Shown here piece by piece: positions 1 through 64,000 of a DNA stretch of 64,000 nt (positions are counted from its first letter, which is position 1; each line of letters starts with the position of its first letter). The position numbers were made by a program, and so were the translations under genes. The stretch is from an uncultured virus (IMG/VR IMGVR_UViG_3300015608_004663) (Duplodnaviria > Heunggongvirae > Uroviricota > Caudoviricetes), in IMG/VR virus record IMGVR_UViG_3300015608_004663, one strand, 5' to 3'. The notes beneath the pieces are model-generated. The model saw only the letters and a list, made by a program, of their open reading frames with translations, ran no database searches and was not told the DNA's origin.

Positions 1-28
1 TGAAGAAACCCACGCACTCTCCAGTAGC

Positions 29-833
29 GTTGCTCTGACTAGCAGTCCATATTGGGACGTCAATCTCTGATGCATATGCACGAAGTTCTTGATAAATTAG
101 CTGCAGTTCAAATCGTTTAGCATCATACTGTCTTGTTGAACGCAAAATATCAGCATAATCAATGATGATCAGATCTGGCTTGAATCCACGAGCGTTTAAT
201 TTTTCAACGTGCGCTCTGATGTTGTTTACTGTCGCCCAGCACGTCGGAAACTCTTTAATAAAGAGCTGACCCAGCTTCATCTCTTTATATTTTGCAATCA
301 CTTCTTCTTTTCTATCACTGATATCATCACTATCAATGTCACACAGATTCGAATCATATCTGAGTCCAACAAGCGACTCTGACATCTCAAGCGTATAATG
401 AACTACGTTTTTGCGCTCACGCATAGCGTTAGCGCCAAGCATTGTCAAAAAATGTGATTTACCGACGCCAGTAGCAGCACACACTACGCCTAGTTCACCG
501 CGCCCAAGCCCACCATTCAAAATTCCTTTTCCGTCAATTTTTGTCAAACCAGTTAAAACTGGATTTCTGTTTTTACGAACAAATCGAGCTTCTGGTTCAT
601 TCAGAAAATCATGACCAATCGTTGACGAAGCACCCGCAGCGACAGCTTTTTTAACAAGCTCTGCTACTGATTCATATGAATCAGACGCCATCAGCTCTAT
701 TGATTGTTCGATAGCGACTTTTAATGCTTGTTTCTTACAAAAATCAAGCGATTTTTCTTTTACGTATGGAAGATCTCCAAGTTCGTCATCAGACCTAATC
801 TTAGTCAAAAATTCAATTATTTGACTCTGCAAC
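29..833 (-). pseudogene. Internal fragment of a diverged copy of the DnaB-like replicative helicase
   Basis: Aligns colinearly to 58488-59292 (11 differences in the first 60 aligned nt by my count). Reads LQSQIIEFLTK...ATGVGKS...WTASQSN. An in-frame TAA lies just upstream, and similarity stops at position 29. Confidence 0.85.
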
Positions 834-904
834 GTTTTTTAGAAAAAATTTGAATACAGTATATTACAGTTAAATTAGTATAACCAGATTTTTTTCTAAA
901 AACT

Positions 905-933
905 GTGTATTCTTCTAGAAGATTTGGTATACT
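905..933 (+). promoter_or_regulatory. Putative phage promoter GTGTAT-N17-TATACT
   Basis: Matches the recurring motif; ATG at 940 lies 6 nt after the -10 box. Confidence 0.6.
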
Positions 934-939
934 GAGATC

Positions 940-1263
940 ATGAAGACAACGCGAATGTCAAAAATGTCACTTGCAGACAAACTTGCATCTGGTGCTTATA
1001 ACAATGACGCGCCATATCCAGTGTTCATCTCAAACCAAGCTGCTGCTCTCTCAAAAGAGCAACGCCATCAAGTTATTGAAGTTTATCGAAAACGCCAACG
1101 TGAGATCAATGAAGAATTTCACGCTGATCTCGCAGCAGAACACGGTCTGACTGGGCATCCCAAAGAGCAGAAGCTGTTTGACCTCGCTTGGTCTCACGGC
1201 CACGGGAACGGTCTCACTGAGATCGCGTCATTCTACGAAGAATTTGCAGAGCTTCTGAAATGA
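940..1263 (+). CDS. Hypothetical phage protein, paralog of 8493-8783
   Basis: ATG ORF behind a promoter; HPKEQKLFDLAW...FAELLK resembles HPKAYEAFDIAF...IAKLLK. Confidence 0.75.
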   Translation: MKTTRMSKMSLADKLASGAYNNDAPYPVFISNQAAALSKEQRHQVIEVYRKRQREINEEFHADLAAEHGLTGHPKEQKLFDLAWSHGHGNGLTEIASFYEEFAELLK

Positions 1264-1457
1264 ACAGAGAGACACGCATCAAGCAGTTGCAGCAGCGACT
1301 AGCGATAACAACTTCACCAGCTCGGTCTTCGCTTGCTCGCATGATCGCTCGATATGAGCTGATGTCTGATGCTGAGTTTGACACTCACTGGGCGAGGTGT
1401 CTCAACAAAGCGCAGAAAATGATCTCAGAACGGAGCAACACAGATGCAAAAGTCTGA
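1260..1457 (+). CDS. Hypothetical protein
   Basis: ATGA overlap with the upstream gene. Confidence 0.6.
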   Translation: MNRETRIKQLQQRLAITTSPARSSLARMIARYELMSDAEFDTHWARCLNKAQKMISERSNTDAKV

Positions 1458-1824
1458 AATTCACTTGGGACCATGGATGCGCGGTCAATGGGATGGACAG
1501 TTTGTCTCAGTTGATGGCGCATACACAGCAAATATGTCAATTGCGTCTACTAAACGCTGGTCCGATCCAGAATATCGTTCGATGATGTCAGATGCTCAGA
1601 GAAAAAGTTGGTCAGAGAATCATGACGAGCGCTGTGCTCGAGTTTTCACTGAAGAATTTTCTAAAAAAATTTCAGCAGCAAACGCTCGCAGAGATCAGAA
1701 GCGAACATCAAAAGTTGAAGCTGAGTTTGTAGAAAAATTGTGTTCACTTCTCTCGCAAGATGACGTTCAGTCTAGCAAATGGTTTAATCTTGATCAAGCT
1801 CTGCTTCGCGCAAGATCTTTTTGA
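1444..1824 (+). pseudogene. Truncated NUMOD3-like/Vsr-type homing endonuclease fragment
   Basis: Repeats like MSIASTKRWSDPEYRSMMSDAQRKSW, then TSKVEAEF; the putative nuclease domain breaks off after SSKWF where it meets a convergent ORF. Confidence 0.45.
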
Positions 1825-1978
1825 AAAGACTAACCTGCTCGCTAGCTCGACGGGCAGCTCCTGGGTGATAGACGAGCGTCACATCTTCTTTCGCTTCTAA
1901 ACTGCGAGATAGGATCTGCCCAATTCGCTCATCAATCTTCAACAGATCGCCGCAGATGATTGTGATGTGTCGCAGCAT
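1784..1978 (-). CDS. Small hypothetical protein (GDLL-motif family)
   Basis: ORF with CGDLL motif, in tandem with 1983-2177. Confidence 0.5.
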   Translation of the reverse strand: MLRHITIICGDLLKIDERIGQILSRSLEAKEDVTLVYHPGAARRASEQVSLFKKILREAELDQD

Positions 1979-1982
1979 CAGT

Positions 1983-2177
1983 CTACCTCTCTACATAAAC
2001 GACTGTGTCAGTGTGAGGTCTCGGACTCAACAGTCCACGAGTTTTCCATCCCTCATGTTGAGAGAAAGAGATCGTCTGAGCGATGCACGATGACATCATG
2101 TGAGTCACGATGTGTATCCGTTGAAAAAAAGGCTCGATGACGATATCACCTGGGAGGAGTGGGATGGGTTTTGTCAC
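1983..2177 (-). CDS. Small hypothetical protein (PGDIV, KOW/SH3-like family)
   Basis: LLPGDIVI motif; GAGG RBS and promoter upstream. Confidence 0.6.
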   Translation of the reverse strand: MTKPIPLLPGDIVIEPFFQRIHIVTHMMSSCIAQTISFSQHEGWKTRGLLSPRPHTDTVVYVER

Positions 2178-2191
2178 ATCTGCCTCTTAAA

Positions 2192-2221
2192 GATCATATC
2201 TTGTTTTAGATAGAATTTCAC
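2192..2221 (-). promoter_or_regulatory. Putative promoter GTGAAA-N18-TATGAT
   Basis: Variant of the recurring motif. Confidence 0.5.
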
Positions 2222-2258
2222 TGCGCTTTTGATAAAAGCGTGATCTGCGAGTACAAGT

Positions 2259-2535
2259 AACCCGGTGGCCACACTCATCAGCAAGGTCACGCTCGAGTAC
2301 GTCCAGCGTTTCGGTGACAAGCTCTTTGCTGAGGTAGAGCGGTGGGGCGCGCGTATCACGGAGCAGGCGAAGGAGAAGCTGCAGCCGTTCTATCCCGCTA
2401 CCGGTGGCCAGATGCCCGTTGCGTACATTTCGTTCCGGCGCATCCAGTGCGAGGGGCCGAAGTGCGGCGCGGACGTGGTGCTTACCAGCAAGTTCCACCT
2501 GTCGCGTCGGGGCGCGGTCTATCGGCTTGCGCCTT
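2259..2535 (+). pseudogene. GC-rich fragment of a DUF1156-type (Zn-ribbon) adenine DNA methylase
   Basis: NPVATLISKVTLEYVQRFG...PVAYISFRRIQCEGPKCGADVVL; GC content and codon usage are unlike the flanks; apparent frameshift near 2516. Confidence 0.65.
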
Positions 2536-2571
2536 GGTGGCTTCGCAGTTGCTTCGGCTCAACCAACCCTT

Positions 2572-2590
2572 TGGGGCGTAGCTCAGTGGT
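2572..2590 (+). pseudogene. 5' fragment of a tRNA gene
   Basis: TGGGGCG-TA-GCTC-AGTGGT (acceptor 5' strand plus D arm start); the rest is missing. Confidence 0.55.
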
Positions 2591-2644
2591 GGTGCAGTGT
2601 TCTCAGCGCCTGATTTGCTTTCTGGCGCGCTGTGCGTTGATTTG
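2585..2644 (+). repeat. Exact 60-nt direct copy of 24715-24774
   Basis: AGTGGTGGTGCAGTGTTCTCAGCGCC...GTGCGTTGATTTG is identical at both sites. Confidence 0.95.
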
Positions 2645-2676
2645 AGCACGTCAGGTCGCACTGCGCGATCATCCTG

Positions 2677-3360
2677 CGCGGTGACAAACTCTAACTCAAG
2701 ATCTTCTTCAGCAAGATCTCGCAGCTCAGACCAGCCTCTCAGTCTCACTGCCCCGCGGGGACGAGCGACTCGAGACCCTCCAGATCACTCACATCTGCTT
2801 GCAGATACTCTACAGCAAGAAGCTCGAAGCTGTCACAGATCGCCCCTCGTGGGCTCTAGCTCGCTGTCTCACCGTTGGTGAGCTGTCTCTCAGCTGGTCA
2901 CCGCGACAGCGCGATCATCTCTTCTATCAGATGATCTTTCAGAAGATATCTGCGCTTCAGGGGCAGCTCAGACAGCTCGCCCGCCGGGGAGCTCGCGAGT
3001 GGCTCTCAGCTGACGAATTCTTCTGAAAGATCATCTGCTGCAAGATGTTTTTTTGCGGTGAGATCTGCTCTCGAGGGGGCAGCAGAGCAGCAGTGAGATC
3101 TGCTAGAAGCAGTTGAAAGTGAGAGGAGCAGCGCGAGCAGAGGGGAGCAAAATCTGCTGCCGAGTGAGAATCTGATGAAAAATGCACAAATGAAACTTTG
3201 CGTAGATCTTTGATCCACGCGTATCACCCGATTCTCACTCTGATCTCAGTGCCTCCCCAGCCATCGCCACCGTCGGTGACCGCCTTCCTGAGCTCGCTCT
3301 CAAGCGCAGACCTCTCGATCTTCTCAGATCTCTCTCGCTCTCGCAGAGCTCTGATCTCGC
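2677..3360. repeat. Nested inverted-repeat (fold-back) region
   Basis: CGCGGTGAC/GTCACCGCG (2677/2897); 19-bp CAGATGATCTTTCAGAAGA IR (2928/3019); colinear IR series across 3058-3360. Confidence 0.7.
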
Positions 3361-3392
3361 TTGAGAGCGCCCTCGACGCGCGCGGGAGAGAA

Positions 3393-3422
3393 GTGCAATA
3401 GACTAGCCAGCTGAGTTACAGT
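3393..3422 (+). promoter_or_regulatory. Putative promoter GTGCAA-N18-TACAGT
   Basis: Recurring motif at the head of the small-ORF array. Confidence 0.6.
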
Positions 3423-3446
3423 GAGATCAGAGAGGGAGCAGACCGA

Positions 3447-3653
3447 GTGAGACCTGGAGATCTGATAAAGAGAGAGGGACTGTGGTTGACGCAGATCATC
3501 TTGCTTGTCTCAGTGAGCGAGAGCGATGACGAGAGCGAGCTTGATCTGTTCTCGCTGAAGCTGTGGCCTAGTCATGGATCGCTGGAGCTGACGCGCTTGA
3601 TTGGGTGGAGCGGCTGGGACTCTGTGCTTGTCTCCGCGTGGGAGCTGATCTGA
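3447..3653 (+). CDS. Small hypothetical protein (PGDLI family)
   Basis: MRPGDLIK; GGAG RBS upstream. Confidence 0.6.
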   Translation: MRPGDLIKREGLWLTQIILLVSVSESDDESELDLFSLKLWPSHGSLELTRLIGWSGWDSVLVSAWELI

Positions 3654-3654
3654 G

Positions 3655-3861
3655 ATGGATCGATCTAGTTCAGAGTCTGATCAGCTCTGGAGAGTGAGAG
3701 CGCCTGGCGTGCTGCTCACTTCACGGGGCTTCCTGCGCATCTTGATCGAAGTTCAAGCAGATGGGTTCGCAGACAGCCGGATCAGAGCTGATGACATAGA
3801 TCCAGATAGATCTAGCTTCCTGCACAGAGTCTGGAGGTGTGAGAGTGAAGTGGCTCCATGA
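3655..3861 (+). CDS. Small hypothetical protein (PGVLL family)
   Basis: Abuts the previous stop; APGVLL motif. Confidence 0.55.
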   Translation: MDRSSSESDQLWRVRAPGVLLTSRGFLRILIEVQADGFADSRIRADDIDPDRSSFLHRVWRCESEVAP

Positions 3862-4039
3862 AGAAGTTGGGCCTGGTCAGCTTGTCACAGTCTCTGGTGC
3901 AGTTCGAGTGATCGTTGAGTCTGACGAGACTGGTCCCCTCAAGTGGATCAGAGCGGATGAGCTCTCGCGAGGAGCGATGCTGTGGTCAGTTTTGAGAAGT
4001 TCAATCGACACCGCGCTTCGCTCAGGTGAAAAGTCGTGA
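3839..4039 (+). CDS. Small hypothetical protein (PGQLV family)
   Basis: GPGQLVTV motif; GGAGG upstream. Confidence 0.6.
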   Translation: MRVKWLHEEVGPGQLVTVSGAVRVIVESDETGPLKWIRADELSRGAMLWSVLRSSIDTALRSGEKS

Positions 4040-4218
4040 TCACTCTGTCAAATCTTGATCCCGGTGGGTTGATCCCGATCGGTTCGCCAAAAGCAGAGAT
4101 CTTGCTGCTTGTCATCGAAGCATCGGACTGTGTCAGGCCGCCAAGCTGCGTGATAAGGTTAGATCTTCGTGGAAAGAAATGCTCTATCGTGGTGACGCGA
4201 TGGCTAGATCAGCAGTAG
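4036..4218 (+). CDS. Small hypothetical protein (PGGLI family)
   Basis: GTGA overlap; LDPGGLI motif. Confidence 0.55.
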   Translation: MITLSNLDPGGLIPIGSPKAEILLLVIEASDCVRPPSCVIRLDLRGKKCSIVVTRWLDQQ

Positions 4219-4385
4219 GTGATCTTCTGTCAGTTAATGGTTTTATCATCATCGTTCTCGCTGTGACTGACAGCGAGACGATCTGCGCAGATCTTGACAC
4301 GTGGCGGTACTTTTTCAGCGTGAACAATCTTGGGTTGCCGAGTTCGTATAGAGTCCTCTGGTGCAGCTGTGATGAGATCCTCTGA
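4200..4385 (+). CDS. Small hypothetical protein (VGDLL family)
   Basis: ATG at 4200; AVGDLL motif. Confidence 0.55.
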   Translation: MARSAVGDLLSVNGFIIIVLAVTDSETICADLDTWRYFFSVNNLGLPSSYRVLWCSCDEIL

Positions 4386-4542
4386 AGATCGACAAGATCA
4401 AGCAAAGCTCGCGCCTGGTGATCTGGTCGATCTTGTTGTGATTGTGGCGATTCACTCTTTGCTGCCAGCAGCTTGGATCAGCATCGATTGTGGCAGGGCG
4501 CGTGCATCTATTGATCGCGCCGAAGAAAGCGATCAAAGATGA
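4372..4542 (+). CDS. Small hypothetical protein (PGDLV family)
   Basis: ATG at 4372; LAPGDLV motif. Confidence 0.5.
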   Translation: MRSSEDRQDQAKLAPGDLVDLVVIVAIHSLLPAAWISIDCGRARASIDRAEESDQR

Positions 4543-4867
4543 GCAGATCGGTGAGACAGCGCTTCTCACCCTGCAAAAGAAAACTGTCAGAAGATTGACA
4601 GATTCTGGTCTGTGCAACAGCGAGATAATCTGCTTAAGATCAGATCTGAAATGAACAAGCTAGCTGCGAGTTCTCTGCTTTAGTCAAGAGCACATCACTT
4701 TGATCTCTATCGCAGGAAGTAGGGATCTGAGCTGCTGATCATCACTCCCTCTTGCGAAAGAGGGAATCTTGCTCGCGTTGATCTGTGATCTGAATGCGCT
4801 GTCGTTTTCAGAAAAAGGTACGCCGTTGGGCCGCGGGATTGTTCGCTTTTAACTGAGTGTGAATCTT

Positions 4868-5056
4868 ATGAATTGGAAAGACTGGGACGATCTAACGCAA
4901 CCAGGAAATCTGCACAAGATTCCGTTAAAATCTGGTCTGTGCGTGCTATCTATGGTTGTGTCTACGGACAGATCTGGGTTCATCAAGTGTGCTCTTGATC
5001 TTGTGTCTGATCATCTTTATGTCGTGCAAGAAAATTCGCGCACGAGGCTGATCTAA
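4868..5056 (+). CDS. Small hypothetical protein (PGNL family)
   Basis: TQPGNL motif. Confidence 0.55.
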   Translation: MNWKDWDDLTQPGNLHKIPLKSGLCVLSMVVSTDRSGFIKCALDLVSDHLYVVQENSRTRLI

Positions 5057-5058
5057 GC

Positions 5059-5313
5059 ATGCGATCGACAAGCACTAAAGAATCTCCAGGATCTTTGTTT
5101 GTCACGGCGCACAACAGAACTTTGTTCCTGATCGTCAGCGAGCGCTGCCACTTGATTCTTGATTCAAAGCGCTGCACAATCTGGCGCAGATCTGTTGATG
5201 GCGTCACTCGAGCAATGGCTAGACTGCTGTGGAGCAAGAGCTGCCGAGCGCCAATTAAAAGATGTGATCCATGCAAAAACTCATTAACCTGCAAGAAACG
5301 CCAGGAACTCTGA
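5059..5313 (+). CDS. Small hypothetical protein (PGSLF family)
   Basis: ESPGSLF motif. Confidence 0.55.
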   Translation: MRSTSTKESPGSLFVTAHNRTLFLIVSERCHLILDSKRCTIWRRSVDGVTRAMARLLWSKSCRAPIKRCDPCKNSLTCKKRQEL

Positions 5314-5519
5314 TAACGAAGAAGCTAGTTGTTCAGTTCTGGAGAACGAGCACCTCGCTGCAGATAACAGTTTCAGTTCACAAGAGCTGCAATTTTTATT
5401 TGTGCGCTTTTCCTTCAGGAAAGGTAACGCTCGTGCGGGACGCTGCTGAGCAAGCGCAAGAAGAGCGTGTTCTCTACTCGCCAGAGTATTTTGATATGGT
5501 GACAAAGCTCGTGAAATGA
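5271..5519 (+). CDS. Small hypothetical protein (PGTLI family)
   Basis: ETPGTLI motif. Confidence 0.55.
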   Translation: MQKLINLQETPGTLITKKLVVQFWRTSTSLQITVSVHKSCNFYLCAFPSGKVTLVRDAAEQAQEERVLYSPEYFDMVTKLVK

Positions 5520-5623
5520 AAGCGCAATCATGGTTCTCAGCTAGCGGTCTGCAGTGATGCTCAGAGCAAGCGCAGTCAAGATCGCTTGGTGTTCAGAGAT
5601 CTTGATCGCAAAAGTGATCAAAC

Positions 5624-5890
5624 ATGTCAGAAGCTTACAGCAGAAATGCGTACTATGAACCTGGTGCGCTCATCATAACGAAAAGATCTGTGCATGACAC
5701 AGAACCAGTTTTCGAATTTGTGATTGCAGAAAAATTTGCTTTAGATCAATACGATGACAAGCAATTGAGAGTGACAAAACATATTTACAACATAAACGCT
5801 GATCATCGCGTAGAGCAAGTTGTGTTCTGGGACGGTTGCGCAGCACTTACGCAAGCACATGAGCGATCTAAGCAAAATTTTGACAGATAA
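5624..5890 (+). CDS. Small hypothetical protein (PGALI family)
   Basis: YEPGALII motif. Confidence 0.6.
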   Translation: MSEAYSRNAYYEPGALIITKRSVHDTEPVFEFVIAEKFALDQYDDKQLRVTKHIYNINADHRVEQVVFWDGCAALTQAHERSKQNFDR

Positions 5891-6088
5891 AATCACAGCA
5901 GCTGTATCATCATCAGTTGATGAAGCTCACGAGAAGATAAATCGCTTGCAAAACGTAGATCTTGGTCCGATTTTGCGATCTGCGATCAGGGATGCACTTG
6001 AATCAAAAGAAAATCATCGCAATGAATAAATGTGCACTTTGCAGTGCACTTTGATTAACAGCTGATATATATAAATTAAATCATAAAC

Positions 6089-6162
6089 GGGGATTGTACC
6101 TCAGCTGGTAGAGGGCTCGATTGAAACTCGAGATGTCGTGGGTTCGACTCCCATCGTCCCCG
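6089..6162 (+). tRNA. tRNA-Phe(GAA)
   Basis: Anticodon arm CTCGA-TTGAAAC-TCGAG; T arm GTGGG-TTCGACT-CCCAT; acceptor stem has a bulge; no encoded CCA. Confidence 0.85.
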
Positions 6163-6163
6163 C

Positions 6164-6247
6164 GGATAGGTGGCGGAAACGGCAGACGCGCAAGGCTCAA
6201 ACCCTTGTGCTCGCAAGAGCGTATGGGTTCGACTCCCATCCTATCTA
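6164..6247 (+). tRNA. tRNA-Leu(CAA)
   Basis: CAAGG-CTCAAAC-CCTTG; long variable arm; acceptor GGATAGG/CCTATCT. Confidence 0.9.
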
Positions 6248-6254
6248 CTTCCAA

Positions 6255-6354
6255 CAGAGAGTGGCGGAATTTATCTAGACGCGCTCGCTCCGCAGTTAAG
6301 CTTCTGCGAGTGAAGTCACAGTGCTTCGTGCAGGTGGGAATCCTGCCTCTCTGA
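6255..6354 (+). tRNA. Atypical Leu-like tRNA with enlarged anticodon arm
   Basis: Acceptor CAGAGAG/CTCTCTG, Leu-type D and variable arms, T loop TGGGAAT; 17 nt between CTCGC and GCGAG. Confidence 0.65.
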
Positions 6355-6355
6355 C

Positions 6356-6440
6356 GCGATAGTGGTGAAACTTGGTAGACACACTACGTTGAGAATGTAG
6401 TGCTCGAAAGAGCGTGTGGGTTCGACTCCCACCTTTCGCA
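6356..6440 (+). tRNA. tRNA-Leu(GAG)
   Basis: CTACG-TTGAGAA-TGTAG; long variable arm; canonical T loop. Confidence 0.9.
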
Positions 6441-6442
6441 CC

Positions 6443-6508
6443 GTCATAGATCAGAGTTCAAATCTCTGTTGCGTTACAAGCGCAATAGTTTAACGGTAAA
6501 ACAATGAC
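6443..6508 (+). ncRNA. Circularly permuted tRNA-like RNA (3' half before 5' half; YrlA-like topology)
   Basis: GTCAT, AGAT, T arm CAGAG-TTCAAAT-CTCTG, acceptor TTGCGTT-ACA-AGCGCAA, TA, D arm GTTT-AACGGTA-AAAC, A, ATGAC. Confidence 0.75.
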
Positions 6509-6517
6509 AACGCTTAT

Positions 6518-6592
6518 CTCTGCTTAGCGTAGTCTGGATAACGCACGAGTCTGCGAAGCTCGAGATCGTCAGTTCAAATCTGACAGCAGAGA
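6518..6592 (+). tRNA. tRNA-Arg(GCG)
   Basis: CGAGT-CTGCGAA-GCTCG; acceptor CTCTGCT/AGCAGAG. Confidence 0.85.
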
Positions 6593-6669
6593 CAGTCAGT
6601 GTTTGATTAAAATCGTGCCCGCTTCACACGCGCAACTAATCTTACAAACTAATCATCGCAGTCAATGCT

Positions 6670-6996
6670 GTGACAGATCAAACATTCACTGATCTTGACA
6701 AGATCAAGTCATCTGCAGAGATCTCTGCAATCTTCAAAAAATCTGATGGATTTTTAAGATCTTCGATGTTCACGGTTCGCTGGAATTCATCGGCGAGGCC
6801 GCGCTTAGCTGTCTGCTTAGCAAAAGTGAAGCGCGCAGTAGACAGAAATGCGCTGAAGCGCTGCGCAAGAGAAGCTTGGAGGACGCTTGATAAGCGACCG
6901 CCAGCAGATGTTGTCATCACCATCAACTCAGCTGCGATCGGGCAGACTAAAGAGCTATCAAAGCAGATCAAAATTTTCATGCACAAAATAAAATGA
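6670..6996 (+). CDS. rnpA: Ribonuclease P protein component
   Basis: KIKSSAEISAIFK, PRLAVCLAK and RNR-like motif KRAVDRNALKRCARE; 108 aa. Confidence 0.85.
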   Translation: MTDQTFTDLDKIKSSAEISAIFKKSDGFLRSSMFTVRWNSSARPRLAVCLAKVKRAVDRNALKRCAREAWRTLDKRPPADVVITINSAAIGQTKELSKQIKIFMHKIK

Positions 6997-7211
6997 ACAG
7001 CGATACACTGACACAGGTTAGCATTGTGTTTGACAACAGAGAATACGTTTGCTGGATACCGTCGCAGTTCGCTGCGCGCGGCAAGATCATATCAATTGAT
7101 GGTGTCGTAGAGCGCGGTGCTGTGAAAGATGTTTACTCTACTGTCAGCTACAGCGCAGCGAGAGAAAGATCTTCTGATTGGTCAAGGCAGCGCCGCGCAT
7201 CAGATATATAA
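6993..7211 (+). CDS. Hypothetical protein
   Basis: Overlapping ATG start. Confidence 0.6.
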   Translation: MNSDTLTQVSIVFDNREYVCWIPSQFAARGKIISIDGVVERGAVKDVYSTVSYSAARERSSDWSRQRRASDI

Positions 7212-7216
7212 TTTGT

Positions 7217-7801
7217 ATGAATTTCGCGCACAAACGATTGCTTCTCAGTTTTCTTAGAGAAGTGCTCGCTGTCAAGCACAAAGATTATGAGATATCTTCT
7301 AGATCTGATGCAGCTGACGAGATAAAACATGATGTGTTTCAGATAATCAAAAAATCTTACGATAAGATCGGTGGACACTCAAAGATCTCAAGCCCTGATG
7401 ACATAAAATCAGAGTATGATGACTGGATCGTTGCTGACACTGATGAAGATCCTGACATAGATGTTTTTGTTGGCGGAAACAAGAGAGGTTCAGGAATGAA
7501 GCTCGGTGCATCAGCTACTGATGGCTCTGCAGAAGCAAAGAATCACATGCTAAAGCTGAAGAAAAAGCTGTTTAGCAACGGCTGGTGGGCTGAAACTTCT
7601 GGTGCAGCCGCGCACATCGCGATCAACAAGCTCGGCGTTCCAACAGTCACAGACGAAAAAACAGTCAAGAAGCTGCTTGGTGATAAGCAGATCACTTGGC
7701 ACGGGCAGCACCCACATGGTGAATTTTCAAACACCTATGGTTGGTACTCCAGAAACATCGGCGGGCACGAACACATCAAGATCATTGTTGGTGATGTTTG
7801 A
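7217..7801 (+). CDS. Hypothetical protein (possible virion-internal protein)
   Basis: Long ORF; likely ATG at 7217. Confidence 0.7.
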   Translation: MNFAHKRLLLSFLREVLAVKHKDYEISSRSDAADEIKHDVFQIIKKSYDKIGGHSKISSPDDIKSEYDDWIVADTDEDPDIDVFVGGNKRGSGMKLGASATDGSAEAKNHMLKLKKKLFSNGWWAETSGAAAHIAINKLGVPTVTDEKTVKKLLGDKQITWHGQHPHGEFSNTYGWYSRNIGGHEHIKIIVGDV

Positions 7802-7811
7802 AATTTTAATT

Positions 7812-7841
7812 GTGCATACTGTCTTGCAATTTAAGTAGTAT
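7812..7841 (+). promoter_or_regulatory. Putative promoter GTGCAT-N18-TAGTAT
   Basis: Recurring motif 8 nt before a tRNA. Confidence 0.55.
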
Positions 7842-7849
7842 TTTTACAT

Positions 7850-7941
7850 GGGACGGTAGCTCACTGGTGGAGCAGGTGGCCTTATAAACCACTGTACGGT
7901 CTGATATACCGAAGGATTGGGTTCGATTCCCGACCGTCCCA
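7850..7941 (+). tRNA. tRNA with UAU (Ile) anticodon and long variable arm
   Basis: Acceptor GGGACGG/CCGTCCC, loop CTTATAA, variable hairpin CGGT...ACCG, T loop TTCGATT. Confidence 0.8.
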
Positions 7942-7942
7942 C

Positions 7943-8485
7943 ATGAACAAGACAATGTGTCGATTGTTGCTAATGACCACGTTAGCAGTGATGAATTGTG
8001 GTGATGCTGGTGTCGCGATATATGCAAGCGAGCCAGTGTGCGTAAAATCTGAATCAGGAACGACAGACACAGATCAGAAAATAATCTGCAAGATCTCTGG
8101 CTGTCCAGAAGATAAGATTATTGCAGAAGCTTTCTCAGTCGAAGACAAACCAGTCAGGTTGTTTTCTGTCAGAGTCAAACAGCCACATGCTCTGTATAAA
8201 TTGTGCATGAAAGTCACAGCAAAAGATGTGCTGAATGATCTTTCAGCTACAGCACCAGTTCAGTTTGTTCTTATTCGAGACGATTATGACAAAACAGTCA
8301 GAACGCTTGCGACAGCGTATGGTGCTATTGGAGACAGACAAGTCTCTAACATCGCTGTTGACGGTCGTGAAATATATGATGGTTCATATAATGTGATCGG
8401 TTATCCAAACACACCAGGCGGTCAACTCCAAGCGCTTCAGTGGAATGTGACAGGATGGATCGAGCGCTTGCGTAACTCATACTGA
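7943..8485 (+). CDS. Putative lipoprotein/secreted protein
   Basis: Hydrophobic leader ending in AVMNC. Confidence 0.6.
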   Translation: MNKTMCRLLLMTTLAVMNCGDAGVAIYASEPVCVKSESGTTDTDQKIICKISGCPEDKIIAEAFSVEDKPVRLFSVRVKQPHALYKLCMKVTAKDVLNDLSATAPVQFVLIRDDYDKTVRTLATAYGAIGDRQVSNIAVDGREIYDGSYNVIGYPNTPGGQLQALQWNVTGWIERLRNSY

Positions 8486-8492
8486 GGAGCAA

Positions 8493-8783
8493 ATGCTAGA
8501 TTTCACTCGATACATAACAAAATCAGAGTATGAAGAGCGACCAGACAGTGAAGAGGGTTCCAAAGCATACAGCGCTTGGAAAGAATCTAAGCAGAGACAC
8601 GAAGCTGAAGTCAAGCAAAACGTAACTAAGTTCATAGAAGACGCTCTAACAGATCTTGAGATCATCGATCATCCAAAAGCATACGAAGCATTTGACATAG
8701 CCTTCCAAGAGAAATGGATCTCTTCTGGCTACGCTGGCGTCTATCATCTTCTATCAGATATTGCAAAGCTCTTGAAAGACTGA
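8493..8783 (+). CDS. Hypothetical protein, paralog of 940-1263
   Basis: GAGGAG RBS; shared HPK..FD.A motif. Confidence 0.75.
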   Translation: MLDFTRYITKSEYEERPDSEEGSKAYSAWKESKQRHEAEVKQNVTKFIEDALTDLEIIDHPKAYEAFDIAFQEKWISSGYAGVYHLLSDIAKLLKD

Positions 8784-9100
8784 CGCGCGAGACTTGCTTG
8801 AGCAAATGTGATGCAAACACGAAGTCTTTGCTTGACTTGTCCAAGTCAATGGACTTTGTAAAGCTGCACAATCATAACGTCAAAACAATTGTTGATGCAA
8901 AACCAGGAGATGTATTCTGCGCTTTTGCTGATGATGATAGTTTAGACTGCTTGATCGTGTGCCTATCAACAGCTCACTTGATCCTAGCTCTGCGAGACGT
9001 TAAAGTAAATTCAATTTGCATCTTTCGCAAGCTAGAGTGGCAGGTAAGAAAAAACATCATCTTTGCTCACCGTCGCTTCATCAAGATCGTTGATTGTTAA
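8714..9100 (+). CDS. Hypothetical protein (PGDVF family); true start probably later
   Basis: AKPGDVF motif. Confidence 0.5.
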   Translation: MDLFWLRWRLSSSIRYCKALERLTRETCLSKCDANTKSLLDLSKSMDFVKLHNHNVKTIVDAKPGDVFCAFADDDSLDCLIVCLSTAHLILALRDVKVNSICIFRKLEWQVRKNIIFAHRRFIKIVDC

Positions 9101-9650
9101 TGGCAGTGATCATGCTTTGCAGATTGTAATCAGGCACTGATGAGATGATAGCAAGCGCTAATTTTTTAACGTTATTTTCGCAGCTGTGTAAAATGATCGG
9201 CTCTTTACCAATGATGCTCAGTTGCTCTTCGATTAATTTATCGATTTCGCTTGTCTGCTCTTCTGTGTGATATCTTCCCACTGCATCATAAGCGTGAGCT
9301 CTCTTCACAAAAACATCTAGCGAGTTAAAGCTGCGCTCAACAGTTCTAACAAGCGAAAAGAAAAGATTCTGATGTTGACCAGCGTAATACACAATCGAGT
9401 TTAGACTTGGTGAATCAGTGATCACAATATCAACTTTGTTCTTCAGTCTGTTGACTCTGTGCATCTGCTCACCAAACACATAGATCTGATCATCAAGAGA
9501 CTTGATCGACTCTTCCCACACCTTGTCTTTCGCAAACTCAGTCACAAGCTCGCAAGAAACACCAGCCCACCTCAAATACGCAAACAATCCAGCAGCCATT
9601 GCAGATTTCCCTGCTCCAGGCGCTCCGTGAAAATTTACAAGTAGTTTCAA
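9081..9650 (-). CDS. NadR/AAA_28-like P-loop kinase
   Basis: GAPGAGKS Walker A, ELVTEFAK, ITDSP. Confidence 0.8.
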   Translation of the reverse strand: MKLLVNFHGAPGAGKSAMAAGLFAYLRWAGVSCELVTEFAKDKVWEESIKSLDDQIYVFGEQMHRVNRLKNKVDIVITDSPSLNSIVYYAGQHQNLFFSLVRTVERSFNSLDVFVKRAHAYDAVGRYHTEEQTSEIDKLIEEQLSIIGKEPIILHSCENNVKKLALAIISSVPDYNLQSMITAINNQRS

Positions 9651-9707
9651 CTGTGTCTCTCCTGTTTGTTGTAGTGTAGTATTTATTTACTGAGCGCAAT
9701 TGAAGAT

Positions 9708-10127
9708 TTGTATCTGATACACGGTGCACAATCTGCAGCGAACCAGACAATGTCAAACAGAATCAAAAAAGATAGATTGAAATTTGCTATCAATCGCGCA
9801 TCAAGCGCTATCAGCATCTCAGCAAGATCAGACATTGATGTTGAACTAGACAAGTATGATTCTGATGTCTTCGATGATTTTGATTATGATTTTGAAAATC
9901 AATCGCGCAATGAAGACATAATATTTCACAACGCGATCGAGCCAACAAGCGGCGAGTTGTTTTATAACGATTTTGTGATCGTGATCATGATCAATCACAG
10001 CATGGCGATTATTGCAAGCGATCTAGATAACGAATCTCAGATCACTGATCTAAGACAAGAATCAAATTATTACATAAACAATTTAAGAAATGAAAGATCT
10101 GAATTCAGAGCAAAATTGGATCTATGA
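9708..10127 (+). CDS. Hypothetical protein
   Basis: ORF only. Confidence 0.55.
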   Translation: MYLIHGAQSAANQTMSNRIKKDRLKFAINRASSAISISARSDIDVELDKYDSDVFDDFDYDFENQSRNEDIIFHNAIEPTSGELFYNDFVIVIMINHSMAIIASDLDNESQITDLRQESNYYINNLRNERSEFRAKLDL

Positions 10128-10848
10128 TCTTATAGAGTCTTCTGATGAAGTAGACATTGAAGAGATCAATTCTGAGCAACTTTCAAGCACGATCTCAGAA
10201 AAGAAGCACAGAGAGCTTCGATCTGTCATCACTGGAGTTTGCAACTGCAGAGCGTGCAGAGTGTACAGGCGAGAGCGACAGAATTTGACGCTTTTAACGC
10301 AGCAAGCTAAGTGCGCAGACAAAGATCTGTCATTAGAGATCGGTCTAAACTGCATATTGATCTCTCCAACATCTCAAGATAGATTAATAATCAAGCAGTT
10401 GCTTGAATTGAATAACTTCGCGCTGATTCCCCGCTTGTCTTACAATGACATGCTCGCAGTGATCAAAGAGATTGATGTTGACTTGCTAGCGATGCCGCAC
10501 TGCGCTGTCTCTAGCAGTGGCACACAAATATATGTCACAGAGGGATCGTGGACAAGCAAGTTAAGCGAAGCATCGATCACAGCGATCTCTAGCATAAATG
10601 CGTTCCTGTCGTGCGCGGCTGCCCTAGCTAGGCACAGTGACACAATTTGGATCTTCGATATGCCTGACATAGCTGTTCACAGATCGCATCTGAAAGATTT
10701 CAGCAAAAAGTTATCGCAGATCGCGATGAAATACTCATCTAGGCTCGTGGTGATAACACAAAATCCAGAGCTTCTCGCTCACGCTGAGAATCAGTACGTC
10801 ATAAACTTAACAAAAATCACTCCATTAAATAGAAAGATAATACCGTGA
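10090..10848 (+). CDS. Hypothetical protein with degenerate ABC-ATPase-like C-terminus
   Basis: IWIFDMPDIAVH (Walker B/D-loop-like) and VVITQNPEL (H-loop-like); no Walker A. Confidence 0.5.
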   Translation: MKDLNSEQNWIYDLIESSDEVDIEEINSEQLSSTISEKKHRELRSVITGVCNCRACRVYRRERQNLTLLTQQAKCADKDLSLEIGLNCILISPTSQDRLIIKQLLELNNFALIPRLSYNDMLAVIKEIDVDLLAMPHCAVSSSGTQIYVTEGSWTSKLSEASITAISSINAFLSCAAALARHSDTIWIFDMPDIAVHRSHLKDFSKKLSQIAMKYSSRLVVITQNPELLAHAENQYVINLTKITPLNRKIIP

Positions 10849-11045
10849 ACATGCGAACGATTCCAGTCAGAAACAAGCAAAGAATAACTTTGCCCAAAAG
10901 AAGTGCTATTAGAGAAATTGTGTGCATTTTTCAGATCACATCCCAAGTGAATTTTTTTGGTGGGTTGAATCACAAGACGATGATTGCGGGTTGATCGATC
11001 GCAGATGCACTCGATGCGGAAAGCAATGTTAAAGAAAGAGCAAAC

Positions 11046-11597
11046 ATGAAAAGCTTGAAACGAGTACTTGTCATTGATGTTGAAGCAACTTGCTGGAAAA
11101 GTCAGAAAGACACTCCCGATAATGAATCAAGTGAAATAATTCAAATAGGCGCAGTTCTTGTTGACGCAGAGCAGCTTGTAAGAATTGACAAGCGACGAAT
11201 TTACGTTAAGCCTGAGAGATCGCGAATCAGTGATTTCTGCTCGCGCTTGACGGGAATAACAGAGAAAGATGTCGCGAACGGTGTCTCTTTTGAGAGCGCT
11301 TGCGAGCAGCTCAGAACAGACTTTAAATCAAAAGAGATACCGTGGGCAAGCTACGGTGATTACGATCGACACCAATTCATCAAGCAGACAAATGGTGCGA
11401 TTCCATTTGGATCTCGTCACATCAATGTCAAAACGCTTGCTGGTTTGGCGCTTGGTGAGCAGCACGAGCTCGGCATGGATGAAGCGCTCTCAAAATTAAA
11501 TCTAGAATTAGAGGGAAGGCACCATGATGCAGCAGATGACGCTTGGAACATAGCGAAGATCTTCATTCACTTGATGAAAAAGTGCCGCAGCAACTAG
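11046..11597 (+). CDS. DEDDh 3'-5' exonuclease (ERI1/KapD-like)
   Basis: VIDVEATC, EIIQIG, LTGI, HHDAADDA. Confidence 0.9.
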   Translation: MKSLKRVLVIDVEATCWKSQKDTPDNESSEIIQIGAVLVDAEQLVRIDKRRIYVKPERSRISDFCSRLTGITEKDVANGVSFESACEQLRTDFKSKEIPWASYGDYDRHQFIKQTNGAIPFGSRHINVKTLAGLALGEQHELGMDEALSKLNLELEGRHHDAADDAWNIAKIFIHLMKKCRSN

Positions 11598-11610
11598 TGA
11601 AAGGTGAAAC

Positions 11611-12924
11611 ATGTCATACATTTCAGAGATTCTTGAAGTAAGCGAAGCAAAAACTAAAAAAGAGAAGATCTCTATGCTGCGGAGCATGAGCGATGTGGCG
11701 TTCACGCTTATCGTCGCCGGAATTGATCCGTGGCAGATCTGGTTCGTGTCAGATGTGCCGAGCGGCGCTGATGAGCTAGAGTTTGGAGATCTTGATAGCG
11801 ACACTGCTGCGATTGCCTTTCTGCAGATACTTGATGAGCTCAAAACTGGGCAGTACAGAGGAAACGCCGCCACAGAACTTTTAACATCATTTTGGGCAGA
11901 GATTGGTCAGACTGAGCGTGAGATATTCGGAAGAATCTTGAGAAAAAAGATGCGCATTGGTGTTGGCATCTCGAGCATCAATGAAGCGCGACCTGGCACG
12001 ATCAAAGAATTTGATCTGCCGCTGTGTGATTCGCTCGAAGCAGTCATAACTGCTTCGACTATCGAGTGGCGCGGGAAGATCAAACCAGAATTGCCGTGCT
12101 ACGCCGATGTCAAGCTTGACGGATTGAGAGTTCTCTGCGTTCGCAGAGAAGCAGGCAGCGATTGGGAACTTTACACTCGCGGAGGTGATCTGATTGAGAC
12201 GATGCCTGGCGCGCAAGAAGCTCTAAAATCTTTTGTGCCCAAAGAACTCGGCGCTGTCATTCTGCACGCAGAGGGATACGGAACAAGCTGGGCTGATTCT
12301 GCTTCTTCGATCATGGCGAAGAAGCGCAGCAAAATTCAGAACGATCGTGGCTTACCGCTTTGGTTGTTTGACATCGTTGCTATGAGCGAATTTGATGGAA
12401 CTGCTGCACCAAAGACACCGTTTGAAGCTAGAAGGAATCTGCTAGTTTCACTGTTCGCAAGCGGAGAGCAGCAGTTCATCAAGCTGATGCCATCATATTA
12501 CGTAAAATCTGATGAAGATATCATCGCAGCCTTCAATGAAGCTACAAAATTTGGTGAAGGTCTTGTCTTAAAAAAGAGATCAGCAGTTCATCATCTTGGC
12601 AGATCGCAGAACTGGCTAAAACTGAAGCCGATCCAAACGTGGGAAGGCCAAGTCGTTGAAACGTTTGAAGGCAAGAATGGCACTCGCTTGGAGGGAGTCT
12701 TTGCTGGATTTCGCATAATCCTGCCTGAAACTGGAGCGATCACTGAAGTTGGCAGCGGCTTCACAGATGAGCAGCGACAGCAATACACGCGCAAACTTAA
12801 ACAAAATGCAAACGCTTTGAAAAACATCTGGATCGAAGTTGAAGGACAGCCTCCTCTGACAGAGGATGGCAGAATACGATTTCCAGTGTTCGTTCGAGAG
12901 AGATCATCTCGTGATCTAGGTTGA
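11611..12924 (+). CDS. ATP-dependent DNA ligase
   Basis: KLDGLR, EGLVLK, WLKLKP, VGSGF, RFPVF. Confidence 0.95.
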   Translation: MSYISEILEVSEAKTKKEKISMLRSMSDVAFTLIVAGIDPWQIWFVSDVPSGADELEFGDLDSDTAAIAFLQILDELKTGQYRGNAATELLTSFWAEIGQTEREIFGRILRKKMRIGVGISSINEARPGTIKEFDLPLCDSLEAVITASTIEWRGKIKPELPCYADVKLDGLRVLCVRREAGSDWELYTRGGDLIETMPGAQEALKSFVPKELGAVILHAEGYGTSWADSASSIMAKKRSKIQNDRGLPLWLFDIVAMSEFDGTAAPKTPFEARRNLLVSLFASGEQQFIKLMPSYYVKSDEDIIAAFNEATKFGEGLVLKKRSAVHHLGRSQNWLKLKPIQTWEGQVVETFEGKNGTRLEGVFAGFRIILPETGAITEVGSGFTDEQRQQYTRKLKQNANALKNIWIEVEGQPPLTEDGRIRFPVFVRERSSRDLG

Positions 12925-12975
12925 GAGAGATTTCAGATCAAAGATCCTGCCTGCAAACTTCAGATCAGATCTGCT

Positions 12976-13311
12976 ATAGCTTCTAAGCGTCTGTTTCGCT
13001 AGCGCGCAAACAAAGACAATTTCTGCCAAGCTCAATCTCTGGTTCAAAACAGCACACCAGACAGCGCTCGTGACCGCTTGTTCCAACCATAATAGATGCT
13101 ATGGTACCCCAAACAAGGGGTCACTGTGTGACTCTAGAGTGACACAAACAAGGTCTTAGCGATGACTTGGCTTGTGCTCTTTGAGATCAGTGACTGTCGC
13201 TTTAGCCACCAGCTAAAGCGCTTGAAATTTTGCAGGTTTGATGAAAGACAGCAGCTGATCAGCTGCTTTGAACTCTTGCGGTGACGGTAGAGATAAGATC
13301 TTAGAAGCTAT
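12976..13311 (+). ncRNA. Candidate ~335-nt highly structured ncRNA (strand uncertain)
   Basis: Perfect 12-bp closing stem ATAGCTTCTAAG/CTTAGAAGCTAT enclosing many nested helices; no ORF of 60 aa or more. Confidence 0.65.
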
Positions 13312-13628
13312 CGAATCGGCCGAGGAATAACAATTTGTAAGATGTAAAAGTCTTTGCTGGATGTCGGCGCGCCAACTGAAGATGAATCTTCAATCGTTAC
13401 AAACTTATCTTGCTCAGTTGCAGTAGCTTCACACTTTCCAGTCGCAGAGTTGCAATACGTTCTGCCTGTGCACGGCGGATCACAGATCACGCATATCTGT
13501 GGATGTGATTGATCTGGTAGCTTTGTTTTTGAGCACTGCGCTCCAAGCGTCACGATGAGCGATACGATGCTAAGCATCATCAAAATGTTTTTGACTGCGG
13601 TGCTGAATTTTTCTTCTTTTTCATTCAT
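13308..13628 (-). CDS. Membrane-anchored Cys-rich protein
   Basis: N-terminal hydrophobic helix; CVICDPPCTGRTYC...C. Confidence 0.65.
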   Translation of the reverse strand: MNEKEEKFSTAVKNILMMLSIVSLIVTLGAQCSKTKLPDQSHPQICVICDPPCTGRTYCNSATGKCEATATEQDKFVTIEDSSSVGAPTSSKDFYILQIVIPRPIR

Positions 13629-13632
13629 GTGT

Positions 13633-13818
13633 TTACAGCGTTATTTTGTTGCACGATCTGCAGTTGCATGATATCATGTGCACACAGATCGTTCCATCAG
13701 ATTTAACACCAGTTCCTTGACACTGATCGCAAGATTGATGCAAGCATCTTGCGCTAAGACTTGCTAGCATTTTCTGATATTTTGCGAAATTTACGTGATC
13801 TGCAAGCGGCATCTGCAC
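13633..13818 (-). CDS. Small Cys-rich (Zn-binding) protein
   Basis: CLHQSCDQCQGTG...CVHMISCNCRSC; AGGAG RBS. Confidence 0.65.
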   Translation of the reverse strand: MQMPLADHVNFAKYQKMLASLSARCLHQSCDQCQGTGVKSDGTICVHMISCNCRSCNKITL

Positions 13819-13903
13819 TCCTTTTAAATATGAGGTAAGCTCGCTGTGATAAAATGATCACAGCTTGTGGTGTTTCTTAAACTGCTAAAAGAAAGCTCGA
13901 GTA

Positions 13904-14263
13904 TCACTTGATGAACCATGTCGCTCGCTCATCGCCGTTGTGTTTAAGTTTCTTTGATAAAGGAGCGTAAAGATCGATGTCTGCGTGCACCGGCCCCCAG
14001 TCTGCAACTACAGCTTCAGAGCACAATTGCGTTCTGTTTACGCAGACTTGAACCAAAGTGTAGCACGGTATTTTCTTGTGCGCTACGATCAGACCCATTT
14101 CTATTAGCTTTTTGATGCGCTCAGTGGGTGGTTTTCTGTGAGCAACGCAAGCGAGGTGCGAGATGCGACCCATCGTGTTCCATGGGTCTCTGGTTGGGTG
14201 ATCAAACATTGTTGCTCGACCAGAAAAAATTGCAAGGAAGCAAGAAAGCAAGATAGCGAGCAC
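13904..14263 (-). CDS. RlpA-like double-psi beta-barrel protein
   Basis: VAHKKIPCYTLVQV...VVADWGP...DIDL. Confidence 0.65.
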   Translation of the reverse strand: MLAILLSCFLAIFSGRATMFDHPTRDPWNTMGRISHLACVAHRKPPTERIKKLIEMGLIVAHKKIPCYTLVQVCVNRTQLCSEAVVADWGPVHADIDLYAPLSKKLKHNGDERATWFIK

Positions 14264-14317
14264 GAAAACACTAGCTCCATCAGGAGCTAATTATATGCAT
14301 TATTTTGAATTAATTCA

Positions 14318-15850
14318 CTAATTTGTTTCATCATAGATGACAGAGCTTAGAGCTACAAAAGTCCTGCACACGCTCGCTGCGTTTTCAAAAGCGCACACAG
14401 CAGCAAGAGCAGAATCAATCAGCCAGATTGGATTGTGCACTATCTCATCATTCAAAGCATCATACGCATCTTCTAAATTCTTGCGAGAGACTGTGAACCA
14501 ATCAAATGAGCGACCAGCATTCTTCACGATAGCTCTAGCTGGTGCTTCTGCGCCAGCTTTCAAAATCTCTCTTGTCTGTGAATCTACGTCAGACATGTCT
14601 GTCATAGCTAGAGCGTCAAGCATCGCGGCGCCGCCGCCTCTAACAACACCGCTGATCAGAGCAGCTTTGCAGGCAGCTACTGCATCTTCTACTCTGTGCT
14701 TCTTCTCAATCATCTCTGCTTGAGTTGGAGCGACTATTCTTACGATCGCGTGCTTCGCAGCTAGTGAAGCTATTCTTGATTGAATAGCAACTCTCTCTCT
14801 GCTGTCTGCACACTCTTTCAGTTTCTCTGTCAAAAAGTCTATCTGGGAATTTACTCTAGACTGATCTTGCAAAATGAGAGCGCAGCCAGTTTTGTCAGCG
14901 TAGAATCGCTTGATCAACCCTGGTTTTGCTGGACTGTCAGCATCTGCGTCTAAAGGTTCAGCACCAACAGCAGCTGCGATGTCTGTGACTTCATCGTATG
15001 TCGGTCTGATCAGTTTGCAAGCGTAAACATCTATGTTTGCTTTTGTTCTGTTGTTAACGAGTGCTTGCAGAGCAGCTTGATCATAATCTGAGTACAGAAG
15101 TAACACAGCTATCTTTTGCTTCTGCGCTTCTTGCAGAACGGGTATGATGCTGGAGAATGATTGCAATCTGCCGCGAGAGATCACGACAAGCGTTGATTCT
15201 GCAGCGCAAGCTAGCTTGTTTTGAACGTTCGCAAAGTGCGCTGATAAGATCTCAGCTCTGATGATTATGCCATCAGAGATTGACACGCTTGTTATACCGG
15301 TGTCTGCTGACTCAAGCTGGATCTTTCCGTTTTCTCCAGCTCCCAAGACAGCATCAACTGCAACAGACGCTAATTCGCTGTCACCGTTAGCTGCTATCAG
15401 CGCCACTCGCCGAAGCTGCTCTTCTTCGCGACACGGTTTAGCAAGAGCTAAAAGATTTTTGGCGAATCTGCTAAAGATAACTGGTAATTCGCGCCTGAGC
15501 TTTGATTGCGAAAAATTAGCTGCGATTGCTCTCTCTGCTTGAGACAGCATCGCTTCGATCATAACTGTGCAGGTTGATGTTCCGTCACCAGCAGATTCAG
15601 CTGTTTTTCTTGCTGCGTCTTGCGCTAATTCTGCGCCCATCTTCTCAGCTGGATGCTTTGGAGACACAGATTTGCTGACGGTGACACCGTCTTTAGTTGC
15701 TATCGTTTTACCGTCTGTGTCTTTTAGTAGAACTGTGAGTCCGCAGGGACCCATGGTAGAGCTAACAGGATTTGCAACAGCGCGAACACCAGCTAGGAGA
15801 CGCTCTCTTGCTTCTTGACCTTGCAGTATTACTGTGTGCGTTTTATTCAT
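14318..15850 (-). CDS. groEL: Chaperonin GroEL-like protein
   Basis: TMGPCG, TKDGVTV, AGDGTST, GVVRGGG. Confidence 0.92.
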   Translation of the reverse strand: MNKTHTVILQGQEARERLLAGVRAVANPVSSTMGPCGLTVLLKDTDGKTIATKDGVTVSKSVSPKHPAEKMGAELAQDAARKTAESAGDGTSTCTVMIEAMLSQAERAIAANFSQSKLRRELPVIFSRFAKNLLALAKPCREEEQLRRVALIAANGDSELASVAVDAVLGAGENGKIQLESADTGITSVSISDGIIIRAEILSAHFANVQNKLACAAESTLVVISRGRLQSFSSIIPVLQEAQKQKIAVLLLYSDYDQAALQALVNNRTKANIDVYACKLIRPTYDEVTDIAAAVGAEPLDADADSPAKPGLIKRFYADKTGCALILQDQSRVNSQIDFLTEKLKECADSRERVAIQSRIASLAAKHAIVRIVAPTQAEMIEKKHRVEDAVAACKAALISGVVRGGGAAMLDALAMTDMSDVDSQTREILKAGAEAPARAIVKNAGRSFDWFTVSRKNLEDAYDALNDEIVHNPIWLIDSALAAVCAFENAASVCRTFVALSSVIYDETN

Positions 15851-15881
15851 GTCGATCTAGATTTAAAGCTCTAGATCGACA
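15850..15881. promoter_or_regulatory. 12-bp inverted repeat abutting the groEL start
   Basis: TGTCGATCTAGA-N8-TCTAGATCGACA. Confidence 0.6.
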
Positions 15882-15892
15882 ATGTTCATGAT

Positions 15893-17308
15893 TTATTTTC
15901 GCCAGTGCTGTCGCGATCCGATGAACGGCGGTCCGTCTTCATTTTCATCATACGCTTGGAAAAGTTTCTTTACTCTCTCTTGAAGCTCGATCATGCTCTC
16001 TTTTGCTTCGTTTTCATTGCAATACTTGCGACGCTTGCAGTACTCTGCAATGAATGCTACTGGCCAATCTTTTACAAGATCATACGCTTCATCAGCGTAC
16101 TGACCAAGCATAGCGCGCACTGCTGCGCTATCAATAGATTTGATCGTAACGATTTCATCAAATCGACCCGGTCGAAGCAACGTTTGATCAAGGGCGTTCT
16201 TGTCATTCACAGTGACAATCGTGACTTTGAGCTGCGTTGCAAGCCACTCAGCAAGCTCTAGGAGAGCGTGCTGCTTCTCAAGATTCGTTCTGTCGAAATC
16301 ATCAATGATCAGAGCACCAGGCTTGAAGATCTGGATGCTCTCCTTGATAGATGGGATGAATTTATCATCGATGTCTTCAACGCAGATCCTGAGAGCTTTC
16401 AAACCAAGCTTCTTGATGATAGCTTGAGCCATTGTGCTCTTGCCCGTGCCTGGAGGACCTTCTAACATCAGAGATCTGCTAAGACCAACATCAAGTGCTT
16501 TTTTGTAATTCAGAACTATCGCTTCAGTTCTAGCAGAAGTAGCAATAGAGTGAATATTGTCTTCTGTGAATGACAAGAATGACGTAGATGAGTATTTATA
16601 ATCATCGCGATCGTAACTAGATTGCCGATCAATTCGCTTTGCGATGATTACATTTGCATCTTTGAATCTTTCCCATAAGTGTCTAGCAACAATCTCTCTA
16701 ACAATGAGAACTTTCTCAGGCGCGCAATAGATCTTGACAGGTGCTACGTAAAACGTAGCGTGAAACGTAGAAAGTTCTTCCCAGCCAATCTCAACTCCCG
16801 GCTGAATCTCAACGAACGCAATCTTCTTTGCTGGTGCTTTTTCAAGATCGCCATCTGAGTGTTCAGATTGCTCGTGCATTTTTTTTGGCTTGGATCTGTA
16901 CATATCATAGATGATAGCGCTAAAATCTGTAGAGAAGGGAGTTATCCAACCATTTTCGTTGAAAAAATTGTCACCAATATTTTCAGCGAAAGTCGCAACT
17001 GTGTCAAGCATGTGAACAGCGTGCTCTGCTAAAGCTAGCGCAATGTTGTGATCTTTCTTGTGCGCTTTTGAAGCGATCTTGGGAATAGATGATAGCTCAG
17101 TCACAAACTGATGAGCAAATCGAAGGATTCTATTCTTGCGAATTGAATGGTAATTGTGCCAAAATGATTTGTTAGTGTCCCACCCAAGATCAGTTAGCAT
17201 GAGCTTGTTTCGCATAATAAGCATCTCCAATGTGTTATTTGAGTTATATCGCACAATTGTTATCGTTGCACTGCTGGAACCCAGTGCACAACAAAATTCT
17301 TTGCGCAT
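15893..17308 (-). CDS. AAA+ ATPase
   Basis: GPPGTGKS, LIIDDFD, LLRPGRFD. Confidence 0.9.
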   Translation of the reverse strand: MRKEFCCALGSSSATITIVRYNSNNTLEMLIMRNKLMLTDLGWDTNKSFWHNYHSIRKNRILRFAHQFVTELSSIPKIASKAHKKDHNIALALAEHAVHMLDTVATFAENIGDNFFNENGWITPFSTDFSAIIYDMYRSKPKKMHEQSEHSDGDLEKAPAKKIAFVEIQPGVEIGWEELSTFHATFYVAPVKIYCAPEKVLIVREIVARHLWERFKDANVIIAKRIDRQSSYDRDDYKYSSTSFLSFTEDNIHSIATSARTEAIVLNYKKALDVGLSRSLMLEGPPGTGKSTMAQAIIKKLGLKALRICVEDIDDKFIPSIKESIQIFKPGALIIDDFDRTNLEKQHALLELAEWLATQLKVTIVTVNDKNALDQTLLRPGRFDEIVTIKSIDSAAVRAMLGQYADEAYDLVKDWPVAFIAEYCKRRKYCNENEAKESMIELQERVKKLFQAYDENEDGPPFIGSRQHWRK

Positions 17309-18036
17309 TTCTCTCGTGTCACACCGCCATATTGGGTGCTCTGCAGCATCCAGACTTTAGTAGAGACTGACCATGGAAAATCAAACGCTGGCGAAGCTAG
17401 CATCGCACTAACAGACTCACCCCAGTGATCGTGAATTCGAAGAAAAAAGCGCTCCCACTCTTTCTGATAAACTTCTTTCGCAATTCTCCACGGAGAAACA
17501 AAAGCTGCGTAGAGAGCTTCTGACGCTAATCGTGGACCAATACCAGACACAACGTGCGATCTGCTGATAGCTTCTGCTATTGTTTCAGTGTTTGTTGAAT
17601 TGTCCTTTGCGCACCGACTCAGCGCTTCAATATCTTTAACGCTTATTACGCTGACCAGCGCTTTGCTAAGCACTTCGCGATCGAGATCGCGATCATTCAT
17701 GATCGCGGCCCAGACAAATCTGTGTCTATCAACAACAGCAAATCGACCGCAGCTTGTTTCGATCACAAGACCGACATGCTTCTGATCAGAATCTTTAACA
17801 TCATCAAATGACAAGAAAGTTGTAGAGCAAAAAGACAGAACGATCGCAGCGCCGCGCAGCTTCAACCACATTTTTTGTCCAGCAGCATCAACATCAGTGA
17901 TTGTGCGCGGGTAGCTTAGAGCATCAATGTTGCGACAAGATCTGCACTTCTGACCAAGTTTCACAGATCTGATTTCAGATCCGATAAAGCGCTGCAGCAA
18001 GTCTTTATACAGCGCGATCTCGGGTCCCTCTATCGT
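17260..18036 (-). CDS. Fpg/Nei-family DNA glycosylase-like protein with atypical start
   Basis: (T)IEGPE N-terminal motif, GQKMW, SGIGPRLASEALY (H2TH), HWVPAVQ. Confidence 0.7.
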   Translation of the reverse strand, partial: TIEGPEIALYKDLLQRFIGSEIRSVKLGQKCRSCRNIDALSYPRTITDVDAAGQKMWLKLRGAAIVLSFCSTTFLSFDDVKDSDQKHVGLVIETSCGRFAVVDRHRFVWAAIMNDRDLDREVLSKALVSVISVKDIEALSRCAKDNSTNTETIAEAISRSHVVSGIGPRLASEALYAAFVSPWRIAKEVYQKEWERFFLRIHDHWGESVSAMLASPAFDFPWSVSTKVWMLQSTQYGGVTREKCAKNFVVHWVPAVQR

Positions 18037-18388
18037 AGAGAGAGCACCAGCGCCAGTATCGCTTGAGCGGTCCATCACTTGGTTCTGTGTCACCAAGTTG
18101 TCCTTTGCAGAAAATAGCGTAAGATCTTTTTGCATACTCTCCGATTCCTTTTTGAGATAGCAGATCTTGATTGCTTGCCGCAGCTTGCGCAAGATTCAAA
18201 ATAAATCTTGTTCTGCGCTTGACAAAACCCAAGCACTTGACGCACGATTCAAGATCAGTCTGATCTGCTAACATGAGATCTTGAGGCGTTGGCCATTTAG
18301 TCATCAGCGCTTGCAGCTTGCTTGATTTTTTGTGGTGCTTTGTTGTTTCGCTTATCTTCTGTGCGTGATACATCTCCATCTTTGTCAA
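18005..18388 (-). CDS. MBD4-like HhH glycosylase, apparently N-truncated
   Basis: WPTPQDL, LGFVKRR, GIGEYAKRSYAIFC, EPSDGPLKRYWRW. Confidence 0.7.
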   Translation of the reverse strand: MTKMEMYHAQKISETTKHHKKSSKLQALMTKWPTPQDLMLADQTDLESCVKCLGFVKRRTRFILNLAQAAASNQDLLSQKGIGEYAKRSYAIFCKGQLGDTEPSDGPLKRYWRWCSLYDRGTRDRAV

Positions 18389-18563
18389 TGAAGTAAAGAT
18401 ATCCAGTTTCTTGCTTTAGAAGCAGCGTTTTAATGATGCGCTCTTTGCCATCAACTTTAGCAACAACTGTGACTAGATCTGGCGCTGTAGCAGTTGGTGT
18501 CGATCTGATGAAGTGCGTACCCGGACCTTTTTTGATGTTTAGAAGTGTGATTTTTTCTGACAT
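18297..18563 (-). CDS. Small basic protein, CC1-like chromatin protein motif
   Basis: GYLYFIDKDGDVSR. Confidence 0.5.
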   Translation of the reverse strand: MSEKITLLNIKKGPGTHFIRSTPTATAPDLVTVVAKVDGKERIIKTLLLKQETGYLYFIDKDGDVSRTEDKRNNKAPQKIKQAASADD

Positions 18564-18567
18564 GTGT

Positions 18568-19419
18568 TTATCTTTCTGCACTAATGGTGCTTGCCCACAA
18601 CGTTTCAAACGGAGCGATGAACTTAGCGATATCTTTCATTATTGATTTGAATTCCCACATCGTGAACCACAGAGCAACAGCTGCCCAGTCTCTTTTGGGA
18701 TTCGAGCATTGCAGTCTTAGCCACCCATCTTCTCCGTCTGCTGGATCAGCGAATTGGAGAAGTTGCATATTCATCTCAAATCGAGAGAGTTTTTCTTCAG
18801 AAAGCTGAAGAAGGTAATTTTTTAGCAGATCAGAATCACTTGAGAGCTCTGCAGCTGTTGCATCATCTTCTAAGCGAGGGATGCAATCAGACGCATCTCC
18901 CTTCAGAGATCTGTACACCAAGAAAGATCCGACGCCGGGAGGAACAAACAAAAAATCTTTTTTGATTGGATCGTACACCTGGACGCTGTCACCCAGCTCT
19001 GATACAAGCTGCAGGTAATCTCTGTCAGTTGACACTATGATGCTCTTGACTGAGCGAGAAGCTTTCCTAACAAGTCTTGCTATGACATCATCTGCTTCTA
19101 ATTCAGGATGTGACAGGACGCTGATAGGGAAGCTTTCACTTATCAGATTGATTACTTCTTTAGCTTGAGAGTAGAATGACACAGATGAAGGATCTTGCTT
19201 GCTCGCGTCTCTGTTTGATTTGTACTGCGGATCAATCTGCTTTCTGTGAGATGAAGATCCCTCTAAGATCATAATGACTCTAGTTGGTGAGAATTTTTCA
19301 ATGAGAGCTTTCAAACTGCGCAGAAAATTGAAAGCAATGTAATGATCGCCAGCGCAGAATCCACTAGCAGCTCTGTGCAACAAGCACATACCATCAAGAT
19401 AAAGAGTGATTGGTTGCAT
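18568..19419 (-). CDS. 5'-3' exonuclease/flap endonuclease
   Basis: LDG, YKSNR, LEADDVIA, STDRDYLQL, GDASDCIP. Confidence 0.9.
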   Translation of the reverse strand: MQPITLYLDGMCLLHRAASGFCAGDHYIAFNFLRSLKALIEKFSPTRVIMILEGSSSHRKQIDPQYKSNRDASKQDPSSVSFYSQAKEVINLISESFPISVLSHPELEADDVIARLVRKASRSVKSIIVSTDRDYLQLVSELGDSVQVYDPIKKDFLFVPPGVGSFLVYRSLKGDASDCIPRLEDDATAAELSSDSDLLKNYLLQLSEEKLSRFEMNMQLLQFADPADGEDGWLRLQCSNPKRDWAAVALWFTMWEFKSIMKDIAKFIAPFETLWASTISAER

Positions 19420-19422
19420 AGA

Positions 19423-19665
19423 TTATCTCTTGTTGTCAATCAAGAATTTTATTCTTTCAAGTTCTGAGCGAGACATGTGCTCGCATGAAATTTCATCGCA
19501 ATCAGCTGTGCAGATGTGTCTTCCTAGCAAGATATGAGTTGTGTCTGAGATTGCTCTCAGTTCAGTGTTGAGCTGAGACGTTCTCTCACCCAACTTAAAG
19601 CCATGTTTCTTACCAAGACAGAAGAAGTAAATGCAAGCCGCGAACGAAATAACAATATACAGCAT
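19423..19665 (-). CDS. Small membrane protein
   Basis: N-terminal TM segment. Confidence 0.6.
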   Translation of the reverse strand: MLYIVISFAACIYFFCLGKKHGFKLGERTSQLNTELRAISDTTHILLGRHICTADCDEISCEHMSRSELERIKFLIDNKR

Positions 19666-19667
19666 GA

Positions 19668-20045
19668 TTATCGCAGCAGTTTAAGATTTCGAGTTATCGG
19701 ATCAACGATCGCACTATCGATGGGACATGTTGCTATGCATGTTACAGTAAGAGACAAGAAAACAGTCTTACCTTCATCTATCACTTGATGAACCGCAACG
19801 CCTGCTTGCTTCAAGCGATCAAAAAGAGACAATAATTCTTTGTGATCGGAGCAAACTAGCACTATCTTTGTCATTGACGACGTGAGCCACTCTTGCTCAG
19901 CGCTAGACAGCGAGATCGCTTGTGAATCAGCTCTGCTTGCCAGACACAGCATGGACGCATGAGCGATCTGACCCGCAATCTTTCCAAGAGTTATCTTGGG
20001 ATGTTAAAGCAGATCTTCACGAAAAACAATGATCTGTTTTAGCAT
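19668..20045 (-). pseudogene. Peptidyl-tRNA hydrolase 2 with in-frame TAA at codon 14
   Basis: MLKQIIVFREDLL*HPKITLGKIAGQIAHAS...KIVL...VIDEGKT...VDPITRNLKLL. Confidence 0.85.
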
Positions 20046-20048
20046 GCG

Positions 20049-20139
20049 AAGAGCGTGTGAGATTCGAACTCACGTGTCAGCTTGCGCGCCGACAGCCTGT
20101 TTAGCAAACAGGTGCATTAAGCCTCTCTGCCAACGCTCT
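20049..20139 (-). tRNA. tRNA-Ser(GCT)
   Basis: CCTGT-TTGCTAA-ACAGG; long variable arm. Confidence 0.9.
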
Positions 20140-20140
20140 G

Positions 20141-20233
20141 AGGAGAGAGCAGGATTTGAACCCGCGGATCAGACTTTCATCCAATCATCCGTTTTCAAGA
20201 CGGTTGCCTTAAACCAGACTCAGCCATCTCTCC
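20141..20233 (-). tRNA. tRNA-Ser(TGA)
   Basis: Acceptor GGAGAGA/TCTCTCC; loop CTTGAAA; long variable arm. Confidence 0.9.
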
Positions 20234-20234
20234 G

Positions 20235-20308
20235 TGCTTGCTGCCGGATTCGAACCGACGACATCGACTGTGTAAAAATCGCGCTCTGCCAATCTGAGCT
20301 AAGCAAGC
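20235..20308 (-). tRNA. tRNA-Val(TAC)
   Basis: CGATT-TTTACAC-AGTCG; acceptor GCTTGCT/AGCAAGC. Confidence 0.88.
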
Positions 20309-20328
20309 AATCAACATTTCACATGTTA

Positions 20329-20358
20329 AATATAACATGAAACATGTGAAATGTGCAC
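20329..20358 (-). promoter_or_regulatory. Putative promoter GTGCAC-N18-TATATT
   Basis: Recurring motif ahead of the tRNA trio; overlapped by a 14-bp IR ACATTTCACATGTT. Confidence 0.65.
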
Positions 20359-20362
20359 AAAA

Positions 20363-20641
20363 TTATTTGCTTGAGTTTTTCTTCTGATTTGCTTTCTGCG
20401 CGTTACTGGCGAGCTCAAGCTGAAGCTGAGCTAGCAATTTAGCTCTCTGCTTCTTAGCAGCGAAGCAACCATCATCAAGCAGCTTGATCTTCTCTTGAGT
20501 GGTGAGCTTGTTGTAAGCTGCTTTTCTTTCGTCTGCGCTCTTCTTTCGCGACGCTTTCAAATCTGGTCTGCGCCCCATGATTCCCTTATAAACACGCTTT
20601 CGCTGGTGCTGCCCGCGCTTTGACATGCCGCTTGCGTTCAT
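20363..20641 (-). CDS. Small highly basic protein
   Basis: AGGA RBS; K/R-rich. Confidence 0.65.
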   Translation of the reverse strand: MNASGMSKRGQHQRKRVYKGIMGRRPDLKASRKKSADERKAAYNKLTTQEKIKLLDDGCFAAKKQRAKLLAQLQLELASNAQKANQKKNSSK

Positions 20642-20670
20642 GATGAAGATCCTTTCTTGTTTAGAGAGCG

Positions 20671-21495
20671 TTACTGTTTGAACACGTGATACATGAGATT
20701 AGTTTTTAGAAAATTGTTGGGCCACAACAGCATCGCTAGCTCCATAAGCTCTGATGTTGAATACTGCTCAACAAGCATCTTGCTTGTTTCACTTGAAAGT
20801 GCCAAACGATGCTTTGTGCTCAACAACATCGATTTGATAAAATCTAAATCACGCTGCGATAGAGTCGGCGCTCTGCTGTGCAATTTCCTCAATCGTGAGT
20901 AATACTTCGCAATTCGAGCGCATTGCTTGTCTGACATCCCTTTGCCAGATTCTTTAGCTCTTAACACAATCTCTTCTTGATTCAACCTAATCGTTGAACT
21001 GCGCTCTAATTCATCAAAATCAGAGATCATTACAATATCGTTGCCATCTACTGCTATCTTGCAGTTGTCAAGATCAAAAGTGTCAAGCACATCTTCAATT
21101 TCACCGCTCTTGAACGTTATCGCGTTCAGCGTGCTTGCTGTCGAACTTGAAGTCAGAAAATTATTTGAATGTTCAACATAGACTCGTTGAAAAGCACCAG
21201 CATTTGCATAATGTTCAGAACAGTCTAGCCACTTTGGTTCATCATCTAAATTTAGATCTGCTTTAGATTTATGCTGCCTAAAATAAAAATCAATGTCTGA
21301 AAACTGATCAGAAAGCTCGCTCTTAGTCATTGAGTGCATCGCAGATAGATACATTGCTCTCGCGAATCCACCTGCGATGAAACCGCCTTGACTGAGAAAT
21401 TTTTTCAGCTGCAGCAGAGCTTGCGCTGGAAGGTTCTGGAAAAAAGATTCATGACAAGCTTTAGCTAATCCAGCGCACCTGATGTAACGAGACAT
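20671..21495 (-). CDS. Pol-beta superfamily nucleotidyltransferase (CCA/poly(A) polymerase-like head)
   Basis: FIAGGFAR, SDIDFYF, LDTFDLDNC. Confidence 0.7.
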   Translation of the reverse strand: MSRYIRCAGLAKACHESFFQNLPAQALLQLKKFLSQGGFIAGGFARAMYLSAMHSMTKSELSDQFSDIDFYFRQHKSKADLNLDDEPKWLDCSEHYANAGAFQRVYVEHSNNFLTSSSTASTLNAITFKSGEIEDVLDTFDLDNCKIAVDGNDIVMISDFDELERSSTIRLNQEEIVLRAKESGKGMSDKQCARIAKYYSRLRKLHSRAPTLSQRDLDFIKSMLLSTKHRLALSSETSKMLVEQYSTSELMELAMLLWPNNFLKTNLMYHVFKQ

Positions 21496-21585
21496 CTTAC
21501 AGTCCTCTGTATTTGTAAATCCAGAAACAGATTATGTAACTGGTGATAGCAATTCCGATATATTTTATCGCTCGCTTCATGCTTA

Positions 21586-21615
21586 ATATTATTACTGTTG
21601 TTTATGTGATTGCAC
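21586..21615 (-). promoter_or_regulatory. Putative promoter GTGCAA-N18-TAATAT
   Basis: Recurring motif; ATG of a short ORF at 21580. Confidence 0.55.
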
Positions 21616-21633
21616 TGATTGCAAATCAGAGTG

Positions 21634-21933
21634 TTACAGAGAATTCTCTAAAACGTGCACGTAGTTATCAAACGTATCTTTGTGCTCAACTTTCTCTCTG
21701 ATCTTAACTGTTTTGATCGCAGCTTGAAGCGTTGCCATATCAATTCGATCTTTGTATTCATCAATCAATGCTTTTCTATCTTCTTTTAGAAGAGAAAGCT
21801 CATTCTCAATGTTTTGAAGTCGTGTGATGAATTCAGATACAATGTCTTTGATTGCTCCGAGTTCATCTGGACTCGCTTCACCATCTGGTCGATCACCCGT
21901 CAGCTCTTCATCTCTAGCAAGGTCTCGCATCAT
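21634..21933 (-). CDS. GapR/DUF2312-like DNA-binding protein
   Basis: FITRLQNIENELSLLKEDRKALIDEYK...IDMATL. Confidence 0.6.
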   Translation of the reverse strand: MMRDLARDEELTGDRPDGEASPDELGAIKDIVSEFITRLQNIENELSLLKEDRKALIDEYKDRIDMATLQAAIKTVKIREKVEHKDTFDNYVHVLENSL

Positions 21934-22724
21934 TTGTATTTGTCTCCAACCCTTGATATGAAGGATATCGTCTTATCATAATCTTTTACAATTGGTGCAC
22001 CTTTAGGGACACCGCGCTTGATGAGAGCGCTTCGCTCATCTGATAATTTTTGTGCAAAAGCACTGATCAGCTTCTGCTTTGCAGCATCAACACCAGTAGA
22101 GTTTTTCACTTGCGTTTTCTTTCCAAAGATAGCAGAAAGCTCTGCTAAATCTTTGGCAGAGCTGATCTGTTTGGCGCGAGATACGCACGCTCGAAATTTC
22201 TCTTGCGTAGCTGCTCTGACAGCGGCTGATAAGTCTTGCAAGCGCTCATCATCAACTTTAACAGCTTCGTGCAGTCCGAACGCTTTCTTAAGCTTGTCAG
22301 CAATCTTGCTGCCAGCAGCAAGAGTTATCATGGCTGCGGGTGAATACAACAAAGAAAACATGATGGCATCAGATCCGTTCAGAGCGTGCTTGATTTCATC
22401 ATATGCATCACCCGCAGCAGACTCAGCTTTCTCTATTTTCTGTTCAGCTGCAGCATCAATCTTGTCATAATCTGCATCTAAAAACGGTAACAACGTAGAC
22501 AAGATCGCTTCTAAAGATGTGTGAATCAAGTGTTTTCCACGCGCTGCTGTTTTTTTCAGCTCTGCGCCAGCGACTTTACCAGCATCAGTGACTGGTTTAA
22601 CAAAAATGTCATACAGACTTCCTGAGTGTCCAAACACATAACCAAATTCATCTTCAGATTCTGCGATAACAGATTTGATGAGCTTATGTAGACTAGCTGA
22701 TTTCATGCTGATCATAACTAGCAA
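21930..22724 (-). CDS. Hypothetical protein
   Basis: Long ORF in operon. Confidence 0.7.
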   Translation of the reverse strand: MLVMISMKSASLHKLIKSVIAESEDEFGYVFGHSGSLYDIFVKPVTDAGKVAGAELKKTAARGKHLIHTSLEAILSTLLPFLDADYDKIDAAAEQKIEKAESAAGDAYDEIKHALNGSDAIMFSLLYSPAAMITLAAGSKIADKLKKAFGLHEAVKVDDERLQDLSAAVRAATQEKFRACVSRAKQISSAKDLAELSAIFGKKTQVKNSTGVDAAKQKLISAFAQKLSDERSALIKRGVPKGAPIVKDYDKTISFISRVGDKYK

Positions 22725-22788
22725 TGATCAATAACGTGAAGCTGTCACGCAAGAAATTGGCGAATCTTTAAACAGAGCCATTAAACAA

Positions 22789-23187
22789 TTAGATGAAAAA
22801 GCGACAGATCTTGTTTAGATTCTCTTCAAACCACTTAGATTGAGATTGAACCAATTTTGGAAGAGAATCTACATCAAAAAATTTTGCGTCAGAATTTTCA
22901 AATCCATCAGCGATAGGCACCGCATCATCAGCAGCTACTGCTAAAAACATTTTTACGATTTTTCGTCTAAATTTAGTTTCAACTTCAAAATCGCTTAGTT
23001 CGCTCAGTATATTAACTCTAACACCAGTTTCTTCAAACGTCTCTCGCGCTGCAGCGTCAGCATAATTTTCATTACTTTCAACGTGTCCTTTTGGAATAGC
23101 CCAAGCGTTGCGATTTGATGGCTTGATCAGAAGAATTTGTCTTGCAGAATTTAATGTAAGAGTACCAGCACAGATCTCAATTTTCAT
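22789..23187 (-). CDS. NUDIX hydrolase
   Basis: PKGHVE...AARETFEETG. Confidence 0.9.
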   Translation of the reverse strand: MKIEICAGTLTLNSARQILLIKPSNRNAWAIPKGHVESNENYADAAARETFEETGVRVNILSELSDFEVETKFRRKIVKMFLAVAADDAVPIADGFENSDAKFFDVDSLPKLVQSQSKWFEENLNKICRFFI

Positions 23188-23276
23188 TGTAACGCTTTGT
23201 AAAAGATTGATTCATTCAATCGCATAATTAAAGAATTATAACACCTGTGCACTCTTGTGCACACTTTACAAGTAAC

Positions 23277-23810
23277 ATGAAAAAATTCAGCATTGGCATA
23301 ATCGCTATGGCAGCTAAACCACCGCACGCAGGGCACGTCGCACTTCTTGAGCTAGCGTGCAATGAGTGCGACGTTGTGTACGCCTTCGTCAGCACTGCAG
23401 ACAGATCAAGACCGGGTGAGCTCGAAGTGAAGTGGGAAGATGTTGAGCAGACTTGGTCTGAAGACATCGTACCGAGCTTGCCAAACAATTTCAAATACGT
23501 TCCAACAAGAGAAGCGCCAGTAAGAAAAGCGTACGAACTGATTGAGAGCTCAGATCACAGCTGGAAGATCGCGCTGTATGGACGCCCTGAAGACATGTCT
23601 GAGCGATTCAGATTGATGCCAAAAAACGTCACGATCAGGAGTGTGAATCTTGGTGCGTACAGTGGAACAGCGTGCAGAAAAGCCGTCGCTGACAATGATT
23701 TCTCAGCTTTCAAGAAAATGATGGCGCCTCAAGTTGACGCAGAAGCTCTTTGGACAAGACTTCGAAAAAGAATTGACACGTCAGTCAGCAAAAAACGAAC
23801 AAAGCGCTAG
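23277..23810 (+). CDS. Cytidylyltransferase-like (HxGH) nucleotidyltransferase
   Basis: KPPHAGH and SGTACR motifs. Confidence 0.8.
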   Translation: MKKFSIGIIAMAAKPPHAGHVALLELACNECDVVYAFVSTADRSRPGELEVKWEDVEQTWSEDIVPSLPNNFKYVPTREAPVRKAYELIESSDHSWKIALYGRPEDMSERFRLMPKNVTIRSVNLGAYSGTACRKAVADNDFSAFKKMMAPQVDAEALWTRLRKRIDTSVSKKRTKR

Positions 23811-23847
23811 CGCTTCATGCTAGCAATCTTTCAAATACAGCGTTCTA

Positions 23848-24696
23848 TCACTTCAATTTGAATCTTGGCTTGCCTTGTGAGATGCGCGTGAAAACAAGCG
23901 CAGAATCAAGCTTTGATTTTGGGATCAGCTTGTAGCCATCGGGTGACACGATCGCAAGTGCGTCAGCTTCTGGAAACGCTACGCTTGGGATCGCGGCGCG
24001 AGCCCAAACAGCATCAACAAACCACTCTGGATCTTTAAATGCTTTTGATTTTGCTTTAGCGATTTCTTTGCTAAGAGCTGAAACATTCAAAGAATCATCT
24101 TCTATTCCAACTACGTCTGCAACTCTTGCGAACTGCACATCATCTACGTTTACATCTTTATCATCTAAGCTGACTGTGTGCTCATCATTAGATGACGTTT
24201 TCAACACGGCGTTGATGAATTTAAGCGCTTGAAGCATCCCAAATTTTTTGTCACTACCAAGAGCTCGAGTAGTTGTCATCTCACCCTTCTTGATAAGAGG
24301 AACATCTTCTACGATGAAATCATCAAGCTCTGATGGATATGCGCTGCCCGTAGCTTTCTTAAGAACAACTGTGTCAATGTCTGATAGCTCATCACAGATC
24401 TTTAAAATGACACTCAAAGCTTGCGCCGCTGCAGCAGCACCTTCCGTTCCAGTGCGAAGAGCGCCCTCTTTATCAAGTTCTTTAACTTCTAGTTTCTTTC
24501 CACCAGGAAGCAGCACATCATATGACACTGAGCCACCCATGATCTTACCACCCAGTTCTGCAGCTAACTTTTCTTCACCAGGGCCTACACCTGGCTTGTT
24601 TGGTATGTAAGAAAACTTTGAAGAAGCTTTTGTCCATGGCTTCACTGCGCCAGCTGTGTTAAGAGCGACGGCTTTTTCTGTCATTAAATTAATCAT
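23848..24696 (-). CDS. Hypothetical protein, possible PD-(D/E)xK nuclease fold
   Basis: GPGE...YDV...LEVK. Confidence 0.6.
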   Translation of the reverse strand: MINLMTEKAVALNTAGAVKPWTKASSKFSYIPNKPGVGPGEEKLAAELGGKIMGGSVSYDVLLPGGKKLEVKELDKEGALRTGTEGAAAAAQALSVILKICDELSDIDTVVLKKATGSAYPSELDDFIVEDVPLIKKGEMTTTRALGSDKKFGMLQALKFINAVLKTSSNDEHTVSLDDKDVNVDDVQFARVADVVGIEDDSLNVSALSKEIAKAKSKAFKDPEWFVDAVWARAAIPSVAFPEADALAIVSPDGYKLIPKSKLDSALVFTRISQGKPRFKLK

Positions 24697-25262
24697 TTTT
24701 TCACTTTCACTGGTAGTGGTGGTGCAGTGTTCTCAGCGCCTGATTTGCTTTCTGGCGCGCTGTGCGTTGATTTGCGCACAATCGTCGGTTTGATTTTCCG
24801 GACACTTTGACTGTCTTTTTTCTTTGTGTCAATGTTGGGCTCAGGATCTTTTGGCTCAATTGCATCTGAACCAGAGATCTGTCCACTGACAATCTGCTCT
24901 ATGCCTTTCAAGTAAGCTAACAATGCTATTTTCTCTGCTTTTGTAAGATTTGAGATGTATGTTTCTAAGTTAGCTTTGATCGTATCATCTTTGAATGAGC
25001 GACCCGCTCTGATTGCATTGAGCTTGTTGATTATATCATCTGGTGATACAGAGCCAGATTTTAAGGCTTCAATGTCTGATAGAGATGTAGCTGCTTGATT
25101 TTGCTTCTCTTGCTCTTCAACAGCAGCTGAATTGTAATCTTTAGTTTCAAAGAGTGATAGCGGATCGCGATTTGCTCGCTTTCGCGCTTCAGACAGCGAA
25201 GTCGCAATAGTTTGCTTGATCAGCTGATCAATCGATGAATGCTTCTGTGCTCGATTTATCAT
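24693..25262 (-). CDS. Hypothetical protein (source of the 60-nt copy)
   Basis: ORF in operon. Confidence 0.75.
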   Translation of the reverse strand: MINRAQKHSSIDQLIKQTIATSLSEARKRANRDPLSLFETKDYNSAAVEEQEKQNQAATSLSDIEALKSGSVSPDDIINKLNAIRAGRSFKDDTIKANLETYISNLTKAEKIALLAYLKGIEQIVSGQISGSDAIEPKDPEPNIDTKKKDSQSVRKIKPTIVRKSTHSAPESKSGAENTAPPLPVKVKK

Positions 25263-25267
25263 GTGAT

Positions 25268-25474
25268 TTACCTTACAACTTTTACTTCTGACGGTAAACG
25301 TCGAGTTCTTCTTTCAAGAGCGCGCAAAGGACTGTCAGTGACATCAACTACTCTGCGCTTGCGAAGCAGTTCATCATCAATGAATTTATCAAAATTGATT
25401 GTGTTTTCGCTCATAAAGTTTGATGTCTCTGTAGATGTCATCAGCACGTCTTGCAAACTGTTTATCTTTGTCAC
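25268..25474 (-). CDS. Hypothetical protein
   Basis: ORF; start probably later. Confidence 0.5.
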   Translation of the reverse strand: MTKINSLQDVLMTSTETSNFMSENTINFDKFIDDELLRKRRVVDVTDSPLRALERRTRRLPSEVKVVR

Positions 25475-25715
25475 TTAAAAAATCTCCATCTTGTGCGTTG
25501 ATACCAACGATCACAGCACCACCATCAATCAGAAGCTTGTACCTGTCACTTGTGTTATCATTGATTGATAGCAACTGAATAACAAATGCTAATCTAGAAT
25601 CTCTATCTTCAAACTCAAATGTTTTTCTTAATCGAGATTTGTTCTCAAGCGTAACCCAATCGCTCTGAGGCACGATTGGGACGCTGTGTGAATTTATTTT
25701 GACAGGTAAACGCAC
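25389..25715 (-). CDS. Pterin-4a-carbinolamine dehydratase-like protein
   Basis: LRKTFEF...LAFV...LSDKDKQFARRAD; catalytic HHP absent. Confidence 0.65.
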   Translation of the reverse strand: MRLPVKINSHSVPIVPQSDWVTLENKSRLRKTFEFEDRDSRLAFVIQLLSINDNTSDRYKLLIDGGAVIVGINAQDGDFLSDKDKQFARRADDIYRDIKLYERKHNQF

Positions 25716-26177
25716 TTAACTAATTTTCTTGCCGAGCCCGCGCGCAGCGCGCTTGATATACTTGTGCAGAAAATATCTGAAATCATCAAGAGTGCTGACT
25801 ATCTCTGGATGATCGTACATCAGCTGTATATCAGCAGAAGTTGGAGCATCTGGATCTGTTGGATCGATCGATTTCTCAAGAACTTTTATATAGTCTTTCA
25901 CAGCTGAAAGCACAATCAGATCTCGATCTGCATCAGGTAGCGATGCAAGAAATTGCGCTTTCAAAAGCGCTTTATCAACAGCTTGCTTAGCGCCGCTTAC
26001 GCTAAATCCAAGATCATCTGCAATTTTTTGCAAATTATCTCCATCAACATCTGTCATCATCTTATTTTGACGCTTCTTGATAAGAGCTTCTACTGAATCA
26101 ATTGCTTCAGCTATAGCTTTTCTGATTGTTGCTCTGACAAGAATCTCTTCTGTGTTTCGATTGTATCTGCTACGCAT
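25716..26177 (-). CDS. Hypothetical HTH-containing protein
   Basis: LQKIADDLGFSVSGAKQ. Confidence 0.65.
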   Translation of the reverse strand: MRSRYNRNTEEILVRATIRKAIAEAIDSVEALIKKRQNKMMTDVDGDNLQKIADDLGFSVSGAKQAVDKALLKAQFLASLPDADRDLIVLSAVKDYIKVLEKSIDPTDPDAPTSADIQLMYDHPEIVSTLDDFRYFLHKYIKRAARGLGKKIS

Positions 26178-26235
26178 GTTAATCCTTCTGAAATAAATAT
26201 AATTTCATATTCTTTTTACAGAAAATGTAGATCAA

Positions 26236-26574
26236 TTATTTGCTTGACGTTTCATGATTGCGCTCTATTTCATCAAACACATTAACAGCTGTTAATTTTC
26301 TCTCAGACGAGAAAGATTTGCTTTTGCTGATAAGAAATTCTGCTGTCTCAGTTTTCAAGGATATCTCGCGAAGCATCCAACCAACAAGAGCATCAATCGT
26401 TGTGTTATTAGATTGCAACTCACTTTTTGCTGAGTGCAAATCGTTTCTGCTGATCTTAACAGTGCAGGAAGATTTCTGATCAATCTGATCAAGTAGACGG
26501 TCCCGCTCGTCCGGCTCTAGGGGCTTGAACGTTAGCTTCCGTTTCATGTGCTGTCTCATCTGGTGACACGCCAA
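26236..26574 (-). CDS. Hypothetical protein
   Basis: ORF; start likely at MKRK. Confidence 0.55.
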   Translation of the reverse strand: MACHQMRQHMKRKLTFKPLEPDERDRLLDQIDQKSSCTVKISRNDLHSAKSELQSNNTTIDALVGWMLREISLKTETAEFLISKSKSFSSERKLTAVNVFDEIERNHETSSK

Positions 26575-27040
26575 ACTTTGTTAGCAGAATATCAGTGACA
26601 GATTTTCTGTGCTCAGCTGGAATCTTGTCGATTCCCATCTTCAGTATTGTGTGCTTCAATTCTAAAATTTTGCTAGCTCTGTTAGCTATTCCTAGCAACT
26701 CTTGCGCAAAGCGCATTGCATTGAAATCATCAGATAAGATGTCATCAATGTACTTGTTAATTTGAGCATCAATTGATGCTTTTGATTGCGCTTGCTTTTG
26801 ATTTTTATCTTTGTCTTTTTCGCTATCATCTTCTTTGATCACGAACGGTGAGCGACCAAGACGAAAATCCCACTCTGCTAAAGTTAGCATCTTGCCCGTT
26901 GTTGACTTGATGATGATGTTGTCACCAAGAGATCTGTGCGATGCAACTGTTAACCTGAATTCTTGCAGTGCATTGCCGCTAGCGTCAATTTTTTGAACGC
27001 AAATCTTAGCACCAGGGCGCAGTAATTCTTCACCAATCAT
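26489..27040 (-). CDS. Hypothetical protein
   Basis: ATGA overlap with the upstream gene. Confidence 0.7.
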   Translation of the reverse strand: MIGEELLRPGAKICVQKIDASGNALQEFRLTVASHRSLGDNIIIKSTTGKMLTLAEWDFRLGRSPFVIKEDDSEKDKDKNQKQAQSKASIDAQINKYIDDILSDDFNAMRFAQELLGIANRASKILELKHTILKMGIDKIPAEHRKSVTDILLTKFGVSPDETAHETEANVQAPRAGRAGPST

Positions 27041-27765
27041 TTGATTGCCTGAGCAAGTGAATCTGATTTTGCTATCCGATCATTGATAACATCCCAATTT
27101 AGCTCTGCCATCATCTTTGATGCGTAATCCACGATGTTTGTGTTAAAATCTTTTACGTAAGAGTGCTCATGACAGTCAAGAACAATCACTGGCCATGAAC
27201 CAATGATAGCGTCAGTGTTATCATTGTGAATTGTGATATTCACAAACTTGCGCAGAAATGTATCAAACGTTGTAACGACCCAACCATTGCAGCGCATCTC
27301 ACTTGCTCTAGAGAAGAAGTCTCTTTGCCAATCATTGAAATCACCAAAATCTCTAGCTAATCTAGCGTAAGCAATTGATGAAATTGATATCTGACTGTTT
27401 CTGCAAAATGCATTGCTGAAAAATAACTCGTGAAGTAGCACGCTGTTTCTAGCAGAAACAAGATCACCATTTATCTTTGCAAGATTGTGAAAATCGCTCT
27501 TGCTTGATGACGATGCGCTCTCAGCAGATAATCTTGTATAAGATTCACATGCGTGTTTGTACACATCAATATGAAGCGCTTTTGATTCTTTTGAAATTAT
27601 GTCGCTGTCGAGTGCATATTGCTTTGGTTGCGCGACGAAAGCGATCGATTCATTGATTTTAGCTTTTTGCTTGATGTGAGATTGATCTTGAATCACATCA
27701 CGCAGTGGAATTTTAATTGATAATGATCGACTAGATTTCATAATCTTTCTCAAAAGTTGCTGCAT
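27037..27765 (-). CDS. Fe/Mn superoxide dismutase-like protein
   Basis: LH...Y, LHELFF, GWVV, VLDCHEHSY. Confidence 0.85.
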   Translation of the reverse strand: MQQLLRKIMKSSRSLSIKIPLRDVIQDQSHIKQKAKINESIAFVAQPKQYALDSDIISKESKALHIDVYKHACESYTRLSAESASSSSKSDFHNLAKINGDLVSARNSVLLHELFFSNAFCRNSQISISSIAYARLARDFGDFNDWQRDFFSRASEMRCNGWVVTTFDTFLRKFVNITIHNDNTDAIIGSWPVIVLDCHEHSYVKDFNTNIVDYASKMMAELNWDVINDRIAKSDSLAQAIK

Positions 27766-28003
27766 CTACTGCAAACTCTTTACCCTCTGGTGTTCTAAGA
27801 ATGACATCTTTCTTTGAAACTGACACGACAGTGTAAAGAAATCCAGTAGAAGAATGTTTAACTTTTAGATCGGGAGATGCATCATCGATCTTAGCATTCA
27901 CACTTTCTAACAAAGATGATAGCATAAACTCAAATTGTTTTTTTGCGCGCAAAATATTCATTTTACAGTATGTAATATCACAAAACAAACTTGTGCACAT
28001 CAA
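27731..28003 (-). CDS. Hypothetical SH3-like protein
   Basis: LKVKH...LYTVVSV...LRTPEG. Confidence 0.6.
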   Translation of the reverse strand: MMCTSLFCDITYCKMNILRAKKQFEFMLSSLLESVNAKIDDASPDLKVKHSSTGFLYTVVSVSKKDVILRTPEGKEFAVDAATFEKDYEI

Positions 28004-28916
28004 CTCCAGTATTTTTCAGCAACGCGATTCCAGAAGCATCTCTGTACTCTGATTCATAAATGACTTTTGATATGCGAGCGTTGATGATTGCTTTTGCGCA
28101 CATTATGCACGGACTGTGAGTAACGTACATGTATTTTTTTTGCAAACTGTGATAATCGAGCTTGATTAAGGCATTAAGTTCAGCGTGAATCATCCCAGAC
28201 TGACCTGGAATTTGCGACTCTCGCTCGTGCGGCCCGCCACGATAATTACCATTATATCCATGTGATAGAATCGTTGTGTTCTCATCATTTACGATGACAG
28301 CGCCAACTTTCAAAGAAGGATCATAAGATCTTTGCGCGATCAAGCGAGCCATTGTCATCCACGTCACGTTCCAGCTGTTTCTTTGCACAGCGCTAGAGAC
28401 ATCGTAGTCTGGAAACAGAGCAGAGAATCGCTGCAGAAACGCCACTTCAGCTTCGCGTGGAGTCATCGCTATGATCTCCATTGCGTAAGGATCGTGCGCG
28501 AAATCAAAACTGTGTGTTAACACTTGCTTGATCTCAGTTGCGCACACGCGTTGATCTGCATCATGAAGATCGTGCGGCTCGTTTTTGATATCTAAACCAA
28601 AGCGCTCATAAATTGACGCTTGAAGCTTGTGCTCAAGCTTGCGATAATCTGCAAACATTTGCGATTTTTTCTGAGGAGACGGAATGTCAAGCATGTACGC
28701 TTCAGACGCATCGTGCAGCAATCCATAGCGTGGATCTGAAGCGTACATTGATACTAGCACACTGTGCTGCGCAACACTGTAAAAATTCTTCACATGACCA
28801 GCATACCTGCAGATATTTGATAAAGCTTTAGCGATATCAAATATGTTTATATCATTGATATTATAAGAAAAAATATCAAATTTAACGCCGTTATTCGTCA
28901 TGATGTACGATGACAT
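27978..28916 (-). CDS. YfbR-like HD 5'-deoxynucleotidase fused to dCMP deaminase
   Basis: CRYAGH, YSVAQHS, LLHDASEAY; then HAELNA and SPCIMC. Confidence 0.88.
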   Translation of the reverse strand: MSSYIMTNNGVKFDIFSYNINDINIFDIAKALSNICRYAGHVKNFYSVAQHSVLVSMYASDPRYGLLHDASEAYMLDIPSPQKKSQMFADYRKLEHKLQASIYERFGLDIKNEPHDLHDADQRVCATEIKQVLTHSFDFAHDPYAMEIIAMTPREAEVAFLQRFSALFPDYDVSSAVQRNSWNVTWMTMARLIAQRSYDPSLKVGAVIVNDENTTILSHGYNGNYRGGPHERESQIPGQSGMIHAELNALIKLDYHSLQKKYMYVTHSPCIMCAKAIINARISKVIYESEYRDASGIALLKNTGVDVHKFVL

Positions 28917-28962
28917 ATATCATTTGCTTTCATTTGTTCAGATGTGATACGAGACTGCAGAA

Positions 28963-29517
28963 TCACTTTCTGCCAAGCAGTGGATGGTGCTTATAGCAAA
29001 CAGGTTCGTATGCTTCTGGACCACCTATCTTCACATCTTGTTCAGTTGGTTGTGAGCCATGTTTGAAGCTTGTGAATCTTGCATTTGCGCCACACACTAC
29101 GCAGACTGCATGAAGCTTATTGACAGCAGTAGCAATGCTAAGCAACTTCATAGATTCTTCAAATGGAATGCAACTTGCAGACAGATCAAGAGTTGATACA
29201 GATGCAGAGCAACCACGCATGAAATTATCCATGATTGCATCAGCTATGCCTTTGATCATAAAGGCTTCATCCACAGCAACAAACGTTGCTGTTTTTGTGA
29301 TCTCTCGAAACTCTTCTGCGCTCTCAATCGCAATAGCTTGCACGCTAAGACCCATGTGAGTGATAACAGAGTTATGAGCGTAGCGAGTGTCTATCTTGGG
29401 CTTCACTATAACAACATTATCACGACGATACTTGGCTCTCTCTGCGTCAACAAGCAAGTGAGTAGTCTTTGAAGCCATCATTGGGCCGCAGTAAACTGTG
29501 ATAGATGGTTCAATCAT
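28963..29517 (-). CDS. tdk: Thymidine kinase
   Basis: GPMMASKT, VDEAFM, CVVC, IGGPEAYEPVC. Confidence 0.92.
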   Translation of the reverse strand: MIEPSITVYCGPMMASKTTHLLVDAERAKYRRDNVVIVKPKIDTRYAHNSVITHMGLSVQAIAIESAEEFREITKTATFVAVDEAFMIKGIADAIMDNFMRGCSASVSTLDLSASCIPFEESMKLLSIATAVNKLHAVCVVCGANARFTSFKHGSQPTEQDVKIGGPEAYEPVCYKHHPLLGRK

Positions 29518-30482
29518 CTGAATGACTCAAACGCCCAACCGTGCCATGCGCACTTTTCTTTGATAAGAGCGTAACTTTCTTGTTTCAATCCGTTCTTACG
29601 CAACCAAAAAGCACCAATCAGCACTATGAAATCAAACCAGTATTCATCAATCTCGCTTGAAGCTCGAGACAGCACGTTTTCAACATCAGAGACTGATGCA
29701 GCACTGCGCAGATCTTGCTCTGCTTGAAGCATTTTTTCTAATGGGGGTTTTGATTTCATCTCTGGCATAGAGATCGATGCTTGCTTGCTATTGTTTGCAA
29801 GAACAATATTAACTTTATCAAAATCACGCTCGTAGATGTGCACTGATCCACCAGTGTGATTGTAAGATCCAAGTTTCACACCAAGCTCTAGCGCCATCAG
29901 CTCTTGAAAAAGAGTAAACGCTGGAACGTCGTTGGCAAGACCTAACCACAGATCTGAGCTGCGCATAGAGGCCCACATGTGGAGCGCGCTGTCTCTGATA
30001 AAGAACTGAAAGCCAATCGTGCAAGGAACATCAAGTTTCGCATGAAACGAATCGTGTGGCAATCTAATGTGAATGAACGCGCGGCGAGAATCTGGATCGC
30101 GCGTCAGCTCTTGCTTCACCCACTCCCACTGAGAGTGATTTATGCCCAACTCTGAAGCTTGCTTAAAGATCCTAGCGCCGTAGGCGGAATTCACATTAAC
30201 GCCATCATCAGATATCTTTGTCCAGAACGGAGCGTAGGGTGCAATCCAATTTACAGATCTAATACCTGCAAGATACCAAAGGCACTCAGCTGCCATGTAC
30301 TGAGGACTGTACAGTCGGCCGCTTATAAAGGGTAATCTGTGTCGAGGATTTGTGATTTTAAAAGATGAACACAAATTTTCTTTTATAAACTGTCCTCGTG
30401 GAGAGCAAGTAAACTCTGCTTCTTGAGCAACAGAGCGCAATTCAGCTAAATAAGCATCTGTGAACGTTTCAAATGATTTCAT
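29514..30482 (-). CDS. Thymidylate synthase-family enzyme, predicted dCMP hydroxymethylase
   Basis: PCT, MRSSD, GLAND (Asp where ThyA has Asn177), SVHIYE. Confidence 0.8.
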   Translation of the reverse strand: MKSFETFTDAYLAELRSVAQEAEFTCSPRGQFIKENLCSSFKITNPRHRLPFISGRLYSPQYMAAECLWYLAGIRSVNWIAPYAPFWTKISDDGVNVNSAYGARIFKQASELGINHSQWEWVKQELTRDPDSRRAFIHIRLPHDSFHAKLDVPCTIGFQFFIRDSALHMWASMRSSDLWLGLANDVPAFTLFQELMALELGVKLGSYNHTGGSVHIYERDFDKVNIVLANNSKQASISMPEMKSKPPLEKMLQAEQDLRSAASVSDVENVLSRASSEIDEYWFDFIVLIGAFWLRKNGLKQESYALIKEKCAWHGWAFESFR

Positions 30483-31438
30483 TTACTTGTCCATGCAAGA
30501 TTTTTCTCAGCCCACTCAGCTGTGAGCTCTAGTCCTTGCCAGATATTGACGCGTGGAATGTATCCAAGATCTTCTCGAGCAGATGTGATATCTGCTTGAG
30601 TGTGCATAACGTCACCAGCTCTTGTTGGTGCTGATACGCTATGAAATGAAACATATCGGTTCTTAAACCAAGAGAGAATCTCATTGTTTGAGGTTCTATC
30701 ACCGCAGCCGACATTGTAACTTTGCCCACTAAATGTAGCGCTGCGCTCACCAGCTAGCACGCAAGCGTCAACAACGTTAGCGACGTAGCACATGTCTCGT
30801 GTTTGCGTTCCATCTCCATCAGATCGCGCTGGCTTGCCAGCGGCGAGCGCAGCGAACCAGGCTGCGATAGCTGTGGCGTACGGTGAATCACCTAACTGTC
30901 TTGGGCCAAACACGTTAAAGAATCGCAAAGATACGCAATCAACACCGTACAGCTTAGAATACATGCGCAGCGCCATCTCACACTGAGCTTTCTGCATTGC
31001 GTACGGAGACGCTTGCGTAAACAAGCCAGCAGAAATTTCTTTAGCTGGCAACTCTACTTCTCCTCCATAGACAGAGCTTGAGGACGCTAGCACTAGCCTG
31101 GGCTTGCGCTTGCATTTTCGTATCGCTTCCAGCAATATCATAGTTTTATGATAGTTTTCTACGTACGTATCATGTGGATTCTCCACAGAGAAGCTTACGC
31201 GTGGAACTGCAGCCATGTGATACACAACATCAACACCATCCAAAGCATCAGTGATTAAATCAGAAGCAAAATCTTTTACGATTATCTGCTTAGATGTGTG
31301 CTTGTCTAGCAATTCTGGATGCCCATTTGACATGTTATCAACACCAACAGCATCACAACCTTTAGACAATAATGTTTCTAAGAGATGACCACCGATGAAA
31401 CCAGCAGCTCCAGTGACAATAGCAGTTTTTGTTGTCAT
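30479..31438 (-). CDS. NAD-dependent NDP-sugar epimerase/dehydratase
   Basis: TGAAGFIG, SSSSVYG, YAMQK, RFFNVFGP. Confidence 0.92.
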   Translation of the reverse strand: MTTKTAIVTGAAGFIGGHLLETLLSKGCDAVGVDNMSNGHPELLDKHTSKQIIVKDFASDLITDALDGVDVVYHMAAVPRVSFSVENPHDTYVENYHKTMILLEAIRKCKRKPRLVLASSSSVYGGEVELPAKEISAGLFTQASPYAMQKAQCEMALRMYSKLYGVDCVSLRFFNVFGPRQLGDSPYATAIAAWFAALAAGKPARSDGDGTQTRDMCYVANVVDACVLAGERSATFSGQSYNVGCGDRTSNNEILSWFKNRYVSFHSVSAPTRAGDVMHTQADITSAREDLGYIPRVNIWQGLELTAEWAEKNLAWTSK

Positions 31439-31479
31439 ATTGAATTTAATATAAATTCAAGCTGTTAGTTTGATCAATA

Positions 31480-32118
31480 TCACAAACCAAATGCAGCATA
31501 AATAGCGTTCCAATCAAATGCTGCACCCGGATCCCAAGAGCCACGATTGTTAAATCTGCTTATTGGATCTGCATCAGAGTGACCAAACACAGATTGTCTT
31601 GCTATCGGTATGCGACAAGACACAGAGATAGCAGCAATCAATTCTTGAAGCGCGATATACTGCTCATCTGTAAACACGCGCTCTGTTGGTTTGCGCAAAG
31701 CAACGAGTTCAATACCCACAGATGAGTAATTTGGCTTTGGACCAGCAATAGATCTTGGATCAGAAACATTGGGCCATCTAGCAAACCAAGAATCATAATA
31801 CGTATCTGATGCTGTTTCTTCAAGAGCACCATTACGCTTGCGCCAGCGCTTCCAAACATTCACGCCTTTATCGTACAAAGCAGCAACAGCGTCATTGTAC
31901 GCAATGTGCCAAGCCACGTTTGTTTCTGGAACGATTCTGTGAATAGTTCCGCTTGGATCAACAACGTAGTGCGGACACAGACTTTTTGGAGTTGTGTAGT
32001 ATTTTATTATTTTCGCAGCGTCGGTGTCGCCAGTGTTATGGATGATGATCTGAAAAGGATCTTTGTATCTAGCTGGTGTCGTTCTTGCTTTAGTGTGATC
32101 TATTATGTTCATCATCAT
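31480..32118 (-). CDS. N-acetylmuramoyl-L-alanine amidase (endolysin-like)
   Basis: IIIHNT, PHYVV, AWH, SVGIE, GHSD, DPG. Confidence 0.88.
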   Translation of the reverse strand: MMMNIIDHTKARTTPARYKDPFQIIIHNTGDTDAAKIIKYYTTPKSLCPHYVVDPSGTIHRIVPETNVAWHIAYNDAVAALYDKGVNVWKRWRKRNGALEETASDTYYDSWFARWPNVSDPRSIAGPKPNYSSVGIELVALRKPTERVFTDEQYIALQELIAAISVSCRIPIARQSVFGHSDADPISRFNNRGSWDPGAAFDWNAIYAAFGL

Positions 32119-32131
32119 ACGTATATGATGA

Positions 32132-33724
32132 TCACTGCAGAGCGCTAATAAATGATTTGTTGAACATAGATCTATTATCTGCAAAAAATCTTTCCCAGCA
32201 AGAGTCTAAGATGTACGTTTCTGCCCAATCAGTTTCATTCCTCACAGATCTTCCAACTGCTTGAGCTATCTTTGATGCAGTGATCCAAGAGTACCACTTT
32301 GGATTTCTCTCTGCTCGCTTTCGAACCCAAGCGTCTTGAAAGTGCGGAAAAGGAATCTTGCAAATGATCTGAAATCTACTCAGATCATCTCTGAGATCAA
32401 CACCCTCAATCATGGACGGAGAGAACAGAACAGTCGGTCTCTGCGTTGATAGATGCGTCGCTAGAGCTGCGTCTCTGTTTGAATCATCATGAAAGATGCA
32501 CCTAGAAGACGATATTGATTCTTGCAATATCTTTGATATTTTGTAATTGCCTGTGTGAACTATGCCTTTGTGCATTGAGTGCTCGCGCAGGATGATCTTA
32601 ACAGCTTCAATAAGATTTGGTATTGATTTATCGATCTGAGACGCAGACATTTTACCTATTGGTGTGTAGTGAATTGGTCGCTGCGCAGGATCAAAAGGAG
32701 ATTCAAAAGACACAAATCTTGCGCTCTTGTGATCGATACCTAGCGCATCACACAAGACGCTGCTGTCACAGATAGTAGCAGACATTAACAAAACGTTTGC
32801 TGCGTATTTAAAAAGCATCTGCTCAGCTGAATCAGCGATGTCTGTGGGTTTGATTGACACAGATATTTCTCCGTGCTCATCATAGCTTATGCTTGTTGCC
32901 CACGTGTCATCAATTGATTCAGCGATCCTTTTGATCTTTGAAATAAGATTAACTAACTTCTCCAGTCTTTTAGCTTCAAGCTGAATAACGCTAGATTCTA
33001 AGCTTTCTCTTGAAGCGCACGACAGCAGCTTTGTTATTTTTTCAATCTCTGTCTTGATAGCTTTTGCGCAAGTATCATTAAGCCATGTCACTATCTCATC
33101 TACGCTTGACAGATTTGGAACTGATATGTTTAATATTTTTCTGATTGATTGTGAGCTGAACTGCAGTTCACACATCGCGCACAGCGCTGTCTCTAGAGTG
33201 TGACACTCATCAATCGCCATGAATGGTTTTTTAACAATATCTTTTACGTACAGAGCATCATGCAAAAAGAATGCATAGTTTGTTAAACTTATATCACTAT
33301 CTAAAAAATCTTTCTTTGCAATTTTATACAAGCATGAAGCGCCGCAGATCTTATCTCCCATAAGCTTCTGCAACTTTGAAGATTCAGAGCAGTTAGCAGC
33401 AAGCTGCGAGCAACTGTAAGATGCAGCAGATTTGATAGATTTGATGTGCTGATTAAAATCATTAACATACTGATCTTGCAGAATTTTTTGCGGCGTTAAA
33501 ATGTAACCGCCAGATTTTATCTGGGCTGTCGTGATAGAGTTTCTTGCTGCAAAGTGCGCAAGCGTAGCAGCTACTGCTGATTTGCCGCAGCCCACACCCA
33601 TCTCTAGCAGCTCAAATTTGCGCCCAAGATCAAACGTTTCAAGAGCGTGCTCGATCGCTGCTACTTGCTGCGGCCGAGGTGAAGCGAAAGGAAAAGAATC
33701 ATGCCAGTCATGTGGGTGCATCAC
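32132..33724 (-). CDS. DinG/XPD-like Fe-S helicase
   Basis: RPQQ, GCGKS, four-Cys cluster, DECH, MSAT, QAVGRSVR. Confidence 0.9.
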   Translation of the reverse strand: MMHPHDWHDSFPFASPRPQQVAAIEHALETFDLGRKFELLEMGVGCGKSAVAATLAHFAARNSITTAQIKSGGYILTPQKILQDQYVNDFNQHIKSIKSAASYSCSQLAANCSESSKLQKLMGDKICGASCLYKIAKKDFLDSDISLTNYAFFLHDALYVKDIVKKPFMAIDECHTLETALCAMCELQFSSQSIRKILNISVPNLSSVDEIVTWLNDTCAKAIKTEIEKITKLLSCASRESLESSVIQLEAKRLEKLVNLISKIKRIAESIDDTWATSISYDEHGEISVSIKPTDIADSAEQMLFKYAANVLLMSATICDSSVLCDALGIDHKSARFVSFESPFDPAQRPIHYTPIGKMSASQIDKSIPNLIEAVKIILREHSMHKGIVHTGNYKISKILQESISSSRCIFHDDSNRDAALATHLSTQRPTVLFSPSMIEGVDLRDDLSRFQIICKIPFPHFQDAWVRKRAERNPKWYSWITASKIAQAVGRSVRNETDWAETYILDSCWERFFADNRSMFNKSFISALQ

Positions 33725-35025
33725 TCACCAAAAAGCTGCTTGATAGCGACTGGAGTTGTTTGCTCAAACGAGCACTGCTCTCTAACGATGCGTTTCAATT
33801 CTGCTTTAGATCGATTGAATGTGTCATCATTAGACTTGATCTTGCGCATCAATCTGATCGCGCCATCAACAATATCACTGAAATCTGGTGAGCACAGATT
33901 GTTCATATAACCCGCAGCGAGAGCGATCCGCGCATATTCATAATTTCTGATCCAGAGAGGAGCGCATCCCAATTCAATTCCTTCACGAGACGCTGTGCCG
34001 CCGTAAGCATCTTGATCATACAAACCAACGATGATGCTTGAGTGCTTCATCACGACTTTCATCTCATCTCTGTTAAAAGAATCTGGAACTAGCGAAATGG
34101 TTCCGCACATTTTCGCAAGCTCTTCATTCGTAAATTTTTGAGATGGATTACCAGCTATCACAGAGAACTTAATGTCTGAGCTAGCTCTTAGCTGCGGGAG
34201 AATGTCAAACAAGAATTTTCCACAGTTTGTGTAATCAGAGCTCCTGCCCTTTCCGCCAACTCTGTTTGGAACAAACACAATCAACTCTTGCGCTGCTAAG
34301 CGCTTCAATTCATTGACATCAAATCTTACGTTGCAAAGATTTGGCTCTGTTTGCATCTCTGCAGCAGAATAGCCATCATCCCACGGAGATGATTTTTTGC
34401 TAATAACACCAATCTGCCTTGCTGATAAAAACTGCTTTGCAGATTGGAGAAACACATTATAAGCAGAAGAGCACTGCCAAAAATTCCAGTCAGCTCGCTG
34501 CGCAGCTTCTAACTGTCCAAGCCACAGTGATGCATCAGTTGGAAACTTGGGACACTCTGGATTGTCAATGAAGTGAGAGTGCACGACGAAGCGAGGCCGC
34601 TTCGCTCCATGCAGAGCGAACATCGCGCAGAAATTTCTGAGGTGCATGGGATCGTTCATATAAACGACGTCAAACGGAGCTTCGCTCTTGTTTTTTTGCT
34701 TATCAAGCCGAAGAACTTTTGCTATCTGCGCTAGATTGAAATCAAATCTTGTAGCCAGAGCATTTGGAATCAGATCAATTGCAGCGTACTCAACTCTAGG
34801 GTCTAGCATGACATCTGGTGAAACTTTCTCTGGTTGAGTCTTCAGCTCTGTTCTTTTCGGGCCCGTGATCGTGATAGACAAATTCTGTCGTAGTTTTAGC
34901 AGCTCTCTGATGCGCCCAACCACCATTTGCCATCCAGAATCGCATTCAAGTATCCAGACACCGTTGGTGTCATAATTGCTAAGTTGCGTCTGAACAAGCA
35001 GTTTGATGCACGTATTATTTTTCAT
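33721..35025 (-). CDS. Putative GT-B glycosyltransferase
   Basis: VVHSH and DAYGGTASREGIELGCAP (GT4-like signature); context of sugar-nucleotide genes. Confidence 0.65.
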   Translation of the reverse strand: MKNNTCIKLLVQTQLSNYDTNGVWILECDSGWQMVVGRIRELLKLRQNLSITITGPKRTELKTQPEKVSPDVMLDPRVEYAAIDLIPNALATRFDFNLAQIAKVLRLDKQKNKSEAPFDVVYMNDPMHLRNFCAMFALHGAKRPRFVVHSHFIDNPECPKFPTDASLWLGQLEAAQRADWNFWQCSSAYNVFLQSAKQFLSARQIGVISKKSSPWDDGYSAAEMQTEPNLCNVRFDVNELKRLAAQELIVFVPNRVGGKGRSSDYTNCGKFLFDILPQLRASSDIKFSVIAGNPSQKFTNEELAKMCGTISLVPDSFNRDEMKVVMKHSSIIVGLYDQDAYGGTASREGIELGCAPLWIRNYEYARIALAAGYMNNLCSPDFSDIVDGAIRLMRKIKSNDDTFNRSKAELKRIVREQCSFEQTTPVAIKQLFGE

Positions 35026-35040
35026 ATTTGATTTCTTAGA

Positions 35041-35325
35041 CTAGTCGTTGTTTAATTTCATAACTTCCGCGCTGATCTCATCATCCTCAGGCTCTACAAC
35101 TATGATTCGCTTTGCAGATTTCGCAGTTTTAATAGTTGAGCTGACTGATGAAGCTTTGCAGCGAATTACGTACGAAGATATCGGATGTGAAACGTATATA
35201 GCAACGCAATCTTCTAAACCGCGCACGTGATCAAGGCGCACTTGATTATCACTTTTGCAGCCAGAGATGCAAAACAGTAACAATCCAAAGATTATTGCTT
35301 TCACTGCTAAATCACTCCTTCGCAC
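35041..35325 (-). CDS. Putative lipoprotein
   Basis: Lipobox-like ISGC. Confidence 0.6.
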   Translation of the reverse strand: MRRSDLAVKAIIFGLLLFCISGCKSDNQVRLDHVRGLEDCVAIYVSHPISSYVIRCKASSVSSTIKTAKSAKRIIVVEPEDDEISAEVMKLNND

Positions 35326-35449
35326 TGATTATATCAGCAGCACACAATGATCAAGAACATGATAAGCATAGCAGCGATGACAGTGTCAGGACCTAGATTG
35401 ATATGTTCCCAAACATCATCAGTTTCTTTTAACATAAAAATTCTCTCAA

Positions 35450-36076
35450 TTAAAGATCAAACACGTACGGAGCGTTGACAGGTTCATATCTGCGGTTGCA
35501 GATGGCAACGTTGCAAAACATCACACCGTAGCGCTCAAGAACACCGTAACCTTCATGGATGTGACCAAATATATGGTACTTTGGCTTTTTTTCGATGACC
35601 GCAGAGAGAAGCTCGTCACACCCTACGCGCTCTCCTCTAGACACATAATCTAGAATGTCTTTTGGTGGTCCATGCGTGATCAGCACGTCTGTGTCAGCTG
35701 GTATTTTGCTCCACACAGCTCCGAGCGCAGGACCTCTTGGAAGATTGAACGCCCAATTGTAGAACTCTGGTTGCCACGGAGATCCATAAAACTTGATCTG
35801 ATCAATCAGAGTATAAGAATCTTTAAGATAAACGATCCCAGCGTCTCTCAGAAGCTGCTCAAACTTTTCTGGTTCATCTTGAAATCCAAGATCATGATTT
35901 CCAGCTACAAAAATCTTGTGCTTGTGTGGTAAGTGAATCATAGATGTAGCGAATTCAAGCACTTCACTATATCGCCCACCCATAGTTGCATCACCAGCAT
36001 GAATCAGCACATCACCATCAGGAATGCTGATCTGCTTTAGTTTGCAGTGTGTATCAGAAATAGCAACAATACGCAT
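35450..36076 (-). CDS. Calcineurin-like metallophosphoesterase
   Basis: SDTH, HAGD, GNHD, THGPP, GHIHE. Confidence 0.93.
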   Translation of the reverse strand: MRIVAISDTHCKLKQISIPDGDVLIHAGDATMGGRYSEVLEFATSMIHLPHKHKIFVAGNHDLGFQDEPEKFEQLLRDAGIVYLKDSYTLIDQIKFYGSPWQPEFYNWAFNLPRGPALGAVWSKIPADTDVLITHGPPKDILDYVSRGERVGCDELLSAVIEKKPKYHIFGHIHEGYGVLERYGVMFCNVAICNRRYEPVNAPYVFDL

Positions 36077-36146
36077 TTAACACATCCTATCAAAGTTATT
36101 TGTGCAACACTCACAAACTAACTCTACCTTAGATTTGTTTTGATAT

Positions 36147-36419
36147 TCACTGATATTGCACGCTTAAGTGCGGATCTTGAAACAAGGCAATCTCTGCACT
36201 AAGAGTGCGCAGCACGATCTTGACGCCAGATTTTCTAAACGTAATACCTGTGACATTATACAACTTACTAGTGCGATCTCGCTCTAAAATCTCAAGAGCG
36301 CCATCGTAATAAGCTGGAACTTTAACGACTGAGTAGATGTCTTCATTGCTGACGCAGCACTCTTCTTCACCAGTCGGATCTAGTTCCGACAGCAGCTTGA
36401 TCAATTCTTTTGTTTTCAT
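36147..36419 (-). CDS. Hypothetical protein
   Basis: MKTKELIKLL phage-type start. Confidence 0.65.
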   Translation of the reverse strand: MKTKELIKLLSELDPTGEEECCVSNEDIYSVVKVPAYYDGALEILERDRTSKLYNVTGITFRKSGVKIVLRTLSAEIALFQDPHLSVQYQ

Positions 36420-37017
36420 AAGTCTGACAATCTTCCAGAAATTTAGTGATAGTTGAAATTTGTTGCTCTAAATTCTCACTATCAACGCAAAGTTTTAAAG
36501 TGCGGCACCGAGTGAATTCGCTGATGAAGCGAGCGTATGCATCAGATAATTCTTGCAATTTTTCAGAATTTATGCTCGGATCAATATCATCACACAGATT
36601 TTCATACGTTGTTCTGTAGCAGAAAATGATCTTTGCATCAAGTGATGCGTACGAATCATCTTCTAACCTGAGCATCTTGTGATCTGTTTCTCTGTTAGTC
36701 ACTGCAGAGTAAACATACTCGCATGGATATCCACGATCAAAGATCACAGATAGATTAGTTTGCTTGATCAGATCAAACACTCGCATATCAGCGTATCGTA
36801 GCTGATTCAGAAACAGCTCTCGCTTGTTAGCGAAAGAATTGTGCTCAGATGATGCTTTGAAATAAGCGATGTTCAAGCGCTGCGCAAGAGCTTTAGCGAT
36901 GTTTGTTTTACCAGTTTTGTCTGGTCCGACAAAAAAAATTATCTGCTGCGCACTATTCGTGTTCTTAAGCAAGGTGCACCAATCTGTTTGTTGAGTAACC
37001 AAACGCTGACTTTTCAA
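36367..37017 (-). CDS. Deoxynucleoside monophosphate kinase (thymidylate kinase-like)
   Basis: GPDKTGKT, IFDRGY; start uncertain. Confidence 0.8.
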   Translation of the reverse strand: MKSQRLVTQQTDWCTLLKNTNSAQQIIFFVGPDKTGKTNIAKALAQRLNIAYFKASSEHNSFANKRELFLNQLRYADMRVFDLIKQTNLSVIFDRGYPCEYVYSAVTNRETDHKMLRLEDDSYASLDAKIIFCYRTTYENLCDDIDPSINSEKLQELSDAYARFISEFTRCRTLKLCVDSENLEQQISTITKFLEDCQTYENKRIDQAAVGTRSDW

Positions 37018-38488
37018 GCGGAGCCATCATGATTGACATCTTTTTTACATCTTGCACAGACCAAACGTAAATTTTGTTCACTTTTCCAACTGGTCCGATG
37101 GCATCGATAAGAAGATACTGCTTCTTATTTTTTGATGTTTTCTTTGTCACGTTTTGCACGCAAAACCAAGCTACATCGCTTTCGTCTTCATCAACATCAT
37201 CTATAGATGGTACGTTTCTTTCGATCAGCTTTTCCATAACTCTATCTGGGATCAGCAGCGATACATCTGCTGATCCGACGATCTTGACAACGTTGTTCAT
37301 TTTTTCTTCGCGAGTCCACGGAGCTATATGAGCCGTTTCAAGCGCTAGCGCGCGCATCGTGTCACGCCCTTTGAAAGGATCTTTCTTAGTTGATTTTTTC
37401 AACTCATCCCAGTGACCGATGATAACGTCATGCATCTGCTTGTAATTTGCAAAGATGCAATTTTCACCAACGCACTTCAAAGAATCAAGACCCTGCACTA
37501 AAATAAGAGCTTCCAAAGCTCGCTTGTTAAACTTTGACAAGCGCCAAGATCCGTCTTCATTCCAGAACAGATCTTCTATAGATGAGAATGGCCGCAGCTG
37601 AAGAATCTCATCAATCGCTGTTTCACCTATGCCCTTGTACGAACTGAATGATGGCATAAGCTGCTTGCCGGGAAGCGCTGTCCACTGTCGCTCTGCGTAA
37701 TTGATGTCAACGTTCACTATCTTGTATCCAACTGCTCTGATCTCAGAGAAAGCTTTAGATCTGTCATCGGGATTCTTGGACATTGACTGCAGATACGCAC
37801 AAACCCACTCTGTTTCATGAAACGTCATCAGCCACGCGCAAAAATAACTGTCGATGGCATACGATACAGCGTGTGCTGCGTTAAATCCATAACCAGCGAA
37901 CCACAAAATTCTATCATAGAGATTCTCTGCAATCTGCACAGAGTACCCATTTTTCACGCAACCACTCACGAAACTATCGCGCATAGCTTGCGCTTTTTTC
38001 TTGGCATCTTCGCCGCCGCCAATGGTTCGCTTCATGATCGCTTTGCGCAGCTTGTCGCACTCTTCAAGAGGAAATCCAGCAACTTCGTGTGCTAGTTGCA
38101 TAACTTGCTCTTGAAAAATAATCAAACCATTAGTTTTTTTTAACACTTCATTGATGCGCTTATCGCCCCAATCGTACTCTTTGCCGTTTCTAGCGTCAAC
38201 ATAAAGCTGATCAACTTTCGCAGCAAGTGGACCAGGTCTGTAAATAGACGTCAACGTAGCAATGTCAACAATTGACTTTGGTTTTGCGCGCTTGAAAAAG
38301 CGCTGTGCCCCACTTTGCGTGCACTGAAAAACGCCAGCCCACTTTCCTTTGTGATAGATGTTTTCATATACTTTCTGGTCGTGAAGATCAACTACGTCTG
38401 GTGCTAAATTGTTATTATACCAGTCTTTGATTTCAGAAAAATCAACATTACTACCATCTGTAAGTTTCACAGATTTAACAATCGCCAT
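36965..38488 (-). CDS. dnaE: DNA polymerase III alpha, C-terminal half of a split gene
   Basis: GVFQ, IYRPGP, IIFQEQVM, AGYGFNAAHAVSY, KGIG. Confidence 0.95.
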   Translation of the reverse strand: MAIVKSVKLTDGSNVDFSEIKDWYNNNLAPDVVDLHDQKVYENIYHKGKWAGVFQCTQSGAQRFFKRAKPKSIVDIATLTSIYRPGPLAAKVDQLYVDARNGKEYDWGDKRINEVLKKTNGLIIFQEQVMQLAHEVAGFPLEECDKLRKAIMKRTIGGGEDAKKKAQAMRDSFVSGCVKNGYSVQIAENLYDRILWFAGYGFNAAHAVSYAIDSYFCAWLMTFHETEWVCAYLQSMSKNPDDRSKAFSEIRAVGYKIVNVDINYAERQWTALPGKQLMPSFSSYKGIGETAIDEILQLRPFSSIEDLFWNEDGSWRLSKFNKRALEALILVQGLDSLKCVGENCIFANYKQMHDVIIGHWDELKKSTKKDPFKGRDTMRALALETAHIAPWTREEKMNNVVKIVGSADVSLLIPDRVMEKLIERNVPSIDDVDEDESDVAWFCVQNVTKKTSKNKKQYLLIDAIGPVGKVNKIYVWSVQDVKKMSIMMAPLEKSAFGYSTNRLVHLA

Positions 38489-38497
38489 GATTTATAC

Positions 38498-38527
38498 ACT
38501 ATACTTAGTAGTTCGCATTATTTGCAC
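38498..38527 (-). promoter_or_regulatory. Putative promoter GTGCAA-N18-TATAGT for dnaE-C
   Basis: Recurring motif 9 nt before the ATG. Confidence 0.65.
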
Positions 38528-38733
38528 ACAATTCAATTGGAGATTCAATTATCATGACGCAAGAATCAATCTTTGAAGCTTTAAACATTGATTCGTTGCT
38601 TTGATCCAAAGCAACATGCGCGCGCAAATTAAGCTGCATCGCAGCAAATGTGTCACGTAAGTTAGCTCTGATTATTTCGCGCGTCAATCACTGCTTGCAA
38701 TGCGCAATCAATGCAATCAACTTTGTTCGGAGA

Positions 38734-38922
38734 TCATTCAATGATAGCATCGCGCATAGTTCGATCATTGCGCGTTGACGGCAATTTATCACGTCTCTTT
38801 GGTGCGCGGTGCTTACAAAGAGAACACTTCTCACCATCTTTTACGTGATTTGCGTCACAGCCGCGACACCAGAAAGATCTACGTGAATCAGCTTTAAGTT
38901 TCTTGCTTCGATTATCACTCAT
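38734..38922 (-). CDS. Small Zn-finger-like protein
   Basis: CRGCD...CSLC. Confidence 0.55.
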   Translation of the reverse strand: MSDNRSKKLKADSRRSFWCRGCDANHVKDGEKCSLCKHRAPKRRDKLPSTRNDRTMRDAIIE

Positions 38923-39015
38923 ATTAAATCACAAACGCAGACAAGCGCGCGCAATTCAGGCTGTCAGAAACTAGTCTGAGCTGCTTCAGCGCGAATTCAC
39001 TTGCTTTGACACCAC

Positions 39016-39360
39016 TTATGAATGAGTGTCTTGCGCTTCAGCATGCTTTGACAAAGCTATATTTTCTTTTGTTTCTTCTCTCTTGTTTAGATGCAGCACG
39101 CTGAGAAGCAGCGTCGTTGTAGACATAACAAATCCAGTCGTAGATGCTGGAAATTCCAGCAATTTTTTTGACGCGATGCTCATGATCATCCACGTAAACA
39201 GCGGCAGCAGGACTGACACTGGAACGCACAGCATCACGAGCAAGCGCGACGTTGATGGATTTGTGCCATCGCTAAGAGCGGATTTCAACCAAGTCGCAAA
39301 TGATTCTTCTTGGTTAGAAACAATTATTGAGTGATATTCTTGTTCGTCTTGCTTGATCAT
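39016..39360 (-). CDS. Two-TM membrane protein (holin-like possible)
   Basis: PSTSRL followed by two hydrophobic helices. Confidence 0.6.
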   Translation of the reverse strand: MIKQDEQEYHSIIVSNQEESFATWLKSALSDGTNPSTSRLLVMLCVPVSVLLPLFTWMIMSIASKKLLEFPASTTGFVMSTTTLLLSVLHLNKREETKENIALSKHAEAQDTHS

Positions 39361-39845
39361 GATAATGCATCTACAATCATATCTGACACAAAATCTTTTA
39401 TTTCACGTCTAGACATGCCAGTAGCTACAGAGAGCTCTTTCCAATCTTCGTAACTGACAAAGAAAGATTCTGCGATATCAGGCACGTCAGCGATCGTCAG
39501 ATCAGGATCACCTTCAAAGTTAAGGATGAACTCTTTCACGTAGTCTTCAAGCTTCTCAAAAGCTGTTTCTGACGTAAAAGAATCTGATGGAAGATCTTCT
39601 GAAGAAGATAGCGACTCAACTTCTTGATCTGAAAGATAGAAACGATTCTTGCTCTGCCGAACGTACTGTGGGTGCAGATCAGAGCTGTCATATCGACTAC
39701 CCGCTGCCAAGAACACTTCACCAGTTTCATGATCAATCAGATCTTCATCTGTGATATCACTTCCACGTGCATTAGCGATGTGCTGCGCAAGGTCTTGTTT
39801 TGTTTTAAAAGTAGCTTCACTAATTAATCTGCGAAGTTTTTTCAT
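39357..39845 (-). CDS. Hypothetical acidic protein
   Basis: ORF starting MKKLRRLISE. Confidence 0.7.
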   Translation of the reverse strand: MKKLRRLISEATFKTKQDLAQHIANARGSDITDEDLIDHETGEVFLAAGSRYDSSDLHPQYVRQSKNRFYLSDQEVESLSSSEDLPSDSFTSETAFEKLEDYVKEFILNFEGDPDLTIADVPDIAESFFVSYEDWKELSVATGMSRREIKDFVSDMIVDALS

Positions 39846-39853
39846 AAAAGTAT

Positions 39854-40792
39854 TTATTTTGCGCTAGCTAATTTTTCTAATTTTAGAAGAAATTCTGAAC
39901 TCTCACGCTTGCCTAAAGCGCTAAAATTCAGATCGTGACTTGCAACAATATCACGCAAGCTCAAACCTGATTCGCTGATCATGTTTATCACTGTTAGAAG
40001 CGCAGAAAGCTCTTGTTTAGAAAGCGTAATTGCAGAAAGTCTGTAATCATCAAAAGCAGCAGCGACATCTGGCACCCATTGTTTTACGATATTCCACATA
40101 GCATCTGCGTACACTCTGATCTCATACTGAGCGTGCTTGTCTAAGCGCAGCGCCAAGAAGTGCAGAAGGTTGTGCAGATCGATCTTCCAGTACATCTCAG
40201 TATAATAATTCAATGACAGACTCATTCTAGCTAACTCTCTAGCTAGCTGCGGCCGATCTCGATCAATTGCAGCACCAGTTCCATCATCATTTAGTAGATG
40301 AGCGTAAACATCATACGCTTGCTCAGAATGCTTGCTGATTGCATCAATGATATCATCACAAATCTCTGATTGCATCATCGTGTCAGTCAGATCACGACCT
40401 TGCTTGTTTGTTACGCTCTGTTCACCAAGCGCATTAGCATCAGGGATGTAAAACTCACGATTGAGAATTGAATATCTTGCTGAGTACTCATTGATGTTTG
40501 CTGTGCGATGACGAATCCACTGCCTAGCAACGAAGATCGGAAGCTTGATGTGCAGCTTGATCTCGCACATCTCAAACGGCGTAGTGTGACGATGTCGCAT
40601 CAAGTAGCGAATCAGCGCAACATCTTCTGAAACTGTTTTCGTTCCAGTGCCGTATGATACGCGGGCAGCTTGCACAATCGCAGACTGATCACCCATGTAG
40701 TCTATGACTCGAATAAAACCGTGATCAAGAATGTTGATTTTGTTGCCTAAAATTTCATCCAGTGCTGCACTGTTAATTCGACGCTCTTGCAC
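39854..40792 (-). CDS. thyX: Flavin-dependent thymidylate synthase
   Basis: AARVSY, HTTPFE, RQWIRHRTANINEYSARY, HAQYEIR. Confidence 0.97.
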   Translation of the reverse strand: MQERRINSAALDEILGNKINILDHGFIRVIDYMGDQSAIVQAARVSYGTGTKTVSEDVALIRYLMRHRHTTPFEMCEIKLHIKLPIFVARQWIRHRTANINEYSARYSILNREFYIPDANALGEQSVTNKQGRDLTDTMMQSEICDDIIDAISKHSEQAYDVYAHLLNDDGTGAAIDRDRPQLARELARMSLSLNYYTEMYWKIDLHNLLHFLALRLDKHAQYEIRVYADAMWNIVKQWVPDVAAAFDDYRLSAITLSKQELSALLTVINMISESGLSLRDIVASHDLNFSALGKRESSEFLLKLEKLASAK

Positions 40793-40805
40793 TTCACGCC
40801 TCCAG

Positions 40806-41453
40806 TTAGTTTAGACAAAATCGTATCAGCTGCTCAATAATGAATCCAAGCAGCAATGATGCAATGATCTGATTTCGTGTTGATACAGCTTTTGTAATTT
40901 GCTTGATCTCTTTTTGAAGCTGCTCATTTTTATCAATAGCGCTAGCAGCCGTGATCATAGCATCAAATTTACCATCAGTCCACTGAGCTACATCACTGTT
41001 CTTTAATTTTGCACCGTGCTTTGATTCCCAAGCTGCGCAGATGCTACTAAGTTTCTTTGAAACTTGCTTTAACGATTCATCATCTAAAGATGCAAGATCC
41101 GAGCTCTCAGTAGTGACTGGGCAGTTTTTGTTGCAGCAGATGAGGTGCATCGCTTGAAGCTGCATATCTTTTTGAGATATTACGTCATTTGCAGCACTCA
41201 CAGCTAGTTCTAGCTCGTGAATCCTTTTAGATTGCATCTTGCAAAGATGCGTTTTATCTAAGTCGTGAAGCGTTGATCTTTGAGCGTAAATCATCCCACG
41301 TGGGATATCGTGTTCATTTAAAATTGGCACTCCAGCAGCTTCGAGTGCATCTTTTGCTGTGTAAACATTATTAACGCGCCAAGCACGATTTATAAATTTA
41401 AGCTCTGGATAGACTGTTAATTTTGTTTGCATGCTGATTCTCAATTTGCTCAA
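40806..41453 (-). CDS. Coiled-coil protein with C-terminal TM helix
   Basis: ORF. Confidence 0.6.
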   Translation of the reverse strand: MSKLRISMQTKLTVYPELKFINRAWRVNNVYTAKDALEAAGVPILNEHDIPRGMIYAQRSTLHDLDKTHLCKMQSKRIHELELAVSAANDVISQKDMQLQAMHLICCNKNCPVTTESSDLASLDDESLKQVSKKLSSICAAWESKHGAKLKNSDVAQWTDGKFDAMITAASAIDKNEQLQKEIKQITKAVSTRNQIIASLLLGFIIEQLIRFCLN

Positions 41454-42078
41454 ATTCTAAGATCGCTGCGCACAACCACGCTTCAAGTTTTTTGATTGCT
41501 TGTGATTCTTTGTTTGATGCGATCTTTGCTGTCTCTCTCCAATACCACTTAAGATCACTAACATCAGTGTTGAAGATGCTGACAGCAGTTTCGTATCCTG
41601 ATGCATTGCAATCATCAAGCAGCGATAAAATGTTGTGATACGTGTCAGCAAGCTTCACAGCCAAAACAGCATCTGTGCTTTTGTTCAGTCTGCTTAGATG
41701 CTCTTCTTTTCTAACGCGCCAAGAGAGTTTATTTCCCGATAAATCTTTTTTGATCTCTGATAAATCAGACACCATCTGCAGCGTTGTTTTGATCGCTGAC
41801 TCTGCGCAATTAAATCGAACAGACATGATGCATTCAATGCGCTCGATCGAGAGCGCCGTGTCTTCAATAACGTCATGCATTATAGCTGCAGCTAATGCGC
41901 ACTCATCTTCAACGCCAGCTTGAGCGCAAATTAGCGCGACCGCTACAGGATGTGTGACATAAATTGCAGCAGCTGCGTTTTTTCTGCGCTGCGATGAGTG
42001 TGCATCAATGCTGATGTGCAGAGCCGCTTCGATTAACTGAGATTTAAACATGTACTTCTCTCTTAACTTGTTCGACAT
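41398..42078 (-). CDS. Mesh1/RelA-SpoT-type HD hydrolase
   Basis: AHSSQRRK, YVTHP, HDVIEDT, VKLAD..HN. Confidence 0.85.
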   Translation of the reverse strand: MSNKLREKYMFKSQLIEAALHISIDAHSSQRRKNAAAAIYVTHPVAVALICAQAGVEDECALAAAIMHDVIEDTALSIERIECIMSVRFNCAESAIKTTLQMVSDLSEIKKDLSGNKLSWRVRKEEHLSRLNKSTDAVLAVKLADTYHNILSLLDDCNASGYETAVSIFNTDVSDLKWYWRETAKIASNKESQAIKKLEAWLCAAILEFEQIENQHANKINSLSRA

Positions 42079-42117
42079 TGAGCATTACACAACGATCTTA
42101 ATCATAGTGCAGATCGT

Positions 42118-44349
42118 TTATCGCAATTCTTCTACATCATCTCCTTCACGCAAATCTTTGACCAAAACTTCTCCACGATTCTTTGTTACAGCAATAGCAT
42201 CACCGAACGCGTAGAACGCTCCAAGGTCAGTATCAACTTCATACCAACCTCTAGTTTTTCTGTCGGATGTGATTATCAACTCTATAGTTTTTTCAACAAT
42301 GCGCAGCGTATCAAGACCCAGAAGATCAAACTTGATCCAACCAAACTGGTCAAGTTCTTTTACGTTAACACCTTCTGCCCACGGCGTTTGAAGCTCACCC
42401 TTTGAAGCGATCAGCGGCATCCTTTCAGCAATTCTATCACAAACAATGACACCGCCAGCGTGTCGGCCAAGCGAGCGCTGCTGCTTAAACAGCGTCGCGA
42501 TCGGTCCAGCAACTTCTGGATGGGCATCGATGAAAGATTTGAATGACGGACTGTGCTGCATAGCATCTTCAAACTTCAACACAAATAGATTCTTATCATC
42601 GCCGTGCTTGAGCGTCGCTTTTCTGACTTCGGCTTCAACTGTTTTTGTTGCAATGTTAGCTTCTTCAAACGGCACACCGTAAAATTTAGCAACGTCTTTG
42701 ATAAGAGTTTTCAGCTTGAAAGTATTGTAGTTGCTGATTGGCACAACATTTTCTGCACCAAAACGCTCTTTAAGCAGTTCAATAAGTTTAGCTCTGTTTG
42801 AGACGTCTGTGTCAACGTCTGGAGCTTCTTCGCGATACTTGTTAAGAAACCGCTCAAACAGAAGATCATACTTGATTGGATCAACATCAGTTATTTTTAG
42901 TAGATACGTCACAAGCGAACCTGCACCAGATCCTCGGCCAGGTCCGACGAGCATGGCTTCTTGAGCTACGTGAATGATCTCTCGCAAAGTCAAAAAATAC
43001 TCTGCAAATTTTTTATCTTTGATGACGTCAAGCTCTTTAGCTAAGCGCTCTTCATAAGTTTTATTTCCTTTAAACTTTCGCTCAATCATGCCAGCTTCAC
43101 ACAACTCAACAAGACGAGCATCGGCTGTCATGCCAGCTGGCACGACGATAGAAGTTGGCAATTTCATTGAACGATCTGGCTGCACATCTCCAATCACGTT
43201 GTGCGCTACGTGGTGAGAGCGTTCAATGGCATCAATGATCTCATCATCGTCATAAAAATTATTGTCTTGCTTGTGCTCAAGATACGCGCTCCAAACTTGA
43301 GATGCATTTTTTGGGTATAGCTCTGCTTTCAGCTCTGAAACAGAGTTTGGAAGCTTTGTTTGATTTGGATCTGCGTTTTTTAACCAACCTAATTTTTTGT
43401 AGATTTCACGCTCGCGCCACAGCTCAGGTCTTGGATAGTGACTATCTGTTGCTACAATCAGTTGCTTTGTGAGCGAGTGCTTTCTAGCAAAGTCAAGAAG
43501 CGCTCTGTTAACGTATCCCTGAGCTTTCAATCTGTTGAATTGCATCTCAAAGTAAACATTTTGCTCTCCAAAAGCCCACAGCAGCTTATCATAAGCTGCA
43601 TCAAGCTCTGACATGACAGCTTTGTGCAGAGACGCATTATCAAGCAGCGAGCTGTCAATGTTTTCAAACTTAATTTTTTGCGCAGATGACAAAGCAGCGT
43701 AAGCTAGCGGTCCGCCAACGCAAGCTGTCAACGCAATCAAGTGACCACCTGTTGCAGCTTCTTTTAACATAGCGTAATCAACGCGAGGAAAGCGATAAAA
43801 CCCATCTGAGTAGCTTCGCGAGATAAGATGAAATAAGCGCTGCAGTCCTGTGCTTGTAGTTGGAATGACTACAAGATGATGACGTCTGTTAATTGGATTG
43901 AAGTACTTTGTTGATTTTGACTCTTCTTCACGCTCAATCGTGAGCGCGTTTGTTGTCTCAAGCTCAATTGACTCATCATCATCATCTGTTGTAGATACAA
44001 TCGGCGTAACGATCTCTTGCTCGTTAAGCATTTCTTGCTTGTGAGCAAGATCGTCTTCTGCGCGATCTTTTGATCGCTCGTACTCAGCTCTCCATTCATT
44101 TAAATCAGGATGAACGTACATTTCGCAGCCAGCGATAAATTTAAACTTCTTGTCTTGTTTCTTAAGCTTCTCTGAAAAAAGAAACGCAGATGCGTATGAA
44201 TTGCAGTGACCGTGCTCAGTGAGCGCCCACGCATCCATACCATTTTCTAATACAAATTTGATGTGTTCTTCAGGAGAACCAAGTCCATCATAAACAGACA
44301 TGCCAGTGTGACTGTGAAGTCCCACAAATTTGGTTGGTGATGTTTTCAT
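42118..44349 (-). CDS. dnaE: DNA polymerase III alpha, N-terminal half (PHP + palm) of a split gene
   Basis: LHSHT..S..DG, GRGSGAGS, FERFLN, PDVDTD, HAGG, KFDLLGL. Confidence 0.95.
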   Translation of the reverse strand: MKTSPTKFVGLHSHTGMSVYDGLGSPEEHIKFVLENGMDAWALTEHGHCNSYASAFLFSEKLKKQDKKFKFIAGCEMYVHPDLNEWRAEYERSKDRAEDDLAHKQEMLNEQEIVTPIVSTTDDDDESIELETTNALTIEREEESKSTKYFNPINRRHHLVVIPTTSTGLQRLFHLISRSYSDGFYRFPRVDYAMLKEAATGGHLIALTACVGGPLAYAALSSAQKIKFENIDSSLLDNASLHKAVMSELDAAYDKLLWAFGEQNVYFEMQFNRLKAQGYVNRALLDFARKHSLTKQLIVATDSHYPRPELWREREIYKKLGWLKNADPNQTKLPNSVSELKAELYPKNASQVWSAYLEHKQDNNFYDDDEIIDAIERSHHVAHNVIGDVQPDRSMKLPTSIVVPAGMTADARLVELCEAGMIERKFKGNKTYEERLAKELDVIKDKKFAEYFLTLREIIHVAQEAMLVGPGRGSGAGSLVTYLLKITDVDPIKYDLLFERFLNKYREEAPDVDTDVSNRAKLIELLKERFGAENVVPISNYNTFKLKTLIKDVAKFYGVPFEEANIATKTVEAEVRKATLKHGDDKNLFVLKFEDAMQHSPSFKSFIDAHPEVAGPIATLFKQQRSLGRHAGGVIVCDRIAERMPLIASKGELQTPWAEGVNVKELDQFGWIKFDLLGLDTLRIVEKTIELIITSDRKTRGWYEVDTDLGAFYAFGDAIAVTKNRGEVLVKDLREGDDVEELR

Positions 44350-44357
44350 TTAATTTG

Positions 44358-44387
44358 AGTATAAGCTGATTACGCAGAGCAGTGCAC
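44358..44387 (-). promoter_or_regulatory. Putative promoter GTGCAC-N18-TATACT for dnaE-N
   Basis: Recurring motif 8 nt before the ATG. Confidence 0.7.
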
Positions 44388-44390
44388 AAA

Positions 44391-44903
44391 TTAATCAGTG
44401 ATGCGATCGCAAGACACAGAATTAATAAATGTCTCAAATGATGAGATCAATTCATCATCACTTTGAAAAAATCTATCAGCCCACAAGTGACTGGGAGATC
44501 TATCACCGTTGTCAGGATATCCCACAACACAAGTGATCTTATTTGCACCAACAGCTGCTCCCCAATCAGCGTGCGCATCAGCGCCAGCAAGCAACAGCAA
44601 AATGCACACATCGCACTTTTTGATAATAGCAAGATTGTTTTTCATCATCTCTTGATAGAGATGCATGTTTTGCAGATACTCTCCATATTTGTTATTTTGT
44701 GGTTCGTATTTTGATGCGTATTTTGTTTTTGGCTGCTCATCACAAAGTTGAAAATCTAAATCTAACGCTTGATTAACTTTCAATCGTGACTTGCTGTCTG
44801 TGAAATCAAACACAATGTGTCCGCGTTCAGACAATACGTGAGCGATTTTGTTCACACGATCTTTCTGTTTCCATGAAGCCGCGATGTAAATTTTCGACAT
44901 CAA
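44391..44903 (-). CDS. Nucleoside 2-deoxyribosyltransferase-like protein
   Basis: KIYIAASW, IKKCDVC, AHADWG. Confidence 0.65.
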   Translation of the reverse strand: MMSKIYIAASWKQKDRVNKIAHVLSERGHIVFDFTDSKSRLKVNQALDLDFQLCDEQPKTKYASKYEPQNNKYGEYLQNMHLYQEMMKNNLAIIKKCDVCILLLLAGADAHADWGAAVGANKITCVVGYPDNGDRSPSHLWADRFFQSDDELISSFETFINSVSCDRITD

Positions 44904-45223
44904 ATGTTCCTCATTTTATTATAAATTTTGCGCAACTCAAAACAATCAGTTGTTCTATTCATCTCATCTTTACAGCGCCAACAATTATCGCAAGCTGTTC
45001 CAGAAACATAAGTTCCCTTGCACAATCTTGTTGGATGACCGTAACCGTGTCTGATTGCATCTTCATATAACTTAAACAAATGGCGATCAAACAAAAATGC
45101 ATCATCATCATGAAATGAAAATGCTTTCATCCATGAATGATCGCATAAAAAAGTTTTGTAATAATCACAATATTGTTTGTCAGACATGCTCGTCAAGCGC
45201 AGTAACTGTGTACACTGATTCAT
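44900..45223 (-). CDS. Hypothetical protein
   Basis: ORF with C-terminal Cys cluster. Confidence 0.55.
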   Translation of the reverse strand: MNQCTQLLRLTSMSDKQYCDYYKTFLCDHSWMKAFSFHDDDAFLFDRHLFKLYEDAIRHGYGHPTRLCKGTYVSGTACDNCWRCKDEMNRTTDCFELRKIYNKMRNI

Positions 45224-45767
45224 GACAGCGCTTGATCACTTGCTGCGCCATAGCGCACAACCAAGCAAGATTGCCCATAGGCTTAATCTCAACTTCGCTA
45301 CATCGAATAGCGTCACCAGTTAATACATTCACTGTAGGAATTTGAAAAATTTTCTCTTGCGTTTTAGCAACAGCGCTGTCAAGATTGATAGCTGCAGCAT
45401 AAAATCTGCACTCTGCATCTTCACCACCGCGTGAAAATTTAAGCGTGCAAACAAATTGTAACTGATCAACGTTAACATCAAGGCCAGTTTCCTCTTGGAG
45501 CTCTCGTGCGCAGCACCTTAGATGCGCTTCACTAACGTCAGCATCAGTTAACGGAGCGCACGCTTTTGCGCTGACGGCAGATACACAATAATCGCTTGCA
45601 TCAACTTTACCTCCAGGAAAATTTGCTAGATTCATGAGGTGCGCTGGTGTTAGCTTGTGAATGATAAGCACATTTGACATATCTTCTGAAAACAAAATGC
45701 CTGAACTATATCGTTTCATTTGTTTCACACATTTGGTATAGATTTGATCTAAGCCACAAACAAGCAC
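45180..45767 (-). CDS. NUDIX hydrolase
   Basis: FPGGKV...ARELQEETG (Nudix box with insertion). Confidence 0.8.
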   Translation of the reverse strand: MLVCGLDQIYTKCVKQMKRYSSGILFSEDMSNVLIIHKLTPAHLMNLANFPGGKVDASDYCVSAVSAKACAPLTDADVSEAHLRCCARELQEETGLDVNVDQLQFVCTLKFSRGGEDAECRFYAAAINLDSAVAKTQEKIFQIPTVNVLTGDAIRCSEVEIKPMGNLAWLCAMAQQVIKRCHESVYTVTALDEHV

Positions 45768-45801
45768 AATTGCGCGCGCGAGCGCGTGACTTAGATCGTG
45801 T

Positions 45802-46674
45802 TCACAGTGCTTTTCTCTTTCCAGAATTAAACGCTCTGTCAGTGACAGCTGACATCGCTAGCACTTCAGAAAAATCAATTCCTGGAAACTCTTTACTGAC
45901 GAAACCCCTAACAGCTGATATAACATCTGAGCACTCATGAAGTGCCATAACTCTGATTCCTTGTTGCATCGAATCCAGTACTTCTAGTGCTTCTTCAACT
46001 ATCTTGTCTGCTGTGCCGTGCGCTCCTTTCACAAACTCACGAGTGTGATAGCTGGGATTTTGTGAAATTTGCGCAGAAGTAAACTGACTGTTAGCTATTG
46101 TTTGACAGCTCATAACAATTCTTTCTTCAATCGCTATCACATCATCAAGCGTCAAGTGAGCAGCGCGAAGCGCAGCGCTCAAAGACATGCGCAAAAGATC
46201 TTCTGATGGAGGATTGTGTTCTTTTGGAGATTCAGATCCAATTCTTGCAAAGATTCGTGAGTGTCCCTCATCTTGCTTCAGTTTTCTGAAAAGCGTTATA
46301 GCGAACACAGCATCAGTAGCGTGTATTGCTGATGATTCCATGAAGTATGATTCACCGCGTCTAACAATTTTTTTAGCTTTACATTTTAGATCAACTCTTC
46401 GATTCGTAGCTCGAGGCAAAGGTTGTTTGCAAAAACTGCTAACACACTCAGCAGCGTGCTCAACATACTGACCACTATCAGACTGCACTGCTTCATATTC
46501 GATGTTGATCATCTCACCAGCAAGACACACGCTTTGAAACGAAAATGGATGATCGTGAATATCAGCATCGCTTCTGATCTGAGGATTCCATGGCGACCAG
46601 ACGTGCAATCTGCTGCCAAGCGGTAGCGCAACTTTCAGAAAGCCATTTTGGTGCTGCGTAATAGACAAATGCAT
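45802..46674 (-). CDS. Cupin-like domain fused to a MazG-like helical domain
   Basis: IHDHPFSFQS; KIVEEALE...ECSDV. Confidence 0.6.
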   Translation of the reverse strand: MHLSITQHQNGFLKVALPLGSRLHVWSPWNPQIRSDADIHDHPFSFQSVCLAGEMINIEYEAVQSDSGQYVEHAAECVSSFCKQPLPRATNRRVDLKCKAKKIVRRGESYFMESSAIHATDAVFAITLFRKLKQDEGHSRIFARIGSESPKEHNPPSEDLLRMSLSAALRAAHLTLDDVIAIEERIVMSCQTIANSQFTSAQISQNPSYHTREFVKGAHGTADKIVEEALEVLDSMQQGIRVMALHECSDVISAVRGFVSKEFPGIDFSEVLAMSAVTDRAFNSGKRKAL

Positions 46675-47069
46675 CAATACATTCCTCCGTATGTTTGAGA
46701 GTGACCGATTAATTCGTACGGACAAGTCGGAGCACACTGCTGCTTGTTATCTTTAAAACTCCAAAAGCGCTCACAACCACGACACACAGTGTAATCAGCG
46801 TGATATTCCCAGCGCCATTTTAACGTCATGCACTGTGCGTCAGCGCCGCAGTGCGCGCAAGTAACAATCGCAGCTTTCTGTTCATCTTTGTGATGATAAA
46901 CATAAGTGCTGTGATTTTTTGGGCAGATGTAAACATCTGCTTGAAACACAATAGAAACTTGCTGATCTAGAATAGCAAGATTAACTGTGACAGAGTGCTT
47001 ATCAAATTTTTGCGGTCTTAATCTGTTTAAGATTTTATCAGGAATTTGAACTGTTACGCTGATGGGCAT
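46674..47069 (-). CDS. Zn-ribbon protein
   Basis: CAHC, CRGC. Confidence 0.6.
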   Translation of the reverse strand: MPISVTVQIPDKILNRLRPQKFDKHSVTVNLAILDQQVSIVFQADVYICPKNHSTYVYHHKDEQKAAIVTCAHCGADAQCMTLKWRWEYHADYTVCRGCERFWSFKDNKQQCAPTCPYELIGHSQTYGGMY

Positions 47070-47072
47070 GCA

Positions 47073-47654
47073 TCACACATTCAACTGCTTGTTCAATGAT
47101 TGTGAAAATCTTGGTTCTGCTAATCCAGTCCCGTATGACCATTCATACTTAACGCCGTCAATGATGACACGTCTTGAACCGTATGAACCAACTTCAATCT
47201 GATCTGAGCGCATGATTATATCTGTACCAATATCTGTGTCAGATTCAATTGTGCGCAATCCTTCTGATGTAAAAAATTCTTGCGCACACCTAAGAAGCGA
47301 TCTGTAAGATTCAGAATCGAAACTGAACAACTCTATCTTAAAAAAATCTTTAAAATGAATGTCATCTGATTCGTTGTCTCTGAAACATGGCGACGCAGAC
47401 ACGTAAGACGTGCCACGCGGGAGCGAATCAGATAGCAACAATTGCAAGAATCCAGACTCTGCTGATCCCACCAACACTTTGCATGGATCAGCGCAGTCAA
47501 GCGTGAAAGGAGTCGCGCTCGCTGGTATTGTTGCATCAACAACTCGCTTCTCAACGCGCCATGGAGTTTCAATGTATTTGAAACCAGCAGAAACGTAATA
47601 ATCTATAGCTCGAGCGCACCGATTCCAATTGATCGTCTCTCTGATCTGCTCCAA
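47073..47654 (-). CDS. Stand-alone class II aminoacyl-tRNA synthetase-like catalytic domain
   Basis: GFKYIETP (motif 1), CFRDNE...FFKIE (motif 2), GTGLAEPR (motif 3). Confidence 0.7.
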   Translation of the reverse strand: MEQIRETINWNRCARAIDYYVSAGFKYIETPWRVEKRVVDATIPASATPFTLDCADPCKVLVGSAESGFLQLLLSDSLPRGTSYVSASPCFRDNESDDIHFKDFFKIELFSFDSESYRSLLRCAQEFFTSEGLRTIESDTDIGTDIIMRSDQIEVGSYGSRRVIIDGVKYEWSYGTGLAEPRFSQSLNKQLNV

Positions 47655-47655
47655 T

Positions 47656-47969
47656 TTAAACTCCTTTTCTGGTATTTCTTCTTCTTTTGTTCGCGGATTT
47701 TTTTAATTTTTTGACTTCAGCTTCAAGATCTTCAATTCTTTTTTGCAACTTCAGTTTTTCTGGATCAATGCAGTCTGGTTGACGAGTAAGATCGTCAACC
47801 TTTTTCGCAGCGGCTAAAGCTTCATTGTACTTGTTCAGTAACGCTTCCAATTCAGAAAATCTAACTTCTCAAGAGGCGGATCTGTTTGTGGCAAGTGTGG
47901 AAATATTTTCTTTTCCCACGGAATAATCAGTGGTTGATAGTAATCTGAAACCATAGACACAACGCACAT
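47656..47969 (-). pseudogene. Hypothetical phage gene interrupted by a frameshift
   Basis: MCVVSMVSDYY... continues in another frame as ...AKKVDDLTRQPDCIDPEK. Confidence 0.5.
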
Positions 47970-47974
47970 TTGTG

Positions 47975-48949
47975 TTAGCTCCTATTTAACCATTTGCTGG
48001 GTAATGTAATTGTGTAAAATTCACGTTGATCTGAATCAGGAATGTATTTTTGTTTAATTTTTTTGCGATTAGCTACGCCAGCTATTTCTGGGTGACGCAA
48101 TCGAGCGTATTTGCTTATCTCGCAGAAAAGATTCTGACAATCTATAAGCTTTAACTTTCTGCCAAACAGAGTTTGAAATTTTAAATCTCTTTTCTCAAAT
48201 TCACGGTCTTGAGCGATGCACACTTCTTTGATTATGTTTTCTAGCGTTGTTATTGATGCATTTGAAAAGCACTTTGATATTCCATCAATAGCACCCGGAC
48301 CGGGAACGATAAATTCATTCTCATCAAAATCAACAATGTCTGTGTAATTCAGATCAATCGCTAACTGATACGCTAGAAACGGACCAAATGATGGATAGCT
48401 TAGCAACAGCTTGTAAAGTGATTCGAGACTAGTCGTTGCTTTTACTTTTGAAGCAAACCGATCTGTCATCATCAATTCAATCAATTTTAGATGATCTGCG
48501 TGCTTAGATGATTCACCCAATCTCGGCGACGGCATCATGTACGCAGCGCTGTACAGCGCTACGCCAGCAGCTTGCAGCTTTGTTAACACATCAGCATACG
48601 CAGCTCTGTCAAACGATTCATATCTGATATCAATGAACACATCTCTTAAAAAGCGCCACGTTTCAATCTTGTTGAAGAGCTTAAACAGCAAAACTCGAAA
48701 CGTAACTTCTTCAGCGCTTTGCTCGCCTTGTCTGATCACGTCAGTTATCAAAAACTGACTAACTTTATCAGACACTCTGTAGGGATTTGTAAATCTATGA
48801 TTAGCAATGATCGAATCATCTGTCCATGGTGGTGGATCGCCCGCAAGACGCTTAAGCAGAACTGCTTGTCTCTCAGCAGCAAAATACCAATATGAATCAT
48901 AAACGCAAGTTGGTGAAGCACTTTGAATCACAGTCATCAAACAATCCAA
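47975..48949 (-). CDS. aGPT-Pplase/5-hmdU DNA kinase helical-domain family protein
   Basis: YFAAERQ, PPPWTDD, FTNPYRVSD, GPFLAYQ, GPGA, QNLFCE. Confidence 0.75.
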   Translation of the reverse strand: MDCLMTVIQSASPTCVYDSYWYFAAERQAVLLKRLAGDPPPWTDDSIIANHRFTNPYRVSDKVSQFLITDVIRQGEQSAEEVTFRVLLFKLFNKIETWRFLRDVFIDIRYESFDRAAYADVLTKLQAAGVALYSAAYMMPSPRLGESSKHADHLKLIELMMTDRFASKVKATTSLESLYKLLLSYPSFGPFLAYQLAIDLNYTDIVDFDENEFIVPGPGAIDGISKCFSNASITTLENIIKEVCIAQDREFEKRDLKFQTLFGRKLKLIDCQNLFCEISKYARLRHPEIAGVANRKKIKQKYIPDSDQREFYTITLPSKWLNRS

Positions 48950-49161
48950 TTACAGTTTGGCAAAACATCAACTATGACTTCATTTTCAAGCCCAAGAAGC
49001 GCAACGCGCCTGACAACTTGATCATATGATTTAGCAGCTATGATCACGCCTCGATCTTTGTGAACAGCGATACACAGCCCTGGATACAGTCGAAGCTGTT
49101 CATAGAACTTTGCTCTGTGCTCACCGATGCTGTTAACTCGCATTGTTTTCATACCAAACAA
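48937..49161 (-). CDS. Hypothetical protein
   Basis: ORF in operon. Confidence 0.55.
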   Translation of the reverse strand: MFGMKTMRVNSIGEHRAKFYEQLRLYPGLCIAVHKDRGVIIAAKSYDQVVRRVALLGLENEVIVDVLPNCNWIV

Positions 49162-50095
49162 ACGTGGATCTTAATCCGTCTTCTAGAGACACTCGTGGAG
49201 ACCAATCCAGAAGCTTGACAGCTAAAGAAATATCAGGCTTTCTATTTGTTGGATCGTCTGCGGGCCTGCCTAGTGAAACAAACCCCACAGTGTGTCCAGT
49301 GACACTCTGGATTATTGTTCCCAGCTCTTTAATGGTAACCTCTCTTGGATTGCCAAGATTCACTGGTGTGCTTGGTGGTGATTTTAATTCTGCGAGCTTG
49401 ATCAACCCAGACACAAGATCTGATACAAAGCACAGAGATCGAGTCTGTTCTCCGCTACCGTGGATTGGCAGCGGACGATTTTCAAGAATCGCTTTGATAA
49501 ATTCTGTAACAACTCGCCCATCACCGATCATCATCCGTGGGCCGTAGGTGTTGAATATTCGCGCAAGTCTAACATCAAGACCCTGAGACTTAGCGATCCA
49601 CAAGATAGATTCAGCAGCTCTCTTACCTTCATCATAACAAGATCTTGGACCCCAAGAATTTGCATTACCCCAGTACGATTCTGTTTGAGGTGAAAGTTGT
49701 GGATCACCGTATATCTCTGATGTTGATGCATGAATGATCTTGCCACCAGATTTAGCAGCGATCGCAACACAACTAGCAACACCTATGACAGACGTCATCA
49801 ATGTGTGCATTGGCATGCGCATGTAAGCAGGCGGCGCTGCTGGGCAAGCCATGTTAAAAACATGACTATAGTCTGATCCGACTGCGTGAAGCAGCGCATC
49901 TGTCTCTGCTACATTAACTTTTCGAAATGAATATTTTTTTCGCTTTAGCAGCGCTAAGTGATGCGCAGATCGTTCAGAAGATGTTGAAAAATCATCTACA
50001 CCAACAACTTCGCACCCTTGATCAAGTAGAGTATCAGCTAGATGCGAACCAAGAAATCCAGCAGCGCCTGTGATTAAAACTCTAGCATCATTCAT
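49133..50095 (-). CDS. UDP-glucuronate decarboxylase (UDP-xylose synthase)-like SDR
   Basis: GAAGFLGS, ACPAAP, STSEIYG, ESYWGN, YDEGKR, FNTYGPRM. Confidence 0.9.
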   Translation of the reverse strand: MNDARVLITGAAGFLGSHLADTLLDQGCEVVGVDDFSTSSERSAHHLALLKRKKYSFRKVNVAETDALLHAVGSDYSHVFNMACPAAPPAYMRMPMHTLMTSVIGVASCVAIAAKSGGKIIHASTSEIYGDPQLSPQTESYWGNANSWGPRSCYDEGKRAAESILWIAKSQGLDVRLARIFNTYGPRMMIGDGRVVTEFIKAILENRPLPIHGSGEQTRSLCFVSDLVSGLIKLAELKSPPSTPVNLGNPREVTIKELGTIIQSVTGHTVGFVSLGRPADDPTNRKPDISLAVKLLDWSPRVSLEDGLRSTFVWYENNAS

Positions 50096-50101
50096 AATAT
50101 G

Positions 50102-50131
50102 AGTGTACTGCATCAGTGATTAACAGTGCAC
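50102..50131 (-). promoter_or_regulatory. Putative promoter GTGCAC-N18-TACACT
   Basis: Recurring motif 6 nt before ATG 50095. Confidence 0.65.
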
Positions 50132-50141
50132 ATCATATCAA

Positions 50142-50762
50142 TTAAGAAGTTCGACGTCGAAGATGATAGATAGCGCGCTCTCTGTTGTCAGAGAAATTCT
50201 GAAGCAAATTTTCAAGACCAGAAGTCATTGTGCCGATATCTTTCATTGACTTTATGACAAGATCGCAGATGCGATTAAGAAAAAATTCTGCAGCTAAAGA
50301 GCGCTCTGCTAAAGAGTCTGCTTGCGCTACACCGTGTGGTGCGTACATTTCTTGCAGAATCATAGCGATCCCTTCAGCGCGATCGTGAGCATCTACACCA
50401 GCATCAGAGCCCAATCCAACGATTCGCTCTCCAATCTGATCTACGTCGTCAGCTAATTTACTGTACAGAACACCGTACAACTGGTGATCACCAAACGATG
50501 ATTCGCTTTTAGCTGTCCAGTGATTTGTTTTGTGAAGCATCAGCACTGCTTCAGCTACTGTCAGTAGCACAGTCAGTTCTGCGTTTGCAAGCGTGCGCCG
50601 TGCATTCATCATTTTTGAAAATGTTGCGCTTGGATCTCTGCCAGCTAGCACAACATCAGCAGTCAATGATTCTGTTAGAGTGAAAAATTTTTTAGAGTAT
50701 TTTCTGAACATGTTTAACTCTTGTACAAGAACGAAATTGAATTTGGTGATTCTACAATCCAA
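50142..50762 (-). CDS. Dps/ferritin-like protein
   Basis: HW...FGDHQLY...DQIGER. Confidence 0.7.
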   Translation of the reverse strand: MDCRITKFNFVLVQELNMFRKYSKKFFTLTESLTADVVLAGRDPSATFSKMMNARRTLANAELTVLLTVAEAVLMLHKTNHWTAKSESSFGDHQLYGVLYSKLADDVDQIGERIVGLGSDAGVDAHDRAEGIAMILQEMYAPHGVAQADSLAERSLAAEFFLNRICDLVIKSMKDIGTMTSGLENLLQNFSDNRERAIYHLRRRTS

Positions 50763-51610
50763 GACACTTTCGCAGTGCCTCGCAATTTGCTTGTCATTGT
50801 GTCTGCAAGCCTTTGAGCTACTTGCTTCGCAGCACCATTTATTGTCTTTTCAAAGAAAATAGTTTTAGGACCGTCAACGATCACAGAATCATGCTCAGTT
50901 AACATTCTTTGTCGAATCAGCTTTGGTAAGATGCGGGTCTCAACTCTGTAGCCTGATTCATCGCAATCATCTTCACCATCATTCTCATTATCGCAAAGAG
51001 TATCAAGCTCATCTTTCTCTGCAAGTTTTTCAAAGTGTTGGATTGCTTCTTCAAGATAATGAACAACTGTGCTTGTCTGCTGCAATTCAGCGAATTTTTC
51101 TTTCACAGCAGCTTTAAGTTTACTCGGATCAAGTCTAACACCAGAAGTAGATCTGTATGAATCAACTGTAGCTTTGACTGCTAAATTGATCCAATCACCG
51201 CTCGTATCTGGGTAATCTTTGATCAGCCTGTAAGCAATATTGTTGTAATATTCTTTTGAAAGATCTACTAATGATTCTGTTGCCGGAAGCGTCTCACCAA
51301 CTTCTGTCAGCCTGATCTGCGCAGCTTCACGAACAGTTCTAGACGGATCTTTTAGCGCGATTTGAAGATGTTTGCCGCGCGCAAATCTAGCACACATTGC
51401 TCTGACGGCAGAATCTTTGTGTTCTGATAAAGAGCTTGGAGCAACGGCAGAAAATCTTTTAACAGATTTTGGATCAGCGAGCTTGAAAAGGTGCGCGACG
51501 CTTGTCGCTATTCCTTTAACTGGAAGAGTTGTATCAAGAGATGGAATGAGCTTCTCAAGCTCAATAAAATATTTTGATTCTGATAAAACTTGTCGTACTT
51601 TTTTGATCAC
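50714..51610 (-). CDS. Hypothetical protein (HEAT-like segment)
   Basis: Long ORF; DSAVR and DPSRTVR repeats. Confidence 0.65.
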   Translation of the reverse strand: MIKKVRQVLSESKYFIELEKLIPSLDTTLPVKGIATSVAHLFKLADPKSVKRFSAVAPSSLSEHKDSAVRAMCARFARGKHLQIALKDPSRTVREAAQIRLTEVGETLPATESLVDLSKEYYNNIAYRLIKDYPDTSGDWINLAVKATVDSYRSTSGVRLDPSKLKAAVKEKFAELQQTSTVVHYLEEAIQHFEKLAEKDELDTLCDNENDGEDDCDESGYRVETRILPKLIRQRMLTEHDSVIVDGPKTIFFEKTINGAAKQVAQRLADTMTSKLRGTAKVSWIVESPNSISFLYKS

Positions 51611-51618
51611 GATTTTAA

Positions 51619-52134
51619 TTATGTTCTACTGACGTAAACACCCCACTCATCGTGCCATTTTCCGCGCGAGTCAGCGCGCCAGACGTGCACGACTGTTGGA
51701 TTAGCTGGATTTTTCATCAGCTTCATATCTGCTTCTGGCAGAGTTTTGTGACCTTTCTTCTTGTTGCAAGAAAGGCAAGATGTTACACAATTCTTCCACG
51801 AAGTTTTTCCGCCCATGCAGCGCGGGTGCAAATGATCTATTGTGGCAGCTTTTCGCGTTAGCGGTGAGCCACAATACTGACACGACCAATCATCTCTCTC
51901 AAACAGAGTTCGTCGCTGAAATTTTGGCGGACGCTTCGGACCTGGCGCTCGTGATACAAGTCTTGCGATAGCTGGCATCTGTATTTTATCTGATCCGTGC
52001 GCAACAAACACGCCATCCCACAGCACAATAACTTCGATCTTGTGCTTCGAAAGCAATCTCATAACGTGTTTCTTGTTTAAGAAACCAAGCGGCTCGTATG
52101 TTGAGTTCAGCAAAAGAGTCTGATAGTCACTCAT
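51619..52134 (-). CDS. HNH endonuclease
   Basis: CQYCG, TIDH, GG..W.NCV..C..CN. Confidence 0.92.
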   Translation of the reverse strand: MSDYQTLLLNSTYEPLGFLNKKHVMRLLSKHKIEVIVLWDGVFVAHGSDKIQMPAIARLVSRAPGPKRPPKFQRRTLFERDDWSCQYCGSPLTRKAATIDHLHPRCMGGKTSWKNCVTSCLSCNKKKGHKTLPEADMKLMKNPANPTVVHVWRADSRGKWHDEWGVYVSRT

Positions 52135-52137
52135 AGC

Positions 52138-53049
52138 TTAAAATTCTCTATCATCAAGTTGAAAAACAGTCAATCCAACAGAGCGCCAAAATTTGACAAC
52201 TGACACTCTATCATCAAACACAGCTACGATGTTGTAGCGACCGTAGACATGATCTGCGTAAAGATCTGCTTTGACAAATTCATCTTTTCGCAGATCGTTT
52301 TCTTTTCTCATGTGCAGAGTAAGATCTGTTGTCGCAAAACTATAGTGTCTCTGCAAACTGCGAACAGTTGATTCTCTATACAGCTCAGATCTACCGCTCA
52401 TGAATATTGGCTTGATATCATCTTTCACAAGAGACAGAACAACTCTTTGCACTGCAGGACAGGGAACATCTACTACATCGCAATTTGTTGCATCGTAAGG
52501 ATTTCTATCACCAATGATCATCGCAGTTCCATCAAGATCTATGATGACAGCGTCTTGCAATGATGCATCTTGCGAAGATGGTTGTCTTTCTTTTCTAGCG
52601 GGAAAGATCTCAATGATATCTTCTGGCCAGCCAGATGACCATTGTGATTTTTTCCACATTCTCATGATAACGTTTTCACCAACTGAAAACTGCGGTGCGC
52701 GAGCAGCGTCTCTAGCAATGCACTCAGTGGGACCAACTTTAAACAATCTTGTGCTTAATTTCACGTTTCCAACTTGGTGGGCGATAGCTCTGTATACATC
52801 GATGTCTCGCTCAAGAATGTGAGTGCAATCTGCAATGACATCTACGCCAGCAAAAAGCATTTTTCGAATCGCGTCTACGAACAATGAATGAACAAGATTC
52901 TCATTATCACCAGATTTCACTCCAAGCATCAATCTAATATCATCTTTAGATGCTCTGTAAACTGTGGGTGAGCACATCTGCTTCGCAACTGTAGATTTAC
53001 CGCTGCCTGGCAGTCCTCTGAAAATTATGAGATTTTTCATCTGATTCAC
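52138..53049 (-). CDS. pseT: Polynucleotide 5'-kinase/3'-phosphatase (T4 PseT-like)
   Basis: GLPGSGKS, DLDGT, SGR, FDDR. Confidence 0.9.
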   Translation of the reverse strand: MNQMKNLIIFRGLPGSGKSTVAKQMCSPTVYRASKDDIRLMLGVKSGDNENLVHSLFVDAIRKMLFAGVDVIADCTHILERDIDVYRAIAHQVGNVKLSTRLFKVGPTECIARDAARAPQFSVGENVIMRMWKKSQWSSGWPEDIIEIFPARKERQPSSQDASLQDAVIIDLDGTAMIIGDRNPYDATNCDVVDVPCPAVQRVVLSLVKDDIKPIFMSGRSELYRESTVRSLQRHYSFATTDLTLHMRKENDLRKDEFVKADLYADHVYGRYNIVAVFDDRVSVVKFWRSVGLTVFQLDDREF

Positions 53050-53086
53050 ATCTTTCGCAATCTGATCAAATTCTTTCTAAGAATTG

Positions 53087-53755
53087 TTAATCATGCCAAA
53101 CAAGCATCTCACAATTTTTTGGTGTGACAGTCTTAACACACTGCTCAAGACTCATGTCTTCAAGCAGCGCTGCCAGAGCTCTCATAGTCCCACCGTGAGA
53201 AAAAATGATCAAATTTCTTTTATTTGGAAAATTAAGCGCTAGATCGTGAAAGAATAATGATAAACGATTGTAAACATCAGCTAAAGATTCACCGCCGGGT
53301 GGTCTGTAGAAAAAATCTCCAAGAAGTTCTTGGTGCTGTTTGGTGTATGAAAACTGCACATCGTACTCTGATTGCAGCATATCATATGCGTATCCTGCGT
53401 CTCGCTCTCGCAGTCTGATATCACGCACTCTATCTGAGTGCAGAGCGCTAGAAATGTGCTTAGTTGCTAGCTCAGCTGTTTGCTCACAGCGCAGAAATCC
53501 ACTTGTGCACAACGTCAGCGAACCAGGTGAATCAAGCAGATTCAAACCCAAACCAGATATCTTTGCGCGAAGATGCTCACTCAATTCAGTAGCTTGCTTA
53601 ACACCGTTCTCTGATAGAGGAATCAACCAATCTGGTGCAGATGCAGCGCCAGCTTTCAACTGTTCGGTTGTGAGTGGCGCACCACCCTTCTTCAAAGCAT
53701 TTCTTATTGATTCTGCGTGTCTGATAGCAATCACGGTTCTAAGATTGTATTTCAT
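53087..53755 (-). CDS. Histidine phosphatase family protein
   Basis: RHAES, GGES, SHGG. Confidence 0.9.
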   Translation of the reverse strand: MKYNLRTVIAIRHAESIRNALKKGGAPLTTEQLKAGAASAPDWLIPLSENGVKQATELSEHLRAKISGLGLNLLDSPGSLTLCTSGFLRCEQTAELATKHISSALHSDRVRDIRLRERDAGYAYDMLQSEYDVQFSYTKQHQELLGDFFYRPPGGESLADVYNRLSLFFHDLALNFPNKRNLIIFSHGGTMRALAALLEDMSLEQCVKTVTPKNCEMLVWHD

Positions 53756-53835
53756 GATTTATGGTATCATGAGCTCAACTGCAATTGCTCAGATTGTTCT
53801 GGGAGAAGAATGTTGATAAAACTTCAAAAAATAAT

Positions 53836-54204
53836 CTAGTATCCAGCGTTAATTCTGTTAACGTTAACTTCGCCCTTGCGAAGGTAAGCATCGCAAAGCT
53901 CTTGAGCAGACACAGAAGATACAATGCAAAGTTCGATGAAAAAATGAAAATGATCAGCTAATTCTTCAACGTATTTTTCTCGATCAAACTCTGTGATCTC
54001 TGTCATTCTGTGCTGCTTTGAATTCTTCAGGTGCTGAATAGCTTCATGAAGTTCATCCATCGCATCATGAGCAATGTCTTTGCAAAGCTTTTGTCCTTGC
54101 TTTGTCAAGATATCAACTGGAAACTCTGGGAAAAGTTTCTTTGAACGAAGAAGCTGCATAAATTGCAGTTGCTGATCAAAAAGCGAGCGCATATCTGTTG
54201 ACAT
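53836..54204 (-). CDS. All-alpha NTP pyrophosphatase (dimeric dUTPase/dCTPase-like)
   Basis: DELHE, EELAD..HF, YLRK..VN..R..GY. Confidence 0.8.
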   Translation of the reverse strand: MSTDMRSLFDQQLQFMQLLRSKKLFPEFPVDILTKQGQKLCKDIAHDAMDELHEAIQHLKNSKQHRMTEITEFDREKYVEELADHFHFFIELCIVSSVSAQELCDAYLRKGEVNVNRINAGY

Positions 54205-54206
54205 GA

Positions 54207-54431
54207 TTACCTCAGTGCGTCTATCTCAGATAGCATCTTGTTGTAATGATCTTTCACAAGATCAAGATAGCCATCTGCTAGAGTCACGCTTGATCCATCA
54301 ACTTTTAGTTGAATTGTGCGAAGAAGATCTGTAATATCAGTTCCAGTCAAGATCGCTTCTTGCAAGATCTGCGCAATCCGCGCGATGACTGGATCAGCTA
54401 GAGTTAGATTCGATTTCTGTTGCTGCATCAA
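54207..54431 (-). CDS. Hypothetical protein
   Basis: ORF in operon. Confidence 0.65.
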   Translation of the reverse strand: MMQQQKSNLTLADPVIARIAQILQEAILTGTDITDLLRTIQLKVDGSSVTLADGYLDLVKDHYNKMLSEIDALR

Positions 54432-55078
54432 GGATTCACCTCTTTCTTTGTTAGTGTTGACAGATACATCATTATGTGATCGTTTAACACAGATCTGATA
54501 TTGTCAGATACGTCTGCAATAGTTCCATCTGCGCTCACTGCGATTACGCTTTTGTTATCACAAAATTGTGTGTACAAGCGTTTCACTCGATCTTGCAAAG
54601 TAACATCTGCTTCATACGAATCTTGAGCGCTGCGTGAAAGACGCTCATCACTTGATCTAGTCAGCACTACACTGATATCTGGTTCTCGAAGAACGCTGCC
54701 AAGTGTTTTGATCAATGAAATTGATAAACCGCTTGCTGCTCCATACACAACAGATGATAGGTGCCACCTATCAAAGATTATGATATCTTCTTTTGCAAAG
54801 AGCAGTCTTGTCTGACAAATCAATTTATTCAAAAGCTGCAGAAGCTGAAACAGCAGGGGATGACGAACAGCAGCGCCAGAGAATAACATATGATAGATGA
54901 TCTTGTGTGTAACATGATCATTGAACGGAGTTTTGATCGCTAGTGCAGATACACCAGCTTCAGTCAAACTACGATGCAAAATTTTTGCTTGCGTAGTTTT
55001 ACCCGTCATATCACATCCTTCAAAAGCAATAATCAATTTTTTATTGAGCATCAGTTTGTCTCGCGTTAGTGTCATCAT
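54428..55078 (-). CDS. tmk: Thymidylate kinase
   Basis: FEGCDMTGKTTQ, DRW..S..VY, PD. Confidence 0.85.
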   Translation of the reverse strand: MMTLTRDKLMLNKKLIIAFEGCDMTGKTTQAKILHRSLTEAGVSALAIKTPFNDHVTHKIIYHMLFSGAAVRHPLLFQLLQLLNKLICQTRLLFAKEDIIIFDRWHLSSVVYGAASGLSISLIKTLGSVLREPDISVVLTRSSDERLSRSAQDSYEADVTLQDRVKRLYTQFCDNKSVIAVSADGTIADVSDNIRSVLNDHIMMYLSTLTKKEVNP

Positions 55079-55691
55079 TTGATTCTAATGCAGCGCTCTG
55101 AAGAGAGGTAGAATCATCAAATTCTATCAAGTCTGATATAACAACCCTGATATCAGAAAAATCAAGTTCATCACCAGTGCAGATCCAACCAGGTCTCTGA
55201 CGTCTAGCAAACATTTCAAGCTTGTTTGCATTGGGGAACATCAAATCAAGAGAGTCCTGAAGCGCTTCTGGCTTCTTAGAGTGACCCTGATTAACAGCAA
55301 GGCAAGCAGACCTCTGTCCTTTATTCGCAATAAGGCTCGTGACCCTCCCAAACACACCAACAAGAGCTATCTCATGAGCCTGTCTGAACGTGTGACCCAT
55401 GCCGATTGCAAGTCCAGACATATCTTTTCGCATCTTCACCCAAGCGTAAGTTCCCTTGAATTCAAATCCCCAAGCGTGCAGAACTCGCAAGCCGTCTATC
55501 AGCATTGTGCTTGGAACCCACATAACAAGCATGCATCCAGCAGGATCGATCAGATCTTTAACTTGCAGATTGCAGATATCATCAAGTGTTAGCGTGTTGT
55601 AATTATCATCTGCAGATCGCGCCGTAGCGCTCATTTGCAGTTTGTCATTAAAACTCCACGGTGGATCTGCTACAATCACTCTAAATTTCAT
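55041..55691 (-). CDS. MT-A70 family adenine methyltransferase
   Basis: ADPPW, WGF, WVK, HSKKP, LEMFAR. Confidence 0.92.
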   Translation of the reverse strand: MKFRVIVADPPWSFNDKLQMSATARSADDNYNTLTLDDICNLQVKDLIDPAGCMLVMWVPSTMLIDGLRVLHAWGFEFKGTYAWVKMRKDMSGLAIGMGHTFRQAHEIALVGVFGRVTSLIANKGQRSACLAVNQGHSKKPEALQDSLDLMFPNANKLEMFARRQRPGWICTGDELDFSDIRVVISDLIEFDDSTSLQSAALESNDDTNARQTDAQ

Positions 55692-55698
55692 GTTAGCC

Positions 55699-58137
55699 TC
55701 AGTTACACTTTGAGGAACCGCAAGCTCCGCAGATCACGCATCCACTTTGATACTGCAAAGCTGCTTGATTGCAATCACTGCACACAGCAGACAGTTTTGT
55801 TCCGTCAGGAACGTATGATTTTAACACTCTTGCTACGCAACTAGCAAAAGAGCTGATATCACTGTGCTTGTCTTTTTTCAACTGCTCAACAATATCTGAT
55901 ATGTTCACATTGTTTCTAAGCAGCATAGAAACAAGTCTTGTTAAAGCACCATAAACAGGATTCTCAAAAAGCGCAATAACATCTCTGAAAACAAGATTAT
56001 CACTATCTTTTATCTCAACTTCAAGATCGTACGTTGCTTGATTTTTATTTTTCTGCTTGATAAGCAAGCCTCGCTTGCAAGACTTTGGAATATCAATCTT
56101 GTCTAGTGAACCAGCAAAGACTTCATAAGGCTGATCATTGCGCTTGCCAATGATGACAATATACGGCTCACCTTTCACGTGAACTTTGTGAATGTCACAC
56201 GGTAGAGATTTTGGTCGAGGAGAGCTTTTTGCTTTATTTGAGACTGTGTCAGCGCTAACAAGCACACCGGCGCGGCAACCATCGCGATAAACTGTCACAC
56301 CCTTGCAACCAAGGCGCCAAGCAGTGAAATACACTTGCTCAACATCTTGCAAAGTTGCATGAGATGGCATGTTAACCGTTTTTGAAATACCGTGACAGAT
56401 CCATTGCTGGACTGTGGCTTGCATCTTCACAGAATCAATGTAGTTGATTTCTGCAGCAGAAGCACCCCAATACGGAGATTCTTTCACGTCAGTTTTCTTT
56501 GTTGCGGCTCGCCAGCGCTTGATGCCAGAGTGCTCAATCTTGTACTCTTTCCATTTATCTCCCATAGCATCAATGAAATCAGGCTTTGTATCTCCGTCAT
56601 CAGCTGTCAATTTTCTGCGACGAATGCAATCATACAAATACATTGGCTCAATCGCGTTTGTGCAATCAGCTTCAATAGAACTAGAACCAGCTGGTGAGCT
56701 CATTGTGAGCGCAATGTTTCTACGTCCATATTTTGCGTGCATTTCTTTAAATTGTTGCCCGCAAGCATCAAGAACTTTATTGATAAACACATGATCTTGC
56801 TCTAATTTTGCATTCCACGCAGGGAATGCACCACGCTCTTTAGCTAAAATAATCGATGATTGCCACGCAGCTGTGCACAAAATCTTGTACATCTCATCTG
56901 TCATAGACAGTGATTCAGCAGAACCATATTTTATGTTCAACATCGCAAGAGCGTCACCCAATCCAGTTGCGCCCAAACCAGTTCTGCGACCATCTTCAGC
57001 ATTTTTCTTTATTTGAAGCCACAGTTGCTTTTCTCTGAACTTCACTGTGGCTGATTCTGGATCTGAATCAATTTTATCGATAATTCTTTGAACGGCTTCA
57101 ATCTCAAGGTCGATGAGATCATCCATCAAGCGCTGAGCTATCATAACATCATTGTGCAATGATTGTTTATCAAGACAAGCGCTTGGCGTAAACGGATTTA
57201 AAATGTATCCAAGCCAATTCATCAGCATCAATCTGCAAGAATCATATGCTGGCAGTGGCAACTCTGAACATGGATTTGTGCTGATAGATCTAAATTGATC
57301 GTACACATCAGCTGGCGTTGTTCTTAAAATTGTGTCCCAAAAAAGCACTCCAGGCTCTGCACACTTGTGCGCAGCAGAAACAATCTCAGTCCAGATTTCT
57401 CTTGCTTTTACTCTAATAGAGAGTGTGGGTTGTTTTGCATCAACAGGCCATCTCTGCTCATAATCAGTGTTAGCTTCAACTGCTTGCATGAATTCATCAC
57501 TGATTCGAACAGAGATGTTCGCGCCAGTAACTTTTTGCAAATCTATCTTTGCTTTGATAAAAGTCAAAATTTCTGGATGATGGACTGATAGTGTCAGCAT
57601 CAGCGCGCCTCGGCGACCACCTTGCGCGACCTCTCTGCAGGTGTTTGAGAATCGTTCCATAAAAACGGCGATGCCATCTGTTGTTTTGGCAGCGTTTTTT
57701 GTAGTAACACCTTTCGGTCTGATTGGTGACATATCTAACCCAACGCCACCACGACGCTTCATGATCTGCGCGATCTCTTCATCTGCGCGAAAGATGCCAC
57801 CGTATGAATCTTCTGGTGAAGATATCACAAAGCAATTTGACAAGCTTTGAATCTGAAATGGATTACCAATACCAGATTGCGGTGAACCCTGTGGAATGAT
57901 CTTAGCAAATTTGCGCAGCAAATTGTAAATCTGCTGCTCTGATACAGGATTTGGATACTTTGATTCAATCCTGTAAAATTCTTTTGCCAAGCGCTTGTGC
58001 ATATCGTCTGGTGTTAGCTCAAGATAATTTCCAACGCTATCTGTTAGAGCATATTTCGTAACGAAAACATCTGCTAACAATTCATTTTCATCAGAGTATG
58101 CTTTTGTAGCATCTAACACTTGTTGCTGCGTGTACAT
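55699..58137 (-). CDS. nrdJ: Class II (B12-dependent) ribonucleotide reductase
   Basis: SNC, GGRRGA, TNPCSE, KTVN, YRDG, C-terminal Zn ribbon; no beta subunit seen. Confidence 0.9.
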   Translation of the reverse strand: MYTQQQVLDATKAYSDENELLADVFVTKYALTDSVGNYLELTPDDMHKRLAKEFYRIESKYPNPVSEQQIYNLLRKFAKIIPQGSPQSGIGNPFQIQSLSNCFVISSPEDSYGGIFRADEEIAQIMKRRGGVGLDMSPIRPKGVTTKNAAKTTDGIAVFMERFSNTCREVAQGGRRGALMLTLSVHHPEILTFIKAKIDLQKVTGANISVRISDEFMQAVEANTDYEQRWPVDAKQPTLSIRVKAREIWTEIVSAAHKCAEPGVLFWDTILRTTPADVYDQFRSISTNPCSELPLPAYDSCRLMLMNWLGYILNPFTPSACLDKQSLHNDVMIAQRLMDDLIDLEIEAVQRIIDKIDSDPESATVKFREKQLWLQIKKNAEDGRRTGLGATGLGDALAMLNIKYGSAESLSMTDEMYKILCTAAWQSSIILAKERGAFPAWNAKLEQDHVFINKVLDACGQQFKEMHAKYGRRNIALTMSSPAGSSSIEADCTNAIEPMYLYDCIRRRKLTADDGDTKPDFIDAMGDKWKEYKIEHSGIKRWRAATKKTDVKESPYWGASAAEINYIDSVKMQATVQQWICHGISKTVNMPSHATLQDVEQVYFTAWRLGCKGVTVYRDGCRAGVLVSADTVSNKAKSSPRPKSLPCDIHKVHVKGEPYIVIIGKRNDQPYEVFAGSLDKIDIPKSCKRGLLIKQKNKNQATYDLEVEIKDSDNLVFRDVIALFENPVYGALTRLVSMLLRNNVNISDIVEQLKKDKHSDISSFASCVARVLKSYVPDGTKLSAVCSDCNQAALQYQSGCVICGACGSSKCN

Positions 58138-58142
58138 GTTGT

Positions 58143-59552
58143 TTAATCAATTCCTTTCAGTTCATCTTCGTTACGAAGTTCTTTCATTCTTAGTCTTAAC
58201 TTTGATCTGACAGAATCATCATCATCTGCTTTGAAATCAGATTTATTTTGATCTGCGTTCTCATATATATCCAACAGATTAAATGTTGACCTTGCTGTGT
58301 TGATCTTCATTGCATATACCATGCCATCACGCCCTGCTCGATTTTTTGCCATGAACAATCTACCAACACCCATAGATTTTTCATGTGATTTTCGAGACAA
58401 TGAAACAACTACGTCAGCTTCCATAGCTTTGCCATAAGCTTCTGACATATTGTTAAGATCAACAACATCAGCTCCCGCGCCCTCTTTGTTGCTCTGACTA
58501 GCTGTCCAGACAGGAACGTTAATTTCTGATGCATACGCTCTAAGCTCTTGATAAATTAATTGAAGCTCAAAGCGCTTTGCATCATACTGCCGAGTAGATC
58601 TTAAAATATCTGCATAATCAATAATGATCAGATCTGGTTTGAATCCTCGTGAATTTAATTTCTCAACGTGAGCTCTGATGTTATTAACAGTCGCCCAGCA
58701 TGTTGGGAACTCTTTTATGAAGAGTTGACCCAGTTTCATATCTTTGTATTTAGCAATCACTTCTTCTTTTCTGTTGCTAATGTCATCACTGTCAATATCA
58801 CACAAATTAGAATCGTATCTAAGACCGACTAGCGATTCTGACATCTCAAGCGTGTAATGAATTACATTCTTGCGCTCACGCATAGCGTTTGCGCCAAGCA
58901 TAGTTAGAAAATGAGATTTACCAACACCAGTAGCTGCACACACCACACCAAGCTCACCTCGCCCAAGACCACCATTTAAAACTCCCTTCATATCAATCTT
59001 AGCAAGACCAGTCGGTACAGGGTTTCTATTTCGCTGCACAAAGCGAGCTTCTGGTTCATTTAAAAAATCGTGTCCAACAGTTGATGAAGCACCTGCAGCA
59101 ACAGCTTTTTTAACAATATCAGCAACTGATTCATATGAATCTGAAGCCATCAGCTCAATCGATTGTTCAATAGCAACTTTTAAAGCTTGCTTCTTACAAA
59201 AATCCAGTGATTTCTCTTTAACGTACGGTAAATCACCGAGCTCATCATCAGATCTGATCTTAGTTAAGAACTCTATGATTTGAGTTTGAAGTGCTTCATC
59301 TGATGAATGCTTTAACTCATCTTTAATGATTGTAACAAGTATTTGAAACGTTGGAAACGTTCTGTATTTCTTAGCGTAATCAAAGCACAGTTGCGTCAGA
59401 AACGCAAGATATTTCAAATCAAAATATGATGGCTGTAAAACTTCAGCTATTTGTTCAGCCCACTTGTGATCAAGCAATATTGCTTGAACAATTCTTTCTT
59501 GAAAGATTTTACCGTATTTAGATAGTGAATCTTGCATCACAGTATTTTGCAT
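58143..59552 (-). CDS. dnaB: Replicative DnaB-like helicase
   Basis: ATGVGKS, TLEM, IIDYAD, WTASQ, KNRAG. Confidence 0.92.
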   Translation of the reverse strand: MQNTVMQDSLSKYGKIFQERIVQAILLDHKWAEQIAEVLQPSYFDLKYLAFLTQLCFDYAKKYRTFPTFQILVTIIKDELKHSSDEALQTQIIEFLTKIRSDDELGDLPYVKEKSLDFCKKQALKVAIEQSIELMASDSYESVADIVKKAVAAGASSTVGHDFLNEPEARFVQRNRNPVPTGLAKIDMKGVLNGGLGRGELGVVCAATGVGKSHFLTMLGANAMRERKNVIHYTLEMSESLVGLRYDSNLCDIDSDDISNRKEEVIAKYKDMKLGQLFIKEFPTCWATVNNIRAHVEKLNSRGFKPDLIIIDYADILRSTRQYDAKRFELQLIYQELRAYASEINVPVWTASQSNKEGAGADVVDLNNMSEAYGKAMEADVVVSLSRKSHEKSMGVGRLFMAKNRAGRDGMVYAMKINTARSTFNLLDIYENADQNKSDFKADDDDSVRSKLRLRMKELRNEDELKGID

Positions 59553-60535
59553 CCAGCATACCTTGAAAAAGCAATGATAAGATCATCAATATTAATGCTT
59601 GATGTTCCTTCTTGCAAGAATAAAGCATTTAAATCTACGACATTAATGCTGCTTCGTGGCACTTGAAGTGATGTTACAACTTGATTGATTTGCGCTGCTG
59701 GAAAACTTGTAACATCTAATTTTACAAGATCCCAATTCATTCTAATTGTTGCTTGTGCATCACAGATCTTTGCTGATGCGTGACATTCATCTCTGTGTGA
59801 CATTGCATACGAGATAACATCATCGATGATGACGCCGCGCTGACGAAGGATTAAAATTTTCTTTGCGAGCGTTTTAAACCCAATTCTAGATACGCCTTTG
59901 ATATTATCGCTTGCATCGCCGCAGATCGCTTTTGCAATGCCAAAATTTTCAGCTAAGATACCATATTCATCATATATATCTTTGCTTGTTAAGATTCTTT
60001 TTTTGTGAAATGAATACTGTTGAACTCTATCAGACAGCAATTGATGCATATCTTTATCTGAAGATGCAATTAGCACTTTATGCTGGCGCAGCGGGCCGCA
60101 AACAAGATAAGCAATCAAATCATCTCCTTCAGCGTTTTCAGCATATAGCTGCCAAACTGGCAAGCACTTCAATGCTTTAACCAGCGCTATGTTTTGATGA
60201 ACTCGATTTTCATCAGAATCTGGTATATCATCTGCGTAAAATCTGTTCAGTTTCTCTGGTCGCCGGTTCATCTTGTAATCGGCATATATGCTTCTACGAC
60301 GCTGAGAACCACCGCCTTCCCACACAATCACAACAGCTGCTGGAGCGTGTTCGTGCACAAGCTTTGTTAAAGTTTTAATAAACCCTACAAATCCTCCCAA
60401 TTGATATCCGTGTGAACTAACAGACGGATATGCGCAATACGCTCTGACAAATGCGTTACTACCGTCAACAAGCAATATCGGTTTATCAGAAATTATTTGA
60501 TCGTTATCAGTCATATCGCACCAAATGTGAATCAC
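59537..60535 (-). CDS. 5'-3' exonuclease/RNase H (second copy)
   Basis: LVDG.N, YKMNR, EGDD, SSDKD, GDASDNIKGV. Confidence 0.92.
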   Translation of the reverse strand: MIHIWCDMTDNDQIISDKPILLVDGSNAFVRAYCAYPSVSSHGYQLGGFVGFIKTLTKLVHEHAPAAVVIVWEGGGSQRRRSIYADYKMNRRPEKLNRFYADDIPDSDENRVHQNIALVKALKCLPVWQLYAENAEGDDLIAYLVCGPLRQHKVLIASSDKDMHQLLSDRVQQYSFHKKRILTSKDIYDEYGILAENFGIAKAICGDASDNIKGVSRIGFKTLAKKILILRQRGVIIDDVISYAMSHRDECHASAKICDAQATIRMNWDLVKLDVTSFPAAQINQVVTSLQVPRSSINVVDLNALFLQEGTSSINIDDLIIAFSRYAGCKIL

Positions 60536-61008
60536 GCACCAGATGAACCAAACCCAGCTGCTTGTCTATCACTCATAAACAGAGTTTCAACTCTAACTGG
60601 GTTTGTGTATCTGTAAAATACAACTTGAGCAATTCTGTGATTTAGCGATATTTTACTCTCTTGCGCTGATCCATTATACAGCAGAACTCTTATTTCGCCT
60701 TTGTATTTCGGTTCAATTATTCCGCCGACAGCGAAGATCGATTTCAGAGCAAGTCCAGATCTGCTTTCTATTTTTGGAAATATATTTTCTCCATGCACAT
60801 TAATTCTCACGCCAGTCTTGACAGAAGAAACTGTGAATGGAGGCAGAACAATATCTTCTGCTGCATATAAATCATATCCAACATCTTCAGCATGAGCTTT
60901 TGACGGAAATGTTGTGCAACCGTCAAGTAGCTCAAAAGTAACTTGCTGCGTTGCTTCGCGTTTGTTAAAACGACGCTGAAAAAATAGCACAACATCACTT
61001 AAAAACAT
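60532..61008 (-). CDS. dut: Trimeric dUTPase
   Basis: GYDL, RSGLA, GGII..YKGE, RIAQ, GFGSSG. Confidence 0.93.
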   Translation of the reverse strand: MFLSDVVLFFQRRFNKREATQQVTFELLDGCTTFPSKAHAEDVGYDLYAAEDIVLPPFTVSSVKTGVRINVHGENIFPKIESRSGLALKSIFAVGGIIEPKYKGEIRVLLYNGSAQESKISLNHRIAQVVFYRYTNPVRVETLFMSDRQAAGFGSSGA

Positions 61009-61009
61009 G

Positions 61010-62203
61010 CTAAGAATCCAATTCAGACTCGATCGCTTCGCGCACAGCAGCGTCTGAATCATCAAGTGTAGCTTGATTAATATCAAGATTAGAAATGATA
61101 TACAGCTGATCCATTACATCATAAAGATGATTTGTAAATTCTGCATCAAGCATTAATTTTGGCAGATCAGATTTTTGATATTTTTTCTCAAAAATAACTT
61201 CTCCATTTTCCATTACAAGAAAAGTTCGCCACGATCTACCGTGATCATAAACGTACTGTCTGTTATTTTTACCGTTGATTGGACCGTGTTTTGCGATCGC
61301 ATCAGCAATAACATTAAAAATCTGCTCTTGCTCAACTATTCCATGTCCAAACACAATATTAAATGATGTTTTTCTAAACGGTCTCGCAATTTTATTTTTA
61401 ATGATAGTAGCAGTTACTTCAATACCAATTACTTCATCACCGACTTTAAGTGGTTTACCAGTTGACAGCTTTACTCTAACACTAGCATGAAATGGAATAG
61501 CAGCGCCGCCCGGTGTGAATTCTGGATTTCCAAATATTACACCAACTTTGCTCTTGATCTGATTTAAGCACAAGAACGTTACGTTATTTGACGCAATCAA
61601 CCCAGTTATCTTGCGAAGAGCTTTCGCAATTGTGCGAGCTTGCAAGCCCATCTGCAACTTATCATAATCTCCATTTAGCTCTTCTTTTGGAGCAGTTGCT
61701 GCAACTGAATCCCAAACAACTAAGATCGGGACACCAGATTTCAAAGATGATGCGTTTAAGATAGCTGCTTCAGCAATCTTAAAAACATCTTCTGTGCAGT
61801 GAGTATCACAATACAAGAATCGCTTCTTGACATCGATACCCATCTCTGACAATTTTTCAAGTGGAACTGCATTTTCAGAATCAATATAGACAACAATACC
61901 ACCAAGATCTTGAACAGTCTTAGCCATGTGAAATGCAATGTGCGATTTTCCACTAGAAGGCGGACCACTGATTTCAATGATGCGCCCCTCTGGCATTCCA
62001 CCATTGCGTCTATTTGACACAATGTAATCTAACTGTCGAGAACCGGTGTGAATCCATCTCTTTATGTGCGTCGGAGATTCATCGCACGAAAGATTGTAAG
62101 CAATTCTTGTACCAAACTCTTTGTTGAGATGTTTGATTAGTGACTTAGAAACATCATCTGCTTCAGATAGATTCACACTATCTTGCTTCGTTTGTTTTGC
62201 CAT
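61010..62203 (-). CDS. recA: RecA/UvsX recombinase
   Basis: GPPSSGKS, YIDSE, WDSV, LNQ, PGG. Confidence 0.93.
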   Translation of the reverse strand: MAKQTKQDSVNLSEADDVSKSLIKHLNKEFGTRIAYNLSCDESPTHIKRWIHTGSRQLDYIVSNRRNGGMPEGRIIEISGPPSSGKSHIAFHMAKTVQDLGGIVVYIDSENAVPLEKLSEMGIDVKKRFLYCDTHCTEDVFKIAEAAILNASSLKSGVPILVVWDSVAATAPKEELNGDYDKLQMGLQARTIAKALRKITGLIASNNVTFLCLNQIKSKVGVIFGNPEFTPGGAAIPFHASVRVKLSTGKPLKVGDEVIGIEVTATIIKNKIARPFRKTSFNIVFGHGIVEQEQIFNVIADAIAKHGPINGKNNRQYVYDHGRSWRTFLVMENGEVIFEKKYQKSDLPKLMLDAEFTNHLYDVMDQLYIISNLDINQATLDDSDAAVREAIESELDS

Positions 62204-62212
62204 TTAACACCC

Positions 62213-62248
62213 AACGCTCAGCGGCGATTCACATCGCCGCTGAGCGTT
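62213..62248. other. Perfect 16-bp hairpin between ssb and recA
   Basis: AACGCTCAGCGGCGAT-TCAC-ATCGCCGCTGAGCGTT; no clear U tract. Confidence 0.7.
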
Positions 62249-62271
62249 CATAATTGTTGAGCGCGATCTAA

Positions 62272-63102
62272 CTAATTCGTGTTTTTAAACATGTTTTCAA
62301 GATCATCAAGCGTATCAGACGTAGTTTTCTTCTTCTTAGAAGAAGATGCGTCTTGTGATTCAGATTGCTTCTGCTTGCTGCTTTGCTCTTTTTGTTCTGA
62401 TTCAGAGTTTCCGCGCTGAGTGCCTGAGCTGTCATCGACAGGAGCGCCAGCGTTGATCCACTCTTCAAGAACGCGCTTGCACTCATCATATGATTTTGGC
62501 TTATAAATTTCATTGATGTTGGGAAGCTTGCTCATAAGCTCAGCAAGCTCTTTTTTATTAGCAAGCGCTGGTGATGGTTTGCGCGCGGCATCGACTGCTG
62601 TGTCATTGTACTTTTTTCCAGCAGTTTTTGTGATTTTCACTTTTAGATCGTAACCATTATCAAGGTCAAGAAAATCACCAATTTCAGAATCAACAAAAAA
62701 TCCAAGCAAGCGAGCGTGGATCTCTTTACCAACATTCCAAATCTTAACACCTTCTGATTCTTTACCTCGCACAATGATTGGAATGTACGCTCTGATTTTT
62801 GGCAGCAAGCGCTTTGCAATCACTTTATCATCGTCTTTCTTAGTTGCAAAGAGACGATCTCGCATCTCTTTGACTGGATCACGTTGATTAAACTGCGATG
62901 GCGCAATCAGTTTGTTATTTCCAAAATAATAGATTGCTCTCTCATGAAACGGCTGACCGGGTTGAGCATCTGGCCATGGAAGGCAGCGAATCTGATACTC
63001 TCCCAATTCAGGGAACCAGTAAGACATCTGATTGTTAGATTTTTGCTTATTTTCAGATAACGCTTTGAGCTTTTCTTTAATTGCATTAAGATCGATTGCC
63101 AT
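62272..63102 (-). CDS. Phage ssDNA-binding protein (gp32-like)
   Basis: IRCLP, GVKIW, GYDL, acidic tail; upstream of recA. Confidence 0.8.
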   Translation of the reverse strand: MAIDLNAIKEKLKALSENKQKSNNQMSYWFPELGEYQIRCLPWPDAQPGQPFHERAIYYFGNNKLIAPSQFNQRDPVKEMRDRLFATKKDDDKVIAKRLLPKIRAYIPIIVRGKESEGVKIWNVGKEIHARLLGFFVDSEIGDFLDLDNGYDLKVKITKTAGKKYNDTAVDAARKPSPALANKKELAELMSKLPNINEIYKPKSYDECKRVLEEWINAGAPVDDSSGTQRGNSESEQKEQSSKQKQSESQDASSSKKKKTTSDTLDDLENMFKNTN

Positions 63103-63156
63103 GATTTTCTCTTTCTTTTGTTTATTTACGCTACCATGTTTTAATGGTGCGTGAAA

Positions 63157-63780
63157 TTACTTCTCACTTGTTAGTGCGATACTATCACCACGTTTTTCTT
63201 GCAAAGTAGAGAAGTAATCAGCTGTTTGAATTACATTCACTAATTCAGGTTCTTTAAGACAATATGTTTTATTCTCTTGCAAAACCCAACCATCATTCAA
63301 ATAAATAGCTAACCACTCAGGTTGCGTTAGTACAACATTATGTTTTGATAATACGTACAGACCGCGCAACGGTACTGACATATAAATTAATTTATCATTA
63401 TGAGTGTAAATTTCACCAAGTTTATCTTGGCGCCATGCATCTGTTTGCTTGATATAATATGGCTGCTCTCCATCTCCAATCTTGCCAAGATCGTGAAACA
63501 AAGCAGCAATAATCATAGAATCACGATTGATGTCAATGTTCATTGCTTTACTGTATTTCACAGCATTTCGCAGCACGCGCAATGAATGGTCTACAAGACC
63601 ACCGGGAAACGCATTGTGAAAATCTCGCTTAGCGCTCGCAGGCGATATAGCTAATTCATCACCAATAGCGTCTAACATCTTAAGTACAGGAGAGCGCCGA
63701 TTGTCAGATATGCTTTGACACAGTTTCTGAAAAGAAACCCAATTAGAATAAATTTGTTCTTCAGTGAGCTCTGAAATCAT
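63157..63780 (-). CDS. HD-domain hydrolase
   Basis: PAS..FH.AFPGGLVDHSL, LFHDLGK. Confidence 0.85.
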   Translation of the reverse strand: MISELTEEQIYSNWVSFQKLCQSISDNRRSPVLKMLDAIGDELAISPASAKRDFHNAFPGGLVDHSLRVLRNAVKYSKAMNIDINRDSMIIAALFHDLGKIGDGEQPYYIKQTDAWRQDKLGEIYTHNDKLIYMSVPLRGLYVLSKHNVVLTQPEWLAIYLNDGWVLQENKTYCLKEPELVNVIQTADYFSTLQEKRGDSIALTSEK

Positions 63781-64000
63781 TTAAGCACTTAACCTTGTTG
63801 CTTTATAATAAAGCTTTCCAACGCGATCAACAACAGTCGAAGATACAAAACCCTCTTCAAGAGCGTTGTAACAATCTTCTACAATAATTGCGTCATGAAT
63901 AACACCAAGCGGAGAGAGGCGCAAAGATGAGCAGATCTGCTCAAATCCAAGAACTGCAGCATCAACAGCAGATGATTGTATGTAATCATTTATGATGTAA
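63781..64000 (-). CDS. 3' end of a family A DNA polymerase-like gene (partial)
   Basis: Translates YIINDYIQSSAVD...VIHDAII (motif C-like); runs off the window. Confidence 0.65.
   Translation of the reverse strand, partial: YIINDYIQSSAVDAAVLGFEQICSSLRLSPLGVIHDAIIVEDCYNALEEGFVSSTVVDRVGKLYYKATRLSA

Follow-up and report, generated by a model that had tools for sequence, protein, structure and literature searches.

How does a phage replicative polymerase work when its gene is broken in two, and what are the short extra sequences that its two products carry at the break? The question is raised by the window analysed here, a stretch of 64,000 nucleotides from an uncultured virus of the Caudoviricetes (IMG/VR record IMGVR_UViG_3300015608_004663), in which an earlier note had described a split DnaE with intein-like ends.

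DnaE is encoded by two genes separated by cargo

All genes of the dnaE region lie on one strand. The first half, dnaE-N (42118..44349, minus strand), encodes a 743-aa protein with PHP and palm/NTPase domains followed by a C-terminal tail, and the second half, dnaE-C (36965..38488, minus strand), encodes 507 aa in which a short head precedes the fingers, HhH and C-terminal domain, as judged from ORF calls, Pfam and PHROG. Pfam placed PHP at residues 11-270 (E 8.3e-28) and the Pol III alpha NTPase/palm domain at residues 413-678 (E 8.3e-61) of DnaE-N, and the finger domain at residues 19-181 (E 1.2e-35) and HHH_6 at residues 254-338 (E 1.3e-8) of DnaE-C. The order typical of C-family polymerase alpha subunits (PHP, palm/NTPase, finger, HhH) is thus present, spread across two ORFs. 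Since DnaE-N covers positions 40-620 and DnaE-C positions 615-1025 of the PHROG 405 profile (1190 positions), the two proteins are consecutive pieces of one polymerase.

In agreement with the earlier claim of two genes about 3.6 kb apart with unrelated genes (Mesh1-like, thyX and others) between them, the halves are separated by 3,629 bp (38489..42117) holding five cargo genes, all on the minus strand. These are an HD-domain phosphohydrolase (41398..42078; HD_4, RelA/SpoT-type, from Pfam and PHROG) that is syntenic in the related locus L081, a 215-aa ORF (40806..41453), the flavin-dependent thymidylate synthase gene thyX (39854..40792; PF02511, E 2.3e-56), a 162-aa ORF (39357..39845) and a 114-aa ORF with hydrophobic stretches (39016..39360); the last two and the 215-aa ORF match no family. 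A 527-bp spacer 5′ of dnaE-C (38489..39015) contains short ORFs only and is not conserved with L081. The possibility that the sequence 5′ of dnaE-C conceals a C-intein, or is read through, was rejected, as 38489-39016 is filled with stops in all three frames. Searching the gap by tblastn revealed no homing endonuclease or remnant of one, and no further tails or inteins were found elsewhere in the window. Each half had also been credited with its own promoter, which was not borne out: the region 36300-45000 contains 16 sigma-70-like sites against 16.4 ± 4.9 expected, i.e. no enrichment.

The DnaE-N tail is homologous to the second half of N-inteins

Unsplit relatives lack the C-terminal 44 residues of DnaE-N (residues 700-743; 42121..42252, minus strand). 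In a local alignment with the unsplit protein P0009, extein homology reaches to ∼44-50 aa from the DnaE-N C-terminus, and the tail begins directly after the extein. The letters of the tail, from W702 (position 42246) to 42121, and those of the DnaE-C head (MAIVKSVKL) are exactly as first quoted. The tail had been likened to the second half of an N-intein, with an intein HMM or profile search proposed as the check, and in these searches Hint chains ranked first. Alignment of 12 tails with 11 inteins of the family by hhalign gave P 3.6e-4 and placed tail positions 3-43 on intein columns 46-86 of 137. A tail HMM scored four real inteins at 16.9-20.7 bits, compared with a maximum of 12.6 among 22,000 shuffles, and the window's tail by itself scored 6.6 bits against the family intein HMM, a value reached by 0 of 5,000 shuffles. 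When a profile of 10 tails was searched against the PDB, Hint proteins were the top three of six matches: the NrdJ-1 intein first (E 1.7e-5; tail 15-42 on 78-105), then Sonic hedgehog (E 1.1e-3) and a Vint-type chain (E 0.03). The same profile found 299 matches at E ≤ 1e-3 among 1.84 billion proteins, and 82 of the 94 that were checked (those of ≤700 aa among the best 150 of the 299) carry Hint-superfamily (Hint/intein) Pfam domains.

Fold comparison gave the same answer. AF2 modelled the tail alone with a pLDDT of 92, and inteins occupied the top seven rows of a Foldseek search with this model, none at E ≤ 0.001. All 31 rows listed by VIA were inteins, intein-like or BIL domains (Z 2.0-4.6, rmsd 2.0-2.8 Å over 41-44 residues), and the model overlaid residues 53-96 of the Npu DnaE N-intein and 44-86 of gp41-1. 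The modest Foldseek E-values and VIA Z-scores reflect a model of only 44 residues. By both profile and fold the tail belongs to the Hint superfamily, and it is homologous to the second half (N2, the block-B side) of N-inteins.

The head of DnaE-C (residues 1-16; 38441..38488, minus strand) is a candidate for the first strand of a C-intein (C1). Among 57 DnaE-C homologues, heads are 9-16 aa long before the extein resumes. Scored against a C-intein HMM built from 31 sequences, they reached a median of 3.2 bits, with 36 of 57 above the 95th percentile of decoys and 19 above the 99th. The window's own 16-aa head scored -0.4 to 0.1 bits, within the range of shuffles. The proposed likeness to C-inteins therefore appears to hold for heads as a family, and the window's head taken singly is not significant.

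The split and its ends are kept among relatives

The search for the same split and tags in relatives, which had been suggested as a check, found them repeatedly: the split with tail or head was present in 11 of 120 N-half matches and 57 of 120 C-half matches, and 12 loci show it as a whole (7 of 80 from IMG/VR and 5 of 80 from metagenomes). GenBank phages yielded no close relative; all 1,391 protein matches were below 60% identity (27-28% among the 40 listed) and megablast returned nothing. A single-sequence scan of IMG/VR gave no match.

Non-synonymous change is ∼2.6 times faster in the tail than in the polymerase core (pN 0.214 versus 0.081 between the window and L081), as might be expected if the ends were a neutral relic, left by an inactive split intein or by the insertion of an endonuclease, and the halves assembled through their native palm-finger interface. 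Split enzymes can reassemble without tags, and the window's head, not intein-like on its own, would also fit a relic. However, split, tail and head persist in relatives even where identity in the two halves has fallen to 43-53%, seven positions of the tail never vary among 12 sequences, and pN in the tail lies far below pS (0.901), which at the sequence level indicates that the tail is under purifying selection; pN and pS are given instead of dN/dS because synonymous sites are saturated. Charge complementarity is also kept, with 18 of 20 tails net negative (mean -3.3) and 50 of 57 heads net positive (mean +1.9), and in phage genomes 44-aa tails that served no purpose should be worn away by deletion. 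We consider a neutral relic unlikely.

Tail and head are predicted to pair

Complementation between tail and head, also part of the original proposal, was assessed by complex prediction. The pair scored 0.43, compared with 0.02 for the best of three controls, with at least 90% of contacts in agreement between runs and a partner pLDDT of at least 56. This passes a mark that 116 of 157 solved complexes also pass, as do 2 of 215 mismatched pairs. Because 18 of the 157 solved complexes and both passing mismatched pairs reached the mark at scores of 0.60 or under, the prediction amounts to weak support for the proposed complementation, and the pass may also reflect likeness to solved split inteins. 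Taken with the opposite charges and the purifying selection, it leads us to infer that the halves dock through tail and head.

A function other than a simple clasp, such as positioning the junction, higher-order assembly or binding another part of the replisome, seems slightly less probable than a neutral relic. It draws on Aeh1 NrdA, another enzyme with tails at a break, where, according to the available text of Crona et al. (2011; PMC3045599), neither activity nor higher-order assembly is achieved without the tails, although the a/b heterodimer forms without them. Since the Aeh1 tails are dispensable for that heterodimer, 'clasp' may be too narrow a word for the DnaE ends as well, and since AF2 folds the tail alone, it may constitute a small independent domain. 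A non-clasp function fits less well with the tail being an N-intein half that, in solved split inteins, pairs with the first strand of the C-intein (10.1101/546465, available text), or with a tail-head prediction that beat its controls, if weakly.

Chance likeness and trans-splicing

Could the intein likeness itself be convergent or accidental, produced by a generic β-hairpin motif? The matches are short, Pfam by itself finds no family at E ≤ 10 for the tail alone or the head alone, and the structural Z-scores are below 5. Such a coincidence is nevertheless very improbable, as Hint proteins head three independent searches (PDB profile, library and structure), and the matched part of the intein is the same region each time, ending where inteins are naturally split.

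The ends had further been described as lacking a Cys1/Ser1 block A, the block B TxxH and a His-Asn-Cys terminus, unlike trans-splicing split DnaE inteins, and the residues are indeed absent. No block A with Cys/Ser (or Ala) at residue 1 and no N1 unit of ∼50 aa precedes the tail: real N-inteins of the DnaE family are 92-130 aa long, and the window's tail aligns only to the second-half columns given above. Where TxxH is expected the window has FGDA, and T..H occurs anywhere in just 1 of 20 distinct tails, outside block B. Blocks F/G ending in His-Asn before a +1 Cys/Ser/Thr are missing as well; [HS]N[CST] is matched by 1 of 57 heads, with a variable residue preceding the extein Phe, and the genuine C-inteins of the family measure 34-53 aa and end in HN or SN. 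With block A and its Cys1, TxxH, block F/G and the His-Asn end all missing, trans-splicing of the two DnaE chains is, from their residues, not credible. Although real split inteins occur at other sites of the DnaE family, some of them in the very same genes (L009, L048 and L075), a minimal or unorthodox element that joins the chains covalently is scarcely conceivable given these absences, the lack of a conserved +1 residue and a combined length (44 and ∼16 residues) of less than half that of the family's contiguous mini-inteins (128-140 aa).

A probable two-chain replicase and its possible origin

The reading that we prefer, and regard as probable, is a replicase of two chains that are not spliced, with the N2 tail and the C1 head paired as a docking unit. 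The non-splicing half-Hint module of the earlier note is upheld by the homology of the tail, the missing splicing residues and the conservation in relatives, and its role as a clasp is our interpretation. The checks that the note had named as able to refute its reading were run, and none spoke against it. The replicative polymerase would be made as two chains and never joined; the ∼44-residue end of the N-chain and the ∼10-16-residue start of the C-chain would together form one pseudo-symmetric Hint unit, consisting of the end of an N-intein (N2) and the first strand of a C-intein (C1), i.e. the region through which the two fragments of a real split intein first meet, driven by charge. None of the catalytic elements remains: neither N1 with its Cys1, nor TxxH, nor block F/G with its His-Asn, nor the +1 nucleophile. 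The acidic tail and basic head most likely pair as β-strands, which would complete a small β domain where palm meets fingers and keep the halves together or in position.

This arrangement likely originated from the homing-endonuclease cassette of a 'fractured gene' whose flanks encoded the intein ends, and in the window's phage the endonuclease slot would now be filled by cargo genes. A homing endonuclease gene lies between the halves in three related loci, overlapping the start of the head by 13 bp (L009), 23 bp (L048) and 8 bp (L060); at all of these loci it overlaps the downstream flank, and at two of them the other flank too. In L006/L007 the endonuclease is decayed, and the slot varies among relatives from nothing to an endonuclease, a decayed endonuclease or cargo. 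No complete intein was found at the DnaE break site among 392 proteins and 160 loci, and the 19 matches of a region-limited word search were all close relatives or palm, with no complete intein at the site. Tails without N1 that match the profile also occur on other proteins: a family-A polymerase fragment (P0295), whose locus was not found in IMG/VR, P0276, which also holds a full intein, and a ribonucleotide reductase fragment (P0271) broken just after a CEILLPT stretch. This stretch, which we take to be the NrdA active-site motif, maps near the Aeh1 NrdA break.

The N1-less tails on other proteins, the overlaps between endonuclease and flanks and the variable contents of the slot hint that tail, endonuclease and head form a mobile 'cut-and-clasp' cassette that lands in new sites and genes, a suggestion that we put forward tentatively and hold to be somewhat less likely than its opposite. 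Such a cassette would consist of a homing endonuclease gene flanked by split-intein coding ends that form one pseudo-symmetric Hint unit, and it would break its target gene while supplying a non-covalent antidote. If so, the tails whose source Crona et al. could not trace would be accounted for, and half-inteins would be a natural family of small heterodimerising tags. If the two-chain reading is right, an essential replicase can stay functional after a mobile element has broken its gene, with no splicing and with only the docking half of the intein retained. An intein origin of 'assembly tails', a speculation in 2011, would then have sequence-level proof, which suggests that assembly tails are within reach of profile searches after all. 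The system would also allow the capture step of split-intein assembly to be tested, in a natural setting, without the catalytic scaffold. With many natural variants, the tail (∼44 aa, acidic) and head (∼12 aa, basic) are candidate orthogonal heterodimerisation tags.

Comparison with known systems

In the literature, only two prior descriptions were found to be close. Dassa et al. (2009; PMC2677866) described fractured genes that combine a split intein with a free-standing homing endonuclease. As far as the available text goes, the present loci resemble these in their hosts (phage-type replication genes, DnaE among them), in having the halves in the same order on the same strand, in the break between intein motifs N4 and C2 and in the opposite charges on two long interacting strands, with the same polarity; the endonuclease overlaps of 8-23 bp in L009, L048 and L060 also fall within the 6-69 bp given there. 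In contrast to fractured genes, only N2 and C1 are present here, with no catalytic blocks and so no trans-splicing, and in the window five cargo genes, not a free-standing endonuclease, occupy the endonuclease slot. The break at the palm/finger junction also differs from the real split-intein sites seen in the DnaE family. The SbcD-like tails of 25 and 9 residues mentioned in the available text of PMC2677866 may be another half-intein pair.

The second system is Aeh1 NrdA-a/NrdA-b, split by mobE, for which the available text reports no RNA or protein splicing and speculates on an origin of the tails from a degenerate intein (Crona et al., 2011; PMC3045599). In both cases the tails stand at the break, are absent from unsplit homologues and are oppositely charged. 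The host enzyme differs and the charges are reversed, the N-fragment tail of Aeh1 being basic (PMC3045599, available text). The Aeh1 NrdA-a tail gave no match to the DnaE tail profile, and the NrdA-b head was marginal (6.3 bits, reached by 7 of 5,000 shuffles). Unlike in Aeh1, intein homology is statistically demonstrable for DnaE, for which the function of the tail is predicted only.

In naturally split inteins (cyanobacterial DnaE, NrdJ-1 and gp41-1), the 'capture and collapse' model (Shah 2013) has a strand in the C-terminal half of the N-fragment pair electrostatically with the start of the C-fragment (PMC11766414; 10.1101/546465; available text). The pieces in the window differ from these in having no N1 unit, C2 strands or nucleophiles, and the window's tail overlays the C-terminal half of their N-fragments.

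DnaE is encoded by two separated genes

The DnaE polymerase is encoded by two genes on the minus strand, DnaE-N (42118-44349; 743 aa, with PHP and palm/NTPase domains) and DnaE-C (36965-38488; 507 aa, with finger and HhH domains). DnaE-N covers positions 40-620 of PHROG 405 (1190 positions) and DnaE-C covers 615-1025, and the two proteins are successive stretches of a single C-family polymerase. They are 3,629 bp apart, with an HD_4/HD phosphohydrolase gene, a 215-aa ORF, thyX, ORFs of 162 and 114 aa, and a spacer of 527 bp in between. ORF calls, domain matches and PHROG 405 coverage all agree with the earlier note, which had described two DnaE genes with unrelated genes, including thyX, between them. 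Its proposal that each gene has its own promoter was not borne out (16 sigma-70-like sites versus 16.4 expected). No C-intein concealed upstream of DnaE-C was found, since the spacer has stops in every frame.

The majority of relatives are unsplit proteins of ∼1,200 aa with 55-58% identity. In local alignments with one of these (P0009), homology of DnaE-N stops close to where the helix that follows KFDLLGLDTL ends, and homology of DnaE-C restarts at the F of FSEIKDWY. Therefore, a tail of ∼44 residues on DnaE-N (RGWYEV...EELR) and a head of ∼16 residues on DnaE-C (MAIVKSVKL...) are without counterpart in the unsplit enzyme.

As a whole, the window is the part of a large phage genome devoted to replication and nucleotide metabolism, and other genes in it encode a ligase, a GroEL-like protein, a clamp-loader-like ATPase, an RNR that is unsplit (815 aa), DnaB, a UvsX-like recombinase and SSB. 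The phage-encoded GroEL-like chaperonin lies at 14321-15856 (PHROG 5725, E 1.2e-90). A ThyA-like enzyme (29517-30482; PHROG 5131/160) is present alongside ThyX (39854-40792), as is a fused dNMP phosphatase-dCMP deaminase (27981-28919); together, these may serve modified-base or redundant dTMP synthesis.

The same split occurs in related phages

The same split and tags were found in related phages. Similar tails end 11 of the 120 best DnaE-N matches (736-755 aa, 53-89% identity), and 57 of the 120 best DnaE-C matches, the window's own protein among them, share the DnaE-C start site and open with a head of 9-16 aa. The tail is carried by 7/80 IMG/VR loci and 5/80 metagenome loci, and the order and strand of the halves are the same in all 10 loci where both are visible. 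The DnaE split is old and widespread. Two further loci flagged as split (L118 and L147) are really unsplit genes cut by contig ends.

The content of the slot between the halves differs among loci. The window's 87%-identical relative (L081) has the same five cargo genes, the L002 slot is 274 bp and the L075 slot holds an oppositely oriented ORF of 402 aa. In L009, L048 and L060, a homing endonuclease lies between the halves (PHROG homing-endonuclease matches E 2e-9 to 6e-13; Pfam Vsr matches below their cut-offs, and DUF559 above its cut-off in L048 only). Its gene overlaps the start of DnaE-C by 13, 23 and 8 bp in these three loci, within the 6-69 bp given for ‘fractured genes’ by Dassa et al. 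2009 (PMC2677866). The L006/L007 slot contains a decayed copy of the L009 endonuclease (tblastn 51% identity over 94 aa, E 3.6e-27; pseudogene at L006:8828-9907), and resembles a stage on the way from an occupied slot to an empty one. Two 69-70%-identical relatives have ∼1.6 kb of small paralogous ORFs in the slot (L083:3331-4903, L085:1561-3133). These five or six ORFs (65-139 aa) have a common N-terminal M-[ST]-x-R-[FY]-x-P-G motif.

Members of this phage DnaE family are broken or invaded at seven or more sites, and some DnaE genes are divided into three or four parts (L009, L048, L075). Four DnaE pieces (P0129, P0165, P0199 and P0232) start with 16-21 residues ending His-Asn, followed by extein (TD/SD/CD...DRD), and would represent natural split inteins whose C-fragment is unusually short. 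Another protein, P0072, carries an N-intein that lacks Cys1, has TWDH at block B and is perhaps class-3-like.

The tail corresponds to the second half of an N-intein

At other sites, the same DnaE family has real inteins, some of them split, in which Cys1, TxxH and His-Asn are intact, and in L009, L048 and L075 real (split) inteins occur in the same genes that bear the tail. The last ∼40 residues of the family N-inteins align by eye with the tail without gaps. Comparing 12 tails with 11 family inteins by hhalign placed tail positions 3-43 onto columns 46-86 of 137 (P 3.6e-4, with a database-calibrated probability of only 37%). A tail HMM scored four real inteins at 16.9-20.7 bits, versus a maximum of 12.6 in 22,000 shuffles, and the remaining listed family inteins at ≤9.8 bits. 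The window's own tail scored 6.6 bits against the family intein HMM, which was reached by 0/5,000 shuffles.

Searches outside the DnaE family used a profile of 10 tails, drawn only from DNA references. Among all PDB sequences, the best match was the NrdJ-1 split intein (E 1.7e-5; tail 15-42 onto residues 78-105 of 151), followed by Sonic hedgehog (E 1.1e-3) and a Vint-type chain (E 0.03); the last three matches (E 0.17-1.9) were unrelated. Among 1.84 billion representatives, 299 proteins matched at E≤1e-3. Pfam scanning covered matches of ≤700 aa (94 among the best 150), and 82/94 contained families of the Hint (intein fold) superfamily. The other 12 were six DnaE tails or fragments, two canonical N-inteins by eye (P0337, P0353), a PolA fragment (P0295), P0392 and two repeat proteins, probably spurious matches. 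RNR, helicase, terminase or gyrase N-exteins account for many of the profile matches, and in these the match ends 0-5 residues before the protein end, i.e. at the natural split point. A 42-aa matching fragment corresponds to positions 50-93 of 155 in PF14890.

AlphaFold2 modelled the 44-residue tail alone as five short strands (mean pLDDT 92). The first seven Foldseek rows were inteins, none at E≤0.001. VIA-align gave Z≥2 for 36/205 chains, and all 31 entries listed were inteins or a bacterial intein-like domain (Z 2.0-4.6, rmsd 2.0-2.8 Å over 41-44 residues). The model maps onto residues 53-96 of the Npu DnaE N-fragment, 44-86 of gp41-1 and 54-95 of the RecA and DnaB mini-inteins. These Z-scores are modest, as expected with a 44-residue query, and the argument is the consistency of the matches and of the matched region. 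Profile searches and model both map the tail where the earlier note had placed it, and it is homologous to the second half of N-inteins.

Residues for splicing are missing

The extein runs straight into the tail, and the first ∼50 N-intein residues, with block A and the residue-1 nucleophile, are missing; these residues make up the first half (N1). At block B the window has FGDA, and T..H is found in 1/20 distinct tails, elsewhere than block B. The heads are 9-16 aa, versus 34-53 aa for real C-inteins of the family; [HS]N[CST] is matched in 1/57 heads and the residue before the extein restart varies. These results uphold the earlier reading of no Cys1/Ser1 block A, a replaced TxxH and no His-Asn-Cys end. 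Splicing by any known class is not credible, because block A with its nucleophile, TxxH at block B and His-Asn-type ends are missing.

Head and tail as a candidate clasp

The common pattern of the 57 heads, M-[KA]-[IK]-[VKI]-[SKT]-[IS]-[ITV]-K, resembles the start of family C-inteins. With an HMM of 31 real C-inteins, 36/57 heads scored above the 95th percentile of 17,100 shuffles (∼3 expected) and 19/57 above the 99th, and the N-termini of 101 full-length DnaE had a median of -1.9 bits. The likeness to the first strand of split C-inteins, noted earlier for the window, is seen at the family level; the window's own head scores -0.4 to 0.1 bits, indistinguishable from shuffles, and intein ancestry of the head is thus suggested for the family only.

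Beyer et al. (10.1101/546465) describe the Hint fold as two pseudo-C2 units, the second of which in gp41-1 (residues 60-110) reaches from the last part of the N-fragment into the first part of the C-fragment, with a charge network joining the strand at the C-end of IntN to the first strand of IntC. The same contact is the first, electrostatic step of split-intein assembly, according to Dassa et al. (PMC2677866) and a 2025 review (PMC11766414). The kept tail and head correspond to this second unit, and their best reading would be a clasp, a non-covalent pairing between the DnaE halves. The tails are acidic (last 40 aa, mean charge -3.3; negative in 18/20) and the heads basic (first 10 aa, mean charge +1.9; positive in 50/57). 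Seven tail positions are invariant among 12 sequences. Between the window and L081, pN was 0.214 and pS 0.901 for the tail, with a core pN of 0.081; the tail is under purifying selection, looser than the core.

In a complex prediction, of the kind that the earlier note had proposed as a check, tail residues 696-743 with head residues 1-30 scored 0.43, versus 0.02 for the best of three controls (≥90% of contacts agree between runs; partner pLDDT ≥56). The mark for such predictions was reached by 116/157 solved complexes and 2/215 mismatched pairs; only 18/157 solved complexes reached it with a score of 0.60 or under, as did both passing mismatches. The prediction lends weak support to pairing, because 0.43 lies where few solved complexes but both passing mismatches fall, and the score may be raised by likeness to solved split inteins.

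Possible origin of the tags

No complete intein was seen at the DnaE split site in the relatives examined. The tags may have arisen with an endonuclease cassette carrying adjoining intein ends. Favouring this route, the endonuclease overlaps both flanking DnaE pieces in 2/3 loci (of L009, L048 and L060), and apparent N1-less tails that match the profile occur on fragments of PolA and RNR and on a third protein. Alternatively, a split intein may have been truncated in place.

By eye, four proteins have C-terminal tails that fit the DnaE tail profile, with no room for the N1 half: P0295 (a family-A polymerase fragment, with no DNA locus found in IMG/VR), P0276 (which also holds a full intein), P0392 (a helicase-like fragment) and P0271 (an RNR fragment broken directly after a CEILLPT stretch). 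We take CEILLPT in P0271 to be the NrdA active-site motif. The break in Aeh1 nrdA is situated near this motif.

Comparison with known split genes

Aeh1 nrdA is split by mobE, and its unique fragment tails are essential for activity, dispensable for the a/b heterodimer and required for higher-order assembly, as described by Crona et al. 2011 (PMC3045599). These authors speculated that the tails might be remnants of a degenerate intein and expected similarity searches to miss such tails. According to Dassa et al. 2009 (PMC2677866), an SbcD-like gene has 25 and 9 extra residues at its break, ‘without a split intein’. The Aeh1 NrdA-a tail gave no match to the DnaE tail profile and the NrdA-b head was marginal. 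No description of half-intein tails on DnaE was found in the literature searched. The idea of assembly tails is already known; what is new is that a half-Hint identity can be demonstrated, that the host is DnaE and that the occurrence is broad.
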